Source: Crocinitomicaceae bacterium
GTDB taxonomy: Bacteria; Bacteroidota; Bacteroidia; Flavobacteriales_D; Crocinitomicaceae
Direction: 5' to 3'
Assembly: GCA_044372485.1 (NCBI GenBank)
Contig: JBILRU010000001.1
Coordinates: 9,709-73,708, forward strand
DNA length: 64,000 nt
Shown: positions 1 to 64,000 of the stretch, in pieces
How positions within the stretch are numbered: the first letter of the stretch is position 1
Layout of the letters: each line of letters begins with the position of its first letter
The notes under the pieces: model-generated
The model's input: only the letters and a program-made list of their open reading frames with translations
Database searches by the model: none
What the model was told of the DNA's origin: nothing
Translations under genes and position numbers: made by a program

Positions 1-609
1 TTGATTCAGAAGGACGAAGTGTTAAGAGATGGCAGTAACCTTCGTTTAACCATTGCGCGTTATTATACGCCTTCGGGACGCTGTATCCAACGCTCATACA
101 AAGGAGGCTACGATAATTACATGAGGGATGAGGATCGCATCACCCGAAACGAATACTTCAAGCCAGATAGTTCCATATTTGTCGATTCATTGAAATTCAA
201 GACAAAACACGGACGAACAGTTTATGGCGGCGGGGGAATTATGCCCGATGTTTTTGTTCCAGGGGACACTTCTGGAAGCTCGTTTTACTTGACAGAATTG
301 CAATGGAGTGGAGCAGCAAGAGCTTTTGCCTTCGATTTTATGCAAGTAAACCGCACAAAATGGTCGACAGCCAAAGAATTTGTTCAACAGTTTGAAGTAA
401 GTGAGGAATTATTGAAACGCTTTGTTTCTTTTGCACAAAAAGACTTTCATGTTCAAAAAGACCCTCTTGGATTAGCGGTGAGCAAAGAATTGATTAAGCG
501 GATGCTCAAAGCGGAAATTGCTAGTCAAAGTTGGACAGAGGAAGGATATTACCGGGCCCTGAATCCATTTGACAAAGAACTTATGAAAGCAATTTCCTGT
601 TTTCGTTAA
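1..609 (+). CDS. S41 family C-terminal processing peptidase, 3' fragment (N-terminus lies upstream of the window)
   Basis: The ORF is open to the window edge. RLTIARYYTPSGRCIQRSY is typical of the S41/Ctp region after the catalytic domain. Confidence 0.75.
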   Translation: MIQKDEVLRDGSNLRLTIARYYTPSGRCIQRSYKGGYDNYMRDEDRITRNEYFKPDSSIFVDSLKFKTKHGRTVYGGGGIMPDVFVPGDTSGSSFYLTELQWSGAARAFAFDFMQVNRTKWSTAKEFVQQFEVSEELLKRFVSFAQKDFHVQKDPLGLAVSKELIKRMLKAEIASQSWTEEGYYRALNPFDKELMKAISCFR

Positions 610-614
610 GAGAC

Positions 615-728
615 TTATTTTTTTCTTTCGGAAAAGAACAAAACAATAAAAATACCAACCATTGCCAGTATAGTAAAAGTAGCAACCCAGAAAGAACTTC
701 CAATTGCTAAAGGTAAAAGTATGTTCAT
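615..728 (-). CDS. Candidate 37-aa single-pass membrane micro-protein, not in the ORF track
   Basis: Hand translation gives MNILLPLAIGSSFWVATFTILAMVGIFIVLFFSERKK, with ATG 728-726 and TAA 617-615. It has one hydrophobic helix and a basic tail. A TAATTTTC motif (near TAnnTTTG) sits 12 nt upstream. Confidence 0.2.
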   Translation of the reverse strand: MNILLPLAIGSSFWVATFTILAMVGIFIVLFFSERKK

Positions 729-889
729 GGCGTTTTTTATGAAAATTAGTTGTTTATCACGTGCGCTTGTCGGGAAATGAACATTGACACAAAAGAAATT
801 ATTAAAGGCGCCATGTCAACGATAATAGCTTGACTTTTAGAATGATTATTAAACTCCTTTTGCTGGTAAAGGACATCAGAGCAATGGGC

Positions 890-1744
890 TTAAAACAATT
901 TTTCTTGCCAATTTGCTGCTTGATTTTCAGATAATAATCCTAATTCTAATAATTCAGAAACCACCTTTTCAAAGTCTTGATGTGTCAATTCTTTGCCATA
1001 ATTCCACTCGGTTTGGTTTAGCCATTTCTGAACCTCTTCCAGAGGCAAAGCATACCTCCACGCAAATTGTTCTGCTGAATTCGACTGACTTTTGAGGCGA
1101 TAGGCTTCCTTTTGAACAACAGCCGCCATTTTACGCAACAATGCTTCATCCGAATGAAGCAACTCACTTCTTACAGCAATCACAAAGCATGGCCAAGGCG
1201 TTAGGACCTCATCCAGCAATCGACATTTACCTTGCTCTACAAAAGGGGAAGTGGTGAATTTTTCCCAGAGAAATCCTTGAGCTTCACCATTGTTTAAGGC
1301 CCAAATTCCACCATAAACATCTCCCACAACATTAAACTTTAATTCATCTAAATTCCATTTTTCCTTTTGTGCCTTCACATAAGCCATGAGGTGTGACCCT
1401 GAGCCTTCTCTTGAAATCGCAAATGTTTCCCCGGCTAAGTCACTGACCTTTTTTATGGTTTGATCAGCTGGAACGTGTAATCCCCAACACAATGGACTTG
1501 CCACATAAACGTTCAGTATTTTTGCGTCAAGTCCTTGTAAAATTGCGCGTGTAATTCCTTCTGTCAATAGAACAGCAATATCTATGGACCCAGCTTGGAG
1601 TCCTTTAATCATCTGGCCGGTACCGCCTGTCATATCGGACCAATGCAATTCAAGACCTAAGGGCTGAAAAACACCTTCCTCAATCGCGTTTCGCCATGGA
1701 AGATTAAAATGTTCTGGCACTCCGCCTATTTTAAACCGCTTCAT
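890..1744 (-). CDS. NMT1/THI5-like substrate-binding-fold protein with no signal peptide
   Basis: 284 aa. The N-terminus KIGGVPEHFNLPW and overall pattern resemble type-II periplasmic-binding-fold proteins. There is no hydrophobic leader. ATGA overlaps the upstream ABC gene at 1741-1744. Confidence 0.55.
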   Translation of the reverse strand: MKRFKIGGVPEHFNLPWRNAIEEGVFQPLGLELHWSDMTGGTGQMIKGLQAGSIDIAVLLTEGITRAILQGLDAKILNVYVASPLCWGLHVPADQTIKKVSDLAGETFAISREGSGSHLMAYVKAQKEKWNLDELKFNVVGDVYGGIWALNNGEAQGFLWEKFTTSPFVEQGKCRLLDEVLTPWPCFVIAVRSELLHSDEALLRKMAAVVQKEAYRLKSQSNSAEQFAWRYALPLEEVQKWLNQTEWNYGKELTHQDFEKVVSELLELGLLSENQAANWQEKLF

Positions 1745-3516
1745 AATTCGTTTTGATTAAAAAATTGCCTGTCGTACAATCGTTTATAATAACCACCGTC
1801 TATTTTTAGCAACTCCTGATGATTTCCAATTTCAACCAATTCGCCTTTTTCCATCACCACAATTCGATCCGCTTTTTGAATGGTGGATAAGCGATGTGCA
1901 ATGACGATAGATGTCCTTCCAGACGTGATTTTATCAGTAGCCCGTTGAATCAACTGCTCACTATCACTATCAACATTCGACGTTGCTTCATCCAAAATTA
2001 AAATTTGAGGCGCGTAAATGTATGCACGGATAAATGCGATTAATTGCCTTTGTCCGGCAGACAGCATGCCCCCCCTTTCACCAATTTCATGCTGATAATT
2101 ACCCGGTAATTTCATGATAAAATCATGCGCGCCTACTGCTTTTGCCGCAGATTCCACGTCCGCCTGAGAAAACTGTGAATCACCTAAAGTAATATTCGAA
2201 AAGATTGTTCCTGAGAAAAGGAAGACATCTTGTAATACAATCGCAATGTTTTTCCGCAACTCCGTCAGTTCTATCTCTTGTATGGGAACATTTCCAATGC
2301 TGATGGTTCCAGAATCATGTTCATAAAAGCGCCCAAGTAAATTGACGATAGATGTTTTTCCAGCACCAGTCGCGCCAACAAAAGCAACGGTTTCACCATG
2401 CTGAATAGTCAGGTGCACATTTTTCAACACTGGACTTCCTTCTACATAAGAAAAACAAACATTGTCAAAGTGCACAGGCTGAGCAAAATCCACATTGGTT
2501 AATGTGCCGCTGTCTTGTAAATCAGCATGTTCGTCAAGCACGTCAAATACTCTTTCTGCACGAACAGTTCCTCGTTGAAGAATATTAAATTTATCCGCAA
2601 GTTGTCTAATTGGACGATATAATTGATTTATCCATAAAGTAAATGCAAAAACCTCTCCGTACATTGAACGAATTTCATCGGATGATTTTCCGGACACATG
2701 TAACGCTCCCCAAACCAACAAAAATGCGATGGATAAAGAGCTCAGTATTTCTACAACAGGGAAAAAAATGGAGTTCGCCCATACCGCTTGAATGTGTGCT
2801 TGTTTGTGACCCTCATTAATCTTTTCAAAACGTTTATACTCTTCCCTTTCTCGATTAAACAATTGAACCACACTCATGCCACTTAATCGTTCTTGTACAA
2901 AGGTGTTCAGTCTAGTAACCGCCAAACGTTCTTTTTGAAAAGAATCCTTCATTGACTTTGCGAAAATTCTTGTTGCCAACAATAAAAAGGGAATCGGAAT
3001 GAGCGTCATCCATGCTAGTTCCCAATTATTCATGAACATGAGTACCAGAATAAAAATCAAAGAAAAACAATCCGAAATAATCTCCATAATTCCCGAAGAA
3101 AAAACCTCCGTAATTGCCTCCATGTCTGATACAACTCGCGTCACCATTGCTCCAACTGGATTTTTATCAAAATAAGACATGCGTAAACGAAGAAAATGTT
3201 CAATGATTTTCTTTCTCAAATCACGGATGACCGACTGTGCTAACAAGTTGGAGAAATAGGAAGAAATGAGCTGGAGAAATCCTTCTAACACCATGACACT
3301 TAACAGAAGTAAAGACCACCAAAGTAACATGGATGGATTTTGTGTTTGAACAATGTATTTGTCCACCATGCGTCCAATCAACAAAGGTCTTAAAGGGCCG
3401 GGAATGGAAAGCAAAATAACAGAAATCAGGGCAAGCGATAAATACTTGCGATATGGTTTCGCAAAGAACAATAAGCGTTTAAATAGCTTTTTTTTCTGTG
3501 GTTGATTTGAATTCAT
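1741..3516 (-). CDS. ABC transporter, fused permease/ATP-binding (exporter type)
   Basis: Walker A GATGAGKTS, signature LSAGQRQ, Walker B ILILDEATS, and an N-terminal six-helix TMD. The likely start is ATG 3516 (MNSNQPQKKK) rather than the longest ORF at 3549. Confidence 0.9.
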   Translation of the reverse strand: MNSNQPQKKKLFKRLLFFAKPYRKYLSLALISVILLSIPGPLRPLLIGRMVDKYIVQTQNPSMLLWWSLLLLSVMVLEGFLQLISSYFSNLLAQSVIRDLRKKIIEHFLRLRMSYFDKNPVGAMVTRVVSDMEAITEVFSSGIMEIISDCFSLIFILVLMFMNNWELAWMTLIPIPFLLLATRIFAKSMKDSFQKERLAVTRLNTFVQERLSGMSVVQLFNREREEYKRFEKINEGHKQAHIQAVWANSIFFPVVEILSSLSIAFLLVWGALHVSGKSSDEIRSMYGEVFAFTLWINQLYRPIRQLADKFNILQRGTVRAERVFDVLDEHADLQDSGTLTNVDFAQPVHFDNVCFSYVEGSPVLKNVHLTIQHGETVAFVGATGAGKTSIVNLLGRFYEHDSGTISIGNVPIQEIELTELRKNIAIVLQDVFLFSGTIFSNITLGDSQFSQADVESAAKAVGAHDFIMKLPGNYQHEIGERGGMLSAGQRQLIAFIRAYIYAPQILILDEATSNVDSDSEQLIQRATDKITSGRTSIVIAHRLSTIQKADRIVVMEKGELVEIGNHQELLKIDGGYYKRLYDRQFFNQNEL

Positions 3517-3595
3517 ACTTAGGTTCACAAAATTAACGCAATTCACCAATAATTGCCTTGTATTTAGGCACGCATGTATTGGTAAAACCCTGCAT

Positions 3596-3626
3596 TTTGT
3601 AGAAACTTTTTTTTAAGCTACCTTTG
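3596..3626 (+). promoter_or_regulatory. Bacteroidota sigma-A type promoter for prs
   Basis: TTTG (3596-3599), a 19-nt spacer, then TACCTTTG (3619-3626), 20 nt before the GTG start at 3646. Confidence 0.45.
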
Positions 3627-3645
3627 CGTTCAATTTTCGAAAGAC

Positions 3646-4575
3646 GTGGGAGTAAAAATATTTGCCGGTAGATCATCAGAAGCCCTTGCTACGAAAGTAG
3701 CGGAAAGTTTTGGCGTTAAACTTGGGGACGTTAAAGTAAGTGTTTTTAGTGATGGAGAATTTCAACCATCATTTGAAGAAACAGTGCGTGGACAGGATGT
3801 TTTTATTATTCAGTCTACGATGCCGCCAACTGAAAATTTATTCGAATTACTGTTATTGGTGGATGCGGCACGACGTGCTTCAGCGCGGAAAATAATTACT
3901 GTAATTCCGTATTTTGGATTTGCGCGCCAAGACAGAAAAGACAAACCGCGTGTAGCAATTGGAGCAAAACTAGTTGCTAATATGTTAATGGCTGCAGGTG
4001 TTGACCGTGTCATGACCATGGACTTACACGCAGATCAAATCCAAGGATTTTTTGAAGTACCTGTTGATCATTTATATGCTTCCACTTTGTTTTTAGCAGA
4101 AATTGAAAAACTTGACACCTCTAATTTAGTGGTTGTTGCTCCAGACGCTGGAGGTGCTAAACGGGCCAATTCGTACGCAAAGAATTTAAATTGTGGTTTG
4201 GCATTGTGTCACAAACACCGTAAAAGACCGAATGAAATTGCTGAAATGACTGTCATCGGAGACGTTGAAGGAAAAGATGTAATTATCATTGATGATATGT
4301 GTGATACAGCTGGTACATTAACAACTGCAGCGGACCTTTTAATTGAAAAAGGAGCAAAAAGTGTTCGTGCTTTCTGTACACACGCTGTTTTAAGTGGTCC
4401 TGCTTACGAACGCATAGAAAAATCTCAATTAACCGAACTAATCGTTACCGACACGATACCAATGTCTAAACACAGCGACAAAATACGCGTAATCACGGTG
4501 TCAGAATTGTTTGGAGACGTCATTAAACGTCTTGTAAACAACGAGTCAATTAGTTCTCATTTTGTAATCTCTTAA
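3646..4575 (+). CDS. prs: Ribose-phosphate pyrophosphokinase
   Basis: 309 aa. Contains the PRPP-synthase motifs YFGFARQDRK and VIIIDDMCDTAGT. GTG start. Confidence 0.95.
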   Translation: MGVKIFAGRSSEALATKVAESFGVKLGDVKVSVFSDGEFQPSFEETVRGQDVFIIQSTMPPTENLFELLLLVDAARRASARKIITVIPYFGFARQDRKDKPRVAIGAKLVANMLMAAGVDRVMTMDLHADQIQGFFEVPVDHLYASTLFLAEIEKLDTSNLVVVAPDAGGAKRANSYAKNLNCGLALCHKHRKRPNEIAEMTVIGDVEGKDVIIIDDMCDTAGTLTTAADLLIEKGAKSVRAFCTHAVLSGPAYERIEKSQLTELIVTDTIPMSKHSDKIRVITVSELFGDVIKRLVNNESISSHFVIS

Positions 4576-4586
4576 TTAATATATAC

Positions 4587-5204
4587 ATGAAAACAGCACA
4601 TTTGAGCGGTTCGCTTAGAACGAACGTAGGGAAAAAGGATGCTGCCAGCCTAAGAAATGCTGGTCTAGTTCCTTGTGTGCTTTACGGCCAAGGTGAGCAA
4701 ACTCACTTCTCAGTAAAGCGAACTGAAATGGACAAAATTGTTTATTCACCAGAAGTTTTCCAAGTAGCCTTGGATATCGACGGAAAAAAAGCAATGGGAA
4801 TCATTCGTGAATTGCAGCAGCACCCAACGAAAGACACTATTCAGCACGTTGACTTTTTGGAATTAAGCGACACGAAAACTGTTCGTGTAAAACTTCCAGT
4901 TAGATTAACAGGTTCTTCTCGTGGTGTAATGGCCGGTGGTAAATTAATGACCGTATTCCGTTCATTGCAATGCGTTGGATTAGCAAAAGACCTTCCAGAT
5001 GCAATTACATTAGATATTTCTAACTTGCGTATTGGTCAATCTATCCGTGTTAATAGCATTGAAATTCCTGGCGTTACTTTATTAGATCCTGCAAATGCAG
5101 TTGTTGTATCCGTTAAAATGGCTCGTGGAGCTGTTAAAGGTGCAGATGCTGACGACGAGGAAGAAGAAGAGACAGCAACGGAAACGGAAGCAACAGAAGC
5201 ATAA
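4587..5204 (+). CDS. rplY: 50S ribosomal protein L25 / general stress protein Ctc
   Basis: 205 aa with an L25/Ctc-like N-terminal domain (GKKDAASLRNAGLVPCVLYG) and an acidic C-terminal tail. It sits directly after prs, as in many bacteria. Confidence 0.88.
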   Translation: MKTAHLSGSLRTNVGKKDAASLRNAGLVPCVLYGQGEQTHFSVKRTEMDKIVYSPEVFQVALDIDGKKAMGIIRELQQHPTKDTIQHVDFLELSDTKTVRVKLPVRLTGSSRGVMAGGKLMTVFRSLQCVGLAKDLPDAITLDISNLRIGQSIRVNSIEIPGVTLLDPANAVVVSVKMARGAVKGADADDEEEEETATETEATEA

Positions 5205-5240
5205 TACCATTGGTGATGTTCATTCATCCCAAGACTTTCT

Positions 5241-5267
5241 AAACCGCCCTCGTGGCGGTTTTTTTTT
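5241..5267 (+). terminator. Rho-independent terminator after rplY
   Basis: Stem AAACCGCC/GGCGGTTT with a 5-nt loop, followed by a T-run to 5267. Confidence 0.7.
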
Positions 5268-5338
5268 GCCCAAATAACAAGATAATCTGTGACATCGTTT
5301 TCGAATTGATAATTGTTCCTTAATTTCGTTCTATCCAT

Positions 5339-6052
5339 ATGGCCACACAATCAATTGTTATTATTCCTACCTACAACGAACTCGACAATGTCGAGCCAAT
5401 GGCTCGTGCAATAATGGCGCTCGAAAGAAGTTTTGATATCCTGTTTATTGATGATCAATCTCCAGATGGAACGGCTCTAAAAATTGAAGAATTACAAGCC
5501 GAATACCCAGAGCGAATCCATTTAGAAAAAAGAAATGGAAAGCTTGGGCTTGGGACAGCATACATACACGGTTTTAAGTGGGCGCTCAATCACCAATACG
5601 ACTATATTTTCGAGATGGACTGTGATTTTTCTCATAATCCAAATGATTTAATACGACTATTAAAAAGCTGTGAATCAGGGGTTGATGTCTCTATTGGATC
5701 ACGCTATTGTCGAGGCGGACATGTGAAAAACTGGCCTATGAAACGCATTTTGATGAGTTATTTTGCCAGTGTATATGTGCGCATCATTTTGTTAATTGGT
5801 ATAAAGGACACCACTGCTGGATTCAAATGCTATCGAGCTGAAGTATTGAGAACGATTAAACTAGACCATGTTACCTTTAAAGGATATGCGTTTCAAATTT
5901 GTATGAAATATGCCGCGTTGAAACACGGTTTTAAGGTAAAAGAAATTCCCATTACGTTCATTGATCGCATTGTTGGAGAATCAAAAATGTCCACAGGAAT
6001 ATTTAAAGAAGCCTTCTTTGGTGTGTGGAAAATGCGAAAAATGGATTTATGA
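5339..6052 (+). CDS. GT2 polyprenol-phosphate mannosyltransferase (Dpm1-like)
   Basis: 237 aa. Contains IVIIPTYNE, DDQSPDGT, FEMDCDFSH and a TAGFKCY-type pattern typical of dolichyl/polyprenyl-phosphate glycosyltransferases. Confidence 0.8.
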   Translation: MATQSIVIIPTYNELDNVEPMARAIMALERSFDILFIDDQSPDGTALKIEELQAEYPERIHLEKRNGKLGLGTAYIHGFKWALNHQYDYIFEMDCDFSHNPNDLIRLLKSCESGVDVSIGSRYCRGGHVKNWPMKRILMSYFASVYVRIILLIGIKDTTAGFKCYRAEVLRTIKLDHVTFKGYAFQICMKYAALKHGFKVKEIPITFIDRIVGESKMSTGIFKEAFFGVWKMRKMDL

Positions 6053-7389
6053 ATAATTACTTGATCAAAGCCGGTACTATTGTCAATGAAGGAAAACAAT
6101 TCGTTGGTGATGTATTAATAATAAATGGACGCATTGAAAAAATTGCTGCGAGTATCGACTTGCCAAATGGCCTTACTGAAATCAATGCAGAAGGAAAATA
6201 TGTGTTACCGGGATGCATAGATGATCAAGTTCATTTTAGAGAACCAGGACTCACCCATAAAGGAACGATTTTTACAGAGTCAAGAGCTGCGGTTGCTGGA
6301 GGCATTACCTCATTTATGGAAATGCCAAATACCGTTCCTAATGCCTTGACACAAGAATTACTTGAAGATAAATACCAAATCGCCGCACAAACATCCTTGG
6401 CGAATTACTCCTTTTTTATGGGCGCTTCCAATGATAATCTAGCGGAAGTACTAAAAACAAATCACCAAAACATTTGCGGCATAAAGATCTTTATGGGCTC
6501 ATCAACGGGAAATATGTTGGTGGACAAAGAAGCGGTCTTAGAAAGCCTCTTTTCACGCGTTTCGATGCTTATTGCCACGCATTGTGAAGATGAATTAACG
6601 GTTAGAACCAACTTGGCGAGATATAAAGAACAATATGGCGAAGAGATTCCCATTGAGGCACACCCATTGATTCGCAGTGAAGAAGCTTGTTTTCTGTCGT
6701 CATCATTGGCAGTTTCCTTGGCAAAAAAATACAAATCGAGGCTACATATTTTACATATATCAACAGAAAGAGAAACACATTTATTTGACAATACGCTTCC
6801 ATTGGATAAAAAACAAATTACTGCGGAAGCCTGTATTCACCACCTTTGGTTTTCAGATCAAGATTACGCAGAAAAAGGAAATTTCATCAAATGGAATCCT
6901 GCCGTGAAAACCGCTGCAGACCGCGAAGGAATTTGGAAAGCTGTACTCGACAACCGTATTGATGTCATTGCAACTGATCATGCGCCTCATACTCTTGAAG
7001 AAAAATCAAATGCATATATGGGCGCTCCATCTGGCGGGCCTCTTGTTCAACATGCCTTAATTGCGATGTTAGAAAAAGTGCAAGAAGGACGGATCAGCAT
7101 TGAACGGGTTGTGGAAAAAATGGCACATGCACCAGCAACATTGTTCAGAATTCAAGAGCGCGGGTACATGCGCGAAGGATACCATGCTGATATTGTCATC
7201 GTTGATCCAAATAGACAAACATCGGTGCACAAAGAAAATTGTTTGTCCAAATGTGCTTGGTCACCTTTTGAGGGACACACTTTTTCACATGCAATAGACA
7301 GTACGTTTATCAATGGAAGACTGGCGTATTCAAAAGGAGAGATTTTTGAAGGAAAATCCGGTTCAAGGCTCTTATTTGCTGTTTCATGA
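6049..7389 (+). CDS. pyrC: Dihydroorotase (cyclic amidohydrolase family)
   Basis: Metal-binding DDQVHFREPG and ATDHAPH motifs. ATG 6049 makes an ATGA overlap with the upstream stop. The longest ORF starts at 6025. Confidence 0.85.
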   Translation: MNNYLIKAGTIVNEGKQFVGDVLIINGRIEKIAASIDLPNGLTEINAEGKYVLPGCIDDQVHFREPGLTHKGTIFTESRAAVAGGITSFMEMPNTVPNALTQELLEDKYQIAAQTSLANYSFFMGASNDNLAEVLKTNHQNICGIKIFMGSSTGNMLVDKEAVLESLFSRVSMLIATHCEDELTVRTNLARYKEQYGEEIPIEAHPLIRSEEACFLSSSLAVSLAKKYKSRLHILHISTERETHLFDNTLPLDKKQITAEACIHHLWFSDQDYAEKGNFIKWNPAVKTAADREGIWKAVLDNRIDVIATDHAPHTLEEKSNAYMGAPSGGPLVQHALIAMLEKVQEGRISIERVVEKMAHAPATLFRIQERGYMREGYHADIVIVDPNRQTSVHKENCLSKCAWSPFEGHTFSHAIDSTFINGRLAYSKGEIFEGKSGSRLLFAVS

Positions 7390-7718
7390 TAAAATTGTTT
7401 CCCATTTTATGTTTCCTCTTTTTCCTTGTGGCTTGTCAAGAAACGACCACTAAAAAACCCATGCAGCTGATTGATGAGGAAAAGATGAGTCTTGTTTTAG
7501 AAGAGGTCTTACTCATGGAGAGTCATTACCAAAGTAAACATGGTGTTCCGGGTATTTACAAAGACGCATTGGATGAATCGCTCAAAGGGATTTTTAAAAA
7601 ACACCATGTGACAAAGAAGCAATTCAAAGATAGTTATGTGTACTATGCGAGTCAGCCTGAACAGTTCAAAGCGCTCAACACATCTATAATGGATAGATTA
7701 AGCCGTCAAATACCTTAG
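7386..7718 (+). CDS. Small lipoprotein (DUF4296-like, by recall)
   Basis: 110 aa. Signal peptide plus lipobox FLVAC. ATGA overlap with pyrC. Confidence 0.55.
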   Translation: MIKLFPILCFLFFLVACQETTTKKPMQLIDEEKMSLVLEEVLLMESHYQSKHGVPGIYKDALDESLKGIFKKHHVTKKQFKDSYVYYASQPEQFKALNTSIMDRLSRQIP

Positions 7719-8539
7719 AAACTGTGGTGCTCAGCACGAACAGGATAACCTAGAAAACGCTCCGCTTTCTCATTAAATACAGCTGCAGATTCAGAACTAA
7801 AAAATTCACGTTGACCACTTTTCGACAATTTTTGATCCATTTCCGGATGTGCTAATAGGTATTCTGCTAATTTCTTCGCAACAATCGGCCCCTGAGACAC
7901 CACATGAATGTGTTTTCCTGCGATTTGCTGTATTTTTTTCTCAATTACTGGATAATGTGTACATGCGAGAACAATCGTGTCAATTAGAGGGTCGTTTTTT
8001 AATAGCTCCTGGACATCCTCCTCTATGAAATGGATTCCCGCTGGATGTTGGTGTTTTTCATTTTCTATTAATGGCACCCACATCGGACAAGCATGTTGAG
8101 AGACCAAAATGTCCGGTGCAAATTTTTTCAATTCGATCAAATAAGATTCACTTTGAACAGTACCCGTTGTACCAAGTATTCCGACATGACGCGTTTTGCT
8201 TAGAAAGCCAATTTCCTCCGTGCTTGGGCGAATGACCCCTAGCACGCGTTTTTCCGGAGCTATTCTAGGTAAGTCTTGTTGTTGAATGGTGCGAAGTGCT
8301 TTAGCAGAAGCTGTATTACACGCTAATACAATTAACGGACAGCCTTTGTCAAACAGAAACTGAACGGCTTCAAGCGTGTATTCATACACAACGTCAAAAG
8401 AGCGGTTTCCATAAGGCGCTCTTGCGTTGTCGCCAAAATACACATAATCATAATCCGGTAGTGCTTTTTGCACTTCATCAAAAACGGTTAATCCACCATA
8501 GCCAGAGTCAAAAATACCGATGGGAGCTCTTTTGTTCAT
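7715..8539 (-). CDS. murI: Glutamate racemase
   Basis: GIFDSGYGGLTV, LACNTAS and LACTHYP motifs. Confidence 0.93.
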   Translation of the reverse strand: MNKRAPIGIFDSGYGGLTVFDEVQKALPDYDYVYFGDNARAPYGNRSFDVVYEYTLEAVQFLFDKGCPLIVLACNTASAKALRTIQQQDLPRIAPEKRVLGVIRPSTEEIGFLSKTRHVGILGTTGTVQSESYLIELKKFAPDILVSQHACPMWVPLIENEKHQHPAGIHFIEEDVQELLKNDPLIDTIVLACTHYPVIEKKIQQIAGKHIHVVSQGPIVAKKLAEYLLAHPEMDQKLSKSGQREFFSSESAAVFNEKAERFLGYPVRAEHHSF

Positions 8540-8551
8540 GGTTCAAAACTA

Positions 8552-8582
8552 AACAAAAAAGGCAATCACATGGATTGCCTTT
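8552..8582 (-). terminator. Hairpin and T-run after the second skp gene
   Basis: On the minus strand, stem AAGGCAATC/GATTGCCTT with a 5-nt loop, followed by TTTTTTGTTT. Confidence 0.5.
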
Positions 8583-8602
8583 CGTGTTAATATTTCTTCA
8601 AA

Positions 8603-9118
8603 TTATTTTTTGCTTGACGCTGCGTCTAGAATCAACAACTCCGTAATTACTTCGTTTGTTATATCCATTCCGCCTTTGTAATACATCGTCATGGAAGATT
8701 GATCTAACACATAATTTAATTTTTTGCGCTCTGAAACAATTTCAATCGCTTTTTGAACACGCTCCAAGATTGGTTGATTCAACTGTTCACTATACGTTTT
8801 TAACTCCTGCTCCAATTCGCCTTGACGTGTTTCCAAGTTTTGTTGCATACGCATTAATTTGTTCTGCTCATTCTCTTTAATCATTGGGGGCATATCATTT
8901 CCTTTTTCCATGAAAATTTTATACGCAGATTCAAACGCTTTCTGCATTTCTTCTAGTTCCAACACGCCCGATTTTTGAATTTGGTCTAATTGAGAAATCG
9001 CTGCTTTGCGAGAAGGCATCGTATCCAATAATTTTTGTGAATCCACATGTGCTACTTTCGATTGAGCTGCTGCTCCAAATCCAATAAATAAAACCAATCC
9101 TAATAGTAAATTTTTCAT
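8603..9118 (-). CDS. OmpH/Skp family periplasmic chaperone
   Basis: 171 aa with a signal peptide and a long Q/E/K-rich coiled coil. It lies downstream of bamA. Confidence 0.8.
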   Translation of the reverse strand: MKNLLLGLVLFIGFGAAAQSKVAHVDSQKLLDTMPSRKAAISQLDQIQKSGVLELEEMQKAFESAYKIFMEKGNDMPPMIKENEQNKLMRMQQNLETRQGELEQELKTYSEQLNQPILERVQKAIEIVSERKKLNYVLDQSSMTMYYKGGMDITNEVITELLILDAASSKK

Positions 9119-9130
9119 TCCTTATCTGTG

Positions 9131-9643
9131 TTACTTTGTTATACCCATTTCTTCGAGAACTGAATCGCTCATGTCGAATTCCTTCTCTGCATAAACCAAA
9201 TTGCTTTGATTTGCTTTATCAAAAACGAAGGAGTATCCTTCTCTCTTTGCTACTTTTTTCATTGCTGTAAAGACTCTATCTTGAATAGGCTTTATTAACT
9301 CTTGGCGCTTTTGAAAGTAATCCCCTTCAGAACCAAAATGCTGTGTTTGCAAATCGATGACGTCTTTTTCCAGTTTTTCAATTTCGCTTTTGCGTTTTTC
9401 TTTTTCCTCTTTCGGAAGAAGTACTTCTTCACGGTCAAAACTTGACTTTTTCGTTTTAATGACCTCGTAACGTTCTTCAATTTCTTTGGTCCAACGTTCA
9501 GCCATTTTATCGAGACGTTCTTTTGCCTCAACATATTCCGGCACGTTTTTCAAGATGAAATCCGAATCAATAAACGCATACGATTGTGCATTGGCAAATC
9601 GCATGCCAAAAAACAAGATAAAAAGAAAACAATACTTTGACAT
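9131..9643 (-). CDS. OmpH/Skp family periplasmic chaperone (paralog)
   Basis: 170 aa with a signal peptide and a K/E-rich helical core. Tandem with the previous gene, the usual Bacteroidota arrangement. Confidence 0.8.
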   Translation of the reverse strand: MSKYCFLFILFFGMRFANAQSYAFIDSDFILKNVPEYVEAKERLDKMAERWTKEIEERYEVIKTKKSSFDREEVLLPKEEKEKRKSEIEKLEKDVIDLQTQHFGSEGDYFQKRQELIKPIQDRVFTAMKKVAKREGYSFVFDKANQSNLVYAEKEFDMSDSVLEEMGITK

Positions 9644-9694
9644 ATAAAAAATTGTTTCTAAAGAACGACGAAGTTAAACATTTATTGTAATATT

Positions 9695-12250
9695 CTATAA
9701 TTCCCCAAGGTTCATTCCTATAGTGAAGCTCAATTTGGGGTAAAATCCTTTGCTCTGGATAGAAGCATTAGAACCGGAAGTTGCACCAGCTCCAGTTGCC
9801 CAACTATCTAATTTATCAAAGCCAAATCCGTAATCTAAGCCCAACATACCGAACATCGGCAAAAATACACGGATACCAACTCCAGCAGCGCGTTTCACAT
9901 TAAAGGGATTAAATTTATCAAACGTTGGATACGTGTTTCCGGCCTCTAAGAACGTAAGCGCATAAAAAGTTGCTTGTGGATTTAATGAAATTGGATAGCG
10001 CAACTCCAATGTATACTTCGCAATAATTGGATCTCCTCCTTCAGCAGAAATACTTTGATCATCATAACCCCTAAGCGCAATAATTTCGCGTCCACCCAAT
10101 TGATTCACTCCGGACAAACCACTTCCTCCCATCGAATAACGATCGAATGGAGTTAAACCTTTTGATTTGTTGTACATACCTATATAACCAAAGCCAAAGC
10201 GCGGCATTAAGACAAGTTTTTTGTCTGCTGTTAAGGGCAGGAACCATTCTCCAGTAAATTTAAATCGGTAATACTCCAAGAACAAGTAGCGTTCGCGATC
10301 AGTCATCGCTGCGTAATCTACATCATCTCTGAAATAAGAATACGGAAGCGTTGCTTTCGCAGTCAGCGTAAAATTGGAACCACTTTGTGGATAAATCGGT
10401 GCGCTCACAGAACTACGTTGGAGGACATACTTCAAAGCGATGTCGTTCGCGTAACCCTCATTAAAGAGCGGGAAACGTGTGTCTTTCATGACATCATAAT
10501 ACTGGTAACTCAATTCGTAGTACGCAGTGAAATAATCATCCGGCCATCTTTTGCGACGGCCTAAACCAACACCCGTTCCAGTAATGGAAAGTCCAGTATA
10601 GTTTGGATCTGATCTTAAGAAGCCTGTTGTCGACAAAGCTGTTCTATTTACCCAAAAGGAGAGGGAATTGGGTTTCTTTCCGCCCAACCAAGGTTCAGTG
10701 AAGGAAAAGTTATACCCTTGATAAAAACGACCATTTGATTGAGCACGTATGGACAATCGTTGACCGTCACCACCTGGTAGAGGAGACCATGCTTCTTTCT
10801 TAAAGAAATTTTTGGTTGAAAAATTATTAAATGATAATCCAACCGTTCCGATAATTCGTCCCGGAGTAGAAGGGCCTGCGCCGCCGTATCCACCGGACAA
10901 CTCAATTTGATCACTTGACTTTTCTTCCACGACGTACTCAATATCCACCGTTCCTTTAGCTGGATTCGGCATTGGATTCACTTGAAAACCTTGATCATTG
11001 AAAAAACCCAATTGAGATAATTCGCGCTGCGTTCTCATGATGTCTTCCTTGTTAAACACATCCCCGGGTTTCGTTCTCACTTCTCGCAAGATCACATGGT
11101 CATTCGTTTTGGTGTTTCCTCGAATAGTAATCGTGCCATTTGTGGCGATTTTTCCTTCGATAATGCGGATTTGGTGGTTGATGTGATTATTAGTCACATT
11201 CGTTTCAACCGGAATTACTTGAAAGAACAAATATCCTTTGTTCATGTACAATGCTGAAATATCTCTGCCATCTGGACCGCCAAATAAACGTTGTGAGAAG
11301 AGGTCTTTGTTATATAAATCTCCCTTATGAATTCCTAAAACAGTATCTAAGAAACTAGAGCGGTACTTTGTGTTTCCAATCCATTCTACATCCCCGAAAT
11401 AGTACTTTTCACCTTCATTAATCTGAATCTGAATTTTTAAATTCTTTTCATCCAAGAGATAAACGGTGTCATGAATGATTTGCGCATCACGTAATCCAAC
11501 CTTGTTGAACTTCGCCATTAAGGCTGTTTTATCCGTTTGATAACTAGATTCTGTAAACTTGGAACGTTTGAAAACGCGTAATACACCTTTTTGTTTGGTG
11601 TCTTTCATTGCCATTTTCAACTTCCATAACGGCACTTCTGTGCTTCCAACAATCTCAATTTCCTTTATACCGATTTTTGGTCCTTTTTCGATCGTAATAG
11701 CGAAAATTTCTGAATCGTTAATGAGGGTATCCTTGGTACGCGTGATGTTTACATTGGCATGGTAAAATCCTTTTTCACGGAAGTAACCCCTGATTTTACT
11801 TTTGGTTTGAAAGATTAAATTCTCAGTAATGGTTTTACCTGCATATAAAGAGATTTCCTCACGAACTTTATCGGCTTCTCTTTTGGTGATTCCATCAAAC
11901 TTAAATTTAGAAAGTTTAGGTCTCGGAACAAGTTCTATGACTAGATAAATCACACCTGCAACTTCTTTTTCTGCATAAATAGAAATGTTAGAAAAAAGTC
12001 CTTCACTCCACAAATTTTGAATGGCCTTGTTTATTTGTTGACTAGGCAAGGTGATCATTTGTCCTTGACGTAATCCGGCAATCATTTTAATTCCTTGGTG
12101 ATCATAATTATCTGCTCCAATAACACGAACAGGCCCTATTTCATATTCCTTTGGTGATGCGTAATCAAAATCCAACCCCCCTAGAGTTGTTGGTCCAGTT
12201 TGACTATATGTCACAAAAGACAAGAATATGAATATAACTAAGTATCTCAT
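9695..12250 (-). CDS. bamA: Outer membrane protein assembly factor BamA
   Basis: 851 aa with POTRA-like repeats and a C-terminal beta-barrel ending in an aromatic-rich segment. It sits in the uppS-bamA-skp context. Confidence 0.92.
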   Translation of the reverse strand: MRYLVIFIFLSFVTYSQTGPTTLGGLDFDYASPKEYEIGPVRVIGADNYDHQGIKMIAGLRQGQMITLPSQQINKAIQNLWSEGLFSNISIYAEKEVAGVIYLVIELVPRPKLSKFKFDGITKREADKVREEISLYAGKTITENLIFQTKSKIRGYFREKGFYHANVNITRTKDTLINDSEIFAITIEKGPKIGIKEIEIVGSTEVPLWKLKMAMKDTKQKGVLRVFKRSKFTESSYQTDKTALMAKFNKVGLRDAQIIHDTVYLLDEKNLKIQIQINEGEKYYFGDVEWIGNTKYRSSFLDTVLGIHKGDLYNKDLFSQRLFGGPDGRDISALYMNKGYLFFQVIPVETNVTNNHINHQIRIIEGKIATNGTITIRGNTKTNDHVILREVRTKPGDVFNKEDIMRTQRELSQLGFFNDQGFQVNPMPNPAKGTVDIEYVVEEKSSDQIELSGGYGGAGPSTPGRIIGTVGLSFNNFSTKNFFKKEAWSPLPGGDGQRLSIRAQSNGRFYQGYNFSFTEPWLGGKKPNSLSFWVNRTALSTTGFLRSDPNYTGLSITGTGVGLGRRKRWPDDYFTAYYELSYQYYDVMKDTRFPLFNEGYANDIALKYVLQRSSVSAPIYPQSGSNFTLTAKATLPYSYFRDDVDYAAMTDRERYLFLEYYRFKFTGEWFLPLTADKKLVLMPRFGFGYIGMYNKSKGLTPFDRYSMGGSGLSGVNQLGGREIIALRGYDDQSISAEGGDPIIAKYTLELRYPISLNPQATFYALTFLEAGNTYPTFDKFNPFNVKRAAGVGIRVFLPMFGMLGLDYGFGFDKLDSWATGAGATSGSNASIQSKGFYPKLSFTIGMNLGEL

Positions 12251-13026
12251 TTAATATCGTTTAATTGCTCGGAAGTTTTTCCAAATCTTCTTTCTCTTTG
12301 TTGATAAGCAATAATTGCCTTCAAAAATTCTTCCTTTCTGAAATCTGGCCAATGCACGGTTGTGAAGTACAACTCTGTATAAGACAATTGCCAAAGCAAA
12401 AAGTTACTAATGCGACATTCTCCACTTGTACGTATCAATAGTTCAGGGTCAGGAATACCGGAAGTGTTCAATTTTTCATTTATGGAATCTTCCGTAATTT
12501 GATTGACGGTAATTAAGCCGCTCTTAACTTCCTCTGCTAACTTCCGGCTGGCGTTAGTTATTTCAGCGCGAGCACTGTAATTTAAGGCTAAAACCAAAGT
12601 GAGATTCGTGTTTTCCCTTGTTTTGTGGGTTGCTTCGTTCAAAGATGCCACACAGGACTGTGGAAGCGCTGTAATATCTCCAATGGTCATTAAACGAACG
12701 CCGTTTTCATGCATTTCATCCGTCTCATTCGTGATTGCTTGAACAAGCAAGTCCATTAATCCTGCTACCTCTTCGGCTGGACGGTTCCAGTTTTCAGTCG
12801 AAAAAGCATACATTGTTAGATAATGAACGCCAATTTCTCTTGCTGTTTTGATAATTTCTTTAACCGACAAGACTCCTTCCGCATGTCCAAACAAACGGTG
12901 TTGGCCTTGATTTTTTGCCCAACGACCATTGCCATCCATAATAAAAGCAACATGCTTTGGGATGTTTGTTTGTTCTAACTGGGTCAATAAATTCGTCATT
13001 TCCATGTTCTTAACGAAGGTAATCAA
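12247..13026 (-). CDS. uppS: Isoprenyl transferase / undecaprenyl-diphosphate synthase
   Basis: IMDGNGRWA, FSTENWNRP and RTSGE.RISNFLLWQ motifs. The start could instead be Met8 or Met10 (13005 or 12999). ATGA overlap with bamA. Confidence 0.9.
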   Translation of the reverse strand: MITFVKNMEMTNLLTQLEQTNIPKHVAFIMDGNGRWAKNQGQHRLFGHAEGVLSVKEIIKTAREIGVHYLTMYAFSTENWNRPAEEVAGLMDLLVQAITNETDEMHENGVRLMTIGDITALPQSCVASLNEATHKTRENTNLTLVLALNYSARAEITNASRKLAEEVKSGLITVNQITEDSINEKLNTSGIPDPELLIRTSGECRISNFLLWQLSYTELYFTTVHWPDFRKEEFLKAIIAYQQRERRFGKTSEQLNDIK

Positions 13027-13069
13027 AGAATCTTGTGTTCTCTATGCAAAAACGCATAAACTATTTCTC

Positions 13070-13103
13070 AAAAAAAAAGGGACTGGTTAACCACATCCCT
13101 TTT
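13070..13103 (-). terminator. Terminator after atpC
   Basis: On the minus strand, stem AAGGGA...TCCCTT with an inner TGG/CCA extension, followed by a 9-T run. Confidence 0.5.
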
Positions 13104-13122
13104 TTAATCAGTTTAAAACCTA

Positions 13123-13401
13123 TTATTCAGCTAAAATAATGAGGCGATTATTATTTAATTCTGCCACTCCACCTTTAATTGAAGCGTGAACTGTTGATCC
13201 TGAACGAACCAATAAGTTGCTCATTTCAGCATCTGCTTCATTCCCGCTTAATTCAAAGATCACTTCTCCACTTTTCAATGATGAGATGATTGGTGCGTGA
13301 TTATTCAACACTTGAAACACGCCGTCTAAACCTGGAAGGGTAACACTTGTTGCCTCTCCTTTAAATAGACTTGCTTCTGGAGTGATAATTTCTAATTTCA
13401 T
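13123..13401 (-). CDS. atpC: F0F1 ATP synthase subunit epsilon
   Basis: 92 aa. The N-terminal beta-sandwich pattern is MKLEIITPE...HAP. It lies immediately downstream of atpD. Confidence 0.88.
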   Translation of the reverse strand: MKLEIITPEASLFKGEATSVTLPGLDGVFQVLNNHAPIISSLKSGEVIFELSGNEADAEMSNLLVRSGSTVHASIKGGVAELNNNRLIILAE

Positions 13402-13411
13402 GTGAAAGATA

Positions 13412-14953
<1,542 letters not shown>

Positions 14954-14989
14954 TTATTTGAATTTACTAGAATAAAATCGAAGATTGTT

Positions 14990-16195
14990 TTATGTACTTT
15001 TTACAATTATCCGAACAGGGAAGTACGAAAAGACAAAACTAAGTAAAGAAACCGAAGCTAGGATTAATCCGAAATCAGCGAAAGAGAATACAATCGGAAA
15101 AGGAATATTTGCCCCTGGAATGATTAAAAATTCACTTGTCAGCTGTAAAATGCAAACAGCATAACCCATAATTAAACCAAGTAATATCCCCCAGCCGGAA
15201 ATTAATAATCCTTCATAAAAAAATATTTTAAACACGTCGTTCTTGCTCATTCCAATGGCGCTTAACAACTGAACACTGTCTTTTTTCTCCACGTAAAGCA
15301 TTGTTAAAGATGCAATCAGGTTAAATGCAGCTAGTACAAAAACAAACAAAAGGATGATAAAGACAACAAGTCGTTCGGATTTGCTTGTTCGAAAAATTAA
15401 ATCGTTTTTTTCCAAATTTGTTCGAACCTTGAAGGAAGTATTTTGAATGGTTTTTTGTATTTGCTCTTTCACTTCTTGAGCGTCGTATCCTTGTTTTAAG
15501 GAAATATATAATTTGCTGATTTCCTGGTTATAACCTAGTAATTCTGATGCAGATTGAAAATCCCACATGAGGGCAGTTGCATTCACTTCTTGATTGAAAT
15601 TTACGGCGCCGTCTACCAATAAGCGAGCTGAATGAAAAGGAGCTTTTCCAAGACGAATTTTAACGTTTCGTTTTGGGGCATAAATCAATATTTCATCTGA
15701 ATTAGCAGAACCAATACTCACCTTTAAATTTTGCATTAATTCTGCCCCAACAAAAGCAAAGCGACCATCAGAATAGGTGTTTTGTCCAATTCCGCCTAAT
15801 AAATGTTTTTGAATATGGCAATCTGAAAGAAAGGACTTCTCTACCCCATAGAGTTTCGCATTTATCCACTTTTGTTCATTTCTAAGCACGATGATTTCCT
15901 CAATCTGTCTAGAGACACTTTTTATTCCGGGTATAGACTTGATTTTATGAAAATCGATTTCGTTTTCGAAAAACGTTTTTCGTTGGGCGTGTTGAATGGT
16001 AATAGGTGGGTCGAACTCACTGTACAGTTGTTCAATCATCTTTTCGATTCCATTGAATGCGGAAAGCAAGACTACCAAAGCCGCTGTGATAATCATTACA
16101 CCAAAAAGAGAAATCCGACTGATGAGCGTGACGATGTTTCGTTTTCCTCTCGACCACAAATACCTTTTTGCTATGTATAATGGGGTGTTAATCAC
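14990..16195 (-). CDS. FtsX-like (LolC/E family) ABC transporter permease
   Basis: 401 aa. YIAKRYLWS N-terminus, a large periplasmic loop and a C-terminal three-helix FtsX domain. ATGA overlap with rbfA. Confidence 0.8.
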   Translation of the reverse strand: MINTPLYIAKRYLWSRGKRNIVTLISRISLFGVMIITAALVVLLSAFNGIEKMIEQLYSEFDPPITIQHAQRKTFFENEIDFHKIKSIPGIKSVSRQIEEIIVLRNEQKWINAKLYGVEKSFLSDCHIQKHLLGGIGQNTYSDGRFAFVGAELMQNLKVSIGSANSDEILIYAPKRNVKIRLGKAPFHSARLLVDGAVNFNQEVNATALMWDFQSASELLGYNQEISKLYISLKQGYDAQEVKEQIQKTIQNTSFKVRTNLEKNDLIFRTSKSERLVVFIILLFVFVLAAFNLIASLTMLYVEKKDSVQLLSAIGMSKNDVFKIFFYEGLLISGWGILLGLIMGYAVCILQLTSEFLIIPGANIPFPIVFSFADFGLILASVSLLSFVFSYFPVRIIVKST

Positions 16196-16530
16196 TTCTT
16201 TTTCAGTAACTCATCAATTTTCATGGCATAATCCAACGAATCATCAATGTGAAAAACCAAATCTGGAATTTTACGAAGGTTTTTCAAGCGATTTCCTACT
16301 TCACGTCTAATTTTACCTTGATTAGTTCGGATGTTTTCCAATACCACGTTTTTATCCGGACCAGCAAAAACACTTAGAAAACAACGAGCTAAAGATAAGT
16401 CTGAGGTGACCCTTACCACAGTAACAGTCACCATTGAACCCAGGCAAATTTCACCTGCATTGCGTTGAAAAAATGTAGATAATTCAGCTTGAATAACAGC
16501 TTCAATTTTATTTTGTCGTATAGAACTCAT
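16192..16530 (-). CDS. rbfA: Ribosome-binding factor A
   Basis: 112 aa. The RbfA pattern is VTVTVVRVTSDLSLARCFLSV...P.L.F..D. Confidence 0.9.
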   Translation of the reverse strand: MSSIRQNKIEAVIQAELSTFFQRNAGEICLGSMVTVTVVRVTSDLSLARCFLSVFAGPDKNVVLENIRTNQGKIRREVGNRLKNLRKIPDLVFHIDDSLDYAMKIDELLKKK

Positions 16531-16564
16531 GCGTCAAAGTTATGAAATAAGCAGGAAATGTATC

Positions 16565-17524
16565 CTATGATTTGATTTGAGTCATGTTTACAATTACTTG
16601 TTTCACTTGAAAAATGCTCAACATGGGTTTCCCTTTTACTTTTTGGCGTCTCTGTTTTCGTTCTTTTTGTAGCTTTTTCAAGTTTTTGAACACAGAGAAA
16701 ACTGCGGTGATGTGAAGTGTCTTTCCGATAAGTAATTGTCCAATAGCCTTGAAAAAGACACTAAGTAGATACATCCAATTTAATGCCGGAGGAAGGTGTA
16801 AGAAATGCAAAAAATGTTTGTTTCGTTTGGCAATCATTCTCACTAGCTGATTGGGTAGTTTTTTTATGGTAGAAGATTGAGCATGGTGGCACATTGCCAA
16901 AGGTTGAAAATAAAGTTTCCATCCGTGACGCCAAGCTTGGAGTCCCAAATCGACATCTTCTGAATAATATGGATTATACAATTCGCAAAATCCCCCTAGT
17001 TGAAGGAGGTATGCTCTACGAACTAAGGCATTTGCTCCTGATAAAAACATAGTCGGCAATAATTCCGTGCTTGAAAAGGTGTTTCTATTGCTTTCGATGC
17101 GCAAGAAACGAATGCGCGGGTTTTTTGCCCCATCTTGTGCTTCGTTTGTTTCTTGATCATAAATGGCGCCCATCACTCCGAAGGTCTGCTCATTTTCAAA
17201 CAAAGACAATTGGGAGGCAAAGTAGGTGCTTGTTAAATGGACATCGGAATTTAAAAAACACACCAAATCCTTACTTGCCCGTTTAATTCCTCTGTTCATG
17301 TTTCCGGCAAAGCCCGTGTTTACGTCGCTCTTAACAAGAATGACATCAGGAAAATCACGTGTAATAATATTCACTGAATCGTCGGTCGATGCATCATCGG
17401 AAACGATGATTTCAAAATCACTGATTTCACTTGATGCAAGCGCTGCAAGCGCAGACCTAATTGTTTCCACCAAAAGTTGTTGGCCATTGTAATTTGGAAT
17501 AACAATCGAAACACTGAATTTCAT
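16565..17524 (-). CDS. Glycosyltransferase family 2
   Basis: SIVIPNYNG and DDASTDDS motifs, with a later ED/DxD-type segment. Confidence 0.85.
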   Translation of the reverse strand: MKFSVSIVIPNYNGQQLLVETIRSALAALASSEISDFEIIVSDDASTDDSVNIITRDFPDVILVKSDVNTGFAGNMNRGIKRASKDLVCFLNSDVHLTSTYFASQLSLFENEQTFGVMGAIYDQETNEAQDGAKNPRIRFLRIESNRNTFSSTELLPTMFLSGANALVRRAYLLQLGGFCELYNPYYSEDVDLGLQAWRHGWKLYFQPLAMCHHAQSSTIKKLPNQLVRMIAKRNKHFLHFLHLPPALNWMYLLSVFFKAIGQLLIGKTLHITAVFSVFKNLKKLQKERKQRRQKVKGKPMLSIFQVKQVIVNMTQIKS

Positions 17525-17610
17525 GAACTAACTTAAAATAACTAGAGAAGCAAAAGTACACAAATAATCACGGTGTATTATTGCAGTATGTTTAGAGAAA
17601 AAGGATTACG

Positions 17611-17618
17611 TATCTTTG
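17611..17618 (+). promoter_or_regulatory. -7 element TATCTTTG only 4 nt before the ABC gene ATG
   Basis: Matches TAnnTTTG. I found no good -33 TTTG. Confidence 0.3.
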
Positions 17619-17622
17619 CTCC

Positions 17623-19467
17623 ATGAAAACCTTTTGGGAAATTTTTCATTTTGCTTTTAAATACCGCATGCTCGCTTTATTGACGATCATTGGAAATTTA
17701 TTGTTTACCTTGTTCAACCTCCTTTCGCTTGTTTTATTTATTCCATTTTTACAGCTTATTTTTAGCTCGAAGGAGTTAAAAACGACCGTTGTTCCCCCAC
17801 ATTACTCTGGGGATATCGGAAAACTGCCATCCTATTGGGTTGATGTATATAACTACGAAATGCACCATATGGTCGTTTCGGATCCAAAACGTGCTTTAAT
17901 TACGGTTTGCTTGATGGTTTTTGGTGCCTTTTTCTTTAAAAATCTATCCCGTTATTTTGCTGTTTGGTTTCAATCGGAATTACGAGCAAGGGTAGTTCGA
18001 GACATTCGTAACCTACTTTACGAAAAGGCCATTCGACTTCCGCTTGGCTTTCATGCAAATGAACGAAAAGGAGACTTGTTAACCAGAATGGGGCATGATG
18101 TTGGTGAAGTAGAAAATGCGGTTGTTTGTACGTTAGAACTCGTTTTTAGAGACCCGATTTCCATTTTAATTCATGTTGGAACATTGCTGTTTATCAGTGC
18201 TGAATTGACCGTTGTTTCATTTTTCTTGTTGCCTATTTCTGCTTTTGTGATCTCTACTGTCGGGAAAAGTTTAAAGCGTACAGCAAAGCAAGGACAGGAA
18301 CAACTTGGATTGTTAACTTCTTCCTTTGATGAGAGTTTGAGTGGTGTTCGAATTATTAAATCTTTTAACGCACTGAATTTTATGTCGGGAGTATTTCAAG
18401 CATTGAATCTTCGTCACCAAAAATTAACCACAAAAACCATTAGAAAAAAGGACGTTTCCTCCCTTTTAAACGAAACAATTGGTGCGGGTGTCATGATGTG
18501 TTTGGTTTGGTTTGGTGGGAAACAAATTCTAGAAGGGAATCAAGATGGACATGCAATGACCGGGGAGTTATTCATTACATTTATTGTTGTTTTCTCTCAA
18601 TTATTGCGACCAATTCAAGCCGTATCGAGCGGTATTGCCGTGATCAACAAAGGAAAAGTTTCCTTAGATCGGATCAATGAAATTTTACATAGCGACGAAA
18701 AAATCATCGAGAAAGAAAACGCTCAATCACTTCATCAGTTTCATACTTCGATTGTTTTTGATCACGTTGGATTCAAATACCAACAGGATCCGGTTCTAAA
18801 GAATGTTAATTGGGAAGTTAAAAAAGGGTCTGCAGTGGCTATTGTTGGAGAATCCGGAAGCGGAAAATCAACTCTTATGGATTTATTATCTCGTTTTTAC
18901 GACGTCTCTGAAGGAAGTATTCTGATTGATAGGCACGATATTCGAGACCTCAAGATTCATGATTTAAGGGACATAACTGGAATTGTTTCTCAGGAGTCTA
19001 TTTTATTCAATGTTAGTGTCACTGAAAACATTGCCTTTGGTGATGAACACCCGGACATGGAAAAAGTCTTACATGCTGCTAAAGTTGCGAACGCACACTC
19101 GTTTATCTCCGAATTAGAAAATGGTTATGAAACGGTGATTGGAGAACGAGGAAATAAACTTTCTGGTGGACAAAAACAACGATTAAACATTGCGCGAGCG
19201 GTTTACAAAGATCCTGCAATCCTTATTTTAGACGAAGCGACATCAGCGCTAGACACGGAGTCTGAAAAACTTGTACAAGATGCTCTGGAAACATTGATGC
19301 AAGGGAGAACTTCGTTTGTGATAGCGCATCGCTTGAGTACGATAAAAAACGCGGACGAAATCGTTGTGCTATCGAAAGGCGAAATCGTTGAAAGAGGCAG
19401 TCACGAAGAGTTACTTACTGCAAAATCTCACTATTTTAAATTCTGTTCACTTCAGGGTTTAATTTAA
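17623..19467 (+). CDS. ABC transporter, fused permease/ATP-binding (MsbA-like exporter)
   Basis: GESGSGKST, LSGGQKQR and ILILDEATSALD motifs with a six-helix N-terminal TMD. Confidence 0.9.
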   Translation: MKTFWEIFHFAFKYRMLALLTIIGNLLFTLFNLLSLVLFIPFLQLIFSSKELKTTVVPPHYSGDIGKLPSYWVDVYNYEMHHMVVSDPKRALITVCLMVFGAFFFKNLSRYFAVWFQSELRARVVRDIRNLLYEKAIRLPLGFHANERKGDLLTRMGHDVGEVENAVVCTLELVFRDPISILIHVGTLLFISAELTVVSFFLLPISAFVISTVGKSLKRTAKQGQEQLGLLTSSFDESLSGVRIIKSFNALNFMSGVFQALNLRHQKLTTKTIRKKDVSSLLNETIGAGVMMCLVWFGGKQILEGNQDGHAMTGELFITFIVVFSQLLRPIQAVSSGIAVINKGKVSLDRINEILHSDEKIIEKENAQSLHQFHTSIVFDHVGFKYQQDPVLKNVNWEVKKGSAVAIVGESGSGKSTLMDLLSRFYDVSEGSILIDRHDIRDLKIHDLRDITGIVSQESILFNVSVTENIAFGDEHPDMEKVLHAAKVANAHSFISELENGYETVIGERGNKLSGGQKQRLNIARAVYKDPAILILDEATSALDTESEKLVQDALETLMQGRTSFVIAHRLSTIKNADEIVVLSKGEIVERGSHEELLTAKSHYFKFCSLQGLI

Positions 19468-19566
19468 AATCAATGTTCACGGATGCACCATAAACACTTT
19501 GCCTCTAAAGGTGTTATAGAGTAAAGTAAAAACTTTATCACTAAATTTGTACCCTAAACTATTCGT

Positions 19567-20676
19567 ATGAATCACCAAACCGTATCTTTTTCGAAAGAAA
19601 CAAACGTAGAATTCTACAAAACATTAAGATCTAGAGTAAATAACTACTTCAAGGAAAATAATATTTCACGTCACGCAAATGCCTCAATGGTGATTAAAAC
19701 AATAGCGATGTTAGCGATTTATTTAGTCCCTTTTGGTTTTTTATTTGTTGCTGGATTGAGCTCATGGGTATATTTCCTTTGTTGGATTGGAATGGGTGTT
19801 GGAATGGCTGGATGTGGACTTTCCATCATGCATGATGCGAATCATGGTGCATATTCACGAAATGAAACAATTAACAAGGCAATCGGTAACGTATTAATTT
19901 TACTTGGTGGAAGCGCTGTGAATTGGAAAATTCAGCACAACGTTTTACACCACACGTATACAAACGTTACGCACTTGGACGAGGACATTGATCCACCAGT
20001 AAAATTACTTAGATTTTCACCGCACAAACAACGTTATGCTCAGCACAAATTTCAACACCTGTACGCGTGGTTTTTTTACGGAATGATGACTATGATGTGG
20101 TTCTCTACGAAAGACTTTAAGCAAGCGAAACGCTACAAAGAAAAAGACTTAATCAAAACACAAGGAACTACTTACGCGCGTCACATGACATTCATTATTT
20201 TATTTAAAATAATTTATGTTGGATTGTTTATCGTTTGTCCATTTGTATTTAGTCCAGCATCTTGGTTACTTACTTTAATCGGATTTATTGTGATGCATTT
20301 TATTGCTGGATTTATTCTTTCTATCATCTTTCAGCCGGCACACGTTGTTCCATCATCGAACTACCCAATGCCAGATGAATCTGGAAATATCGACGCGGAT
20401 TGGGCAGTAAATCAATTGTACAACACTGCAGATTTTGCGCCTAAAGCAAAGCTTTTCTCTTGGTACGTTGGTGGATTAAACTACCAGGTTGAGCACCATT
20501 TATTTCCAAATATCTGTCATGTACACTACAGTAAATTGGCTGCAATTGTAAAGTCTACAGCGGAGGAATTTAACCTTCCTTACCACTCCTACAAAACATT
20601 TTATGGTGCATTAGCTGATCACGCGAAGATGTTATATAATCTAGGGCATTACGATCAAGCCCCTGCTATTCACTAA
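19567..20676 (+). CDS. Membrane fatty-acid desaturase family protein
   Basis: Three histidine boxes: HDANHG, HNVLHH and QVEHHLFP. Confidence 0.85.
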   Translation: MNHQTVSFSKETNVEFYKTLRSRVNNYFKENNISRHANASMVIKTIAMLAIYLVPFGFLFVAGLSSWVYFLCWIGMGVGMAGCGLSIMHDANHGAYSRNETINKAIGNVLILLGGSAVNWKIQHNVLHHTYTNVTHLDEDIDPPVKLLRFSPHKQRYAQHKFQHLYAWFFYGMMTMMWFSTKDFKQAKRYKEKDLIKTQGTTYARHMTFIILFKIIYVGLFIVCPFVFSPASWLLTLIGFIVMHFIAGFILSIIFQPAHVVPSSNYPMPDESGNIDADWAVNQLYNTADFAPKAKLFSWYVGGLNYQVEHHLFPNICHVHYSKLAAIVKSTAEEFNLPYHSYKTFYGALADHAKMLYNLGHYDQAPAIH

Positions 20677-20679
20677 GAC

Positions 20680-21030
20680 ATGTTTCTGGATGATTTCAGA
20701 AATCATTGCATTGAGAAGCCGGGTGTTACAGAAGGTTTCCCTTTTGATAAAAGCACACTAGTATTTAAAGTCTTTGGTAAAATGTTTGCCTTAGTTGATG
20801 TCGATGTATTTGAGGCAATTAACCTAAAATGCGACCCAGAAAAAGCGATTGAATTACGCGAGTCACATCAAGGAATACAACCAGGCTATCACATGAATAA
20901 AACGCACTGGAACTCTGTGTATTTGAATGAAGATGTTTCGGATCAGTTATTAGTAGAGTTAATTGACCATTCCTATGAACTCGTGTATGCCAGTTTACCC
21001 AAAAAAGTAAGGAATGAAAATCCGATTTGA
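20680..21030 (+). CDS. MmcQ/YjbR family protein
   Basis: 116 aa. The pattern EGFPFD...VFKV.GKMFAL...LKCDP....L is typical of the YjbR fold. Confidence 0.75.
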   Translation: MFLDDFRNHCIEKPGVTEGFPFDKSTLVFKVFGKMFALVDVDVFEAINLKCDPEKAIELRESHQGIQPGYHMNKTHWNSVYLNEDVSDQLLVELIDHSYELVYASLPKKVRNENPI

Positions 21031-21397
21031 CAAATACGTGTGGTGTGTACGACTCGCAAAGACACGCTCCCAAGCCAGTGAACTCATTTCTAAAGGAAAA
21101 ATCAAGTTAAACGGTCAAGATGTTAAGTCGTCCAAAGAAATAAAAGTAAACGACGTCATCGGCGTGCAAAAACACAGCGCAACCTTCAACTACAAAGTAC
21201 TTGTCTTACTCGACAAACGGCTTGGAGCGGCACTCATTTCAACATATATAGAAGATCAAACCACAGAAGAAGAAATTCTGAAGTTCAAACAATACCAGTT
21301 GGCTCAAAAAGCATACCGTGAGACAGACGGAAAACCAACCAAAAAGGACCGTCGAGAATTGGATAAATTCATGGATGATTGGGATGAAGAAGGTTAA
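21014..21397 (+). CDS. S4-domain RNA-binding protein (Hsp15/HslR-like)
   Basis: 127 aa. RFDKYVWCVRLAKTRSQASELISKGKIKLNG is an S4 alpha-L motif. Confidence 0.75.
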   Translation: MKIRFDKYVWCVRLAKTRSQASELISKGKIKLNGQDVKSSKEIKVNDVIGVQKHSATFNYKVLVLLDKRLGAALISTYIEDQTTEEEILKFKQYQLAQKAYRETDGKPTKKDRRELDKFMDDWDEEG

Positions 21398-22341
21398 GAG
21401 GAGAAATGGGAGATGATTTTATCTGCCAACACATCACTCAGTTTAAAATAACTTTGAACTGTCCAACCTGCTACATGAGGACTTAACAAGACCTTTTCTG
21501 ATTGCAGTAAATAGCGAAATTCATCGGAATGTTCTTGATCGAAAAAAGACTCAAAACTCGATTTCTCATACTCTAGAACATCCAAGCACGCACCTTTTAA
21601 TTTATTCGATTTTAGTCCCTTGACGAGCGTTGTTGTATCAACAATTTTTCCCCTCGAAAGATTTAATAAAAAATGATTTTTGTGGCAATTTTCTAGAAAT
21701 TCATCGTTAAAAAAATGGATGGTCTCCTTGTTTTGGGGAATGTGAAAACTTATTACATCCGCTTGTTCTTGTATTGCTTGTAGGGTACATTCTTGAACAA
21801 AATGATCGCCAAAGCCGGTTTTATATTTATCGTAAGCCATGACTTTCACATCAAACCCACGAAGTTTTTTAGCAAAGGCCGCACCATTATTTCCATAACC
21901 AATTATACCTACCGTTTTACCATCTAACTCTTCCCCCCTGTTTCCTTCACGGTCCCAAATGCCTAAACGTATTTCTTGATTAGACTTCTCGATGTTGTTA
22001 AATAAGGAGAGTAACATTCCCAACGCATGCTCAGCAACGGCATTTCTATTTCCTTCAGGAGAATTAAAACATTGAATGTTTTGTTCCTTACAGAAGGCAG
22101 TATCAATGTTTTCTAATCCAGAACCAGATCTCGCAATAAATTGTAAATCAGGTGTTTGACTCAATATTTCGCAAGTAAGTGTAATTCTGGATCGAATCAC
22201 TAAACCCCTTGCATCTTGAATTTTTGAACGTAAATCATTCGCAGGAGTTTTTGTTAAATCAACACACTCATAGCCAAACAAGGTTAATCGTTCCTCTAAA
22301 ATAGGATGTACCGAATCGATAAAATAAACTTTGCCCTTCAT
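21394..22341 (-). CDS. D-isomer-specific 2-hydroxyacid dehydrogenase (PGDH-like)
   Basis: The NAD-binding motif is GIIGYGNNGAAFAKKL, with catalytic R/E/H spacing (LSRG ... SPHVAGWT). An alternative start lies at 22362. Confidence 0.85.
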   Translation of the reverse strand: MKGKVYFIDSVHPILEERLTLFGYECVDLTKTPANDLRSKIQDARGLVIRSRITLTCEILSQTPDLQFIARSGSGLENIDTAFCKEQNIQCFNSPEGNRNAVAEHALGMLLSLFNNIEKSNQEIRLGIWDREGNRGEELDGKTVGIIGYGNNGAAFAKKLRGFDVKVMAYDKYKTGFGDHFVQECTLQAIQEQADVISFHIPQNKETIHFFNDEFLENCHKNHFLLNLSRGKIVDTTTLVKGLKSNKLKGACLDVLEYEKSSFESFFDQEHSDEFRYLLQSEKVLLSPHVAGWTVQSYFKLSDVLADKIISHFSS

Positions 22342-22556
22342 TATGACTAGGTGTTTTTCCAAATGTAAACAATATTGTCATGTTAGTGCCATTTGAGAAA
22401 GCAATAAAGAAACTGTAATGAATAAAAAAGGATTGTTTTCAAAAAAACCCAAAAAAACGACACTCATAATTAAAACCTAACAGCACTTCTCTACTTAGTG
22501 CTATAGATTCGGGGTAAACACATATATAAAGGCTGTAAAACAGCTTAAAATGGATT

Positions 22557-24428
22557 TTATCGCCCTAAATAGATCAATAAGACGGAAATATCACTTGGGG
22601 AAACACCGGAAACACGTGAAGCTTGTCCAATTGTTATTGGTTTTATCTTCTTTAACTTTTCTTTCGCTTCTATGGATATACTTTTCATTTCGTCGTAATT
22701 CACCGAATCTGGAATAACAAGGTCTTCCAAGCGAGCTAATTTATTCGCTTGTTCTTTTTCTCTTTCGATGTACCCTTCGTATTTTAATTGTATTTCTGTT
22801 TGAACCAACACGTCTGCGTCTTTCTCACTAGCTTTAATGGCCGCATCATTTGCTTCTGGACAAACATTCAACAAGTCAGACAAACTTATGTGTGGTCGTG
22901 TCAAAACACTTGTTATCTTCATTTGCTGAGTTATTGGCGCTGAATCTTTTTCTATCAACAAAGAATTTACTTGTTCGGGTGTAATTCCAATTCTCCTTAA
23001 CTCTTTTTTAAGCCAATTCGTTTGTTGAATTTTATGATGAACTTTTTCTAAACGCTCATCATCTGCAAGGCCCAGTGTATGACCTAAAGATGTCAATCGC
23101 TCATCTGCATTATCCTGGCGCAAAAGTATCCTAAATTCCGCTCGACTAGTAAACATACGGTACGGTTCATCCGTTCCTTTGGTAATTAAGTCATCTATTA
23201 AAACTCCGATATAAGCATCGCTTCGGGAAAGGATAAAAGGATCCTTATCATGTAATTTCAAATGCGCATTAATTCCAGCCATTAATCCTTGGCACGCCGC
23301 TTCTTCATATCCGGTAGTACCGTTTATTTGTCCCGCAAAATATAGTCCTTCAATTAACTTTGTTTCTAGGGTGTGTTTTAGTTGGGTAGGGGGGAAGTAA
23401 TCGTATTCAATGGCGTATCCGGGACGAAACATTTTCACATTTTCAAATCCGGGAATTGTTTTCAAAGCAGCTAGTTGCACATCTTCTGGAAGAGAGGTGC
23501 TAAATCCATTTACATAAATCTCTACAGTGTCCCAACCTTCGGGCTCCACAAATATTTGGTGGCGATCTCTATCAGAAAAGCGATTAATTTTATCTTCAAT
23601 ACTCGGACAATAGCGGGGGCCAGTACTTTTAATGGACCCATTAAACATAGGGGATCTATCAAAGCCTGTTTTCAGCATTTCGTGAGTTTCTGTATTAGTA
23701 TAGGTTATGTAACACGGAACTTGCCTTGTTAAAGCGCCGTTGCTAGAATAACTAAATTTTGACGGATTTTCGTCGCCATCCTGAATTTCCATTTTGGAAT
23801 AGTCCAGGGACCGGCCATCAACTCTCGGTGGTGTTCCTGTCTTCATTCGTCCCGCTTCAAAACCCAACTTAATTAAGTTCTCGGTTATTCCCGTTGATGC
23901 TTTTTCTGCAGCCCTTCCTCCACCAAATTGTTTCTCTCCGAGATGAATGAGTCCATTTAAAAACGTTCCATTAGTTAATACAACAGCATCAGCAAAAATA
24001 TCAATATCAAGAGATGTTTTCACACCGGTAATTTTACCTTCCTCCACGATAACACCGACACACATGTCCTGCCAAAAATCCACATTAGGGTTTTGTTCAA
24101 GCAACAATCTCCATTCCCAAGAAAACATCATGCGGTCATTTTGCGTGCGCGGAGACCACATAGCTGGGCCTTTAGAAATATTCAGCATACGAAATTGTAT
24201 GGCGCTTTTATCACTGACAATACCAGATCCTCCGCCTAATGCGTCTATTTCTCGAACGATTTGTCCTTTAGCCACACCACCCATCGCTGGATTGCAACTC
24301 ATTTGAGCAATTGTATTCATGTTCATAGTAAGCAAAAGAACCTTGCTTCCCATTTTTGCTGCGGCGTTTGCTGCTTCACACCCAGCGTGACCTGCGCCAA
24401 CAACTATAACATCGTATTTATCTAACAT
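22557..24428 (-). CDS. mnmG: tRNA uridine-5-carboxymethylaminomethyl synthesis enzyme MnmG (GidA)
   Basis: 623 aa. [18 protein letters not shown] motif, with GidA-type motifs throughout. Confidence 0.97.
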
Positions 24429-24432
24429 GTCG

Positions 24433-24450
24433 ATTGTTTCACGTGGAACA
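24433..24450. repeat. 18-bp repeat copy 1 (ATTGTTTCACGTGGAACA), filling the ybeY-stop/mnmG-start spacer
   Basis: Exact match to 24470-24487. It contains the near-palindrome TGTTTCACGTGGAACA. Confidence 0.9.
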
Positions 24451-24897
24451 TTACTTTATTGAACTACCCATTGTTTCACGTGGAACAAATTGGTTCAAAT
24501 AATGAGACTCTTTAAGCCGCATCATTTCAATATCTTTTTTTGATTTATCTTTAAACCCACAAAGATGAAGAAGGCCATGAAAAATTACACGATACAATTC
24601 ATCTTGAAAACCCGTGTTTTCTTTAGAGCTGTTTTCTAAAACTCTATCCAAAGAAATTAATAAGTCTCCGTTTATCTTTCCCTTCTCGCAATAATCAAAC
24701 GTAATGATATCCGTGTAATAATCATGATTTAAAAAATCTTGGTTAACCTTCAAAAGATAGTCGTCTGAACAAAACACCACTGCTATGTCTCCCGCAACAA
24801 ATCCTTCAGAAAACACAAGTGATTTTATAAACAATTTTAATTGGCGAGATTTTATAAATTTTGGCTTTACAACATCAACGCTATTGAATGATATCAT
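24451..24897 (-). CDS. ybeY: rRNA maturation RNase YbeY
   Basis: 148 aa with the zinc motif HGLLHLCGF. Confidence 0.9.
24470..24487. repeat. 18-bp repeat copy 2, inside the last codons of ybeY
   Basis: Exact match to 24433-24450. The copies are 37 bp apart centre to centre. Confidence 0.9.
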
Positions 24898-25331
24898 TTA
24901 CTAAAATAAATTATTACCTCATTGCCTGCTTCGTTGTAAGCAACCTCATCTGATAAATTTCTCATTAAGAATATCCCTCTTCCATTCTCTTTCAAAATAT
25001 TTTCTGGGGCCGTTGGATCGGGTAGGTTATCATAATCAAAACCAAGCCCTTGATCTTTTATTTTAAAACAGAACGCGTCAGATGCATCGCCAACAGCAAC
25101 ATCAATAGTTAATATGTTGCTCTGTTCATTTCCATGGCTAATTGCATTATTGACTGCTTCAGTTACAGCTATTAGCACATTTCCAAACGCATCTTCCTGA
25201 ACACCAATGGTTTGACAAACTTTTTCCACCAAATTTTCTACATCAACCAACGATTGAAAGTCGGCAGGTAAAGTTAATTCCTCAATTATATTAAATCCTT
25301 CTTTCATATCAAGTATTGCAGAAAAAGTCAT
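24894..25331 (-). CDS. RsbW/SpoIIAB-like GHKL ATPase (anti-sigma-factor-type serine kinase), orphan
   Basis: 145 aa. N-box EAVNNAISHG, G1 box DQGLGFD and G2 box GRGIFLM. ATGA overlap with ybeY and TAATG overlap with the upstream giant gene. Confidence 0.7.
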   Translation of the reverse strand: MTFSAILDMKEGFNIIEELTLPADFQSLVDVENLVEKVCQTIGVQEDAFGNVLIAVTEAVNNAISHGNEQSNILTIDVAVGDASDAFCFKIKDQGLGFDYDNLPDPTAPENILKENGRGIFLMRNLSDEVAYNEAGNEVIIYFSK

Positions 25332-28300
25332 TAGTTTAAGTTGAAATATTGGTTCGCTCTTTCCTTGTAATACAATTTCAGGGAAGGGTCAGCGCTTTTC
25401 AATAAATCTATTTCCTTTAATTTGATTTTGTTATACTCATCAAATCTAATTTTGTTACTTGAATCTTCATCTTTTCCTGATTTAGACTCTCTTTTCTCTT
25501 CATAACCTCTTTCCATCATTGCTTTTTCACTTTCCAGTAACCTTGTGAGTATTTCCTTTTGGCGGTTTATAAGATCTTTGTTGATGTTTCTATTAATGAT
25601 GTTTTTCTCTTGTTCTTCCAATTCTTTAATTAACGGATTCAACTGATTACCCAAACCCTTTCCGTCCTTATTCATCTCGTTTTTCAACTGTTCTAATCTC
25701 TGTCTAATGGCTGTTTGTTCTGCTGCCATTTTTGCTAATTCTTTATTTCCTAAACCTGGCATATTCTGTCCAGAATTACCCGGAGTCATTCCTCCTGGTT
25801 GACCCCCCGGTTTAGTTCCTGGCTTGTCACCAGGTTTGTCACCGCCCGGATTCGGTCCTTTTTGCATTTGTTCAAGCTGTTTTTTTAGCATTTCTTTCAT
25901 ATCACCCGTGGACATACTTTGTCCTGGTTTTGGACGTCCTTTTCCAGGATTGTTACAACTCCCTGAACCTGCCATTTCGCTCTGCATTTGACTCTGCATA
26001 CTTTGTAATGCTTCATTTAATAACAACGCTAAATTGTTATAGGAAGTCATTACCAGCTGTTGATGTTTGTTTAAATCTTTTTTTCTATGATCATCTATAT
26101 CTTCGATGGACAAACGATGGTTGGACTCAATCGCATTTAATTCTCTATCAATAAATGAAGCAATTTTAGGTTGGCGTTTCGCTAATGCTAAAAGACTGTC
26201 TTTCACAATTTTTGTTTCGTCAATTATTCGCTGTTGACGTCTTCCTAACTTTCGGTAAAGAGGGTCTAACGTTGTTACTTTTGAGAACTTATTTATTAAT
26301 GCCTCTTGATCAAAGCTTAAAGTCATTAAGCTTTCTAAAATATTTCGAAGAGATTTCATATCCTCTTCTTGTTCCTTTTTATTCGCTTGTTGTTGTTTGG
26401 CGTTTAATTGATTTGCCATCGATTCCATACCTTCCGAAGCTGACTTTTGTTTTTCTCCCGCCTTCTTATCTTTACCTTGTTCTAAAGATTCCTTCGCATC
26501 ATTTAAATCTTCACTCACCTGTTCTTTCAATTCATCTAAACCTTCAAGGTCCATTGGTTTTTCTAAATCTTTATTTAATTCATCTAATTTTTGGAGGTCC
26601 TTTTTCAATTCATCAAACTTCTTATTTAACTCCTCTTGTTTTTTAGCTAATTCTTCTTTTGTTAATTGATCGTTTTTTTGATCACGAAGCTCGTCTTGTT
26701 CCTTAGCTAAATCCTTTAATTCTTTCTCTATATCATCAATACGTTCGTTAAGCTGCATTTTCTTTAACATCTCAAGGCTTCGGTCCAATTGCTTTTTCAT
26801 ATCCTCACTGGATTGATTAAGTTCTTCCATTTTTTCCTTTACCTGTTCTTTATCGTTTTGTTGAAGTAATTTTTCTAAATCCTCTAATAATTTCTTCAGC
26901 TCGTCATCCATTAATTCATCTAAAAGCTTTTCAATCAATTCTTGTTTTTCGAGTAATTCTTGGTCCATTGGAGAGAGTTGATTCTTCTCTTCCATACTTT
27001 TATCCATTTCATTTTGGATTTTCTCTAATGATTCTAATAGGGTAGACTGTTCTTCTTTTAGTTGCTGAACTTTATTCAATTTATTCCAATCAGATGATTT
27101 AGCATTCATAGTCTCTTTTTTCAATTGATCTATATTCTTTTGAAATTCCTTGGTCTTTTTTAATAATTGATCTAAATCTTCCTTTGTTTTATTTTGATCT
27201 TCTTGTCTTGAGTCATTCAACTCCTCTAGTGTTGGAAGTTCATACGTAAATAACTGACTTTTAGCAGCTTTACTACCATTTACACCATCATTATCGTATA
27301 CAACAAAATAATATTCTATTTTGTCATTCAATTGAACATCCTCTCTTTTAAAGTCAACAGCAAACGTAAAATTCATTTGTGATCCAGCTACCTGTTGAAC
27401 AGGCATTCTCACTTCTTTATTTTTTCCATTCTCACGAATGATTTTATATACGAATTGTAAGGACTTCAAACCATAATCATCCGAAGTAATTCCTTTAAAA
27501 TATTTAAGTCCTTCCAAAATTGAATCAGTTTGCTCCGCAACCTCAATGGATGGAAACCCATCTTTTATGACATTCATTTTATATTGAACAGTATCATTAT
27601 GATGATTAAAACGATTCTCTAATACAAATTTCAATACTTTATCATCCTTACATAATTGTTTATATTTAAAGGATTCCTCTTTAAAAACAGACTTAAGTTG
27701 ATTCCATAAAACACTTGTTTTAATGGTGTTTTTTGTACGAATTCTCCATTCCACTTGAGTACCTTCTGGAAGTGTTAAATCCCCCACATTTTCAATAACT
27801 TCATTTTCTTTTCCAAGGTAAGATGGATAAGAACAAAAAGCTTGAATACTTCCTATCAAGGATTTACCAATGATATTTAAATGGTATTTATCACTATCAA
27901 ATTCGTTCGTAGTGAAATAAAAAGCTGCATTTTTTTTAGGTTTATTTATGCTACCAACAAACTTATTTTTTGTTTTACGAAGTAATAAAAATTTACCCTG
28001 GTCACTGACAATAAAAACTTGATTCGGTAATTCCTTTTTTCCAGTTGGAGATTCAATCGGAATAATATCTAACTCAATCGGAAAATTAGCTCCTTCTTCT
28101 ACTGTTAAATTTTTTCTTTTCAGTATAAACTGAAAGGGAGCATGCTCTTTAAAAACCTTATTATAGTATACAACATGTTCCGTTCCTTGTGTAATAATAG
28201 ATGGAATAAAAACAGCTATCCCAATAAAACAGATAAACAACGGAATTAAGTACCTCAAATACTTTTTATTCTCCTCAATTCGAATAGCATTTTTAAATGG

Positions 28301-28729
28301 AATGACGCTTAATTCTGAAGATCTTTGGTTTACGCTAGCTCTCAATAATTCAATATTTCCCTCCTGATGCATTAAATTATTTTGCAATTGCAGGGTATTT
28401 TTTAATCGATCAGAGATGGAAGGAAAAAAAGAACCAATTATTTCTGCAGCTTGAATTCTACTAATTTGTTTTCCAAAAGAAATTATTTTTGAAACTGGAA
28501 TCAAAATGAATCGAAAACACACGTAAGTATTTAATCCAATAAAACCAAAAAATAAGATTGCTCGAATAACTGAATTAAAGCGTCCAAAATATTCGAAAGT
28601 CGTCGCAAATAAAAAGGAAAATAAAAAAATTACGGAAAAGAGCAAAAGACCACGAATCATTTGATTCTTATAGTACTTTCGTATAAAAGCGTCTATTTGA
28701 ACGATAAGTGATTCTAAGCTATTTTTCAT
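25331..28729 (-). CDS. Large membrane-anchored coiled-coil protein (DUF4175-like, by recall)
   Basis: 1132 aa. Several N-terminal hydrophobic helices, a beta-rich middle region, a roughly 330-aa E/K/Q/L coiled coil, and a G/P/K-rich tract (PNPGGDKPGDKPGTKPGGQPGG). Confidence 0.6.
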   Translation of the reverse strand: MKNSLESLIVQIDAFIRKYYKNQMIRGLLLFSVIFLFSFLFATTFEYFGRFNSVIRAILFFGFIGLNTYVCFRFILIPVSKIISFGKQISRIQAAEIIGSFFPSISDRLKNTLQLQNNLMHQEGNIELLRASVNQRSSELSVIPFKNAIRIEENKKYLRYLIPLFICFIGIAVFIPSIITQGTEHVVYYNKVFKEHAPFQFILKRKNLTVEEGANFPIELDIIPIESPTGKKELPNQVFIVSDQGKFLLLRKTKNKFVGSINKPKKNAAFYFTTNEFDSDKYHLNIIGKSLIGSIQAFCSYPSYLGKENEVIENVGDLTLPEGTQVEWRIRTKNTIKTSVLWNQLKSVFKEESFKYKQLCKDDKVLKFVLENRFNHHNDTVQYKMNVIKDGFPSIEVAEQTDSILEGLKYFKGITSDDYGLKSLQFVYKIIRENGKNKEVRMPVQQVAGSQMNFTFAVDFKREDVQLNDKIEYYFVVYDNDGVNGSKAAKSQLFTYELPTLEELNDSRQEDQNKTKEDLDQLLKKTKEFQKNIDQLKKETMNAKSSDWNKLNKVQQLKEEQSTLLESLEKIQNEMDKSMEEKNQLSPMDQELLEKQELIEKLLDELMDDELKKLLEDLEKLLQQNDKEQVKEKMEELNQSSEDMKKQLDRSLEMLKKMQLNERIDDIEKELKDLAKEQDELRDQKNDQLTKEELAKKQEELNKKFDELKKDLQKLDELNKDLEKPMDLEGLDELKEQVSEDLNDAKESLEQGKDKKAGEKQKSASEGMESMANQLNAKQQQANKKEQEEDMKSLRNILESLMTLSFDQEALINKFSKVTTLDPLYRKLGRRQQRIIDETKIVKDSLLALAKRQPKIASFIDRELNAIESNHRLSIEDIDDHRKKDLNKHQQLVMTSYNNLALLLNEALQSMQSQMQSEMAGSGSCNNPGKGRPKPGQSMSTGDMKEMLKKQLEQMQKGPNPGGDKPGDKPGTKPGGQPGGMTPGNSGQNMPGLGNKELAKMAAEQTAIRQRLEQLKNEMNKDGKGLGNQLNPLIKELEEQEKNIINRNINKDLINRQKEILTRLLESEKAMMERGYEEKRESKSGKDEDSSNKIRFDEYNKIKLKEIDLLKSADPSLKLYYKERANQYFNLN

Positions 28730-29297
28730 GAGATAAAAGTATTCAAGATTTTGATACAGGACAAATTTAATATCCTCAACTTAATTATATATAGTATAAT
28801 TTTTTTAAAACTTATTTAAAGAATTTATTACTCTTATTAAGGGTGTTCATATGTGTAAAAGTTTCAATTCAAAATTTTGATTTACCCTTTTTAACAATTT
28901 ATTGTATTTAACAAACAAGTTTTACGAATGTATTTAATAGAAAATCAATACGTTATATCGTTATACACAAAACGTGACTTTTATTGATTGTTTATAATAA
29001 AAGTAATTTCTCTTACATAAATTCGTTTATAACCATGGTGATATCAAAGGGTAACTTACTCAAACTTTTAGTGTTTAATCCAAAAAAAGGTGCATATGGA
29101 ATATTCTTTCAATAAAGCAAGATAAACTTATGAGTTGTTATACACCGTTATACACAATTCAATAATGAATAACGTGTATAAGTAGCTTTATGTTTTTGAG
29201 TAAAACAAGGACTTTCCGATTATCAAATAATCTAAATAGTTAATAACTCGACCTATTTGTGAATAGTGTTTACCTTTGTAATCTAAAAGACATAGAG
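28730..29297. other. Candidate replication origin (oriC), or at minimum a DnaA-box cluster in an AT-rich gap
   Basis: DnaA-box-like 9-mers: TTATACACA at 28961-28969 and 29148-29156, TTATACACC at 29138-29146, TTATACACG (reverse) at 29173-29181, and CTATTCACA (reverse) at 29258-29266. An extremely AT-rich tract spans roughly 28780-28850. There is no credible ORF. Confidence 0.3.
29271..29278 (+). promoter_or_regulatory. -7 element TACCTTTG upstream of rpiB
   Basis: Matches TAnnTTTG 20 nt before ATG 29298. No -33 TTTG occurs at the canonical spacing. Confidence 0.35.
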
Positions 29298-29726
29298 ATG
29301 ATTATTCCAATAGGTTGCGATCACGCGGGATTTAAAACGAAAGAACTTATTGTTAAACACCTTACAATGAAAGGATTAGAGGTAAAGGATTTTGGTTGTT
29401 ATTCAGAGGAAAGCATTGATTATCCTGATTATGCGCATCCAGTTGCACATATGGTTGAAGAAAACCCAGGAATGATTGGGATTCTACTGTGTGGTTCTGG
29501 AAATGGAATTAATATGACAGCAAATAAACACAAGGGTGTTCGTAGTGCACTATGTTGGGAAATAGAAATTGCTCAGTTAGCTCGTTCGCATAATGATGCA
29601 AACATCATCACTATTCCCGCGCGTTTTGTATCTGAAGAATTAGCTTTAGAAATGGTGGATGCGTTTTTACAAACACAATTCGAAGGAGGAAGACACCAAA
29701 ATAGAATTGACAAAATTCCTTGTTAG
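29298..29726 (+). CDS. rpiB: Ribose-5-phosphate isomerase B
   Basis: MIIPIGCDHAGF and LCGSGNGINMTANK motifs. The longest ORF (29259) would overlap the promoter motif. Confidence 0.9.
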   Translation: MIIPIGCDHAGFKTKELIVKHLTMKGLEVKDFGCYSEESIDYPDYAHPVAHMVEENPGMIGILLCGSGNGINMTANKHKGVRSALCWEIEIAQLARSHNDANIITIPARFVSEELALEMVDAFLQTQFEGGRHQNRIDKIPC

Positions 29727-30850
29727 TTTTTACTTATAAGTATTTCAACCCGTCTATTTGCTTCTTTTTCCTCTTCGTTTTGAGGGTCTTTAAAAACAGG
29801 TTTGGTGTTTCCAAATCCAATGGCTTTTAATCTATTTACATCCACACCGCCACTTATTAAATAATCGACTACCTTTTGAGCGCGTTTTCTAGAAAGTTTC
29901 ATAGATACTAAATCTTTATCACTGTCTTCGTTTACATGTCCATGAACTTCAATCTTCACGGTGGGATTCAAAATTAAAAAGTCTCTCAATCTTTTGAGTT
30001 TAGGGTATGATTCCTCTAAAAACGTTGCTAAACCAGCAGCAAAATAAACATCATCCAGCTCTGCCACCATGCCTTCTTGAATAGGCTTTAACCAAATAGT
30101 GTCTGTAAAACTTAAGTTAAACGGTATAGATGTGTTTTCTAAATCCGAAGACAAAAAGCCTTCTGCATCCACTCGAATTACCCCGCTTTTAATTTTTTTT
30201 AGCAAGTTCATTTTTAAATCACTAGCACGATAAATACCATTAACTTCAGTTGAGCCTTGCAAAACGATTCTTGCTTCTATGGGTTTTCGGGTAAATTCAT
30301 CACGAATAACCAAAGAATAAACAGGCAAACCATCGTTGTAAACCAAGTTTAAAGGCCATGTTTTTGTCAAGTCAATTTCTTCAGATTCAAAAGAAAACAA
30401 ACAGTGTATATCCTGTTTGGATTTTTCGTTTGCTAAAAAAACGAGGTAGTATTGATCGTTTTCTTCTATGGGTATTTGTGTTTCCAATGCCTCTAATGAG
30501 TCGATGGATTTTTCTACCAAAATTTGAAGGTTTTGTTCTTTTAAGGAGGCGCACAAATCACCTTCTTTTTCTTTTAAAATCAAGACATTAACAGCGGAAG
30601 AATCCTGCTTAAATGATAGCTTTAAAGCTCCTTTTTCAGCACAAGTGAAGTGCAACCAAATTTGATTTTTACTAGGTGATGTCAGGTTTTGAAAAATTCC
30701 TTCGGGCTGAATTCCACCTTTTTTCCCAATGAACGACAGGGTAATTGCTCCTTTCGGATTTACATCGAGCGCATGTTCACAAGTGGAATAGTCCTTCTGT
30801 TGTGAAAAGGATAAAAATGGGATGAAGAAGAATAAAAGAATGCTTCGCAC
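29723..30850 (-). CDS. OmpA-family (peptidoglycan-associating C-terminal domain) protein
   Basis: 375 aa with a signal peptide. The C-terminal OmpA_C motif is HGHVNED...LS.KRA..V..YL...GV...RL...GFG...P...NRRVE. Confidence 0.8.
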   Translation of the reverse strand: MRSILLFFFIPFLSFSQQKDYSTCEHALDVNPKGAITLSFIGKKGGIQPEGIFQNLTSPSKNQIWLHFTCAEKGALKLSFKQDSSAVNVLILKEKEGDLCASLKEQNLQILVEKSIDSLEALETQIPIEENDQYYLVFLANEKSKQDIHCLFSFESEEIDLTKTWPLNLVYNDGLPVYSLVIRDEFTRKPIEARIVLQGSTEVNGIYRASDLKMNLLKKIKSGVIRVDAEGFLSSDLENTSIPFNLSFTDTIWLKPIQEGMVAELDDVYFAAGLATFLEESYPKLKRLRDFLILNPTVKIEVHGHVNEDSDKDLVSMKLSRKRAQKVVDYLISGGVDVNRLKAIGFGNTKPVFKDPQNEEEKEANRRVEILISKN

Positions 30851-30865
30851 TTTGGGTTTAACGCA

Positions 30866-32251
30866 TCATTTCATCTTTAGTTTCAAGCTGCCAGAAACTT
30901 CCGTTGTTAGGAAAAATCCAGACGCACCTAATTGAATGGATGAAACGGCCAAGCGATCAACTTTCCCAGAGAGAAAAACCCCTTCGTCCAATTTAGAATT
31001 TAATTGTTGTGTAATGGTGTTTTTTGTTTCATTCAATAGAGGATTTAAATCATATTTTGCGGACTTATTTAATTCTTCTAAAATACGTTTATCAAACATC
31101 CATTTAGCTGTTTTCAGTAGCACGCTTTTTGAATTGAGGTCGTAGGTTAAGTTCGTTAACACGAAAAATTGATCCTCTGTAATGATGGGTGTTCCTACAA
31201 GAAAAAAAACACCTTTTTTTGAGCCCGAAAAATATACTTGAATAATGAGTTTGTGTTCTTGATTACCTAAAATATGCAGGGAGTCAACAATAATTTGTTT
31301 TCCATTAAACGGGATTTTATACCCCATTAAATCTTTATTCATGATTTTATTAATCGAATCGTATGAAGCTTTTATTAGGATATTTAACGCATAACCTTGT
31401 CCATTTGTGTATTTAGCTTGTTTAGGTAAATCACTATATACGGCCGGTTCTTTATCGGTGGTTATGAATGGTTCTGCTGTTAACTCTGCTGTCAATTCCG
31501 CGCGTTTATTTATAGCATCAAATGTGACAGGGCTCAGCGCCATGCTCTTCGGCCTCAAAAAAAGAAGACCGTATCCGCTTAAGTCCATGGGCTCTTCTAG
31601 CTGACGCCAAACATCTTTAATGGAAGACCGAATATCAACTGATTCTATTTGTCGATCAATGTCTTTCTCTAACGATTCTAATTGACCTTTCACTTGTTTT
31701 TCTACTTGAGATGTGGCATCGTACTTAAATACGGTGATTTCACAAGGGTCCAACACATCGAATAATTTAAGCTTTGTTTCGGTGTTAAATGTGTATGAAT
31801 CCGAAATAGAGATGCTTGTGTTATATCCAACCTTCACTCTGCGCATCGGCTCTCCAACACCACAACTTGCATAGATTCTAGGAACAGTACACGATCCTTT
31901 TTCATCCCACAAACTGTGGCATTTTGGACAATAATTCAACTTCAATTCAAACTTGCCATCCACTTCATAGTATAAGTTTGTTTTCTTTAGTTGAAAATTG
32001 ATAGGTTCACGGATGAACTTATAAGAAAAACTAACTCCTTCACATTGTTCTTGTTTTCCCTCAAAAGTTTTGGGTAATGACTTTTCTACGTCCTTTAATT
32101 GATTTTGTAAGTCAATTTCAACGGGTACATTTATTTGAGAAACAGGAAGGACAGGCATTTGTGGGTCTACCAGCTCCACGATCGGTTCGGGAATATTAAT
32201 GGATTTACAAGACCAACTTAAAAGAGGAAGTAAAAAAAGGATGTATTTCAT
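30866..32251 (-). CDS. Lipoprotein of unknown function (DUF4403-like, by recall)
   Basis: The likely start is ATG 32251 (MKYILFLLPLLSWSCKS, signal peptide plus lipobox). About 461 aa. Confidence 0.55.
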   Translation of the reverse strand: MKYILFLLPLLSWSCKSINIPEPIVELVDPQMPVLPVSQINVPVEIDLQNQLKDVEKSLPKTFEGKQEQCEGVSFSYKFIREPINFQLKKTNLYYEVDGKFELKLNYCPKCHSLWDEKGSCTVPRIYASCGVGEPMRRVKVGYNTSISISDSYTFNTETKLKLFDVLDPCEITVFKYDATSQVEKQVKGQLESLEKDIDRQIESVDIRSSIKDVWRQLEEPMDLSGYGLLFLRPKSMALSPVTFDAINKRAELTAELTAEPFITTDKEPAVYSDLPKQAKYTNGQGYALNILIKASYDSINKIMNKDLMGYKIPFNGKQIIVDSLHILGNQEHKLIIQVYFSGSKKGVFFLVGTPIITEDQFFVLTNLTYDLNSKSVLLKTAKWMFDKRILEELNKSAKYDLNPLLNETKNTITQQLNSKLDEGVFLSGKVDRLAVSSIQLGASGFFLTTEVSGSLKLKMK

Positions 32252-32342
32252 GATGGGTGATTTCACGAAACGAAGGTATAAATCTTTTGTTTGTTCAAAA
32301 CAAAAGACACAAAAAAGGGGGCCTAAGCCCCCCAAGAAAATG

Positions 32343-33572
32343 TTAGTTCATTTTTGCTTTTAATCCTTTATCTAGGGCATCCAAAAATTCTTCTGTGTAT
32401 ACATAATGATCACCGTGAGAAACCTTGTTTCCATGAATACAAACAGCAAGATCTTTGGTCATGATGCCAGATTCAACAGTTTCGATACAAACGCGCTCTA
32501 ATGAAAGACAGAAATCAATTAGATCTTGGTTATTATCTAGTTTTCCTCTAAATGCCAAACCCCTTGTCCAAGCAAAAATCGATGCAATTGGATTTGTAGA
32601 AGTTTGCTTCCCTGCTTGGTAATCTCTATAGTGACGAGTTACAGTTCCGTGTGCTGCCTCAGCCTCCATAATCTCACCATCTGGTGTAATTAATACAGAA
32701 GTCATCAAACCTAATGATCCAAAGCCCTGAGCAACGGTATCCGATTGAACATCGCCATCGTAATTTTTACAAGCCCAAACAAAATTTCCATTCCATTTTA
32801 AGGCAGAAGCTACCATGTCGTCAATTAAACGATGCTCATAAACGATTCCAGCAGCTTCGTATTTAGCTTTGAATTCATTTTGGTAAATTTCTTCGAAGAT
32901 ATCTTTAAAACGACCATCGTATTTTTTCAAGATGGTATTTTTAGTGGATAAATAAAGCGGCCACTTTTTGGTCAGCGCCATATTGAAACAACTTTGTGCA
33001 AAACCACGAATAGACTCATCTGTATTATACATGGCCATTCCAACTCCGTCTCCTTTGAAGTTATACACCTCAAAATTTTGAACATCGCCACCATCTTCTG
33101 GTGTGAAAGTCATCGTTAGTTTTCCTTTTCCTTTGAAAACAGCATCTGTTGCGCGGTACTGATCACCAAAAGCGTGACGACCAACAATAATAGGAGCTGT
33201 CCAGTTTGTCACCAAACGAGGAACGTTTTGCATCACTATTGGCTCACGAAAAACAGTTCCATCAAGGATGTTACGAATGGTTCCATTGGGAGATTTCCAC
33301 ATGGATTTCAAGTTGAATTCTTTTACACGTGCTTCATCGGGTGTAATCGTCGCACATTTAATACCAACCTTATATTCTTTAATTGCTTCCGCTGCGTCAA
33401 TGGTAATTTGATCATTGGTTTCATCTCGTTTTTCAATTCCTAAATCGTAATATTTGATATCAAGATCTAAATAAGGAAGGATCAATTTGTCTTTGATGAA
33501 TTTCCAAATAATGCGGGTCATTTCATCCCCATCTAACTCTACTACTGGATTGGCAACTTTAATTTTTGACAT
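32343..33572 (-). CDS. icd: NADP-dependent isocitrate dehydrogenase, eukaryote-like subfamily II (about 409 aa)
   Basis: [30 protein letters not shown] and NYDGDVQSD are hallmarks of IDH1/2-type enzymes. Confidence 0.95.
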
Positions 33573-33590
33573 AGGTACATTTTTACAGCA

Positions 33591-33598
33591 CAAAATTA
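33591..33598 (-). promoter_or_regulatory. -7 element TAATTTTG upstream of icd
   Basis: The minus strand reads TAATTTTG 18 nt before ATG 33572. Confidence 0.35.
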
Positions 33599-33703
33599 CG
33601 CAAATTTTCGTGAATAAAAGGAGTGAATAAAAGCCACAAAACCAAGTGTAAAAAAGATAATAAATATCCTTAAAACGAAGTATTACCTAAAAAAGAGATG
33701 TTC

Positions 33704-33958
33704 TTAGTTAAAAAACCAAGTAACTAAAAGCACTAAAAGTGACAAGATGAATCCTAAGGATAAAATGGTGGGTATGAGCTTGCTCTCTTTGCGATCACCC
33801 TCGAGAAAAAACCGCCACAGCACAAAGCTGACGATTCCAAATGGATAGGCGATGAATAAAGCCGCGCCATACACCCAAACGATTCCCGCTAAGGAAAACC
33901 ATATGGCTAAAAGGAAAGAAATGAGTGCCGTCCAATCGTTCTTTGTTCTATGCATCAC
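33704..33958 (-). CDS. Hypothetical small membrane protein (84 aa, about 3 TM helices)
   Basis: Only the ORF and its hydrophobicity pattern support this call. Confidence 0.45.
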   Translation of the reverse strand: MMHRTKNDWTALISFLLAIWFSLAGIVWVYGAALFIAYPFGIVSFVLWRFFLEGDRKESKLIPTILSLGFILSLLVLLVTWFFN

Positions 33959-33993
33959 TGAAATAATTTGGAAGTCAAATTTACTATTTTATC

Positions 33994-34023
33994 ATAAAAA
34001 AAGCGGTGAGAGTCCCACCGCTT
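33994..34023 (-). terminator. Rho-independent terminator after fumC
   Basis: On the minus strand, stem AAGCGGTG/CACCGCTT followed by TTTTTTT. Confidence 0.65.
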
Positions 34024-34043
34024 TCTATCTTTTAAAAGGTTGA

Positions 34044-35441
34044 TTAATCTAAAGAACCAATCATTTTAGATGGATCAACATATAAGTCGTATTCTTCCGC
34101 TGTGACGTGACCTAGTCCAACAGCGGCTTCTTTCAAAGTTGTACCGTTTTTGTGCGCATATTTTGCAATTTCAGCCGCCTTGTAGTAGCCAATTTTCGTG
34201 TTAAGAGCAGTGACCAACATGAGGGAATTGTCTAAGTGTTTTTTCAACACAGGTAAATTTGCTTCAATACCAGCAGCACAATTATCCGTAAAGGATACGC
34301 ATGCATCGCCAATTAATCGGGCAGATTGAAGAACATTAGCCGCAATGACTGGTTTGAAAACATTTAATTCAAAATGTCCATTTGATCCAGCAATTGAAAC
34401 AGTAACATCGTTCCCCATCACTTGGGCGCAGACCATTGTCAAGGCTTCTGGTTGAGTGGGATTTACTTTTCCAGGCATGATGGATGATCCGGGTTCGTTG
34501 TCAGGAATGATGATTTCACCAATTCCACATCTTGGTCCAGATGACAACATGCGTATATCATTCGCAATTTTCATCAAAGAAACCGCTGATCTTTTCAATG
34601 CTCCAGATAATTCAACCATTGCATCATGAGCAGCTAGCGCCTCAAATTTATTTTTTGCAGTAACGAATGGAAGTCCAGTAAACTCCGCAATTTTTTTAGC
34701 TACAAGTACATCGTATCCTTTTGGGGTGTTTAATCCTGTCCCAACAGCTGTCCCGCCAAGTGCTAATTCACCTACAACAACTAGTGCATTGTTAATTGCG
34801 CGAATGGAATAATCTATTTGTGCAACGTAACCACTGAACTCTTGTCCAAGTGTTAGTGGAGTTGCATCCATGAAATGCGTTCTACCTGTTTTTACGATGT
34901 CCTTGAATGCTTCTACTTTCGTTTGAAGGGCTTTTCTCAAATGTAATAAACCAGGCAAAGTTGTTTCCATGGTCATTTTGTATGCTGCGATGTGCATCGC
35001 TGTTGGATACGTGTCATTTGATGATTGTGATTTATTCACATCATCATTTGGATTCAGAACTTTTTCTCCATCTGATAAATCCCCACCTTGAAGCACGTGT
35101 CCACGATTGGCAATCACTTCATTACAGTTCATATTGGACTGTGTTCCTGATCCCGTTTGCCAAATAACTAATGGAAACTCTGAGTCGTGTTGTCCGGTCA
35201 AGACTTCGTCACAAACCTTTGATATGAGGTCTCTTTTTTCTATTGAAAGAACACCAAGGTCATGATTTGCATGTGCAGCTGCCTTTTTTAAATAGGCAAA
35301 TGCGTGAATTATTTCAGTTGGCATTGAGCCTTCCGGTCCAATTTTAAAGTTGTTTCTAGAACGTTCCGTTTGCGCTCCCCAATAACGATGTGCCGGCACA
35401 TTTACCTCGCCCATCGTGTCTTTTTCAATCCTAAACTCCAT
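34044..35441 (-). CDS. fumC: Class II fumarate hydratase
   Basis: [13 protein letters not shown] signature. 465 aa. Confidence 0.97.
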
Positions 35442-35469
35442 TTTTTAGTGTATTGTAAATTAAATTGTT

Positions 35470-35477
35470 TAATTTTG
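35470..35477 (+). promoter_or_regulatory. -7 element TAATTTTG upstream of the 52-aa micro-ORF
   Basis: TAnnTTTG match 30 nt before ATG 35508. Confidence 0.3.
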
Positions 35478-35507
35478 AAATGTATTCAAACACAAAAGTA
35501 ATAGAAG

Positions 35508-35666
35508 ATGAGCACTTTCGGTATTGTATTGTTTCTTTTAATTGGCGGGATGGCATTTTGGATGCTATTATTCTTATTAGGATTCATCCTCCCTTATTGG
35601 TTAACGCTTGGTTTATTTGAGCAATTACGTCCGAAACGTATCTTCGAAGAGAAAGAAGAAAAATAA
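35508..35666 (+). CDS. Candidate 52-aa membrane micro-protein, not in the ORF track
   Basis: Hand translation gives MSTFGIVLFLLIGGMAFWMLLFLLGFILPYWLTLGLFEQLRPKRIFEEKEEK. It has its own -7 motif upstream and a hairpin with a T-run downstream. Confidence 0.4.
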   Translation: MSTFGIVLFLLIGGMAFWMLLFLLGFILPYWLTLGLFEQLRPKRIFEEKEEK

Positions 35667-35685
35667 TTCGAAATAAATTCTATTG

Positions 35686-35712
35686 AAAAGCGCTTTTAGG
35701 CGCTTTTTTTGT
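35686..35712. terminator. Hairpin terminator between the convergent micro-ORF and bestrophin-like gene
   Basis: Stem AAAAGCGC/GCGCTTTT with a 6-nt loop and a T-run on the plus strand. It overlaps the last codons of the minus-strand gene. Confidence 0.55.
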
Positions 35713-36577
35713 TTTGAAGAAGTTCGGATGTATTTCGTTGAATCGTTTCGCTGAGCGCATCTGTTGGTAAATCATTTTCATCTTTCCCGAATGGATCTTC
35801 TATTTCTTCTGCCAAAACTTCCATACTCACGAGCGCATAAAAGACAAACGTTGATATGAATGCAGAATAATATCCAAACAACTCAACAAATGCAAGCGGC
35901 ATCGTAATGACATAGATGAAAATGAATTTTTTAATAAACAAACTGTATGAAAACGGAATGGGTGTATTTTTAATGCGTTCACATGCCCCTAAGCTATCCA
36001 CTAGCCGATCAAGGTTTTGATTGAGCATGCTCAATTCAAGGCTGTCCATTACACCCCTTTCTTTTAGAACCTGAAGTTTTTCACGCAAGGCAAGAATAAT
36101 CCAAAGTGCTTGATGTGCTGATTTTTCAATGGATGTAAGATCTTCTGGGCTCAGAAAACTTGGTGTACTAATGCGTTGACCTCTTAAATGTTCTTTCGCA
36201 CACACAGCAAAAAGCGGAAAGTGATTTTCAAAATAATCTCTTTCTTGAGTCGTTAAGTTCAATACGGACAATTTTGAAATAAAATTTCTAGAATCGTTGA
36301 CAATTGCCCCCCACATTTTTCTGCCCTCCCACCATCGGTCATAGGCTGTATTTGTGCGAAAGACAAGTAAAAGCGAAATGACAAATCCAAGTAATGAATA
36401 GACTGTGGTGAGGTTTTTTAAATACGTGGCATTTGGAAAGAAATGAATTTCCAAAAATGTAATTAGCGCAGTCAATAGCCCAATATATATGAGTTCTTTC
36501 CAGAGTATTGTCACTGTATCACTTTTGTGAAACGAGAAAATAAAGGAAAGCCAATTCTTAGGGTTGTAATTAATCAT
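35696..36577 (-). CDS. Bestrophin-family (UPF0187/YneE) anion channel
   Basis: 293 aa. FRTNTAYDRWWEGRKMWG is the family hallmark. Confidence 0.85.
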   Translation of the reverse strand: MINYNPKNWLSFIFSFHKSDTVTILWKELIYIGLLTALITFLEIHFFPNATYLKNLTTVYSLLGFVISLLLVFRTNTAYDRWWEGRKMWGAIVNDSRNFISKLSVLNLTTQERDYFENHFPLFAVCAKEHLRGQRISTPSFLSPEDLTSIEKSAHQALWIILALREKLQVLKERGVMDSLELSMLNQNLDRLVDSLGACERIKNTPIPFSYSLFIKKFIFIYVITMPLAFVELFGYYSAFISTFVFYALVSMEVLAEEIEDPFGKDENDLPTDALSETIQRNTSELLQNKKSA

Positions 36578-36658
36578 CGTTTATCGTTAGAGCACAAAGC
36601 TAAAAAGAAAGTGGTTAAAGAAAAAAAATGTAATTTCGAAAATCAAATTTAAACGCAT

Positions 36659-37603
36659 ATGGAAATTACAAGAGAATTATTAGAAAAGCTCAATCAAAAG
36701 TATGCGTCATTAGGTGAAAATGTATCCTCTTATCTAGAAGGGCTGCTGCATACAGATGTAACCACTTATTGGGATTACATTCAATTAGACACACTTTTAA
36801 CTTTACAAAAGCCGAAAACAAATTTCCCAGATGAGACTATTTTCATCATGTACCATCAAATAACAGAGTTATATTTCAAATTGGCGCTTCGGGAATTTGA
36901 GCAAATCGGTGAAAAGCAAGAATTGACGAAAGCGTATTTCGTTTCACGCGTTACGCGTATTAATCGGTATTTCGAAGCCCTAATTAAGAGTTTTGAAATC
37001 ATGATTGACGGTATGGATAGGGAAGAGTTTTTACAAGTCCGCATGGCATTGCTTCCCGCAAGTGGTTTTCAATCAGCTCAATACCGCCATATAGAAATTT
37101 ATAGCACAGATTTTATTCAGCTAGTTGCAAAGGATCGACGATCGCAATTCGCGACTACTTCTGAAATTACGGATATGTTTGAGCACATCTATTGGAAAGA
37201 GGGAGCAACAGAGGTGGCAACTGGAAAAAAAACACTCACATTGATACAATTTGAGGAAAAATACCGTTCATCATTTATTGCTCAAGGCGAACAATGCAGA
37301 ACTAAAAATTTATGGCAATCTTATTTGAGGTTAAGCCTAACGGACCAAGAAGATGAAGAAGTAAAAAATGTGTTGAGGGAAAATGATACAAATGTGAATG
37401 TCAATTGGCCTTTAGCACATTATAAGTCTGCGGTGAGGTATTTAGCGCGCGACACTAGTGATATTGCCGCTACTGGTGGAACGAACTGGCAGAAGTATTT
37501 ACCTCCACGTTTTCAAAAGAGAATTTTTTATCCAGGTTTATGGACGACAGAACAACAGGAGAACTGGGGAAAGTCTTGGGTGGAAGCTTCTTTAAATAAG
37601 TAA
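36659..37603 (+). CDS. kynA: Tryptophan 2,3-dioxygenase
   Basis: YWDYIQLDTLL.LQ and MYHQITELYFKL motifs resemble the TDO haem-pocket helices. Confidence 0.8.
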   Translation: MEITRELLEKLNQKYASLGENVSSYLEGLLHTDVTTYWDYIQLDTLLTLQKPKTNFPDETIFIMYHQITELYFKLALREFEQIGEKQELTKAYFVSRVTRINRYFEALIKSFEIMIDGMDREEFLQVRMALLPASGFQSAQYRHIEIYSTDFIQLVAKDRRSQFATTSEITDMFEHIYWKEGATEVATGKKTLTLIQFEEKYRSSFIAQGEQCRTKNLWQSYLRLSLTDQEDEEVKNVLRENDTNVNVNWPLAHYKSAVRYLARDTSDIAATGGTNWQKYLPPRFQKRIFYPGLWTTEQQENWGKSWVEASLNK

Positions 37604-37606
37604 GAC

Positions 37607-39325
37607 TTAATTCACCACTGTTTTCAAGTAAATTTGAGAGAAGTCGATGATTCCAGAAGGATTCATTTCAAATCCCCGAACACGTAAATTAATTAAAACA
37701 AAAAAGTCTTCAGAAAAGACAGGTAGAATGACATTTTCATTGGTGATTATTTCTTCACAAGCTTGTTGATATCGAATTTTCTGACTTAAGTCAGAGGTTG
37801 ATATCGAATTCAAATACAAACGATTATAGCGCGCATTGTAAAAGTTGTTCCCGAAAGTGTTTTTTCCAGCCCCCTGGAAAAATAAACGCAGATATGATTC
37901 TGCATCAGGGTAATCACCCACCCAACCAGCTTTCCATAATTGAGCTTTTCCATTTTTTATTCGCATATCGCGTTCTTTCGTCCCAATGTATTCCATTTGA
38001 ATCCGAATGCCTAGTCCTGACTTTAATTGTCTGCAAACTTCTTTGCACCAAAGGTCTGCATTACTTCCTCTTTGAGTATTCACCAAAAACGAAATAGGTG
38101 GAAACGGATGCTTCTCATCATAGCCGGCTTCTTTTAAATAAATTTTAGCGCGTTTAAGATCTTGATTAATTTGCCCAAGGTGTGGATTGGAATAGTACGC
38201 ACATGAAGGAATAAAACCACGGTTAATCGCTTGTCCATCACCACTTAATATGTCGTTGCAAATATGGTTCTTATCTAAAGCATATTGAAACGCTTTACGA
38301 ACGAGCTGATTGTCAAAAGGTTTTGATTTTAGATTCCAAGCAAGGTAATGAATTTTAGATGCTTTTTGAATATGAACTCTGTGTAGTAGGTTCTTCCCTT
38401 TTTGAGCATCAGTCAAGGTGCCAAATGCTTTTTCTAACTCATTTGCAGGTAAGTCAAAGAGCAAATCAACCTTTTCTTTAGAAAACAGAGGATATTCTTG
38501 GCTTAATTTTGTGTTTGTTAGTACGAGAACCTCATCTAAATAAGGCAATTGGTTGCCAAATTTATCATGCATCCAGTAGTCTTTATTTTTCTCTAATTTA
38601 ATCTCGGACGAAGAAGTTGATTTGATATAAAACGGACCTGAGCCCACCGGGTGATCACGTAATTGTTTGCCATAATAAAACCAAGATGTTTTTGACAAAA
38701 TCCCCAAGCTCGGGTGAGTTAATAGTTGCTTGAAGTTATTGTAAGGTTGTGTTAATTCTATTTCTAACTCGTAATCATTGATGATTTTAATTCCTGCCAC
38801 GTTCCTTTCTTCTGGAAGCATTCGTTTCTTGAAAAAGGATTCAGAACCAACAATCATTCCCATCAACAATGATCCAGATTGATTTAACGGATTGTTTGAG
38901 CAAGCCAAACTGAGCGTGAAGGCCACGTCTTCAGCGGTTAATTCACGAGGTGAGCCTGTTGTAAAACAAGCGTCCTCGTGAAAAAGGACCCCATGTTTCA
39001 GCTTAATTTTTACTAGCCGCCCCCCTTTTTTAATAAGGATTTCTTTCGCCAAATAATTTTGAATGGCACCTTTCGAATTTGATTGTTTTACAAGCGGATC
39101 AAATAATTGACTAATAATCCTTAATTCAGAAAGTGAATTTGTTTCTAGTGGAAACAAAGTGGTTAATTGCTCTGGAAGCGAATAAGAAAACACACCACCG
39201 TAGTAACGATCTCCCTTAGCTAATTCGTTCATATCATTCCCACGATAAATGAATAACGTAAGTGAGACAATTACAATCGCTGCAAATAGAAGTGGGATTT
39301 TAGCGCGTTCAATGGTACGTTTCAT
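37607..39325 (-). CDS. Family-5 (peptide/nickel type) ABC substrate-binding protein with an N-terminal TM anchor
   Basis: 572 aa. The SBP_bac_5-like pattern includes GSGPFY and KDYW. No cognate permease or ATPase gene is adjacent. Confidence 0.75.
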   Translation of the reverse strand: MKRTIERAKIPLLFAAIVIVSLTLFIYRGNDMNELAKGDRYYGGVFSYSLPEQLTTLFPLETNSLSELRIISQLFDPLVKQSNSKGAIQNYLAKEILIKKGGRLVKIKLKHGVLFHEDACFTTGSPRELTAEDVAFTLSLACSNNPLNQSGSLLMGMIVGSESFFKKRMLPEERNVAGIKIINDYELEIELTQPYNNFKQLLTHPSLGILSKTSWFYYGKQLRDHPVGSGPFYIKSTSSSEIKLEKNKDYWMHDKFGNQLPYLDEVLVLTNTKLSQEYPLFSKEKVDLLFDLPANELEKAFGTLTDAQKGKNLLHRVHIQKASKIHYLAWNLKSKPFDNQLVRKAFQYALDKNHICNDILSGDGQAINRGFIPSCAYYSNPHLGQINQDLKRAKIYLKEAGYDEKHPFPPISFLVNTQRGSNADLWCKEVCRQLKSGLGIRIQMEYIGTKERDMRIKNGKAQLWKAGWVGDYPDAESYLRLFFQGAGKNTFGNNFYNARYNRLYLNSISTSDLSQKIRYQQACEEIITNENVILPVFSEDFFVLINLRVRGFEMNPSGIIDFSQIYLKTVVN

Positions 39326-39362
39326 TTTCTAGGTTTATTCCCAGACCTGATTAACAGAAGTG

Positions 39363-41678
39363 TTATTTAGCAACAAGGTGTAAAAATCCGTGTCCAGTAA
39401 CTTCTTGTCCAGAAATGTTGTAGCCAGTATATTCATAGAAATATACACCTTCATTTGCAATAACCCCGTTGATTTTCCCATCCCAAGAAGGATTATTATT
39501 TACTAAGTCGTCACTACTTTTTTCAAAGATCACATTTCCCCAGCGGTTGAAGATGGTAAGTTCCAATTTTACCACATTTTTTGTGCTTAAGAAATAGGTA
39601 TCATTGTTTCCGTCATTTCCTGGGGTAAAGACATTTGGAGCTTCCACAATGGGCGTTGGATATGCACAAGAGCCATCATCTATAATTGCGGAGGCGTTAT
39701 AATTCAGAGCGTTTGGATCCGTACAACCTGTTTGATAAACACACGTGCCGTTGTCAACATTCGCCCCCACATTGTAGTTTAGCGCTATAGGATCAGTACA
39801 GCCACAAACATCAACTTGGATGAGGTAGTATGCGGTGTCTGAACATAGTGCTGATTGGAAGGCAATGAGTTGAACTGAATAAATCCCAAAAGGACCAGTG
39901 TACGTATGCGAAACGTTCGTTAAATTAGCACTTGTAGCGGTTTGCGTATCACCAAAATTCCAGGAATAATTATTCGCGTACAAACTGTTGTTTTGGAAGG
40001 TAACATCAAATGGCGCGCAACCCTGAATAGGTGTTCCATTAAATTCGGCATCTGCTGCATTCTTAACACCAACAAAAGCGCTGTCTGACATAGAGCACAC
40101 ATTGTCTTGAACGGTAAGGTAATACCATCCAGATGGAATATTCTGCCATAAAGAATCATTAGAGAAACCATTTGGACCAGGGCCCGTCCAAGAATATGTT
40201 GGCGTCCCAGTTAATCCAATGGCCGATGCAGCAACGAATCCTGTTGGTTGGCAAGATGTCAAAGCAGTATAAATGGTGTCAATGATGATGGTTTGATTCA
40301 TGGTAACTGTAACCGTATCAGTTAAAGGGCCTAAACAAGCATCAGTAACTGTTATTGGAAAATAAAAAACGCCGTTTTGATTTATAGATACCACATCTTG
40401 GGTGGAATCGGAAGAGCTATTTAACCAATCATAAGTATAGGAACCGGTTGCTCCAGATGCACTTGCCCCCAAAAGAATATTATCATTAAAACATTGGAGA
40501 CTGATATCTGGGGTATTGATGTTCAGTGGTGTAATATCTGTGAGGTATAAATTTCCAGAAACAGAAAGAGAGTCGCCATTCGCATCAACATAACTAACAG
40601 TAATAATAATGGATTCAGTACCTTCTGCAATTCCATCTACAATTGGAGCAATATTAATCGCAGCTGTATCTTGTCCAGGAGCAAGAATGATTGGGCTATC
40701 TGCTAATATGAAATCAACATCATCTATAGCCGTTCCGGTCACAGAAAAATTTACTGTAAGGGGCAAATTTGATTGACAGGCACTTCTAATGAATAGAACA
40801 TTGGCATCTACACACGCTTCAGGAATGGTATCTGTTCCATTTGCCGTTTGCAATGAGATGCCCACAGGCGGAGAGAAGAATGAATCATCTTGTAAAAAAA
40901 CAGCTGTACTTAGGTAATTGTCTTGACAATCAGCAACAGCAAATTTAAAGTGATATGTTTCACCGCATTGAACATTAAAGGTAATAGGAATAGGTGTCGT
41001 ATAACCATTTAAAGTGTTTCCTGGTCCTCCAGGAACATAATATTGCGCATTTAAATTTGGGTGAATGGTACTAATTGTAATTGGCAAATTTGTGTTTGGC
41101 ACAGTGGCCAAATTTACAGATCCATTCGGAAATCCAGCGGGAGAGGCATAAGGACCTGTAATTCCTGGGCCGCTCACAAAGAATCCAAAAACATCGTTAA
41201 AAAGCGTGTTTATATATGTTAAATACTCATCAGATCCAAAGACAAAATTGAAACTGACCACATTCGAAACAGCCACAAAGTCAAATTCTAAAGCTGCAAG
41301 GTCTTCGGTTTCATCAATGTTTGCGGCATTTGGGTTTGTTGTGACAGATTGAGCGACGGATAACAGGTCGTTATCCGATAAGCCACTTGTTCCTATGGTT
41401 CCTGCTGTTTGAGTTGTCGATACTCCAACTAATTCTGTTACGTCACCACTAGACAACACAATACCACCTTGAAAACCAATATTAGAAGTAGCATCAGAAA
41501 AATCACCAATTTGAGTTGCGCCTCCTGTAAAGGTGACATTCGAAACAGTAACTCCTGATCCAATTAAATTATTCGTAACGTATTGCAATGCTGTTTGACC
41601 TGTGTTAACGGCCAGTTGGCTAAATAATGAGAAATTAACTATCAAGGCAAAACCGAGAAAAAGGTATTTTTTTATCAT
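39363..41678 (-). CDS. T9SS-secreted multidomain surface protein (choice-of-anchor-L-like N-domain, Calx-beta-like, PKD, type-B CTD)
   Basis: Signal peptide, then FNFVFGSDEY...FFVSGPG (choice-of-anchor L), DDVDF...EGTE (Calx-beta-like) and a PKD-like NYSWNFGD. The C-terminal PNVFTPGNDGNNDTYF matches the gliding-motility CTD. Confidence 0.8.
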   Translation of the reverse strand: MIKKYLFLGFALIVNFSLFSQLAVNTGQTALQYVTNNLIGSGVTVSNVTFTGGATQIGDFSDATSNIGFQGGIVLSSGDVTELVGVSTTQTAGTIGTSGLSDNDLLSVAQSVTTNPNAANIDETEDLAALEFDFVAVSNVVSFNFVFGSDEYLTYINTLFNDVFGFFVSGPGITGPYASPAGFPNGSVNLATVPNTNLPITISTIHPNLNAQYYVPGGPGNTLNGYTTPIPITFNVQCGETYHFKFAVADCQDNYLSTAVFLQDDSFFSPPVGISLQTANGTDTIPEACVDANVLFIRSACQSNLPLTVNFSVTGTAIDDVDFILADSPIILAPGQDTAAINIAPIVDGIAEGTESIIITVSYVDANGDSLSVSGNLYLTDITPLNINTPDISLQCFNDNILLGASASGATGSYTYDWLNSSSDSTQDVVSINQNGVFYFPITVTDACLGPLTDTVTVTMNQTIIIDTIYTALTSCQPTGFVAASAIGLTGTPTYSWTGPGPNGFSNDSLWQNIPSGWYYLTVQDNVCSMSDSAFVGVKNAADAEFNGTPIQGCAPFDVTFQNNSLYANNYSWNFGDTQTATSANLTNVSHTYTGPFGIYSVQLIAFQSALCSDTAYYLIQVDVCGCTDPIALNYNVGANVDNGTCVYQTGCTDPNALNYNASAIIDDGSCAYPTPIVEAPNVFTPGNDGNNDTYFLSTKNVVKLELTIFNRWGNVIFEKSSDDLVNNNPSWDGKINGVIANEGVYFYEYTGYNISGQEVTGHGFLHLVAK

Positions 41679-41808
41679 TTTATTCTAATTTATAAATCCT
41701 AGGACGGCTCTTCTATCCTAAAAGATGCACTAATTTGAATAAAAAAATCTAGACGACAAATTTTTTCAGGAATAATAACGATTTTTGAGTTCATATAATT
41801 TTAGCACA

Positions 41809-43209
41809 ATGAAGTTAACACAAGAATATATATTAAAGAATAAGGAACGTTTTTTAGAAGAGCTTTTGGGGTTTTTAAAAATACCTTCTATTTCAGCTGA
41901 TCCAGCCTATACGGATGACGTGGCAACTTGCGCTAGAAAATTGGCGGAACACATGAAAACCATAGGCTTGGATAATGTGGAAATTTGTATTACCGCTGGA
42001 CACCCGATTGTTTATGCCGAAAAAATAATAGATTCCTCCTTACCAACAATTTTAGTTTACGGACATTACGATGTGCAACCAGCTGATCCAATTGAATTAT
42101 GGACATCTCCGCCATTTGAACCAGTCATTAAGGAAACACCGATTCATCCGATGGGAGCGATTTTTGCGCGTGGGGCTTGTGACGATAAAGGACAAATGTT
42201 CATGCACGTGAAAGCGTTTGAAGCAATGTTGGCCTGCAACGAACTACCGTGTAACGTCAAATTTATGATTGAAGGCGAAGAAGAAGTCGGCAGTTCTAAT
42301 TTAGCGATTTACGTCAGAGAAAATAAAGCAAAATTAGCGGCAGACATTATTTTGGTTTCCGATACAGGAATGTTAGCAAATGATGTTCCATCGATTACAA
42401 CTGGACTAAGAGGATTAAGTTATGTAGAAGTGGAAGTTGTTGGCCCAAATCGAGATTTACACTCCGGACTTTATGGTGGTTGTGTGGCAAATCCGATTAA
42501 TATTTTAACAGAAATGATCGCTTCTTTGCACGACGCAAATGGCAGAATTACTATTCCTGGTTTTTATGATACGGTAGAAGAATTATCCGTTGAAGAAAGA
42601 ACAGAGATGGCAAAAGCGCCTTTTTCCAATGAGGCATATTGCGCTGCATTGAATATTGAAGAGACACATGGAGAGGCAGGCTATTCGACGATGGAACGCG
42701 GGTCAATTCGTCCAACCTTAGATGTAAACGGAATTTGGGGTGGCTATATCGGTGAAGGAGCAAAAACGGTGATTGCATCTAAAGCACAAGCAAAAATTTC
42801 TATGCGCTTGGTTCCTCATCAAACATCAGAGGAAATCACAGACTTATTCGTGAAACATTTTGAATCAATAGCGCCAAAAAGTGTACGCGTAAAAGTACAC
42901 CCACATCATGGAGGAGAACCTGTTGTTACACCAACAGATTCTATCGCGTACAAAGCGGCCAGTTTGTCTTATGAAACCACATTTGGTAAAAAGCCAATTC
43001 CAGTAAGAAGTGGAGGAAGCATTCCAATCATTGCGATGTTTGAACAAGAACTTGGACTTAAAACCATGATGATGGGATTTGGTCTGGATAGCGATGCTAT
43101 CCATTCGCCAAATGAGCATTTCGGACTTTTTAACTATTACCGAGGTATTGAAACGATTCCTTATTTCTTCTCCAACTACACTAAATTGATGTTGAATGAA
43201 AACGCTTAG
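41809..43209 (+). CDS. M20 family dipeptidase
   Basis: YGHYDVQPA, RGACDDKG and MIEGEEEVGS motifs. ATG 41809 is preferred over the TTG at 41785. Confidence 0.85.
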   Translation: MKLTQEYILKNKERFLEELLGFLKIPSISADPAYTDDVATCARKLAEHMKTIGLDNVEICITAGHPIVYAEKIIDSSLPTILVYGHYDVQPADPIELWTSPPFEPVIKETPIHPMGAIFARGACDDKGQMFMHVKAFEAMLACNELPCNVKFMIEGEEEVGSSNLAIYVRENKAKLAADIILVSDTGMLANDVPSITTGLRGLSYVEVEVVGPNRDLHSGLYGGCVANPINILTEMIASLHDANGRITIPGFYDTVEELSVEERTEMAKAPFSNEAYCAALNIEETHGEAGYSTMERGSIRPTLDVNGIWGGYIGEGAKTVIASKAQAKISMRLVPHQTSEEITDLFVKHFESIAPKSVRVKVHPHHGGEPVVTPTDSIAYKAASLSYETTFGKKPIPVRSGGSIPIIAMFEQELGLKTMMMGFGLDSDAIHSPNEHFGLFNYYRGIETIPYFFSNYTKLMLNENA

Positions 43210-43663
43210 TTTTCTTTTTGTTCTTTTTGTTTTTTCGTCATGTGCTTCTTTTGAAGATCCAATTGAGGTTTTAAGTTACGACATGAAAATGGAAAATTTA
43301 AATTTGGAGGGGGCAGCGCTGCGTTTCAACACGAACATTCATAATAACACTTGGACACCCATCAAAATCAAACCATCTACACTCGAGTTGTTTGTCGATG
43401 GCGAAAAATTAGGGGATGTATATTTGGAAGAAAAAATCCGACTAAAATCCAACAAAGACAATGAAGTCAACGCGCTTGTGCATGTAAAATTTGCAGACGG
43501 AATATTGGGTAAACTTATTCGATATCGTTTCAAAGAAACAGCGCAATTGGAATTACGCGGAAAAGTAAAAACAGGCCTTCTATACGTTCCCATAAAAATT
43601 CCGGTAAATTATTCAAAGGTGATTTCTCCGAAAACCCTAAATCTTAATCTAGACAATCAATAA
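43196..43663 (+). CDS. LEA type-2 (WHy-domain-like) lipoprotein
   Basis: 155 aa with a signal peptide and lipobox FSSC, followed by a beta-sandwich-like pattern. The family call is from recall. Confidence 0.5.
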   Translation: MKTLSFLFVLFVFSSCASFEDPIEVLSYDMKMENLNLEGAALRFNTNIHNNTWTPIKIKPSTLELFVDGEKLGDVYLEEKIRLKSNKDNEVNALVHVKFADGILGKLIRYRFKETAQLELRGKVKTGLLYVPIKIPVNYSKVISPKTLNLNLDNQ

Positions 43664-46488
43664 TGCTTTCAGCTGACAAACCAAAAAAATTATTTTTACT
43701 TGATGCGTACGCATTGATTTATCGTGCTTATTTTGCCTTTTCGAAAAACCCTAGGGTTAATTCAAAAGGTCAAAATACCTCAGCTGCATTTGGATTTACA
43801 AATGTGCTCATTGATGTCATCAAAAACGAAAAACCGACACATTTAGCGGTCGTTTTCGATCCGCCGGGTGGATCTGCTCATCGCCAAGAAGAGTTCGCTG
43901 CTTATAAAGCACAACGAGAAGAAATGCCGGAGGATATTCGTTCGATGATTCATCCCATTAAACAAATCGTGGAAGCTTTTAACGTGCCTATTTTAGAAGT
44001 CCCGGGTTTTGAGGCAGACGATGTGGTAGGCACAGTGGCTAAGGTTGCCGAAAAACATGGTTTCACTACATATATGATGACGCCAGATAAAGATTACGCT
44101 CAACTTGTCAGTGAAAATATTTTTATGTTTAAACCAGGACGAGGCGGAAATCCACCGGAAATTTTAGGAGTGAAAGAGGTATGTGAAAAGTTCGAGGTAG
44201 AACGTCCGGAACAGGTTATTGACATTTTAGGACTTTGGGGAGATGCTTCGGATAACATTCCGGGAATTCCGGGAATCGGTGAAAAAACCGCGAAAACCTT
44301 GATTGCAAAATATGGATCAGTAGAAAACTTAATTGACCATGCCCATGAGTTAAAAGGGAAACAGCAAGAAAATGTCATCAACTTTGCGGATCAAGGTAGG
44401 ATTTCAAAAATGTTGGCAACCATTATTTGTGATGTCGATGTGGAGTTTAATGAATCCGAATTGGAGATGTGTGATGTCGATGCAGAAAAAGTCCTGCAAA
44501 TATTCACTGAATTGGAATTTAGAACCTTAGCGAAACGTGTCATCGGTGAAGAAATTGTGGTCACTACCGCAGTGAGTGGAACAACACAAAAGGAACCGAA
44601 AGACGCTTCTCAACTTGATCTATTTGGCGTTCAAAGTATGATTGAACCGCAGGAAGCGACATCAACCGCGAATTACAAAACTATCGCAACAGAACGCCCT
44701 AGTTATCATTTGATTTCATCAGCGGAAGAGCGTAAAGAATTACTGGAAATTTTATTGAAACATTCTCAGGTTTGTTTTGATACGGAAACAACGGACATTG
44801 ATGCGTTGCACGCTGATCTTGTTGGATTTTCTTTTTCTTACAAAGCAAGGGAAGCATTTTATGTGTCCGTTCCACCAGATTTTGATGCAGCCAAGAAAAT
44901 TGTTGAAGAGTTTAAACCATTTTTTGACGACCCGTCGATTGAAAAGATTGCACATAACATAAAGTATGATCTAAAAGTTTTACAACGCTATGGAATCGAT
45001 GTGGCAGAGCCACTCTTTGATACCATGATTGCACATTATTTGATTAATCCTGAGGCTAAACAGAGCATGGATTTTTTATCCACCTTTTATTTGAATTATC
45101 AACCCGTTTCCATTGAAGCATTGATTGGTAAAAAAGGGAAGGGTCAAGGAAATATGCGCGATTTGAAGCCGGAAGAAATATCTGATTATGCATGTGAAGA
45201 TGCGGACATTACACTTCAATTAAAAACATTGTTCGAACCGGAAATTCAAAAACCACATCTTTCGGAGTTGTTTTACAACATGGAAATGCCTTTAGTAAAA
45301 GTATTGAAGGACATGGAGTTTGAAGGGATTTCCATTGATGTTCCAGCTTTAATCGATTATTCGAAAGAATTAGATCATACCTTAATCCGTCTAGACGAAG
45401 AAATAAAAGCCGCTGCAGGGGAAGATTTCAATATCGATTCACCGAAACAATTAGGTGAGGTGCTTTTCGAAAAACTAAAAATATCTAGCAAAGCAAAGAA
45501 AACGAAGACAGGACAATATGCGACTTCGGAGGACATCCTTCAAAAACACGAACACGATCACCCCATCATTCCAATGATATTGGAGTACCGACAACTGCGC
45601 AAATTAAAAAGTACGTATGTTGATCCACTTCCGACGATGTGCGATCCTGTCGATGGACGAATCCACACCAATTTTATGCAAACGGTGACCGCCACTGGAA
45701 GACTAAGCTCAAATAATCCGAATTTGCAAAACATTCCGATTCGCTCCGCGAAAGGACGAGAAATACGTCGGGCATTTGTTGCTAGAAGTTCAGAATTTAA
45801 GTTAATGGCCGTCGATTATTCTCAGATTGAATTGAGAATTATTGCCGCATTGAGCGAGGACCCTAATATGATTGAGGCCTTTCAAAAAGGACAAGACATT
45901 CACGCGGCAACAGCGGCGAAAGTATTTCATACACCAATAGAAGAGGTGACACGCGATCAACGAAGCGCAGCAAAAGCAGTCAATTTTGGAATCATCTATG
46001 GTCAGTCAGCATTTGGACTAGCGCAGAATTTGTCCATTTCCCGAACGGAAGCAAAAGGGATTATTGATGCCTATTTTGAAGAATATAACACCATTAAAAA
46101 ATACATGGACCATGTAATTGCTCAAGCGAGAGAGTCGGGTTATGTGGAAACAATCATGAAACGAAGAAGGTATTTACCAGACATTAATTCAGCGAATGCG
46201 GTTGTTCGCGGTTATGCGGAAAGAAATGCTGTTAATGCGCCCATTCAAGGATCTGCTGCAGATATTATTAAAATGGCCATGATTGCAGTTGACCATGCCA
46301 TGAAAAAGGAAAGCGTTCAGTCAAAAATGATTTTACAAGTGCACGATGAACTTGTATTTGATGTGCATGTTTCGGAAGAACAACGTATGCAAACATTAGT
46401 GAAAGAGGCGATGGAGAACGCGATAAAATTGGTGGTGCCAATGGAGGTTGAATGGAAGATTGCACAAAATTGGCTAGAAGCTCATTAA
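43663..46488 (+). CDS. polA: DNA polymerase I
   Basis: 941 aa with 5'-nuclease, 3'-5' exonuclease and polymerase motifs (DYSQIELR, QVHDELVF). TAATG overlap with the upstream gene. Confidence 0.97.
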   Translation: MLSADKPKKLFLLDAYALIYRAYFAFSKNPRVNSKGQNTSAAFGFTNVLIDVIKNEKPTHLAVVFDPPGGSAHRQEEFAAYKAQREEMPEDIRSMIHPIKQIVEAFNVPILEVPGFEADDVVGTVAKVAEKHGFTTYMMTPDKDYAQLVSENIFMFKPGRGGNPPEILGVKEVCEKFEVERPEQVIDILGLWGDASDNIPGIPGIGEKTAKTLIAKYGSVENLIDHAHELKGKQQENVINFADQGRISKMLATIICDVDVEFNESELEMCDVDAEKVLQIFTELEFRTLAKRVIGEEIVVTTAVSGTTQKEPKDASQLDLFGVQSMIEPQEATSTANYKTIATERPSYHLISSAEERKELLEILLKHSQVCFDTETTDIDALHADLVGFSFSYKAREAFYVSVPPDFDAAKKIVEEFKPFFDDPSIEKIAHNIKYDLKVLQRYGIDVAEPLFDTMIAHYLINPEAKQSMDFLSTFYLNYQPVSIEALIGKKGKGQGNMRDLKPEEISDYACEDADITLQLKTLFEPEIQKPHLSELFYNMEMPLVKVLKDMEFEGISIDVPALIDYSKELDHTLIRLDEEIKAAAGEDFNIDSPKQLGEVLFEKLKISSKAKKTKTGQYATSEDILQKHEHDHPIIPMILEYRQLRKLKSTYVDPLPTMCDPVDGRIHTNFMQTVTATGRLSSNNPNLQNIPIRSAKGREIRRAFVARSSEFKLMAVDYSQIELRIIAALSEDPNMIEAFQKGQDIHAATAAKVFHTPIEEVTRDQRSAAKAVNFGIIYGQSAFGLAQNLSISRTEAKGIIDAYFEEYNTIKKYMDHVIAQARESGYVETIMKRRRYLPDINSANAVVRGYAERNAVNAPIQGSAADIIKMAMIAVDHAMKKESVQSKMILQVHDELVFDVHVSEEQRMQTLVKEAMENAIKLVVPMEVEWKIAQNWLEAH

Positions 46489-46556
46489 ACTCTGCGAAGC
46501 CTAGTAAAACCTGGGTGTATTATTAAGCGTATATTTGTTATTCATAAAAAAGAAAG

Positions 46557-47966
46557 ATGGATTTTTTTACAATTTTAATTAAAGCAGCACAGCTATTTTT
46601 ATCCTTGGCGATTTTAGTAACCTTACATGAGTTTGGACACTTTATTCCCGCTAGATTATTTAAAACGCGTATTGAAAAGTTCTACCTTTTCTTCAATCCC
46701 TTCTTTTCGGTTTTCAGAAGAAAAAAAGTAAATGGCGTTACGAAAACGGCATGGTTTACGAAAGATTCTCCAAAAGAATGGAAGGAAGACCCAGACACGA
46801 CTGAATGGGGATTTGGTTGGTTACCGCTAGGTGGATACGTGAAAATTGCCGGGATGATTGATGAGTCCATGGATACAGAACAATTGAAGCAACCTGCTCA
46901 AGAATGGGAGTTTCGCTCGAAAAAAGCATGGCAAAGACTAATTATCATGGTAGGTGGAGTTGTCGTTAACCTCATCCTTGGGTTCATTATTTATATCGGC
47001 GTTGTCTTTACTTGGGGACAAATGGAATTGAAACCAGTTAATTTGGAACATGGCTTAAGTGTTCATCCATACTTGGAAAGATACCACTTAAGTTCTGGTG
47101 ATAAAGTGCTAACTATAGAAGGACAAGAAGTATTGAATTTAGATGAATTGAATAAAGGAATTATGTTCAGAGGAGCACGAAATTTGACTGTTCTGCATCC
47201 AGATGGAACAAAAGAAGCAATTCGTTTGCCAAAAGAAATCGACCGAACATTATTTCAAGTGGGCGCCTTACCTGCTTTTGGCTTGAGGTCAAGCGCTCAT
47301 AGTGTTGGAGAAGTAATGAAAAATTCTCCCGCGAAAGCAGCAGGATTAAAAAAGGACGACGTCATTCTCAGTGTTGGAAACCAACAGGTAACTTATTTTG
47401 ATCAACTTTCCAAAGGACTTTATGAAGCAAAGGGGAAGCGCACAGATCTAACCGTTTTGCGAGGAGTTGATACCCTTGAATTAAAAACGAAGGTAAAACA
47501 AGATGGAACCATTGGATTTCAAACGAGCGTAAAAATTCTTATGGATACGAACGCGATTCAAACGAAACACTATGGTTTAGGTCAAAGTATCGCTATTGGA
47601 ATGAGCTATGGTAAAAATACGCTCTCTGACTATATTTCTCAGTTTAAATTTGTTTTTACTAAAAAAGGAGCCACTTCAATCGGTGGGTTTGCATCAATTG
47701 GAAATATGTTTCCTCCTGTATGGGATTGGGAATCATTCTGGTTGTCGACTGCCTTATTGTCCATCATCTTGGCTTTCATGAACATTCTTCCTATACCAGC
47801 GCTCGACGGAGGACACGTGGTTTTCTTGTTATATGAAATGATCACCGGAAAAGAAGCGCCTCAAAAAGTGTTGGAATACGCACAAATGGTTGGAATCGTC
47901 TTATTATTAACCTTAATGGTTTATGCCAATGGGAATGACCTCATCCGTTGGATAACTTCGTTGTAA
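46557..47966 (+). CDS. rseP: RIP metalloprotease RseP (M50)
   Basis: HEFGH zinc motif in TM1, a central PDZ region, and the NxxPxxxLDG motif (NILPIPALDGG). A TATATTTG -7 motif lies at 46530-46537. Confidence 0.9.
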   Translation: MDFFTILIKAAQLFLSLAILVTLHEFGHFIPARLFKTRIEKFYLFFNPFFSVFRRKKVNGVTKTAWFTKDSPKEWKEDPDTTEWGFGWLPLGGYVKIAGMIDESMDTEQLKQPAQEWEFRSKKAWQRLIIMVGGVVVNLILGFIIYIGVVFTWGQMELKPVNLEHGLSVHPYLERYHLSSGDKVLTIEGQEVLNLDELNKGIMFRGARNLTVLHPDGTKEAIRLPKEIDRTLFQVGALPAFGLRSSAHSVGEVMKNSPAKAAGLKKDDVILSVGNQQVTYFDQLSKGLYEAKGKRTDLTVLRGVDTLELKTKVKQDGTIGFQTSVKILMDTNAIQTKHYGLGQSIAIGMSYGKNTLSDYISQFKFVFTKKGATSIGGFASIGNMFPPVWDWESFWLSTALLSIILAFMNILPIPALDGGHVVFLLYEMITGKEAPQKVLEYAQMVGIVLLLTLMVYANGNDLIRWITSL

Positions 47967-47976
47967 CTATTCGTTT

Positions 47977-50025
47977 ATGAGTACTTTTCAAAATTACATC
48001 CTTGGAAATTGGATAACGGGTGATGGAGTGGAAACACAACTTTTTCATGCGGTAACAAACGCAGAATTAGGATCAGTTTCTAGTGCAGGAATTGATTACG
48101 AGCAAGTTCTAGATTATGGACGAAGAACAGGTGGCAGAGCCTTACGTAAAATGACCTTTCAAGAAAGAGGCCGAATGCTTAAAGCACTTGCACTATTCTT
48201 AATGGAGCGCAAAGAACGTTATTATGAGGTGAGTTCATGGACTGGAGCAACTAAGGTTGACTCATGGATTGACATCGAAGGAGGAATCGGAAACCTATTT
48301 GCAAATGCATCTTTGAGAAAACAATTCCCAGATTTACCCTATTATGTTGACGGTTCTGCTGCACCACTTTCCAAAAACGGAACCTTTATCGGCCATCACA
48401 TTATGGTGCCGAAAGAAGGGGTGGCTGTTCATATCAATGCCTTTAATTTCCCGGTTTGGGGAATGTTGGAAAAAATAGCAGTGAATCTAATGGCGGGTGT
48501 TCCAGCCTTGGTAAAGCCTTCAGAATATACGTGTTACTTAACAGAAGTAGTTGTCCGTGACATCATCGCATCGAAAATTCTTCCTGAGGGATCCCTCCAA
48601 TTGATTTGTGGATTAGGACGTGGAATTTTAGACCATGTAGACGCGAGAGACATGGTCACTTTTACGGGCAGCGCGTCAACAGGAAAAATCTTAAAAGGAT
48701 TGCCACGTATTTCTCAAGAAAGCGTTTCGTTTAACTTGGAAGCCGACTCCTTGAACGCAACCGTTTTAGGTAAAAAAGCGATACCAGGAACTGTAGAGTT
48801 CGATTTATTTATCAAAGAAACGGTGAAAGAAATCACCATCAAAGCTGGACAAAAATGTACGGCCGTGCGAAGAATTATGGTTCCGGAAGAGTTCATCGAT
48901 GAGGTTCAATCAGCAATATCTACCCGTTTAGCCTCCACGAAAATCGGTAATCCAGCGGAGGAAGGTGTCCGAATGGGTCCTTTGGCAACAAAATTACAAG
49001 CCGAGCGTGTGCGTTCATCTGTAGAAGAATTAAGCAAATCGCAACGCATTGTCTTTGGTGATTTAGATCATTTTGACATCATCGGAGATTCTGCAAAAAG
49101 AGAGGCGTTTTTCTCGCCAATTTTGTTTAGAAATGATGATCCTTTCCGTCAAACTGCTTGTCATGATATTGAGGCCTTTGGACCAGTTGCGACCATTATG
49201 CCGTATAAAGATTTAGATGACGCCATCGAATTAGCGAAAATGGGCAAAGGATCATTAGTTTCCTCCATTGTCACACCAGATAATCAAGAAGCGCGTGATT
49301 ATGTAGTTGGTGCTGCAAGTATGCACGGACGTATTCTTGTTCTAAACGAACATTGTGCAAAGGAAAGTACCGGACATGGTTCACCGATGCCATTGTTAAC
49401 ACACGGTGGTCCAGGTCGCGCTGGAGGCGGAGAAGAAATGGGAGGAAAACGCGGTGTTTTACATTATTTACAACGTACAGCCATTCAAGGTCACCCAACA
49501 ACCATAACGGCTATTACAGAACAATTCCAAGTAGGAGCAGAGATGCCCGAAGCAAATCCACACGTGTTTAGAAAGCACTTTGAGGAATTGGTAATTGGAG
49601 AAACAGTATTTACACATAAGCACACAGTAAGTGATGCGGACATTGTCAATTTTGCCAACGTTTCGGGAGACAATTTCTATGCACATATGGATGCAACATC
49701 TTTGGAAGGAACGATTTTCGAACGTCGAGTTGCTCACGGATATTTCATCCTTTCCAAAGCAGCTGGATTGTTTGTTGATCCGAAAAAAGGACCTGTCCTC
49801 TTAAATTACGGATTAGAAGACGCGCGTTTCACGAAGCCTGTTTATCCAGGGGCAACCATTGGCGTAAGATTCACGGTTAAAGAAAAAATTGATCAGGAAA
49901 AGCGTAGTGAAGACGATATCCCGAAAGGCATCGTTAAGTTTCTAGTAGATGTTTACGATGAAACAGGAGAAACGGTAACATTAGCAACGATTCTGACGAT
50001 GGTTAAAAAACTAAACAATCAATAA
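47977..50025 (+). CDS. paaZ: PaaZ-like bifunctional aldehyde dehydrogenase / MaoC-type hydratase
   Basis: 682 aa. The N-terminal ALDH fold includes an EADSLN-type segment. The C-terminal hot-dog domain has [10 protein letters not shown]. Confidence 0.8.
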
Positions 50026-50043
50026 CCCAAGTTTCTAGAAAAC

Positions 50044-50074
50044 AAAAAAGACAGCTTAAGGGCTGTCTTTTTTA
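50044..50074. terminator. Bidirectional terminator between convergent paaZ and the MMPL gene
   Basis: AAAAAAGACAGC-ttaagg-GCTGTCTTTTTT, with an A-run and a T-run flanking a 6-bp GC-containing stem. Confidence 0.75.
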
Positions 50075-50088
50075 TTGGCTTAAGTTTT

Positions 50089-52734
50089 TTATCCTTCGAT
50101 TTCTTTACGGATTCCTTCGATTTCAACTTCTAATTTGTCCGTGTCGTAGTCTGTTTCCTCATCGTAGATATCGAAGTAAGGTTCTTCAAATGACTTCACA
50201 AATGAATTGCGTTCAAAGGTTAATAAAAGCGAAGGCAGGATAATTAAATTCGTTACCATACCAACTAGAATGGTAATGGAAACCAATAAACCGAGTCCTT
50301 TCGTTCCTCCAAATTGTGAAAAGACAAACATGATAAATCCAAAGAATAAAATGACTGATGTGTAAAAAATACCTAGCCCAGTTTCTTTCAAAGAAAGTAA
50401 AATGGCATGCTTTACGTCCCAGGAATGCGCACGTAATTCTTGACGGTACTTCGCCAAGAATAGGATGGCGTTATCAACGGTGATTCCTAAAGCAATACCA
50501 AAGACCAAAATAGTTGATGGTTTCAATGGAATTTTGAAGTAACCCATAATTCCAGCTGTGAAAAGCAATGGAATGATATTTGGAATCATGGAAACCACAA
50601 TTATTTTGAATGAACGGAATAAGAATGCCATTAGAATTGCGATAGAAATAATGGCAAACACCAAACTTTGAAGTAGGTTTACAAACAAGTATTTTGTTCC
50701 TTCAGAAACAACTACGGCAGTTCCAGTAAAGGTGGACACATAATATTCTTGGTCAATGGCAGTTCGAAGTACTTTTTTAAAGTTAGGTTTACTCAAGTAA
50801 GGACGGAGATTTTCAGGGTCGAGATCGAAGGACATCTGAACGTTGTTGTTTCCTTTCGAAAGCAAGGTTGTTACATTGTTATAGATGCTTGAATAATTGT
50901 ATACCAAGGAATCAGCTGCGCTTTTGTTTCCCTTGATGTATTTGGTGTATAGTCGCTCAAAATCCTTCTTGTCAGGATTTAAGATGCTATCAACTTTCAG
51001 TCTCAACAAATCTACTTTATCTGATACTTTGTACGATCCTAGTTCACGCATCTGCATGCGAATACGCAAGGTAGTTTTGTTGGTGTCGATAAGGTTTTTC
51101 AAGGAAATATTTCCACCATTCAAACTACTCACATCGAATTTATCGAAATAACGTTTCAATCGTAATTTATCTCTGTTGGATATTAATCGGTAAAATTCCG
51201 GATTGTTTCCATGGTAGCTCATGTTGATGGACTTCAAGAAGTCTACATAGGAGAGGCTTTTCGAGAACAAGGTGTCATGAGCGAATGTTTGTTGAATCTC
51301 CTCGACTTTTTCTAATGTTTTTTGAGAAAATAAGCGCGCCTTTTGTTTGTAATCAACGGTAACTTCAAATGGAATGGATCCACCAAAGTTTTTCTCAATG
51401 AATTTCAAATCGATAAGAATTTGATCATCATTAGGAATGTCCCCCGTAATGTTCCCAGTGGCAATGATTTTTGTCATTCCGTAAAGGCCAATCACGACCA
51501 GTCCTACGGAAGCAACATATACCCAAGTACGGTATTTGCTTACAATAATGATTACATATTCTATAAATCCTTTGGAATAAACACGATACAAGTGCTGTAA
51601 ATGCCTTGGCTTAGGTGGCTTGGAGTAAGAAGCGATGATTGGGATAATGCACAAGGATAGAATAAATACTACCATGATGTTGATGCTGGAAATAATCCCG
51701 AATTGTGCTAGTTTCTCTGAACTCGTGAACGTGACGAATCCAACGGCAGTTGTTAAGTTCGTAAGGAACGTAACAGATCCAATGCGGCGAATCATGATGT
51801 ATAACGCTTTGGTCTTCATGTTCGTACGCACATACTCTTGATGGTACCTTGTAATGAGGAATACACAGTTAGGCACACCAATGACAATTAATAATGGCGG
51901 AATTAAGGCCATCATAATCGATAATTTGTATCCAAACAAGGCAATACTTCCAAGGGCCCATATCACGGAAACAAACACCACGATATTACATTGAATAACC
52001 ACCCGAATGGATCGGAAGAATAAGTACAAAAGCAAAGACGATGCGATAACCGATAGTGCAAGGAAAATATACATTTCACTAACGATTCTCTTACCCATTA
52101 CCACCCGAATGTGCGGGAGTCCAGCGAAGTATGTTTTTCCAAAATAGGGCGAATAAGATTCAGCTAACTTTTCAATTTCAAAGACAACTTTAGATTTCTT
52201 TGGATTGGAAAGGCACTTTTCATTCATGCTAATAAGCAGCAAGGAAACGTTCGTCGAATCATTGTAAAGCATTCCCCTGTAAATCGGATTATGTCTGATC
52301 TCTTTTTTCAGAGAGTCGATGCTTTTTTCTTGAAATGCTGTTTTTGGATCTCCGAAAATCTGGTAAGGATCAAACTTTTGTTCCTTTAGGTTGTTTTTTA
52401 GTCCCCAAAGTGTGGCTTCTGAAATGACATTCTCAACACCATCATACTTTAGAATTTTGTAGGACAACTCTCTCCATTTGGTGAAGTTGCGTTTCGTGTA
52501 AAGAGAATCTGTTTGAATCGCAACAACAATCGTTGAACCATCCTCTCCAAATTCGAGTTTGAATTTTTCGAAGTCCTTTTGAACAGGACTATCCTTTGGC
52601 AGCGTGTTTCCCACACGGTTATCAACCTTCAATGAAGTAAAGGCAAAGTAACCAAAGAAAACAGTCAACAAAGCGATTATCGCTAAGATGTACAGTCGGT
52701 TCCTTAATATGATACTTGCAAATTTACCCCACAT
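50089..52734 (-). CDS. MMPL/RND-superfamily transporter (HpnN-like architecture)
   Basis: 881 aa. Two six-helix bundles are each preceded by a large periplasmic loop. Confidence 0.8.
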   Translation of the reverse strand: MWGKFASIILRNRLYILAIIALLTVFFGYFAFTSLKVDNRVGNTLPKDSPVQKDFEKFKLEFGEDGSTIVVAIQTDSLYTKRNFTKWRELSYKILKYDGVENVISEATLWGLKNNLKEQKFDPYQIFGDPKTAFQEKSIDSLKKEIRHNPIYRGMLYNDSTNVSLLLISMNEKCLSNPKKSKVVFEIEKLAESYSPYFGKTYFAGLPHIRVVMGKRIVSEMYIFLALSVIASSLLLYLFFRSIRVVIQCNIVVFVSVIWALGSIALFGYKLSIMMALIPPLLIVIGVPNCVFLITRYHQEYVRTNMKTKALYIMIRRIGSVTFLTNLTTAVGFVTFTSSEKLAQFGIISSINIMVVFILSLCIIPIIASYSKPPKPRHLQHLYRVYSKGFIEYVIIIVSKYRTWVYVASVGLVVIGLYGMTKIIATGNITGDIPNDDQILIDLKFIEKNFGGSIPFEVTVDYKQKARLFSQKTLEKVEEIQQTFAHDTLFSKSLSYVDFLKSINMSYHGNNPEFYRLISNRDKLRLKRYFDKFDVSSLNGGNISLKNLIDTNKTTLRIRMQMRELGSYKVSDKVDLLRLKVDSILNPDKKDFERLYTKYIKGNKSAADSLVYNYSSIYNNVTTLLSKGNNNVQMSFDLDPENLRPYLSKPNFKKVLRTAIDQEYYVSTFTGTAVVVSEGTKYLFVNLLQSLVFAIISIAILMAFLFRSFKIIVVSMIPNIIPLLFTAGIMGYFKIPLKPSTILVFGIALGITVDNAILFLAKYRQELRAHSWDVKHAILLSLKETGLGIFYTSVILFFGFIMFVFSQFGGTKGLGLLVSITILVGMVTNLIILPSLLLTFERNSFVKSFEEPYFDIYDEETDYDTDKLEVEIEGIRKEIEG

Positions 52735-52773
52735 AGATTGTTTCTATAAAAATCAAGGGGTGAAGTTAAGAAA

Positions 52774-52819
52774 TATTTAGGAGAAACCGAGAAAACCATC
52801 CGTTTAGCACTCCTAAATA
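52774..52819. promoter_or_regulatory. Perfect 10-bp inverted repeat TATTTAGGAG-N26-CTCCTAAATA in the MMPL/alkB divergent region
   Basis: Read directly: arms at 52774-52783 and 52810-52819. Confidence 0.4.
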
Positions 52820-52886
52820 ACCCGAAACTATAAACCAAAGCGGAACAAAAGTGTTATTCTTGTAACTTAATTCGAATCATCATCAA

Positions 52887-53522
52887 GTGAACAAAGACCT
52901 ATTTAGCGATTTAATAGACGGACCAAAGTACTTTGAAAAACATATGCTTGAGGATGGTGAATATTGGTTTATGCGAGATTTTTTAAGCGTGGATCAAGCA
53001 ATACAACAGGAGTCATTGTTACTGAACACCATTGAATGGAAACAAGAAGAGGTCTACGTTTTTGGCAAAAAACACAAAGAGCCAAGAAAAACAGCTTGGT
53101 ATGGAGATGAAAACTGTGTGTATTCCTACGCCGGAAAAACGAATCACCCACTACCATGGACAGAGGCATTATACCAATTAAAAACCGACATTGAAGCACT
53201 GATTCCTGGCACCAACTTTAATAGTGTGTTATTAAATCAATACCGAGACGGGAACGAGAAAATGGGCTGGCATTCGGATAACGAAAAAGAACTTGGAAAG
53301 AATCCGATTATCGCTTCATTGAGTCTAGGGGCCATGCGTTTTTTCGACTTAAAACATAAGCGAATAAATTCGCTCAAGAAACGTTTGGAACTGCCTGCTG
53401 GGTCACTTTTAATCATGTGCGGTTCTACGCAAGAAAACTGGCTGCATCAAGTTCCTCAACAAAAAACAGTGAAAGTACCGCGTATTAATTTGACGTTCAG
53501 AAAAATTGTTTCAGAAAACTGA
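52887..53522 (+). CDS. alkB: Fe(II)/2-oxoglutarate-dependent dioxygenase AlkB
   Basis: 211 aa. Contains the NQYRDGNEKMGWHSD (HxD) motif, WLHQVP and INLTFR. GTG start. Confidence 0.85.
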   Translation: MNKDLFSDLIDGPKYFEKHMLEDGEYWFMRDFLSVDQAIQQESLLLNTIEWKQEEVYVFGKKHKEPRKTAWYGDENCVYSYAGKTNHPLPWTEALYQLKTDIEALIPGTNFNSVLLNQYRDGNEKMGWHSDNEKELGKNPIIASLSLGAMRFFDLKHKRINSLKKRLELPAGSLLIMCGSTQENWLHQVPQQKTVKVPRINLTFRKIVSEN

Positions 53523-53645
53523 AAAATCCCAAACAACCGAAGTCGCTTGGGATTTAACTTTCTCGTGAAAGGTGGAAGCCCATTCACAAGGTTTTCAAAA
53601 ACAAAAAACCCTGACGGTAAAGTCAGGGTTTCGTACTCGAGGCGG
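53516..53645. repeat. 130-bp direct repeat, left copy (alkB stop, full spacer, and 12 nt of the tRNA-Leu 3' end)
   Basis: 129/130 identical to 53988-54117. The only difference is G53617 versus A54089. Confidence 0.95.
53595..53631 (-). terminator. Duplicated copy of the tRNA terminator, now downstream of the GIY-YIG ORF
   Basis: On the minus strand, stem AAACCCTGAC/GTCAGGGTTT followed by TTTTTTGTTTTTG. The GIY-YIG stop codon lies inside the stem. Confidence 0.6.
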
Positions 53646-53952
53646 CCCCGAAGCTTCGGAGTTGCACCCTCACGTTTTTATCAATAATTTCATAAAATAA
53701 TTCAGGGTCCTTTATTATTTTTTCAATGAATATTTTTGATTTCATTCGTTTAATAAAACTTTCTGCGAAGTAGGCATGTAAATTATTTTCAAACGAAAAG
53801 GAACCTTTTAATTGCCAAGGAATCCCCTTAGAAGTAAAACTATTTGGATAAAATGCAGAATTATGTTGTTCAATTCGTTTATCTAGATCAACCGTTGTTC
53901 CAGTATAAATACGATTTAATTTTTCTGAGTAAATGACATAAACGTAGTACAT
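53623..53952 (-). CDS. GIY-YIG nuclease family protein (YhbQ/UPF0213-like, 109 aa)
   Basis: MYYVYVIYSEKLNRIYTGTTVDLDKRIEQHN matches the GIY...YTG...R..QH motif set. The start is ATG 53952. The last 7 sense codons and the stop lie inside the repeat. Confidence 0.8.
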   Translation of the reverse strand: MYYVYVIYSEKLNRIYTGTTVDLDKRIEQHNSAFYPNSFTSKGIPWQLKGSFSFENNLHAYFAESFIKRMKSKIFIEKIIKDPELFYEIIDKNVRVQLRSFGAASSTKP

Positions 53953-53987
53953 ATTTAAATAACGGAAGAACAAAAGATTTCGTATTT

Positions 53988-54117
53988 AAACTGAAAAATC
54001 CCAAACAACCGAAGTCGCTTGGGATTTAACTTTCTCGTGAAAGGTGGAAGCCCATTCACAAGGTTTTCAAAAACAAAAAACCCTGACGATAAAGTCAGGG
54101 TTTCGTACTCGAGGCGG
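53988..54117. repeat. 130-bp direct repeat, right copy (abuts and enters the intact tRNA-Leu)
   Basis: See the left copy. Confidence 0.95.
54067..54103 (-). terminator. Rho-independent terminator of the tRNA-Gly/tRNA-Leu operon
   Basis: Same hairpin and T-run as 53595-53631, located 3 nt after the tRNA-Leu 3' end. Confidence 0.75.
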
Positions 54118-54189
54118 GACTTGAACCCGCACGCCCAAAAGAGCACAGGATTTTAAGTCCGGCGTGTCTACCGATTCCACCACTCGAGC
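54106..54189 (-). tRNA. tRNA-Leu(UAA), class II, CCA not encoded
   Basis: Hand-folded. Acceptor GCTCGAG/CTCGAGT (G1-U72), D-arm GTGGAATCGGTAGACAC, anticodon loop CTTAAAA, long variable arm, T-arm GCGGGTTCAAGTCCCGC. It is very similar to E. coli leuZ as I recall it. Confidence 0.93.
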
Positions 54190-54196
54190 ATAGACG

Positions 54197-54269
<73 letters not shown>

Positions 54270-54339
54270 TTATGTATTCCTAGAAAACCGCTGTTTTCTT
54301 CCACCGCTGGAATCATTTCTGATTTCTTGCTTGGGGTGG

Positions 54340-54369
54340 CAAATTTAAAGTTTTTTTTCGTCTTACAAA
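54340..54369 (-). promoter_or_regulatory. Bacteroidota-type promoter of the tRNA operon
   Basis: The minus strand reads TTTG, an 18-nt spacer, then TAAATTTG. It ends 70 nt upstream of the tRNA-Gly 5' end. Confidence 0.45.
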
Positions 54370-54393
54370 ACTCTTAACAAAAAAAAGAGCGGA

Positions 54394-55101
54394 TTACAGC
54401 TCCTTTCCTCGAAAGACATTAAAGAACCAAGCTAATGGCAGTAATAGGTCATAATTATAAAATAAATCTTCAAATGGAATCGTTCCCATTCGCCAACCAA
54501 TGATATGTTGTTCTGAATACCATACGATTGGATCATCGGTAATTGAACCTGTTAGGATGCCATTTACGATAAAAAATGGAATCAAACATACTATATAAGA
54601 AAGGACAAAGTCTCCATACCATGCTTTCTTGTGTGCAAGGAGTGTTAACACTAAGCTGAAAAATGCAGCTGAAATCGTATAGTAATTGTAGGTGTCTAAT
54701 GTGGAAAAAAAGAATTGTCCACCACCGTAAAATAGAACCATCCTTAAAGAACTCAATCCAATCGTCCATTTGAAAAAGTTTCGGATGAGTTTTGTTTTTC
54801 TATCGGGAAAATAGGCCTTAAGAACTAAGTAAATGAAAATGAAATTATAGGGGACAACAAGGAAAAACAACACCTCTTCTATTGGTAGATGGCCTAGGTA
54901 AATTCCAATAAGGTACTTCGGTGTAAATCCCCAAACGCCTATTCGGGTAAAGAATTCATCCCAAATCAAAAACCCAACCCCAACAATGAGTATGCTTGGG
55001 AAAAGATGCTTCCATGAACGGAAAAAGGCTACTTTCTTATCAAAACTGAGAAGAAATGGACCGATAAAAGAACAAAGTATGACCCAGCCGTACGCACTCA
55101 T
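54394..55101 (-). CDS. Lycopene cyclase domain protein (fused CrtYc/CrtYd type)
   Basis: 235 aa, polytopic, with two similar halves carrying PxEE(x)xFF-like motifs (PIEEVLFFLV, PFEDLFY). Confidence 0.75.
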   Translation of the reverse strand: MSAYGWVILCSFIGPFLLSFDKKVAFFRSWKHLFPSILIVGVGFLIWDEFFTRIGVWGFTPKYLIGIYLGHLPIEEVLFFLVVPYNFIFIYLVLKAYFPDRKTKLIRNFFKWTIGLSSLRMVLFYGGGQFFFSTLDTYNYYTISAAFFSLVLTLLAHKKAWYGDFVLSYIVCLIPFFIVNGILTGSITDDPIVWYSEQHIIGWRMGTIPFEDLFYNYDLLLPLAWFFNVFRGKEL

Positions 55102-55577
55102 CAGTTTCTTTTTTTACGGTAAAATGCGGTACGTGCGTCTTGATAGAATTTTGGGGACACAAACAACATTCCAAAACTTTCACTGTGTTCTTTTCCTAAA
55201 TGCTTATGGTGAACTTTATGTGCTTTTCGGATTGCATAAAAGTAAGGATGATCAATGTCTCTCAGCCATTTGAAACGTCGGTGAATGTAAACATCGTGGA
55301 TTAGAAAATAACTCAATCCATAAGCGGCGATTCCGTAACCAATCCAAACGGGAACATAGGCGTCATTCATCATTCCTAACATGATACATAACCACGATGG
55401 AATGGCATAAATCAAAAAGAATACGTCATTTCGCTCGAAAAACCCTGGTTCTTCCTGATGATGATCCTTATGGAAGTACCACATGAATCCATGCATGACA
55501 AACTTGTGCGTTGCCCAAGCCATGAACTCCATGCCCATGAAACTAGCAAATAATACAAACGGTCCCCACCAATACAT
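55101..55577 (-). CDS. crtZ: Beta-carotene 3-hydroxylase
   Basis: 158 aa. Histidine boxes HKFVMH, HKDHH, HDVYIH and HKVHHKH. Confidence 0.85.
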   Translation of the reverse strand: MYWWGPFVLFASFMGMEFMAWATHKFVMHGFMWYFHKDHHQEEPGFFERNDVFFLIYAIPSWLCIMLGMMNDAYVPVWIGYGIAAYGLSYFLIHDVYIHRRFKWLRDIDHPYFYAIRKAHKVHHKHLGKEHSESFGMLFVSPKFYQDARTAFYRKKRN

Positions 55578-55578
55578 G

Positions 55579-56199
55579 TTAAAAGAGTAAAAGAGTAAAA
55601 AATATGAACATCATTAAAAACAAGGATTCAGCTACTTTGTTCACTTCAGCTAACTTCATCCGCTGGTAAATCCATTGAAGTAAATAAGAAACGCCCATCC
55701 AACAAATAAAATTGTAAATAGGAATTTGTCCATTTGTCCATTGCCAATAGTCAAGCTTGATAGCCACAGGCTCCAAGATGTAATCGAATAACACCATCAA
55801 AGTGGCCGCTAAAATAGACTCGATGTGTTTATTAAATTGAAAACGATGGATAATTGCTGAACTTGTAACAGCTAAAATCCCCCAATTCAAACCAATAATA
55901 AGTGGTACACCGTACCACTTCCATCCCAAACTATTTCCGTAATAATATGATCCAAATAAATAAGATGTATGCACGCCAATTAACTCTACGGTAATTCCAA
56001 TGACGAAGGCAATAGATAAAAATAATACGAATGTTAAGGGTTTCGTTTTTCTGCTTAGGATTAAGGCCCCGAAGGAAATGGCTAAGTTTAATGCGGATAG
56101 TTGAACAAACCATGTCCTAGTAGAGGGCATGAGCATTCCAACTGCGCCAACGACGTAGAGTATCAAGAGGACAATTCTAATCCAACGTTCACTTATCAT
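55579..56199 (-). CDS. Carotenoid biosynthesis membrane protein (DUF422/PF04240, CruF-like, by recall)
   Basis: About 206 aa, polytopic, containing ELIGVHT..LFG.Y.Y...LG.K..GVPLIIGLNW. ATG 56199 gives an ATGA overlap with the upstream SDR gene. Confidence 0.6.
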   Translation of the reverse strand: MISERWIRIVLLILYVVGAVGMLMPSTRTWFVQLSALNLAISFGALILSRKTKPLTFVLFLSIAFVIGITVELIGVHTSYLFGSYYYGNSLGWKWYGVPLIIGLNWGILAVTSSAIIHRFQFNKHIESILAATLMVLFDYILEPVAIKLDYWQWTNGQIPIYNFICWMGVSYLLQWIYQRMKLAEVNKVAESLFLMMFIFFTLLLF

Positions 56200-57215
56200 A
56201 ACCAACGTTTTTTGACGAAAGCACTTCCTTTCAGCACATTTTCAATGGTATCATCCAATGTGTGAAAGTGTATAGGAATAGCCTTTTCTATTTTAGAACG
56301 ATCATAGCTAATCGTTTTATATCCCGAATGCACGGATTCAATACTAATCCCGCTGCTTTTCCCAAGGATATGACCTAGCAGCTCATTGATCAATGCATAA
56401 AACAGCGCGATGAATTTTGGCGATGAATAACGCGGGGATTTCTTTCCTAATTTTTCACTCAGTTTGCTAAATAATTCTTTAAAAGTCAAATTCGGACCCA
56501 CACATAAAAAACGCTCTTTTGAAATGTTGGATTTCATGAGCTGAAACATGGCATTTGCCACGTCTCTTGCGTCAACAATGGCATTGGAACCCGGTGGATA
56601 AAATGGCATTCCTTTTTTTGCCGCTTTAAAAATCGCTAAGGAACTACTATTCCAATCTCCTGGACCAAAAATCACACACGGATTAATAATGACCGCATTT
56701 AATCCTTCTTCTATTCCACGCCAAACCTCTTTCTCCGCTAAAAATTTAGAAACGGAGTAACCGCTAACCTCAGATCCTGGCTCCCACTTGTTTGATTCCG
56801 TGCTCGCTCCTTTCGAATTGACTCCTATGGCCGCGGTTGAACTGACATAACAAAGTTTTTCTACCTTATTTCTTAAGGAGAAGTTCACCACATTTGCTGT
56901 AGCTATGCGGTTATGTTGAATACATGCTTCAAAGTCAGCTTTAAAGAATGAAACTAATGCCGCACAATGGTAAACATGGCTTATTTCGGACATGGCCGTT
57001 TCAAACAATGAGATGTCCAATAAATCACAGTAAACCCATTCGATGGCATTCCATTTTTCTTCTGCTCTCTCTTGAAAGTAATAGTCAAAAAGCCCGCGAA
57101 CATCTTCGATTTTAGCCTTGGTTCGGTATAGCGCGCGACAAGATTCGCCTTTTTCTGCCAATTGAATTAACAAGTGGCTTCCCAACAATCCTGTGGCTCC
57201 TGTGACTAAAATCAT
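56196..57215 (-). CDS. NAD(P)-dependent epimerase/dehydratase-family SDR
   Basis: MILVTGATGLLGSHL Rossmann motif and a YSVSK catalytic motif. Confidence 0.8.
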   Translation of the reverse strand: MILVTGATGLLGSHLLIQLAEKGESCRALYRTKAKIEDVRGLFDYYFQERAEEKWNAIEWVYCDLLDISLFETAMSEISHVYHCAALVSFFKADFEACIQHNRIATANVVNFSLRNKVEKLCYVSSTAAIGVNSKGASTESNKWEPGSEVSGYSVSKFLAEKEVWRGIEEGLNAVIINPCVIFGPGDWNSSSLAIFKAAKKGMPFYPPGSNAIVDARDVANAMFQLMKSNISKERFLCVGPNLTFKELFSKLSEKLGKKSPRYSSPKFIALFYALINELLGHILGKSSGISIESVHSGYKTISYDRSKIEKAIPIHFHTLDDTIENVLKGSAFVKKRWL

Positions 57216-57241
57216 ACGGTAAAGCTAGGTATTAAACTCTA

Positions 57242-58549
57242 TTATTGGTAAATGGCTTTCAACCCTTCTTTTATTTGTTCAGCAGAAAATGCCAATTGTT
57301 CATGTGTATGTGCACTTGAAATAAATCCAACTTCATATCCAGATGGACCAAAGTAAACACCTCGGTTCAATAAAAAGTGATGTAATTTATTAAAGGAAGT
57401 CATGTCGGCATCTATTTGATCTGCAGCTGCGATGCGTTTTTTACCGTTGAACGAAAACCAAAAAATGGATCCAATGCTTACTAATTCAACGGGCAATGCA
57501 TGCGTATTTGCAAAATTATTGATATCCTCGACAAACGTTTTTGTCTTCTTTTCAAGGTCTTCATAGAAATTTTCTTGCACACACAGAGACAACTGTGCAA
57601 TTCCAGCAGCCATCGCTACAGGATTCCCTGATAATGTTCCCGCTTGATAAACCGGCCCATCGGGAGAAACGAAGGACATAATCTCACTTTTTGCACCATA
57701 TGCTCCAACGGGAAGACCTCCACCCATAATTTTACCGTAGGTAACAATGTCCGGAGTGATGTTGTAATATTCAGCTGCGCCACCGAAAGCCACACGGAAC
57801 CCAGAGATAACTTCATCAAAAATCAAGAGAATGCCATATTCTGTGCACAATGCACGCAAAGCAGTTAAAAAACTCAAGTCTTGCAAAAGTAATCCGTTAT
57901 TTGCAGGAATTGGTTCGATAATCACACAAGCAATTTCGGTGGAAAGATTTTTGAAACATGTTTTTAGTGCGTCAAGATCGTTCAAAGGAAGAACAATTGT
58001 TTCATTGGCAAATGCTTCTGGAACTCCTGCACTTGATGAGGTTCCAAATGTCACTAGTCCACTTCCGGCTTTAACTAGAAGCGCGTCTACGTGGCCATGG
58101 TAGCACCCGTCGAATTTCACTATTTTCGTTTTGTTCGTATATCCTCGAGCCAAACGTATAGCAGACATCACAGCTTCTGTTCCCGAACTAAGAAATCGCA
58201 ACTTATCTATAAATGGAATTCGATCCAAGATTAATTTTGCTAATTCACTTTCTTTTCGTGTTGGCGCCCCAAAACTCGCCCCGTTTTGTAAGGTTTCAAC
58301 AACGGACTGAAAGATATGTGGGTGATTATGCCCGTTAATTAATGGCCCCCAACTACCACAAAAGTCCACAAAATGATTTCCGTCTTCATCCCATATTTCC
58401 GATCCATTACCCTTCGCAATGAACAGTGGAGTTCCTCCAACCGACTTAAATGCGCGAACAGGAGAATTTACTCCGCCAGGAAAATAGGTTAGAGATTCCT
58501 GAAATAGTTTTTCAGATGTGCTTCGGTTAATGGAATGATCGATCTTCAT
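57242..58549 (-). CDS. hemL: Glutamate-1-semialdehyde 2,1-aminomutase
   Basis: FPGGVNSPVRAF, LIFDEVISGFR and YGKIMGGGLP motifs. Confidence 0.95.
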   Translation of the reverse strand: MKIDHSINRSTSEKLFQESLTYFPGGVNSPVRAFKSVGGTPLFIAKGNGSEIWDEDGNHFVDFCGSWGPLINGHNHPHIFQSVVETLQNGASFGAPTRKESELAKLILDRIPFIDKLRFLSSGTEAVMSAIRLARGYTNKTKIVKFDGCYHGHVDALLVKAGSGLVTFGTSSSAGVPEAFANETIVLPLNDLDALKTCFKNLSTEIACVIIEPIPANNGLLLQDLSFLTALRALCTEYGILLIFDEVISGFRVAFGGAAEYYNITPDIVTYGKIMGGGLPVGAYGAKSEIMSFVSPDGPVYQAGTLSGNPVAMAAGIAQLSLCVQENFYEDLEKKTKTFVEDINNFANTHALPVELVSIGSIFWFSFNGKKRIAAADQIDADMTSFNKLHHFLLNRGVYFGPSGYEVGFISSAHTHEQLAFSAEQIKEGLKAIYQ

Positions 58550-58591
58550 TTCTTACGTATATTTGTCGTGCTACAAAAGTAACAATAAAGG

Positions 58592-59872
58592 ATGGAAATG
58601 GTTTTTAACAACAGCTTGGATTTTGCCCGAAAAATGGATCAACAAGATCCATTACGTCGTTTTCGCAATGAATTTTTATTTCCCACTTTTCACAGTGAGA
58701 ATCCCATATATTTCACAGGGAACTCCCTAGGTCTGCAACCAAAGAAAGCAGCGGTTTATCTACAAGAAGAATTAGCTGATTGGGCAAAATACGGCGTGGA
58801 AGGACACTTTTTATCGAGACGACCTTGGTTTTCGTACCATGAACAGTTAACGGACATGGCGGCAAAAGTTGTTGGGGCTTTGCCAATTGAAGTTGTGGTT
58901 ACTCATTCCTTGACTACGAATTTGCATTTGCTCATGGCAAGCTTTTACCGTCCAGAGGGCAAACGAACAAAAATACTATGTGAGGCAAAAGCTTTTCCAA
59001 GTGACCAATATGCCTTGGAGTCTCAACTAAAGATGCATGGACTCGGGACGGATCATCTCGTTGAAATTTTCCCAAGAGATGGAGAACAATTGATTCATGA
59101 GGATGACATTTGCGCTAAAATTCTTGAGCTTGGCGATGAATTGGCAGTAGTAATGATTGGTGGAGTTAATTATTACACCGGACAGTATTTTGATCTAGCC
59201 CGAATTACAGATACTGGACACCAAGTTGGCGCATATGTTGGATTTGATTTAGCACATGCAGCCGGAAATATCAATCTTCAGCTGCATGACTGGAATGTTG
59301 ATTTTGCCGCTTGGTGTGGATATAAATACCTAAATTCTTCTCCAGGGGGAGTGTCTGGAATGTTCGTCCACGAAAAACATGCTCACAACAAAGAACTTCC
59401 TCGTTTTGCGGGCTGGTGGGGACACAACAAAGAAGAACGTTTTTTAATGAAACCGGGATTCGACCCCCTTCCAGGAGCTGAGGGCTGGCAATTGAGTAAT
59501 GCTCCTGTATTGGGAATGGCGGTTCATCTAGCGTCCTTGGAGTTGTTTGAAGCAGCGGGAATGGATCAAATTGGCACGAAAAGAAATCAGATGACCGCGT
59601 TCTTAGAATTCGTCATTAAAGAAATATCGGAACGTAATTCAGAAAAATGCACCTTTGAAATCATCACCCCAAGTGAAATTCACAGAAGGGGCGCACAATT
59701 ATCGATCATGGCGCTAGGCCAGGGACGCAAGCTATTCGATGCGTTATCAGAACTCGGAGTCATTGCAGATTGGCGCGAACCCAATGTTATTCGGATTGCA
59801 CCTGCGCCGTTATACAATTCATTTGAGGATTGCTATTGGTTTGGCGTGCATTTAGAGAATGCTATTCAATAG
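58592..59872 (+). CDS. kynU: Kynureninase
   Basis: 426 aa. Contains IYFTGNSLGLQP and a PLP-lysine region CGYKYLNSSPGG. Confidence 0.88.
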   Translation: MEMVFNNSLDFARKMDQQDPLRRFRNEFLFPTFHSENPIYFTGNSLGLQPKKAAVYLQEELADWAKYGVEGHFLSRRPWFSYHEQLTDMAAKVVGALPIEVVVTHSLTTNLHLLMASFYRPEGKRTKILCEAKAFPSDQYALESQLKMHGLGTDHLVEIFPRDGEQLIHEDDICAKILELGDELAVVMIGGVNYYTGQYFDLARITDTGHQVGAYVGFDLAHAAGNINLQLHDWNVDFAAWCGYKYLNSSPGGVSGMFVHEKHAHNKELPRFAGWWGHNKEERFLMKPGFDPLPGAEGWQLSNAPVLGMAVHLASLELFEAAGMDQIGTKRNQMTAFLEFVIKEISERNSEKCTFEIITPSEIHRRGAQLSIMALGQGRKLFDALSELGVIADWREPNVIRIAPAPLYNSFEDCYWFGVHLENAIQ

Positions 59873-60424
59873 AATTGATTCAATAACAGATGGAAAATGT
59901 GCTATTTCTAGACCCCGAATTTCCTCTTCAATTTCTGTAGCAGAATCAGGCTTCTTTAAAGCAACGGCAAACTGAGCTAACATCTTTCCTTTATCAAACT
60001 CTTCGTTGACTAAATGAATGGTTATTCCTGAAAAACGACTTGAACTTTTAGAGACTGCTTCATGTACGTGCCTTCCATACATTCCTTTTCCACCAAAGTT
60101 CGGAAGCAACGCGGGATGAATATTGATTATGCGACCTGGAAAAGCGTTAATAAAGTCAAGGGGAATCTTTTTTAAAAACCCGGCTAAAATCACCCAATCT
60201 ATTTCCTGCTCCAGACAGAACCTGAAGTAGTCATCACCGTCTATTCCCGAGGGTTGTGCAAATAAAATTGATCGTTCCGAACAAAAATCGTTCATTAGGT
60301 CATTTTTTGCAGAGGAAAGCACAAGTGAGACGCTAATTTCTGAGTGATTAGCGAAATAGTTGATGATATTTCGAGCATTACTTCCGTTTCCAGAAATAAA
60401 TAGTGCGATTCGTTTACGTTTCAT
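59852..60424 (-). CDS. purN: Phosphoribosylglycinamide formyltransferase
   Basis: IALFISGNGSNA, INIHPALLP and GITIHLVNEEFDKG motifs. The likely start is ATG 60424. Confidence 0.9.
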   Translation of the reverse strand: MKRKRIALFISGNGSNARNIINYFANHSEISVSLVLSSAKNDLMNDFCSERSILFAQPSGIDGDDYFRFCLEQEIDWVILAGFLKKIPLDFINAFPGRIINIHPALLPNFGGKGMYGRHVHEAVSKSSSRFSGITIHLVNEEFDKGKMLAQFAVALKKPDSATEIEEEIRGLEIAHFPSVIESILLNSIL

Positions 60425-60561
60425 TCTAAGCGCAAAGTTAAACATCTGTTGGGATTCACGTGTAATCAATACTTTTAAGTTGATAAATATTACCGATTTA
60501 GTTTTGTTAATTGGATGTTTGTTTTTTTCTTTGCAGGCTGAAACCTTTTAAATTAAGTAAT

Positions 60562-60798
60562 ATGTCTGAAATCAAAGCTAAAGTTATCGCGATCATCGTT
60601 GATAAACTGAATGTTGAAGAAAGTGAAGTAACTAACGAAGCGAGCTTCACAAATGACTTAGGTGCCGATTCATTGGATACCGTTGAGTTAATCATGGAAT
60701 TCGAGAAGCAATTCAATATTTCCATTCCAGACGATAAAGCTGAAGGCATCCAAACTGTTGGAGACGCTGTTGCTTACATCGAAAGTAATGTGAATTAA
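60562..60798 (+). CDS. acpP: Acyl carrier protein
   Basis: [16 protein letters not shown] phosphopantetheine site. The start is ATG 60562. Confidence 0.95.
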
Positions 60799-60825
60799 TT
60801 TTTACTGAACCCAATTTAAATAGGC

Positions 60826-62079
60826 ATGCAATTAAAACGAGTAGTCGTAACTGGCCTTGGTGCACTAACACCAATCGGTAATAATTTGCAAGAATATTGG
60901 GATGGTTTGCTTGCTGGTAAAAGTGGTGCCGCACCCATTCAGCAATTTGATGCATCTTTATTCAAAACTCAGTTTGCCTGTGAGTTGAAAGGATTCAATG
61001 TAGAAGATCACATTGATAAAAAAGAATCCCGTAAACTCGATCAATTTTCGCAGTATGCCATAGTTACCGCTACGGAAGCTATGGCAGACTCTGGATTGAT
61101 GGAGTCTAATCCAAACTGTGATCGCATTGGTGTGATTTGGGGTTCGGGAGTCGGTGGACTTAAAACATTTCAAGAAGAAGCGCGCGAGTATTTCTCGGGC
61201 GATGGAACTCCTCGATTCAATCCGTTTTTCATTCCAAAAATGATTGCAGATATTGCATCGGGACACATTTCCATCAAATTTGGATTGCGCGGACCGAATT
61301 ACGTATGTGTATCGGCATGTGCTTCCGCAACAAATGCAATTATTGACGCCTTTAACTTAATTCGTTTAGGAAAAGCAGACGCCATCGTAACTGGTGGATC
61401 AGAAGCTGGAGTGAACGAAATGGGAATGGGTGGATTTAATGCGTTAAAAGCATTGTCTACTAGAAACGATTCTCCAGAAACAGCTTCTCGTCCGTTCGAT
61501 TTAGACCGAGATGGATTCGTATTAGGTGAAGGTTCTGGCGCACTTATTTTAGAAGAGTACGAACATGCCATCAAACGTGGTGCGAAAATTTACGCTGAAG
61601 TCATTGGTGGTGGAATGTCTGGTGATGCTTATCACATGACAGCTCCTCATCCGGAAGGAATTGGCGCTAGAAATACGATGTTAGCCGCTCTTGAGGATGC
61701 AGAAATTACTCCAGAACAAATTGATTACGTTAATGTACACGGGACATCTACACCTTTAGGAGATATCGCAGAAGTTAAGGCGATTCAAGCGGTTTTCGGA
61801 GAACACGCATACAAGATGAACATTAGTTCAACAAAGTCCATGACAGGCCACCTTTTAGGTGCTGCGGGAGCGATTGAGGCGGTTGCTTGCGTGATGTCTG
61901 TTGTGCATGACATCGTTCCTCCAACAATTAATCATTTTACGGATGATCCGGGACTGGATCCAAAATTGAATTTCACATTCAATACCCCACAAAAACGCAC
62001 TGTGAATATTGCCCTTTCCAACACGTTTGGTTTTGGTGGACATAACACGAGTGTCATCGTCAAAAAATTTAATTCTTAA
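60826..62079 (+). CDS. fabF: Beta-ketoacyl-ACP synthase II
   Basis: Active-site region ACASATNAI, plus HGTSTPLGD and GFGGHN. Confidence 0.95.
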   Translation: MQLKRVVVTGLGALTPIGNNLQEYWDGLLAGKSGAAPIQQFDASLFKTQFACELKGFNVEDHIDKKESRKLDQFSQYAIVTATEAMADSGLMESNPNCDRIGVIWGSGVGGLKTFQEEAREYFSGDGTPRFNPFFIPKMIADIASGHISIKFGLRGPNYVCVSACASATNAIIDAFNLIRLGKADAIVTGGSEAGVNEMGMGGFNALKALSTRNDSPETASRPFDLDRDGFVLGEGSGALILEEYEHAIKRGAKIYAEVIGGGMSGDAYHMTAPHPEGIGARNTMLAALEDAEITPEQIDYVNVHGTSTPLGDIAEVKAIQAVFGEHAYKMNISSTKSMTGHLLGAAGAIEAVACVMSVVHDIVPPTINHFTDDPGLDPKLNFTFNTPQKRTVNIALSNTFGFGGHNTSVIVKKFNS

Positions 62080-62095
62080 CGCTCTGAAACTTCCT

Positions 62096-62800
62096 TTGTT
62101 TTCAAACAAAAGAACAGAGGATGAGTTAAAAATCATTCGGTTCATACTCAAACAATTTGGGTACAAACCAGTGAATGTCTCTTTTTTCACACGTGCCTTA
62201 ACCCATAAATCATACCTTCCAGAAGAAAAATTAGATTTTGCTAACGAACGCTTGGAGTTCTTGGGAGATGCTATATTAGATGCTGTAGTGGCTGAATTTT
62301 TGTACACAAAGTATCCAGACGATGATGAAGGTTATTTAACCAAATTAAAGTCGCGAATTGTCAATAGAAAATCTCTTGCAGCTATTGGTGAAAAAATGGA
62401 AATTCGAACCATGCTTATTTACAATCAAGCGAGAAGTATTAATCTCGCAACGCTTGAAGGAAATGCATTTGAAGCCATCATTGGTGCCATATATTTAGAT
62501 GGTGGATTTGAAAAAACAAAGACTATTTTAATCAAACACGTCTTTCGTAATTATCTAAATTTTAGTCAACTACTAGCTGAAGAACTCGATTTCAAGTCAA
62601 AGTTATTTATTTGGTGTCAAAAGAAAAAATTGACGTTAGAGTTTGATTTAATGCATGAAACGCATGTAAATGGACAATGGAATTATGAGATGGCTGTTTT
62701 CGTAAATCGTACGGAATATGGACGTGGAAAAGGGTTTTCAAAAAAAGAGGCTGAGCAAGCAGCGGCAAGAGAAACCTTGCAATTAATGGGAGAAATTTAA
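62096..62800 (+). CDS. rnc: Ribonuclease III (start codon uncertain)
   Basis: ERLEFLGDAILD signature and a C-terminal dsRBD. The only in-frame ATG (62009) lies 71 nt inside fabF. TTG 62096, CTG 62084 or ATT 62072 would give a normal-length N-terminus. Confidence 0.85.
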   Translation: MFSNKRTEDELKIIRFILKQFGYKPVNVSFFTRALTHKSYLPEEKLDFANERLEFLGDAILDAVVAEFLYTKYPDDDEGYLTKLKSRIVNRKSLAAIGEKMEIRTMLIYNQARSINLATLEGNAFEAIIGAIYLDGGFEKTKTILIKHVFRNYLNFSQLLAEELDFKSKLFIWCQKKKLTLEFDLMHETHVNGQWNYEMAVFVNRTEYGRGKGFSKKEAEQAAARETLQLMGEI

Positions 62801-62858
62801 TCAGTTCCTAGCTTTGCTCTGATTTTTATTTTACTTTTGTTTCACAAAGTACAAGAAC

Positions 62859-63086
62859 ATGACAACTACAGAAATTATTTATGCAATTGGAGACCTATTA
62901 CAATGGTCATTTGGTTTCTTCGAATTCGTAGGAAATTATTTTAATACGATGTTAATCATCTTAGGATTCTTCGGTTTTGGTTATTGGATGAATGCACAAC
63001 GCAAAATGAGTGCAAAAGCAAATGTTCCTGTTGATGTGAAAGATAATGTTGGATGGTACAAAAAAGAAAACCAAAAATTGAAATAA
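62859..63086 (+). CDS. Hypothetical small membrane protein (75 aa)
   Basis: ORF with a hydrophobic core. TACTTTTG lies 20 nt upstream and a strong terminator lies downstream. Confidence 0.5.
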   Translation: MTTTEIIYAIGDLLQWSFGFFEFVGNYFNTMLIILGFFGFGYWMNAQRKMSAKANVPVDVKDNVGWYKKENQKLK

Positions 63087-63106
63087 GCTTTTCAACACAT
63101 ACTAAT

Positions 63107-63136
63107 TAAATGTCCGCTTTAGCGGACATTTTTTTT
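63107..63136 (+). terminator. Rho-independent terminator
   Basis: Stem AAATGTCCGC/GCGGACATTT with loop TTTA, then a T-run. Confidence 0.8.
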
Positions 63137-63151
63137 GCCTAAAAAGTTCGC

Positions 63152-63183
63152 TCAAAAAAAAACAGACTCCTTGGAGTCTGTTT
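63152..63183 (-). terminator. Rho-independent terminator after sdhB
   Basis: On the minus strand, stem CAGACTC/GAGTCTG followed by a 9-T run. Confidence 0.7.
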
Positions 63184-63204
63184 CATATCCTTTAAAAAAA
63201 GGTT

Positions 63205-63969
63205 CTATGATTTAGTCAAAGCACCCTTTAAAAACTCTCTATTCATTCGTGCAATGTTCTCAATGGAAATTCCTTTTGGACATTCAATTTCACAAGCACC
63301 GGTATTCGTACAATTCCCGAATCCCTCTTCGTCCATTTGACGCACCATATTCAAAACACGATCAGTTGCTTCTACTTTACCTTGAGGTAATAATGCATAT
63401 TGTGAAACTTTCGCTCCAACAAACAACATAGCGGAACCGTTTTTACATGAAGCGACACAAGCACCACATCCAATGCATGCTGCAGCCTGAAATGCTTTGT
63501 CTGCATCAGCCTTAGCGATTGGAATAGCATTGGCATCCATCGTGCGACCAGAAGTGTTTACAGAGACAAATCCACCTGCTTGTTGAATGCGATCAAAGGC
63601 ACTGCGATCAACCATCAAATCTTTGATGATTGGGAATGCACGAGATCTCCACGGTTCAACATAGATGGTATCTCCATCTTTAAACATACGCATGTGCAAT
63701 TGACACGTGGTGTTGCCGGAATCTGGACCGTGTGCACGACCATTTATGTAAAGAGAACACATTCCACAGATTCCCTCGCGGCAATCGTGATCAAATGCAA
63801 TTGGTGATTGTTTCTCATTAATCAATTGTTCATTCAATTGATCTAACATCTCTAAGAAAGAGCTATCAGTAGAAACAGTATTTAGTGCATATGTCTCTAA
63901 TGCCCCTTTGGCATTTGAATTTTTCTGTCTCCAGATTTTCAATGTGATATTAATGAACTTAGAAGCCAT
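63205..63969 (-). CDS. sdhB: Succinate dehydrogenase / fumarate reductase iron-sulfur subunit
   Basis: Cysteine clusters [20 protein letters not shown] and [12 protein letters not shown]. Confidence 0.93.
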
Positions 63970-64000
63970 AACGTCTTTCTTAATTATTTGTAATTTCTAT

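Follow-up and report, generated by a model that had tools for sequence, protein, structure and literature searches.

A GIY-YIG nuclease gene between duplicated spacers in Crocinitomicaceae belongs to a family of one-gene, tRNA-anchored cassettes in Bacteroidota

INTRODUCTION

In a 64,000-nucleotide (nt) stretch of DNA from a Crocinitomicaceae bacterium, hereafter called the window, one gene for a small GIY-YIG nuclease lies between two nearly identical copies of the spacer that separates an alkB-like gene from a tRNA-Leu gene. What is this gene doing there, and how did the spacer on either side of it come to be duplicated? Few small bacterial proteins of unknown function are commoner than the UPF0213/YhbQ-type GIY-YIG proteins. 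We compared the locus with related loci (designated L), including a set of 36 from Crocinitomicaceae, Flavobacterium, Sediminicola, and Cyclobacteriaceae. The locus proved to belong to a large Bacteroidota family of cassettes that each carry one gene. We found no description of tRNA-anchored GIY-YIG cassettes in the searchable literature, which omits most subscription journals, so that absence there is not proof; the same holds for any link of YhbQ or Slx1 to tRNAs, repeats, or mobility, on which a 2006 survey of the superfamily is also silent.

RESULTS

Layout of the locus

A repeat finder and direct reading both recovered the 130-nt direct repeats of the original prediction, and the start and end positions, the single mismatch, and the three hairpins were confirmed (Table 1). 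The two copies make up one repeat family, are identical at 129 of 130 positions, and are spaced 472 nt apart; the sole mismatch, G53617 versus A54089, is a loop base of the tRNA terminator hairpin. The repeat begins with AAAC, 4 nt ahead of the stop codon of the alkB-like gene (TGA, 53520 to 53522), and ends 12 to 13 nt inside the tRNA-Leu(UAA) gene, depending on which of two programs sets the gene's boundary. The 13-nt 3' segment of the tRNA is part of the direct repeat, and the tRNA is restored at the locus. The 13-mer GTACTCGAGGCGG occurs at two places only in the window, which are the two repeat copies, versus 0.02 expected. Two of the three hairpins in each copy score as minus-strand intrinsic terminators. 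Neither a second GIY-YIG copy nor a further copy of the 130-nt repeat was found in the 64-kb window.

The 342 bp between the repeats are AT-rich, as had been noted (28 to 31% GC versus approximately 38 to 43% in the coding flanks). They had been said to encode only a 109-amino-acid (aa) GIY-YIG protein. This is indeed the sole open reading frame (ORF) there, and the cassette has neither an integrase nor a transposase, but the ORF overruns the segment: its last seven codons and stop codon lie in repeat copy A2, and its C-terminal tail, GAASSTKP, is the translated end of a GC hairpin plus the tRNA 3' fragment and the first terminator bases. The hairpin (16 nt) and a look-alike of a tRNA T-arm are also within the 342 bp. 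Two island integrases from related loci, used as queries, had no match anywhere in the window; this two-query scan of the window and the sole ORF in the 342 bp revealed no integrase.

An Rfam E-value search of positions 53300 to 54500 gave nothing besides the two tRNAs. A sigma-70 scan of the cassette leader gave no convincing promoter match, that consensus being uninformative for Bacteroidota. An exact look-up of the alkB-like protein returned no entry on record. A strong fold is predicted for the relic region (z = -5.7). The 165-nt segment with tRNA-Gly and tRNA-Leu was 100% identical in all related loci, occupied or empty, except L011 (98%), and is a candidate left-hand recombination arm.

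Table 1. Features of the cassette and its surroundings in the window
Feature	Position	Strand	Remarks
alkB-like 2OG-Fe(II) oxygenase gene	52887-53522	+	Convergent with cassette; Pfam PF13532, E = 9e-35; from ORF list; last 4 nt and stop codon fall within repeat copy A2
Repeat copy A2, alkB side	53516-53645	-	Repeat finder
A2: second terminator hairpin	53524-53555	-	
A2: middle hairpin	53562-53590	-	
A2: tRNA-type terminator	53605-53632	-	
A2: 13-nt tRNA-Leu 3' fragment	53633-53645	-	
GIY-YIG nuclease ORF, UPF0213/Slx1 type	53623-53952	-	109 aa + stop
Conserved GC hairpin CTCCGAAGCTTCGGGG	53646-53661	-	Replaces last T-loop bases (GTC) of tRNA relic
Relic of tRNA-Leu variable-arm end, T-stem 5' strand, and T-loop start (T-arm look-alike)	53662-53674	-	CGTGAGGGTGCAA versus CGTGCGGGTTCAA in the tRNA; inside the ORF here
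Cassette leader or promoter region	53953-53987	-	35 nt, from repeat copy A1 to ATG; conserved in L049
Repeat copy A1, tRNA side	53988-54117	-	True last 13 nt of tRNA-Leu (54105-54117) + 117-nt spacer with same three hairpins
Intact tRNA-Leu(UAA), cassette anchor	54105-54189	-	ARAGORN; 54106-54189 by Rfam
tRNA-Gly(GCC)	54196-54269	-	6 nt upstream of tRNA-Leu

The GIY-YIG protein

The ORF product matched Pfam PF01541 (E = 2.5e-9). Among 33 homologues, Y5, Y16, G18, R26, H30, N31, and E64 were nearly invariant, and conservation covers the GIY and YIG motifs as well as Arg, His/Asn, and Glu of the catalytic core. A profile search matched 1zg2 (4e-8), 1ywl, and Slx1 (7wme), and Foldseek ranked 1zg2 above Slx1 and Slx1 above I-TevI (model pLDDT 86.6). 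Overall, the best sequence and fold matches were 1zg2, 1ywl, 7wme, 6seh, and 4xlg, which are UPF0213 proteins (BH0048 and EF2693) and Slx1. Pfam, profile, and fold matches agree on the UPF0213-type identity first proposed; judged by sequence and by the modeled fold, the protein groups with the UPF0213/YhbQ/Slx1-like clade and not with UvrC or I-TevI. Its 109 aa make up the catalytic domain plus C-terminal helices, with no second Pfam domain and no DNA-binding domain.

The ORF evolves under purifying selection (dN/dS, 0.07 to 0.26). At E ≤ 1e-10 the family comprises 1,393 clusters (50% identity), and many of its ORF calls extend into translated tRNA or hairpin sequence. PADLOC gave just a 15-bit partial match to a defense system, PHROGs had no matching phage protein family, and viral contigs held relatives only at 31 to 32% identity, without an adjacent tRNA. 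These results rule out a defense-system or phage protein family.

Architecture of the related loci

The tRNA adjacency of such genes, which the original prediction had suggested, proved real. In 31 of the 36 related loci a tRNA gene on the same strand (Leu, Phe, Asn, or Thr) is just upstream of the GIY-YIG gene, its end 37 to 425 nt away. Downstream of the gene the tRNA 3' half recurs in decayed form, followed by the exact last 13 nt of the tRNA and the terminator or spacer; in 28 of 29 loci with an upstream tRNA, spanning four tRNA types, the downstream repeat begins 13 to 15 nt from the tRNA end. The stop codon of the ORF abuts or overlaps the anticodon-loop sequence of this relic. Repeats are usually 50 to 130 nt long and run through species-specific terminators, except that in L026 and L036 the repeat comprises the tRNA fragment alone. 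It had been claimed that the repeat is a copy of the whole spacer. The spacer is duplicated, but it is the well-preserved part of a larger duplication of the tRNA 3' half, which begins at the anticodon loop and has a hairpin breaking it in two.

This GC hairpin, YCCCGA-N4-TCGGGR, is conserved, 16 to 18 nt long, and located in the T-loop of the tRNA-half copy. The core of its stem, CCGA/TCGG, is invariant, the two outer pairs covary, and G-U pairs are almost absent. There is one hairpin per cassette in the related loci, with a few stray copies in other loci, and one copy in the 64-kb window, which rules out a dispersed REP-like hairpin for this genome. The segment to the right of the hairpin stays identical to the local tRNA; the relic to its left decays, and T-stem pairing is not maintained in the window's lineage. 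L038 and L060 have a mirror-image 5' form, whose hairpin lies in the D-loop. Whether in the 3' or the 5' form, the scaffold is conserved and the flanks are specific for the tRNA type. Cassette clades follow tRNA type across genera, and the tRNA-Gly/tRNA-Leu(UAA) site carries a cassette in Flavobacterium as well as in Crocinitomicaceae.

Occupancy, arrays, and remnants

If the cassette comes and goes, relatives should have an empty site with a single 130-nt spacer, as the original prediction stated. Five related contigs have exactly one such spacer between alkB and tRNA-Leu. One of these (L048) is 99.45% identical over 911 nt to an occupied strain (L049), and the match stops exactly at the repeat end. 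Because the five mismatches between the two are scattered, there is no signal of a co-conversion gradient. On the alkB tree, loci with and without the cassette are intermingled. Four losses fit the occupancy pattern as well as gains do, and the direction of gain is not proven by this tree.

The anticipated variation in position and copy number of the ORF family was also seen. Two to three units in an array were found in L018, L023, L024, L025, and L038, and the window has one unit; one array, in a contig of 2.9 Mb recorded under a name that points to nanopore assembly, has three 368-bp units at 100% identity, and two copies were present in four further cases. A remnant accompanies an intact unit in L001, L015, and L022. 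L001 to L004 have, between their tRNA and the intact cassette, a leftover 3' end from another allele, and in L012 a truncated ORF is fused to alkB.

The 129/130 identity of the repeats had been read as the sign of a recent event, and this reading did not hold up. Spacer A is 91 to 97% conserved between lineages whose synonymous sites are near saturation, so the identity is weak evidence for a recent insertion; L008 and L011 have the same A-X-A layout (repeat, interior, repeat) with repeat copies that differ at about 7 to 12 sites. The locus had also been thought to have caught a cassette "in the act." Presence and absence do differ between near-identical strains, but this description is no more than partly correct: at the tRNA-Leu(UAA) locus the cassette is old and is continually turning over.

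Genealogies of cassette and alkB

The cassette and the neighboring alkB gene have discordant genealogies. In the GIY-YIG gene, L007 and L049 share 91.7% nucleotide identity, as opposed to 77.3% in alkB; for L008 and L009 the two values are 83.5% and 64.4%. The window and L001 are 99 to 100% identical in the backbone and across tRNA + A + X + A, and 75 to 97% identical in the surrounding approximately 4 kb. Part of the incongruence could be due to recombination of alkB itself, because alkB is a fast-evolving marker.

DISCUSSION

A proposed cassette with portable arms

From the observed architecture, empty sites, arrays, remnants, incongruent genealogy, and purifying selection, we propose that the locus is a homing-endonuclease-like cassette anchored to a tRNA gene, with repeats that serve as arms for its loss, amplification, and re-acquisition. 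We give this proposal, in which the role of the nuclease is drawn by analogy, a somewhat better than even chance. The cassette has four parts: the nuclease gene behind a tRNA and its terminator, the relic of the tRNA 3' half, the GC hairpin, and a copy of the 13-nt tRNA end with the terminator. In the window's lineage this last copy spans the full 117-nt spacer up to the alkB stop codon. Duplication of the spacer would make the insertion harmless: the tRNA would retain its 3' end and terminator, the nuclease gene would gain a terminator, and alkB would retain its stop codon and terminator. Homologous recombination between the repeats could delete the cassette, leaving one spacer, or amplify it into tandem arrays, and would homogenize the two copies. 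The near-invariant tRNA-Gly/tRNA-Leu genes and the strongly conserved spacer, which flank the cassette on opposite sides, would be portable arms, in which a double crossover could re-acquire the cassette from diverged relatives. We infer that the nuclease stimulates these events by cutting at or near the hairpin or the tRNA DNA, as phage SegB does at tRNA T-loops. The hairpin may be the structure that the nuclease recognizes, or else a barrier that keeps the relic from recombining lethally with the real tRNA. Slx1 cleaves branched and stem-loop DNA, so the hairpin is a plausible substrate.

Classical homing, in which the insertion destroys its target and thereby gives immunity, is ruled out by sequence logic. 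The intact tRNA + A and A + alkB junctions are both in the occupied allele, and no sequence is unique to the empty one; since the spacer is duplicated perfectly, nothing in the empty allele is missing from the occupied one, and classical homing logic cannot apply. Further findings count against our proposal: the protein is a catalytic domain only, with no DNA-binding domain for a long specific target, and cassette lineages that track tRNA type would also fit long vertical inheritance with losses only. The data also follow from unequal crossing-over and from double crossovers in the conserved arms, so that neither the 472-bp circle nor the long target duplication of the original prediction, though conceivable, is required. 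A more specific version, which we put forward tentatively and think may well be wrong, is that these are an integrase-free class of mobile cassette. The Slx1-like, structure-specific nuclease would act on its own hairpin in the T-loop (or D-loop) of the copied tRNA half, and the breaks would be repaired off a neighboring or incoming tRNA locus; the cassette would in this way duplicate, spread to cassette-free alleles, and occasionally capture a new tRNA gene.

Alternative explanations

One alternative is a domesticated host gene, acting for example in DNA repair or maintenance of the tRNA locus and fixed behind tRNA genes long ago. The repeats would then be a by-product of an old partial tRNA duplication, and the dynamics would be loss by repeat recombination plus ordinary homologous exchange, with no selfish drive. 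In its favor are the cassette clades that track tRNA type across genera, the purifying selection, the strong conservation of spacer A in its own right, the sufficiency of losses alone for the alkB-tree pattern, and the apparent lack of any unique target missing from the occupied allele. We nevertheless consider it unlikely. Decayed or truncated copies are frequent (L012, the L001 remnant, L015, L022, and L028), which is unusual for a useful gene; occupancy differs between near-clonal strains; a remnant of a different allele stands in tandem with an intact unit; the island of identity centers on the cassette; and the conserved hairpin with its mirror 5' form points to dedicated machinery in cis. 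Another alternative is a nonautonomous cassette moved in trans by a site-specific recombinase, similar to a CIME or an integron cassette, with the 13-nt tRNA end as the att core and the hairpin as the recombinase site. Excision as a circle of about 472 bp, with reinsertion and hence tandem accretion, would be the work of an integrase from a tRNA-targeting island or of a Xer-type enzyme of the host. Islands with tyrosine integrases do meet the same 13-nt tRNA-Phe boundary beside GIY-YIG cassettes (L023, L061, and L065), the units have single ORFs, 3' hairpins, and arrays, and the repeat of L026 and L036 is a tRNA fragment only. Yet the window's cassette has no integrase within or beside it, integrases are absent from the surroundings of most loci, the repeats mostly overrun any plausible core (50 to 130 nt, with species-specific terminators), and the nuclease ORF is conserved although this model does not need it. 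To our knowledge, 6-nt hairpin arms are too short for the known core sites of tyrosine recombinases. Recombination in trans is thus, in our judgment, quite improbable.

Selection might instead act on RNA and thereby keep the DNA repeats, the tRNA half and hairpin being a guide, a decoy, or a regulatory element of the nuclease mRNA, with the hairpin as a protein handle and the tRNA-identical flanks giving specificity. The conserved scaffold with tRNA-type-specific flanks in 3' and 5' forms, the identity of the right-hand segment to the local tRNA, and the strong predicted fold (z = -5.7) are in its favor. We find it hard to credit: we know of no RNA-guided GIY-YIG enzymes, the protein has about 95 residues, the left relic decays with T-stem pairing lost in the window's lineage, and the hairpin stems have almost no G-U pairs. 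Finally, many short-read contigs break at the repeat, as they would if the duplication were an artifact of misjoined reads around the tRNA. An artifact is very unlikely, because metagenomes of several samples, assembled independently, contain the same A-X-A at a spacing of 472 nt, and we regard it as ruled out by these and by the 2.9-Mb contig, with its nanopore-indicating record name, that carries a related array. The L001 and L005 contigs run from carotenoid genes into the cassette, that of L001 on through the alkB-like gene, and the architecture is repeated in 28 loci.

Significance

That UPF0213-type genes of Bacteroidota are stereotyped tRNA-bound cassettes gives a concrete, testable hypothesis about their function, and if the integrase-free reading is true, it hands the long-orphan bacterial UPF0213 family a function. 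The cassettes suggest a route for remodeling tRNA loci without an integrase, parallel to the recently described mechanism of phage SegB. There are also practical consequences: the 50- to 130-nt repeats break short-read assemblies at tRNA loci, and the relics risk being miscalled as tRNA fragments or fused into ORF calls.

Comparison with known systems

Homing-endonuclease genes of group I introns in tRNA anticodon loops, like the cassette, have their ORF-tRNA junction at the anticodon loop and count tRNA-Leu(UAA) among their hosts; they differ in that Rfam found no ribozyme at our locus, the interrupted copy is half a tRNA, and the functional tRNA is separate and intact. Integron cassettes and CIMEs are likewise single-ORF units with a 3' hairpin-forming site and tandem arrays at one anchor, and small circles could exist here too. 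However, our cassette has no IntI or attI and no attC-type or flanking att sites with a cognate recombinase, every unit has the same nuclease gene instead of varied cargo, and in most loci no recombinase adjoins the arrays. attC sites are 57 to 141 nt long, whereas the cassette hairpin is just 16 to 18 nt. Islands and prophages with tyrosine integrases also insert at tRNA 3' ends, leave a direct repeat of the tRNA 3' segment, and restore the tRNA with the incoming copy, and in three loci they use the very same 13-nt boundary. The cassette shares the repeat and the restored tRNA; unlike the islands, it is 342 bp, encodes no integrase, has repeats that extend through the terminator and spacer, and has a hairpin-split relic that reaches back to the anticodon loop.

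UPF0213/YhbQ proteins and eukaryotic Slx1 are the best sequence and fold matches and share the catalytic residues, but their identity to the cassette protein is only about 25%, and none has been found described with tRNA linkage, repeats, or mobility. SegB has a separate DNA-binding region and is larger than the 109-aa cassette protein, which is catalytic-domain-only and belongs to the Slx1/UPF0213 clade, not the I-TevI clade. Furthermore, the cassette resides on a bacterial chromosome, and seg genes lack the tRNA-half relic, the conserved hairpin, and the exact terminal repeats. Of the marks of a Seg-type element, the 109-aa protein lacks a DNA-binding domain for a long target, and the empty allele has no target that the occupied one lacks or protects; close relatives do have precise empty sites (five empty loci; L048 beside L049), and both discordance between gene and flank and an identity island are seen. 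SegB and the free-standing GIY-YIG homing endonucleases of T-even phages are also encoded beside tRNA genes. SegB cuts tRNA-gene DNA at a T-loop motif and drives recombination-dependent tandem amplification of the tRNA and segB; across phages it shows a statistical association with tRNAs, and it loses its toxicity when truncated at the C terminus (PMC13096335). Like SegB, the cassettes described here show presence/absence variation, a recombination patch around the gene, and, in related loci, head-to-tail arrays of nuclease gene and tRNA sequence, the window itself having a single unit.

RESULTS

The repeat finder returned one strong repeat family between 52.5 and 55.2 kb, a pair of 130-nt direct repeats (A) that are 99% identical and lie 472 nt apart; their sole mismatch on reading the sequence is G53617 versus A54089, in a hairpin loop. 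A starts 4 nt ahead of the stop codon of the alkB-like gene (TGA 53520-53522) and ends 12-13 nt within tRNA-Leu(UAA). The 13-mer of the tRNA end has two sites in the window, both in A copies, and no others. Of the three hairpins in each copy, two score as intrinsic terminators when read in the direction of the tRNA. Each repeat, mismatch, and boundary detail of the original prediction was confirmed by the repeat finder, ARAGORN, Rfam, or sequence reading.

The 342 bp between the copies (X; 28-31% GC) have a single real ORF, for a GIY-YIG protein (Pfam PF01541, E=2.5e-9). The gene had been placed wholly inside X, but its last 7 codons and stop fall within the alkB-side A. A had also been described as a plain copy of the spacer between alkB and the tRNA; it does contain the whole spacer, but it represents the right-hand, well-preserved portion of a duplication spanning the tRNA 3' half plus spacer. 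The decayed left-hand portion of that copy (the relic), the ORF, and a GC hairpin make up X. The hairpin and the T-arm look-alike had been overlooked.

Features of the GIY-YIG cassette locus in the window
Feature	Coordinates	Strand	Remark
Repeat A, alkB side	53516-53645		
Repeat A, tRNA side	53988-54117		
GIY-YIG ORF	53623-53952	minus	
GC hairpin, 16 nt	53646-53661		directly upstream of tRNA 3' fragment
tRNA T-arm 5'-side look-alike	53662-53674		upstream of tRNA 3' fragment
tRNA-Leu(UAA)	54105-54189 (ARAGORN), 54106-54189 (Rfam)		

In contigs from several independent metagenomes, a protein 99% identical to this one is encoded amid the same neighbors (carotenoid genes, tRNA-Gly, tRNA-Leu, cassette, alkB-like gene, MMPL transporter), and many short-read contigs end at the repeat, as expected. 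Because these independent contigs have the same 472-nt spacing, we reject an assembly artefact and give that explanation practically no weight. The carotenoid gene set (54394-57215), directly upstream of the tRNA pair and syntenic in related contigs, includes a lycopene cyclase domain protein, a Caroten_synth family protein, an NAD-dependent epimerase-like gene, and a 158-aa histidine-rich membrane protein resembling carotene hydroxylase.

A protein search gave 32 homologues of the window GIY-YIG protein. Those with 73-99% identity are mostly 109 aa long (three 131-aa ORF calls have an N-terminal extension), and all with a complete C-terminus keep the tail ...FGAASSTKP. In the window ORF, ...GAASSTKP is the translated hairpin end, tRNA 3' fragment, and first terminator bases; thus, the junction of gene and tRNA fragment is conserved. 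The ORF is under purifying selection, with dN/dS of 0.07-0.26 and, from lineage to lineage, synonymous divergence of 0.2-2.5. Among solved structures, a profile search matched the UPF0213 proteins BH0048 (4e-8) and EF2693, plus Slx1; the AlphaFold model (pLDDT 86.6) matched 1zg2 best, then Slx1, then the I-TevI catalytic domain. No DNA-binding domain was found in the protein, and PADLOC and PHROGs gave nothing useful for it. The family comprises 1,393 clusters (50% identity, E≤1e-10). Among database ORF calls, P0033 is two cassette units of the 368-bp kind fused in frame, and many others extend through translated tRNA or hairpin sequence. In the Crocinitomicaceae lineage (window 53623-53675), the stop codon that usually stands at the anticodon-loop junction has been lost from the ORF; readthrough of relic, hairpin, and tRNA fragment adds ∼15 residues, modeled as a helix, and the S/G/D/K/A variation in ...QLRxFGAASSTKP corresponds to hairpin-loop changes.

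Thirty-six loci emerged from a single scan of species-representative genomes; they belong to Crocinitomicaceae, Flavobacterium, Sediminicola, Cyclobacteriaceae, and unclassified Bacteroidota. The window itself probably comes from a freshwater member of Crocinitomicaceae (Flavobacteriales), its nearest named genomes being MAGs from this family. At 31 of these, a same-strand tRNA gene, for tRNA-Leu(UAA), Phe(GAA), Asn(GUU), or Thr(UGU), ends 37-425 nt upstream of the GIY-YIG gene. Four of the other five are at contig ends or behind an inserted island, and the fifth, L038, is a mirror form with the tRNA downstream. A direct repeat lies 3' of the gene in 28 of 29 loci with an upstream tRNA; it starts 13-15 nt short of the tRNA 3' end and in most cases continues through the terminator. 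It is ∼130 nt long in the Crocinitomicaceae group and 50-60 nt in Flavobacterium; at L026, L036, and L059 it is the tRNA fragment only. On the left side of the hairpin, the relic extends as far as the anticodon loop and there joins the ORF at its stop codon.

The conserved GC hairpin, YCCCGA-N4(6)-TCGGGR, is always left of the repeat and stands in for the last 3-5 bases of the copied T-loop. In a Phe example, the tRNA reads gtCCCTGGTTC-GATCC-CTGGAGGTACCAC and the cassette gtCCCTGGTTC-TCCCGAAGCCTCGGGA-CTGGAGGTACCAC; an Asn example is TAAtcagagagtccttg versus TTAAtcagagggtccttg in the tRNA. Among 41 hairpins compared, stem pairs 3-6 are invariant (CCGA/TCGG), and pairs 1 and 2 switch jointly between C-G and T-A. 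Across all of the window there is one such hairpin. Four loci have another with this consensus, inserted in the loop of their downstream terminator copy (L019 4344, L032 ∼4345, L033 4355, and L040 287), and stray copies lie outside cassettes (L032 4431, L060 5985, and L054 655 and 694). The hairpin seems able to land in the loops of other stem-loops. The Flavobacterium tRNA-Asn cassettes L042 and L043 (∼4286-4330) have the hairpin TCCGATAGCTATCGGA at a different T-loop position, after G53-T54; their proteins form a clade apart from other Asn cassettes, and L043 has a second complete tRNA-Asn ∼330 nt downstream.

The mirror-image 5' form, L038 (3860-4470; tRNA-Leu(CAA)), duplicates the upstream region and tRNA bases 1-13. 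There the hairpin replaces D-loop bases, the copy extends to the anticodon loop with the ORF ATG directly after, and the intact tRNA follows the ORF. At L060 (2860-3140), hairpin-bearing relics flank the real tRNA-Leu on both sides. Tandem arrays are common among related loci: three head-to-tail 368-bp units, 100% identical, follow tRNA-Phe in L018 (3947-5099), a Flavobacterium contig from a nanopore assembly according to its record name; L023, L024, and L025 have two units each (97-99% identity); and L015 and L022 combine one full unit with a remnant.

The predicted empty site, with a single 130-nt spacer, was found by a metagenome scan with the alkB-like protein. Five contigs lacking the GIY-YIG gene (alkB 82-89% identical to that of the window) have, in order, alkB, a single spacer of 130 nt with 93-94% identity to the window spacer, tRNA-Leu, tRNA-Gly, and lycopene cyclase. 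Occupied locus L049 and empty locus L048 are 99.45% identical over 911 nt and diverge at the exact end of the 13-nt fragment. The alkB tree mixes occupied with empty loci at three points, and its outgroups are occupied or decayed. At L012, the ORF is cut at residue 72 and fused to alkB. Four loci (L001, L002, L004, and L006) have a third spacer copy and, between the tRNA and the intact cassette, a 64-nt remnant (translation ...FLNSIENSVRVQLRGFGAASSTKP) that derives from the 3' end of another allele, one most similar to P0006.

Nucleotide identity between L007 and L049 is 91.7% in the GIY-YIG gene versus 77.3% in alkB, 100 nt away; between L008 and L009 it is 83.5% versus 64.4%. Backbone sequence (57.45-55.85 and 51.55-50.55 kb) is 99-100% identical between the window and L001, as is the stretch of tRNAs, A, X, and A; in the ∼4 kb around the cassette (51650-55800), identity is only 75-93% toward the carotenoid genes and 89-97% toward alkB/MMPL. 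The cassette therefore lies centrally in a recombined patch, with a history of its own, and the region resembles a local hot spot of recombination. Of the loci carrying both tRNAs, all but one (L011, 98%) are 100% identical in this pair, and spacer identity is 91-97% versus 66-96% for flanking genes. The tRNA pair and spacer would be the obvious crossover arms.

The 129/130 identity of the A copies had been taken to argue for a recent event. The spacer varies almost only in hairpin loops despite the synonymous divergence of the ORF, so its conservation is largely its own and the identity is weak evidence of recent insertion. Within genomes, A copies differ at 0 positions in L003, 1-3 in the window, L009, and L010, ∼7 in L008, and ∼12 in L011. 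The spacer (window 53516-53632 and 53988-54104) is 91-97% identical across lineages with near-saturated synonymous sites and is equally conserved as single copies in empty sites (L044-L048). It may be a functional noncoding element beyond its two terminators, e.g., a tRNA 3'-trailer RNA such as E. coli 3'ETS-leuZ. In the GIY-YIG tree, clustering follows tRNA type and cuts across genera, and F. palustre has Phe-type and Asn-type cassettes in one species. The picture is one of old association with each tRNA and fast turnover by loss, amplification, conversion, and re-acquisition.

DISCUSSION

Because of the duplication, the tRNA and its terminator stay intact, and so do the stop codon and terminator of alkB; therefore, insertion costs nothing. 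Recombination between repeats accounts for the empty sites, arrays, remnants, and homogenized copies, and transfer between diverged strains is explained by the conserved arms. We infer that the nuclease may promote these events. Classical homing is ruled out because the occupied allele holds every sequence of the empty allele. Cutting of the hairpin, as a cruciform or stem-loop, by the Slx1-like enzyme is an attractive possibility, since no other conserved sequence is confined to the cassette. Alternatively, or additionally, the hairpin may be a barrier: exchange with the real tRNA across it would destroy the tRNA, which would explain perfect identity to its right and decay to its left.

That the gene is instead a domesticated host gene subject only to loss is rather unlikely in our judgment. 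Mobilization in trans by a recombinase gains some credence from the tyrosine-integrase islands between tRNA-Phe and the cassette at L023 (2460-3940), L061 (754-2260), and L065 (549-2260), whose distal junction is exactly the same 13-nt tRNA end, CTGGAGGTACCAC; but the window cassette has no integrase and the repeats greatly exceed the length of a core site, and we consider this explanation distinctly improbable. That the relic acts as an RNA seems very improbable.

Searches of the literature, incomplete in coverage and hence no proof, turned up no account of tRNA-linked UPF0213 cassettes, the relic, or the hairpin, and the 2006 survey of the GIY-YIG superfamily describes none of them. We are doubtful, while allowing it a real chance, that the locus is a truly new kind of nuclease-driven mobile cassette; we file it with free-standing nuclease genes at tRNA loci and tRNA-anchored insertions. 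The best precedent for nuclease-promoted events at a tRNA-linked cassette is phage SegB, a GIY-YIG enzyme that adjoins tRNA genes, cleaves a T-loop motif, and causes tRNA plus segB to amplify in tandem by a recombination-dependent route (PMC13096335).
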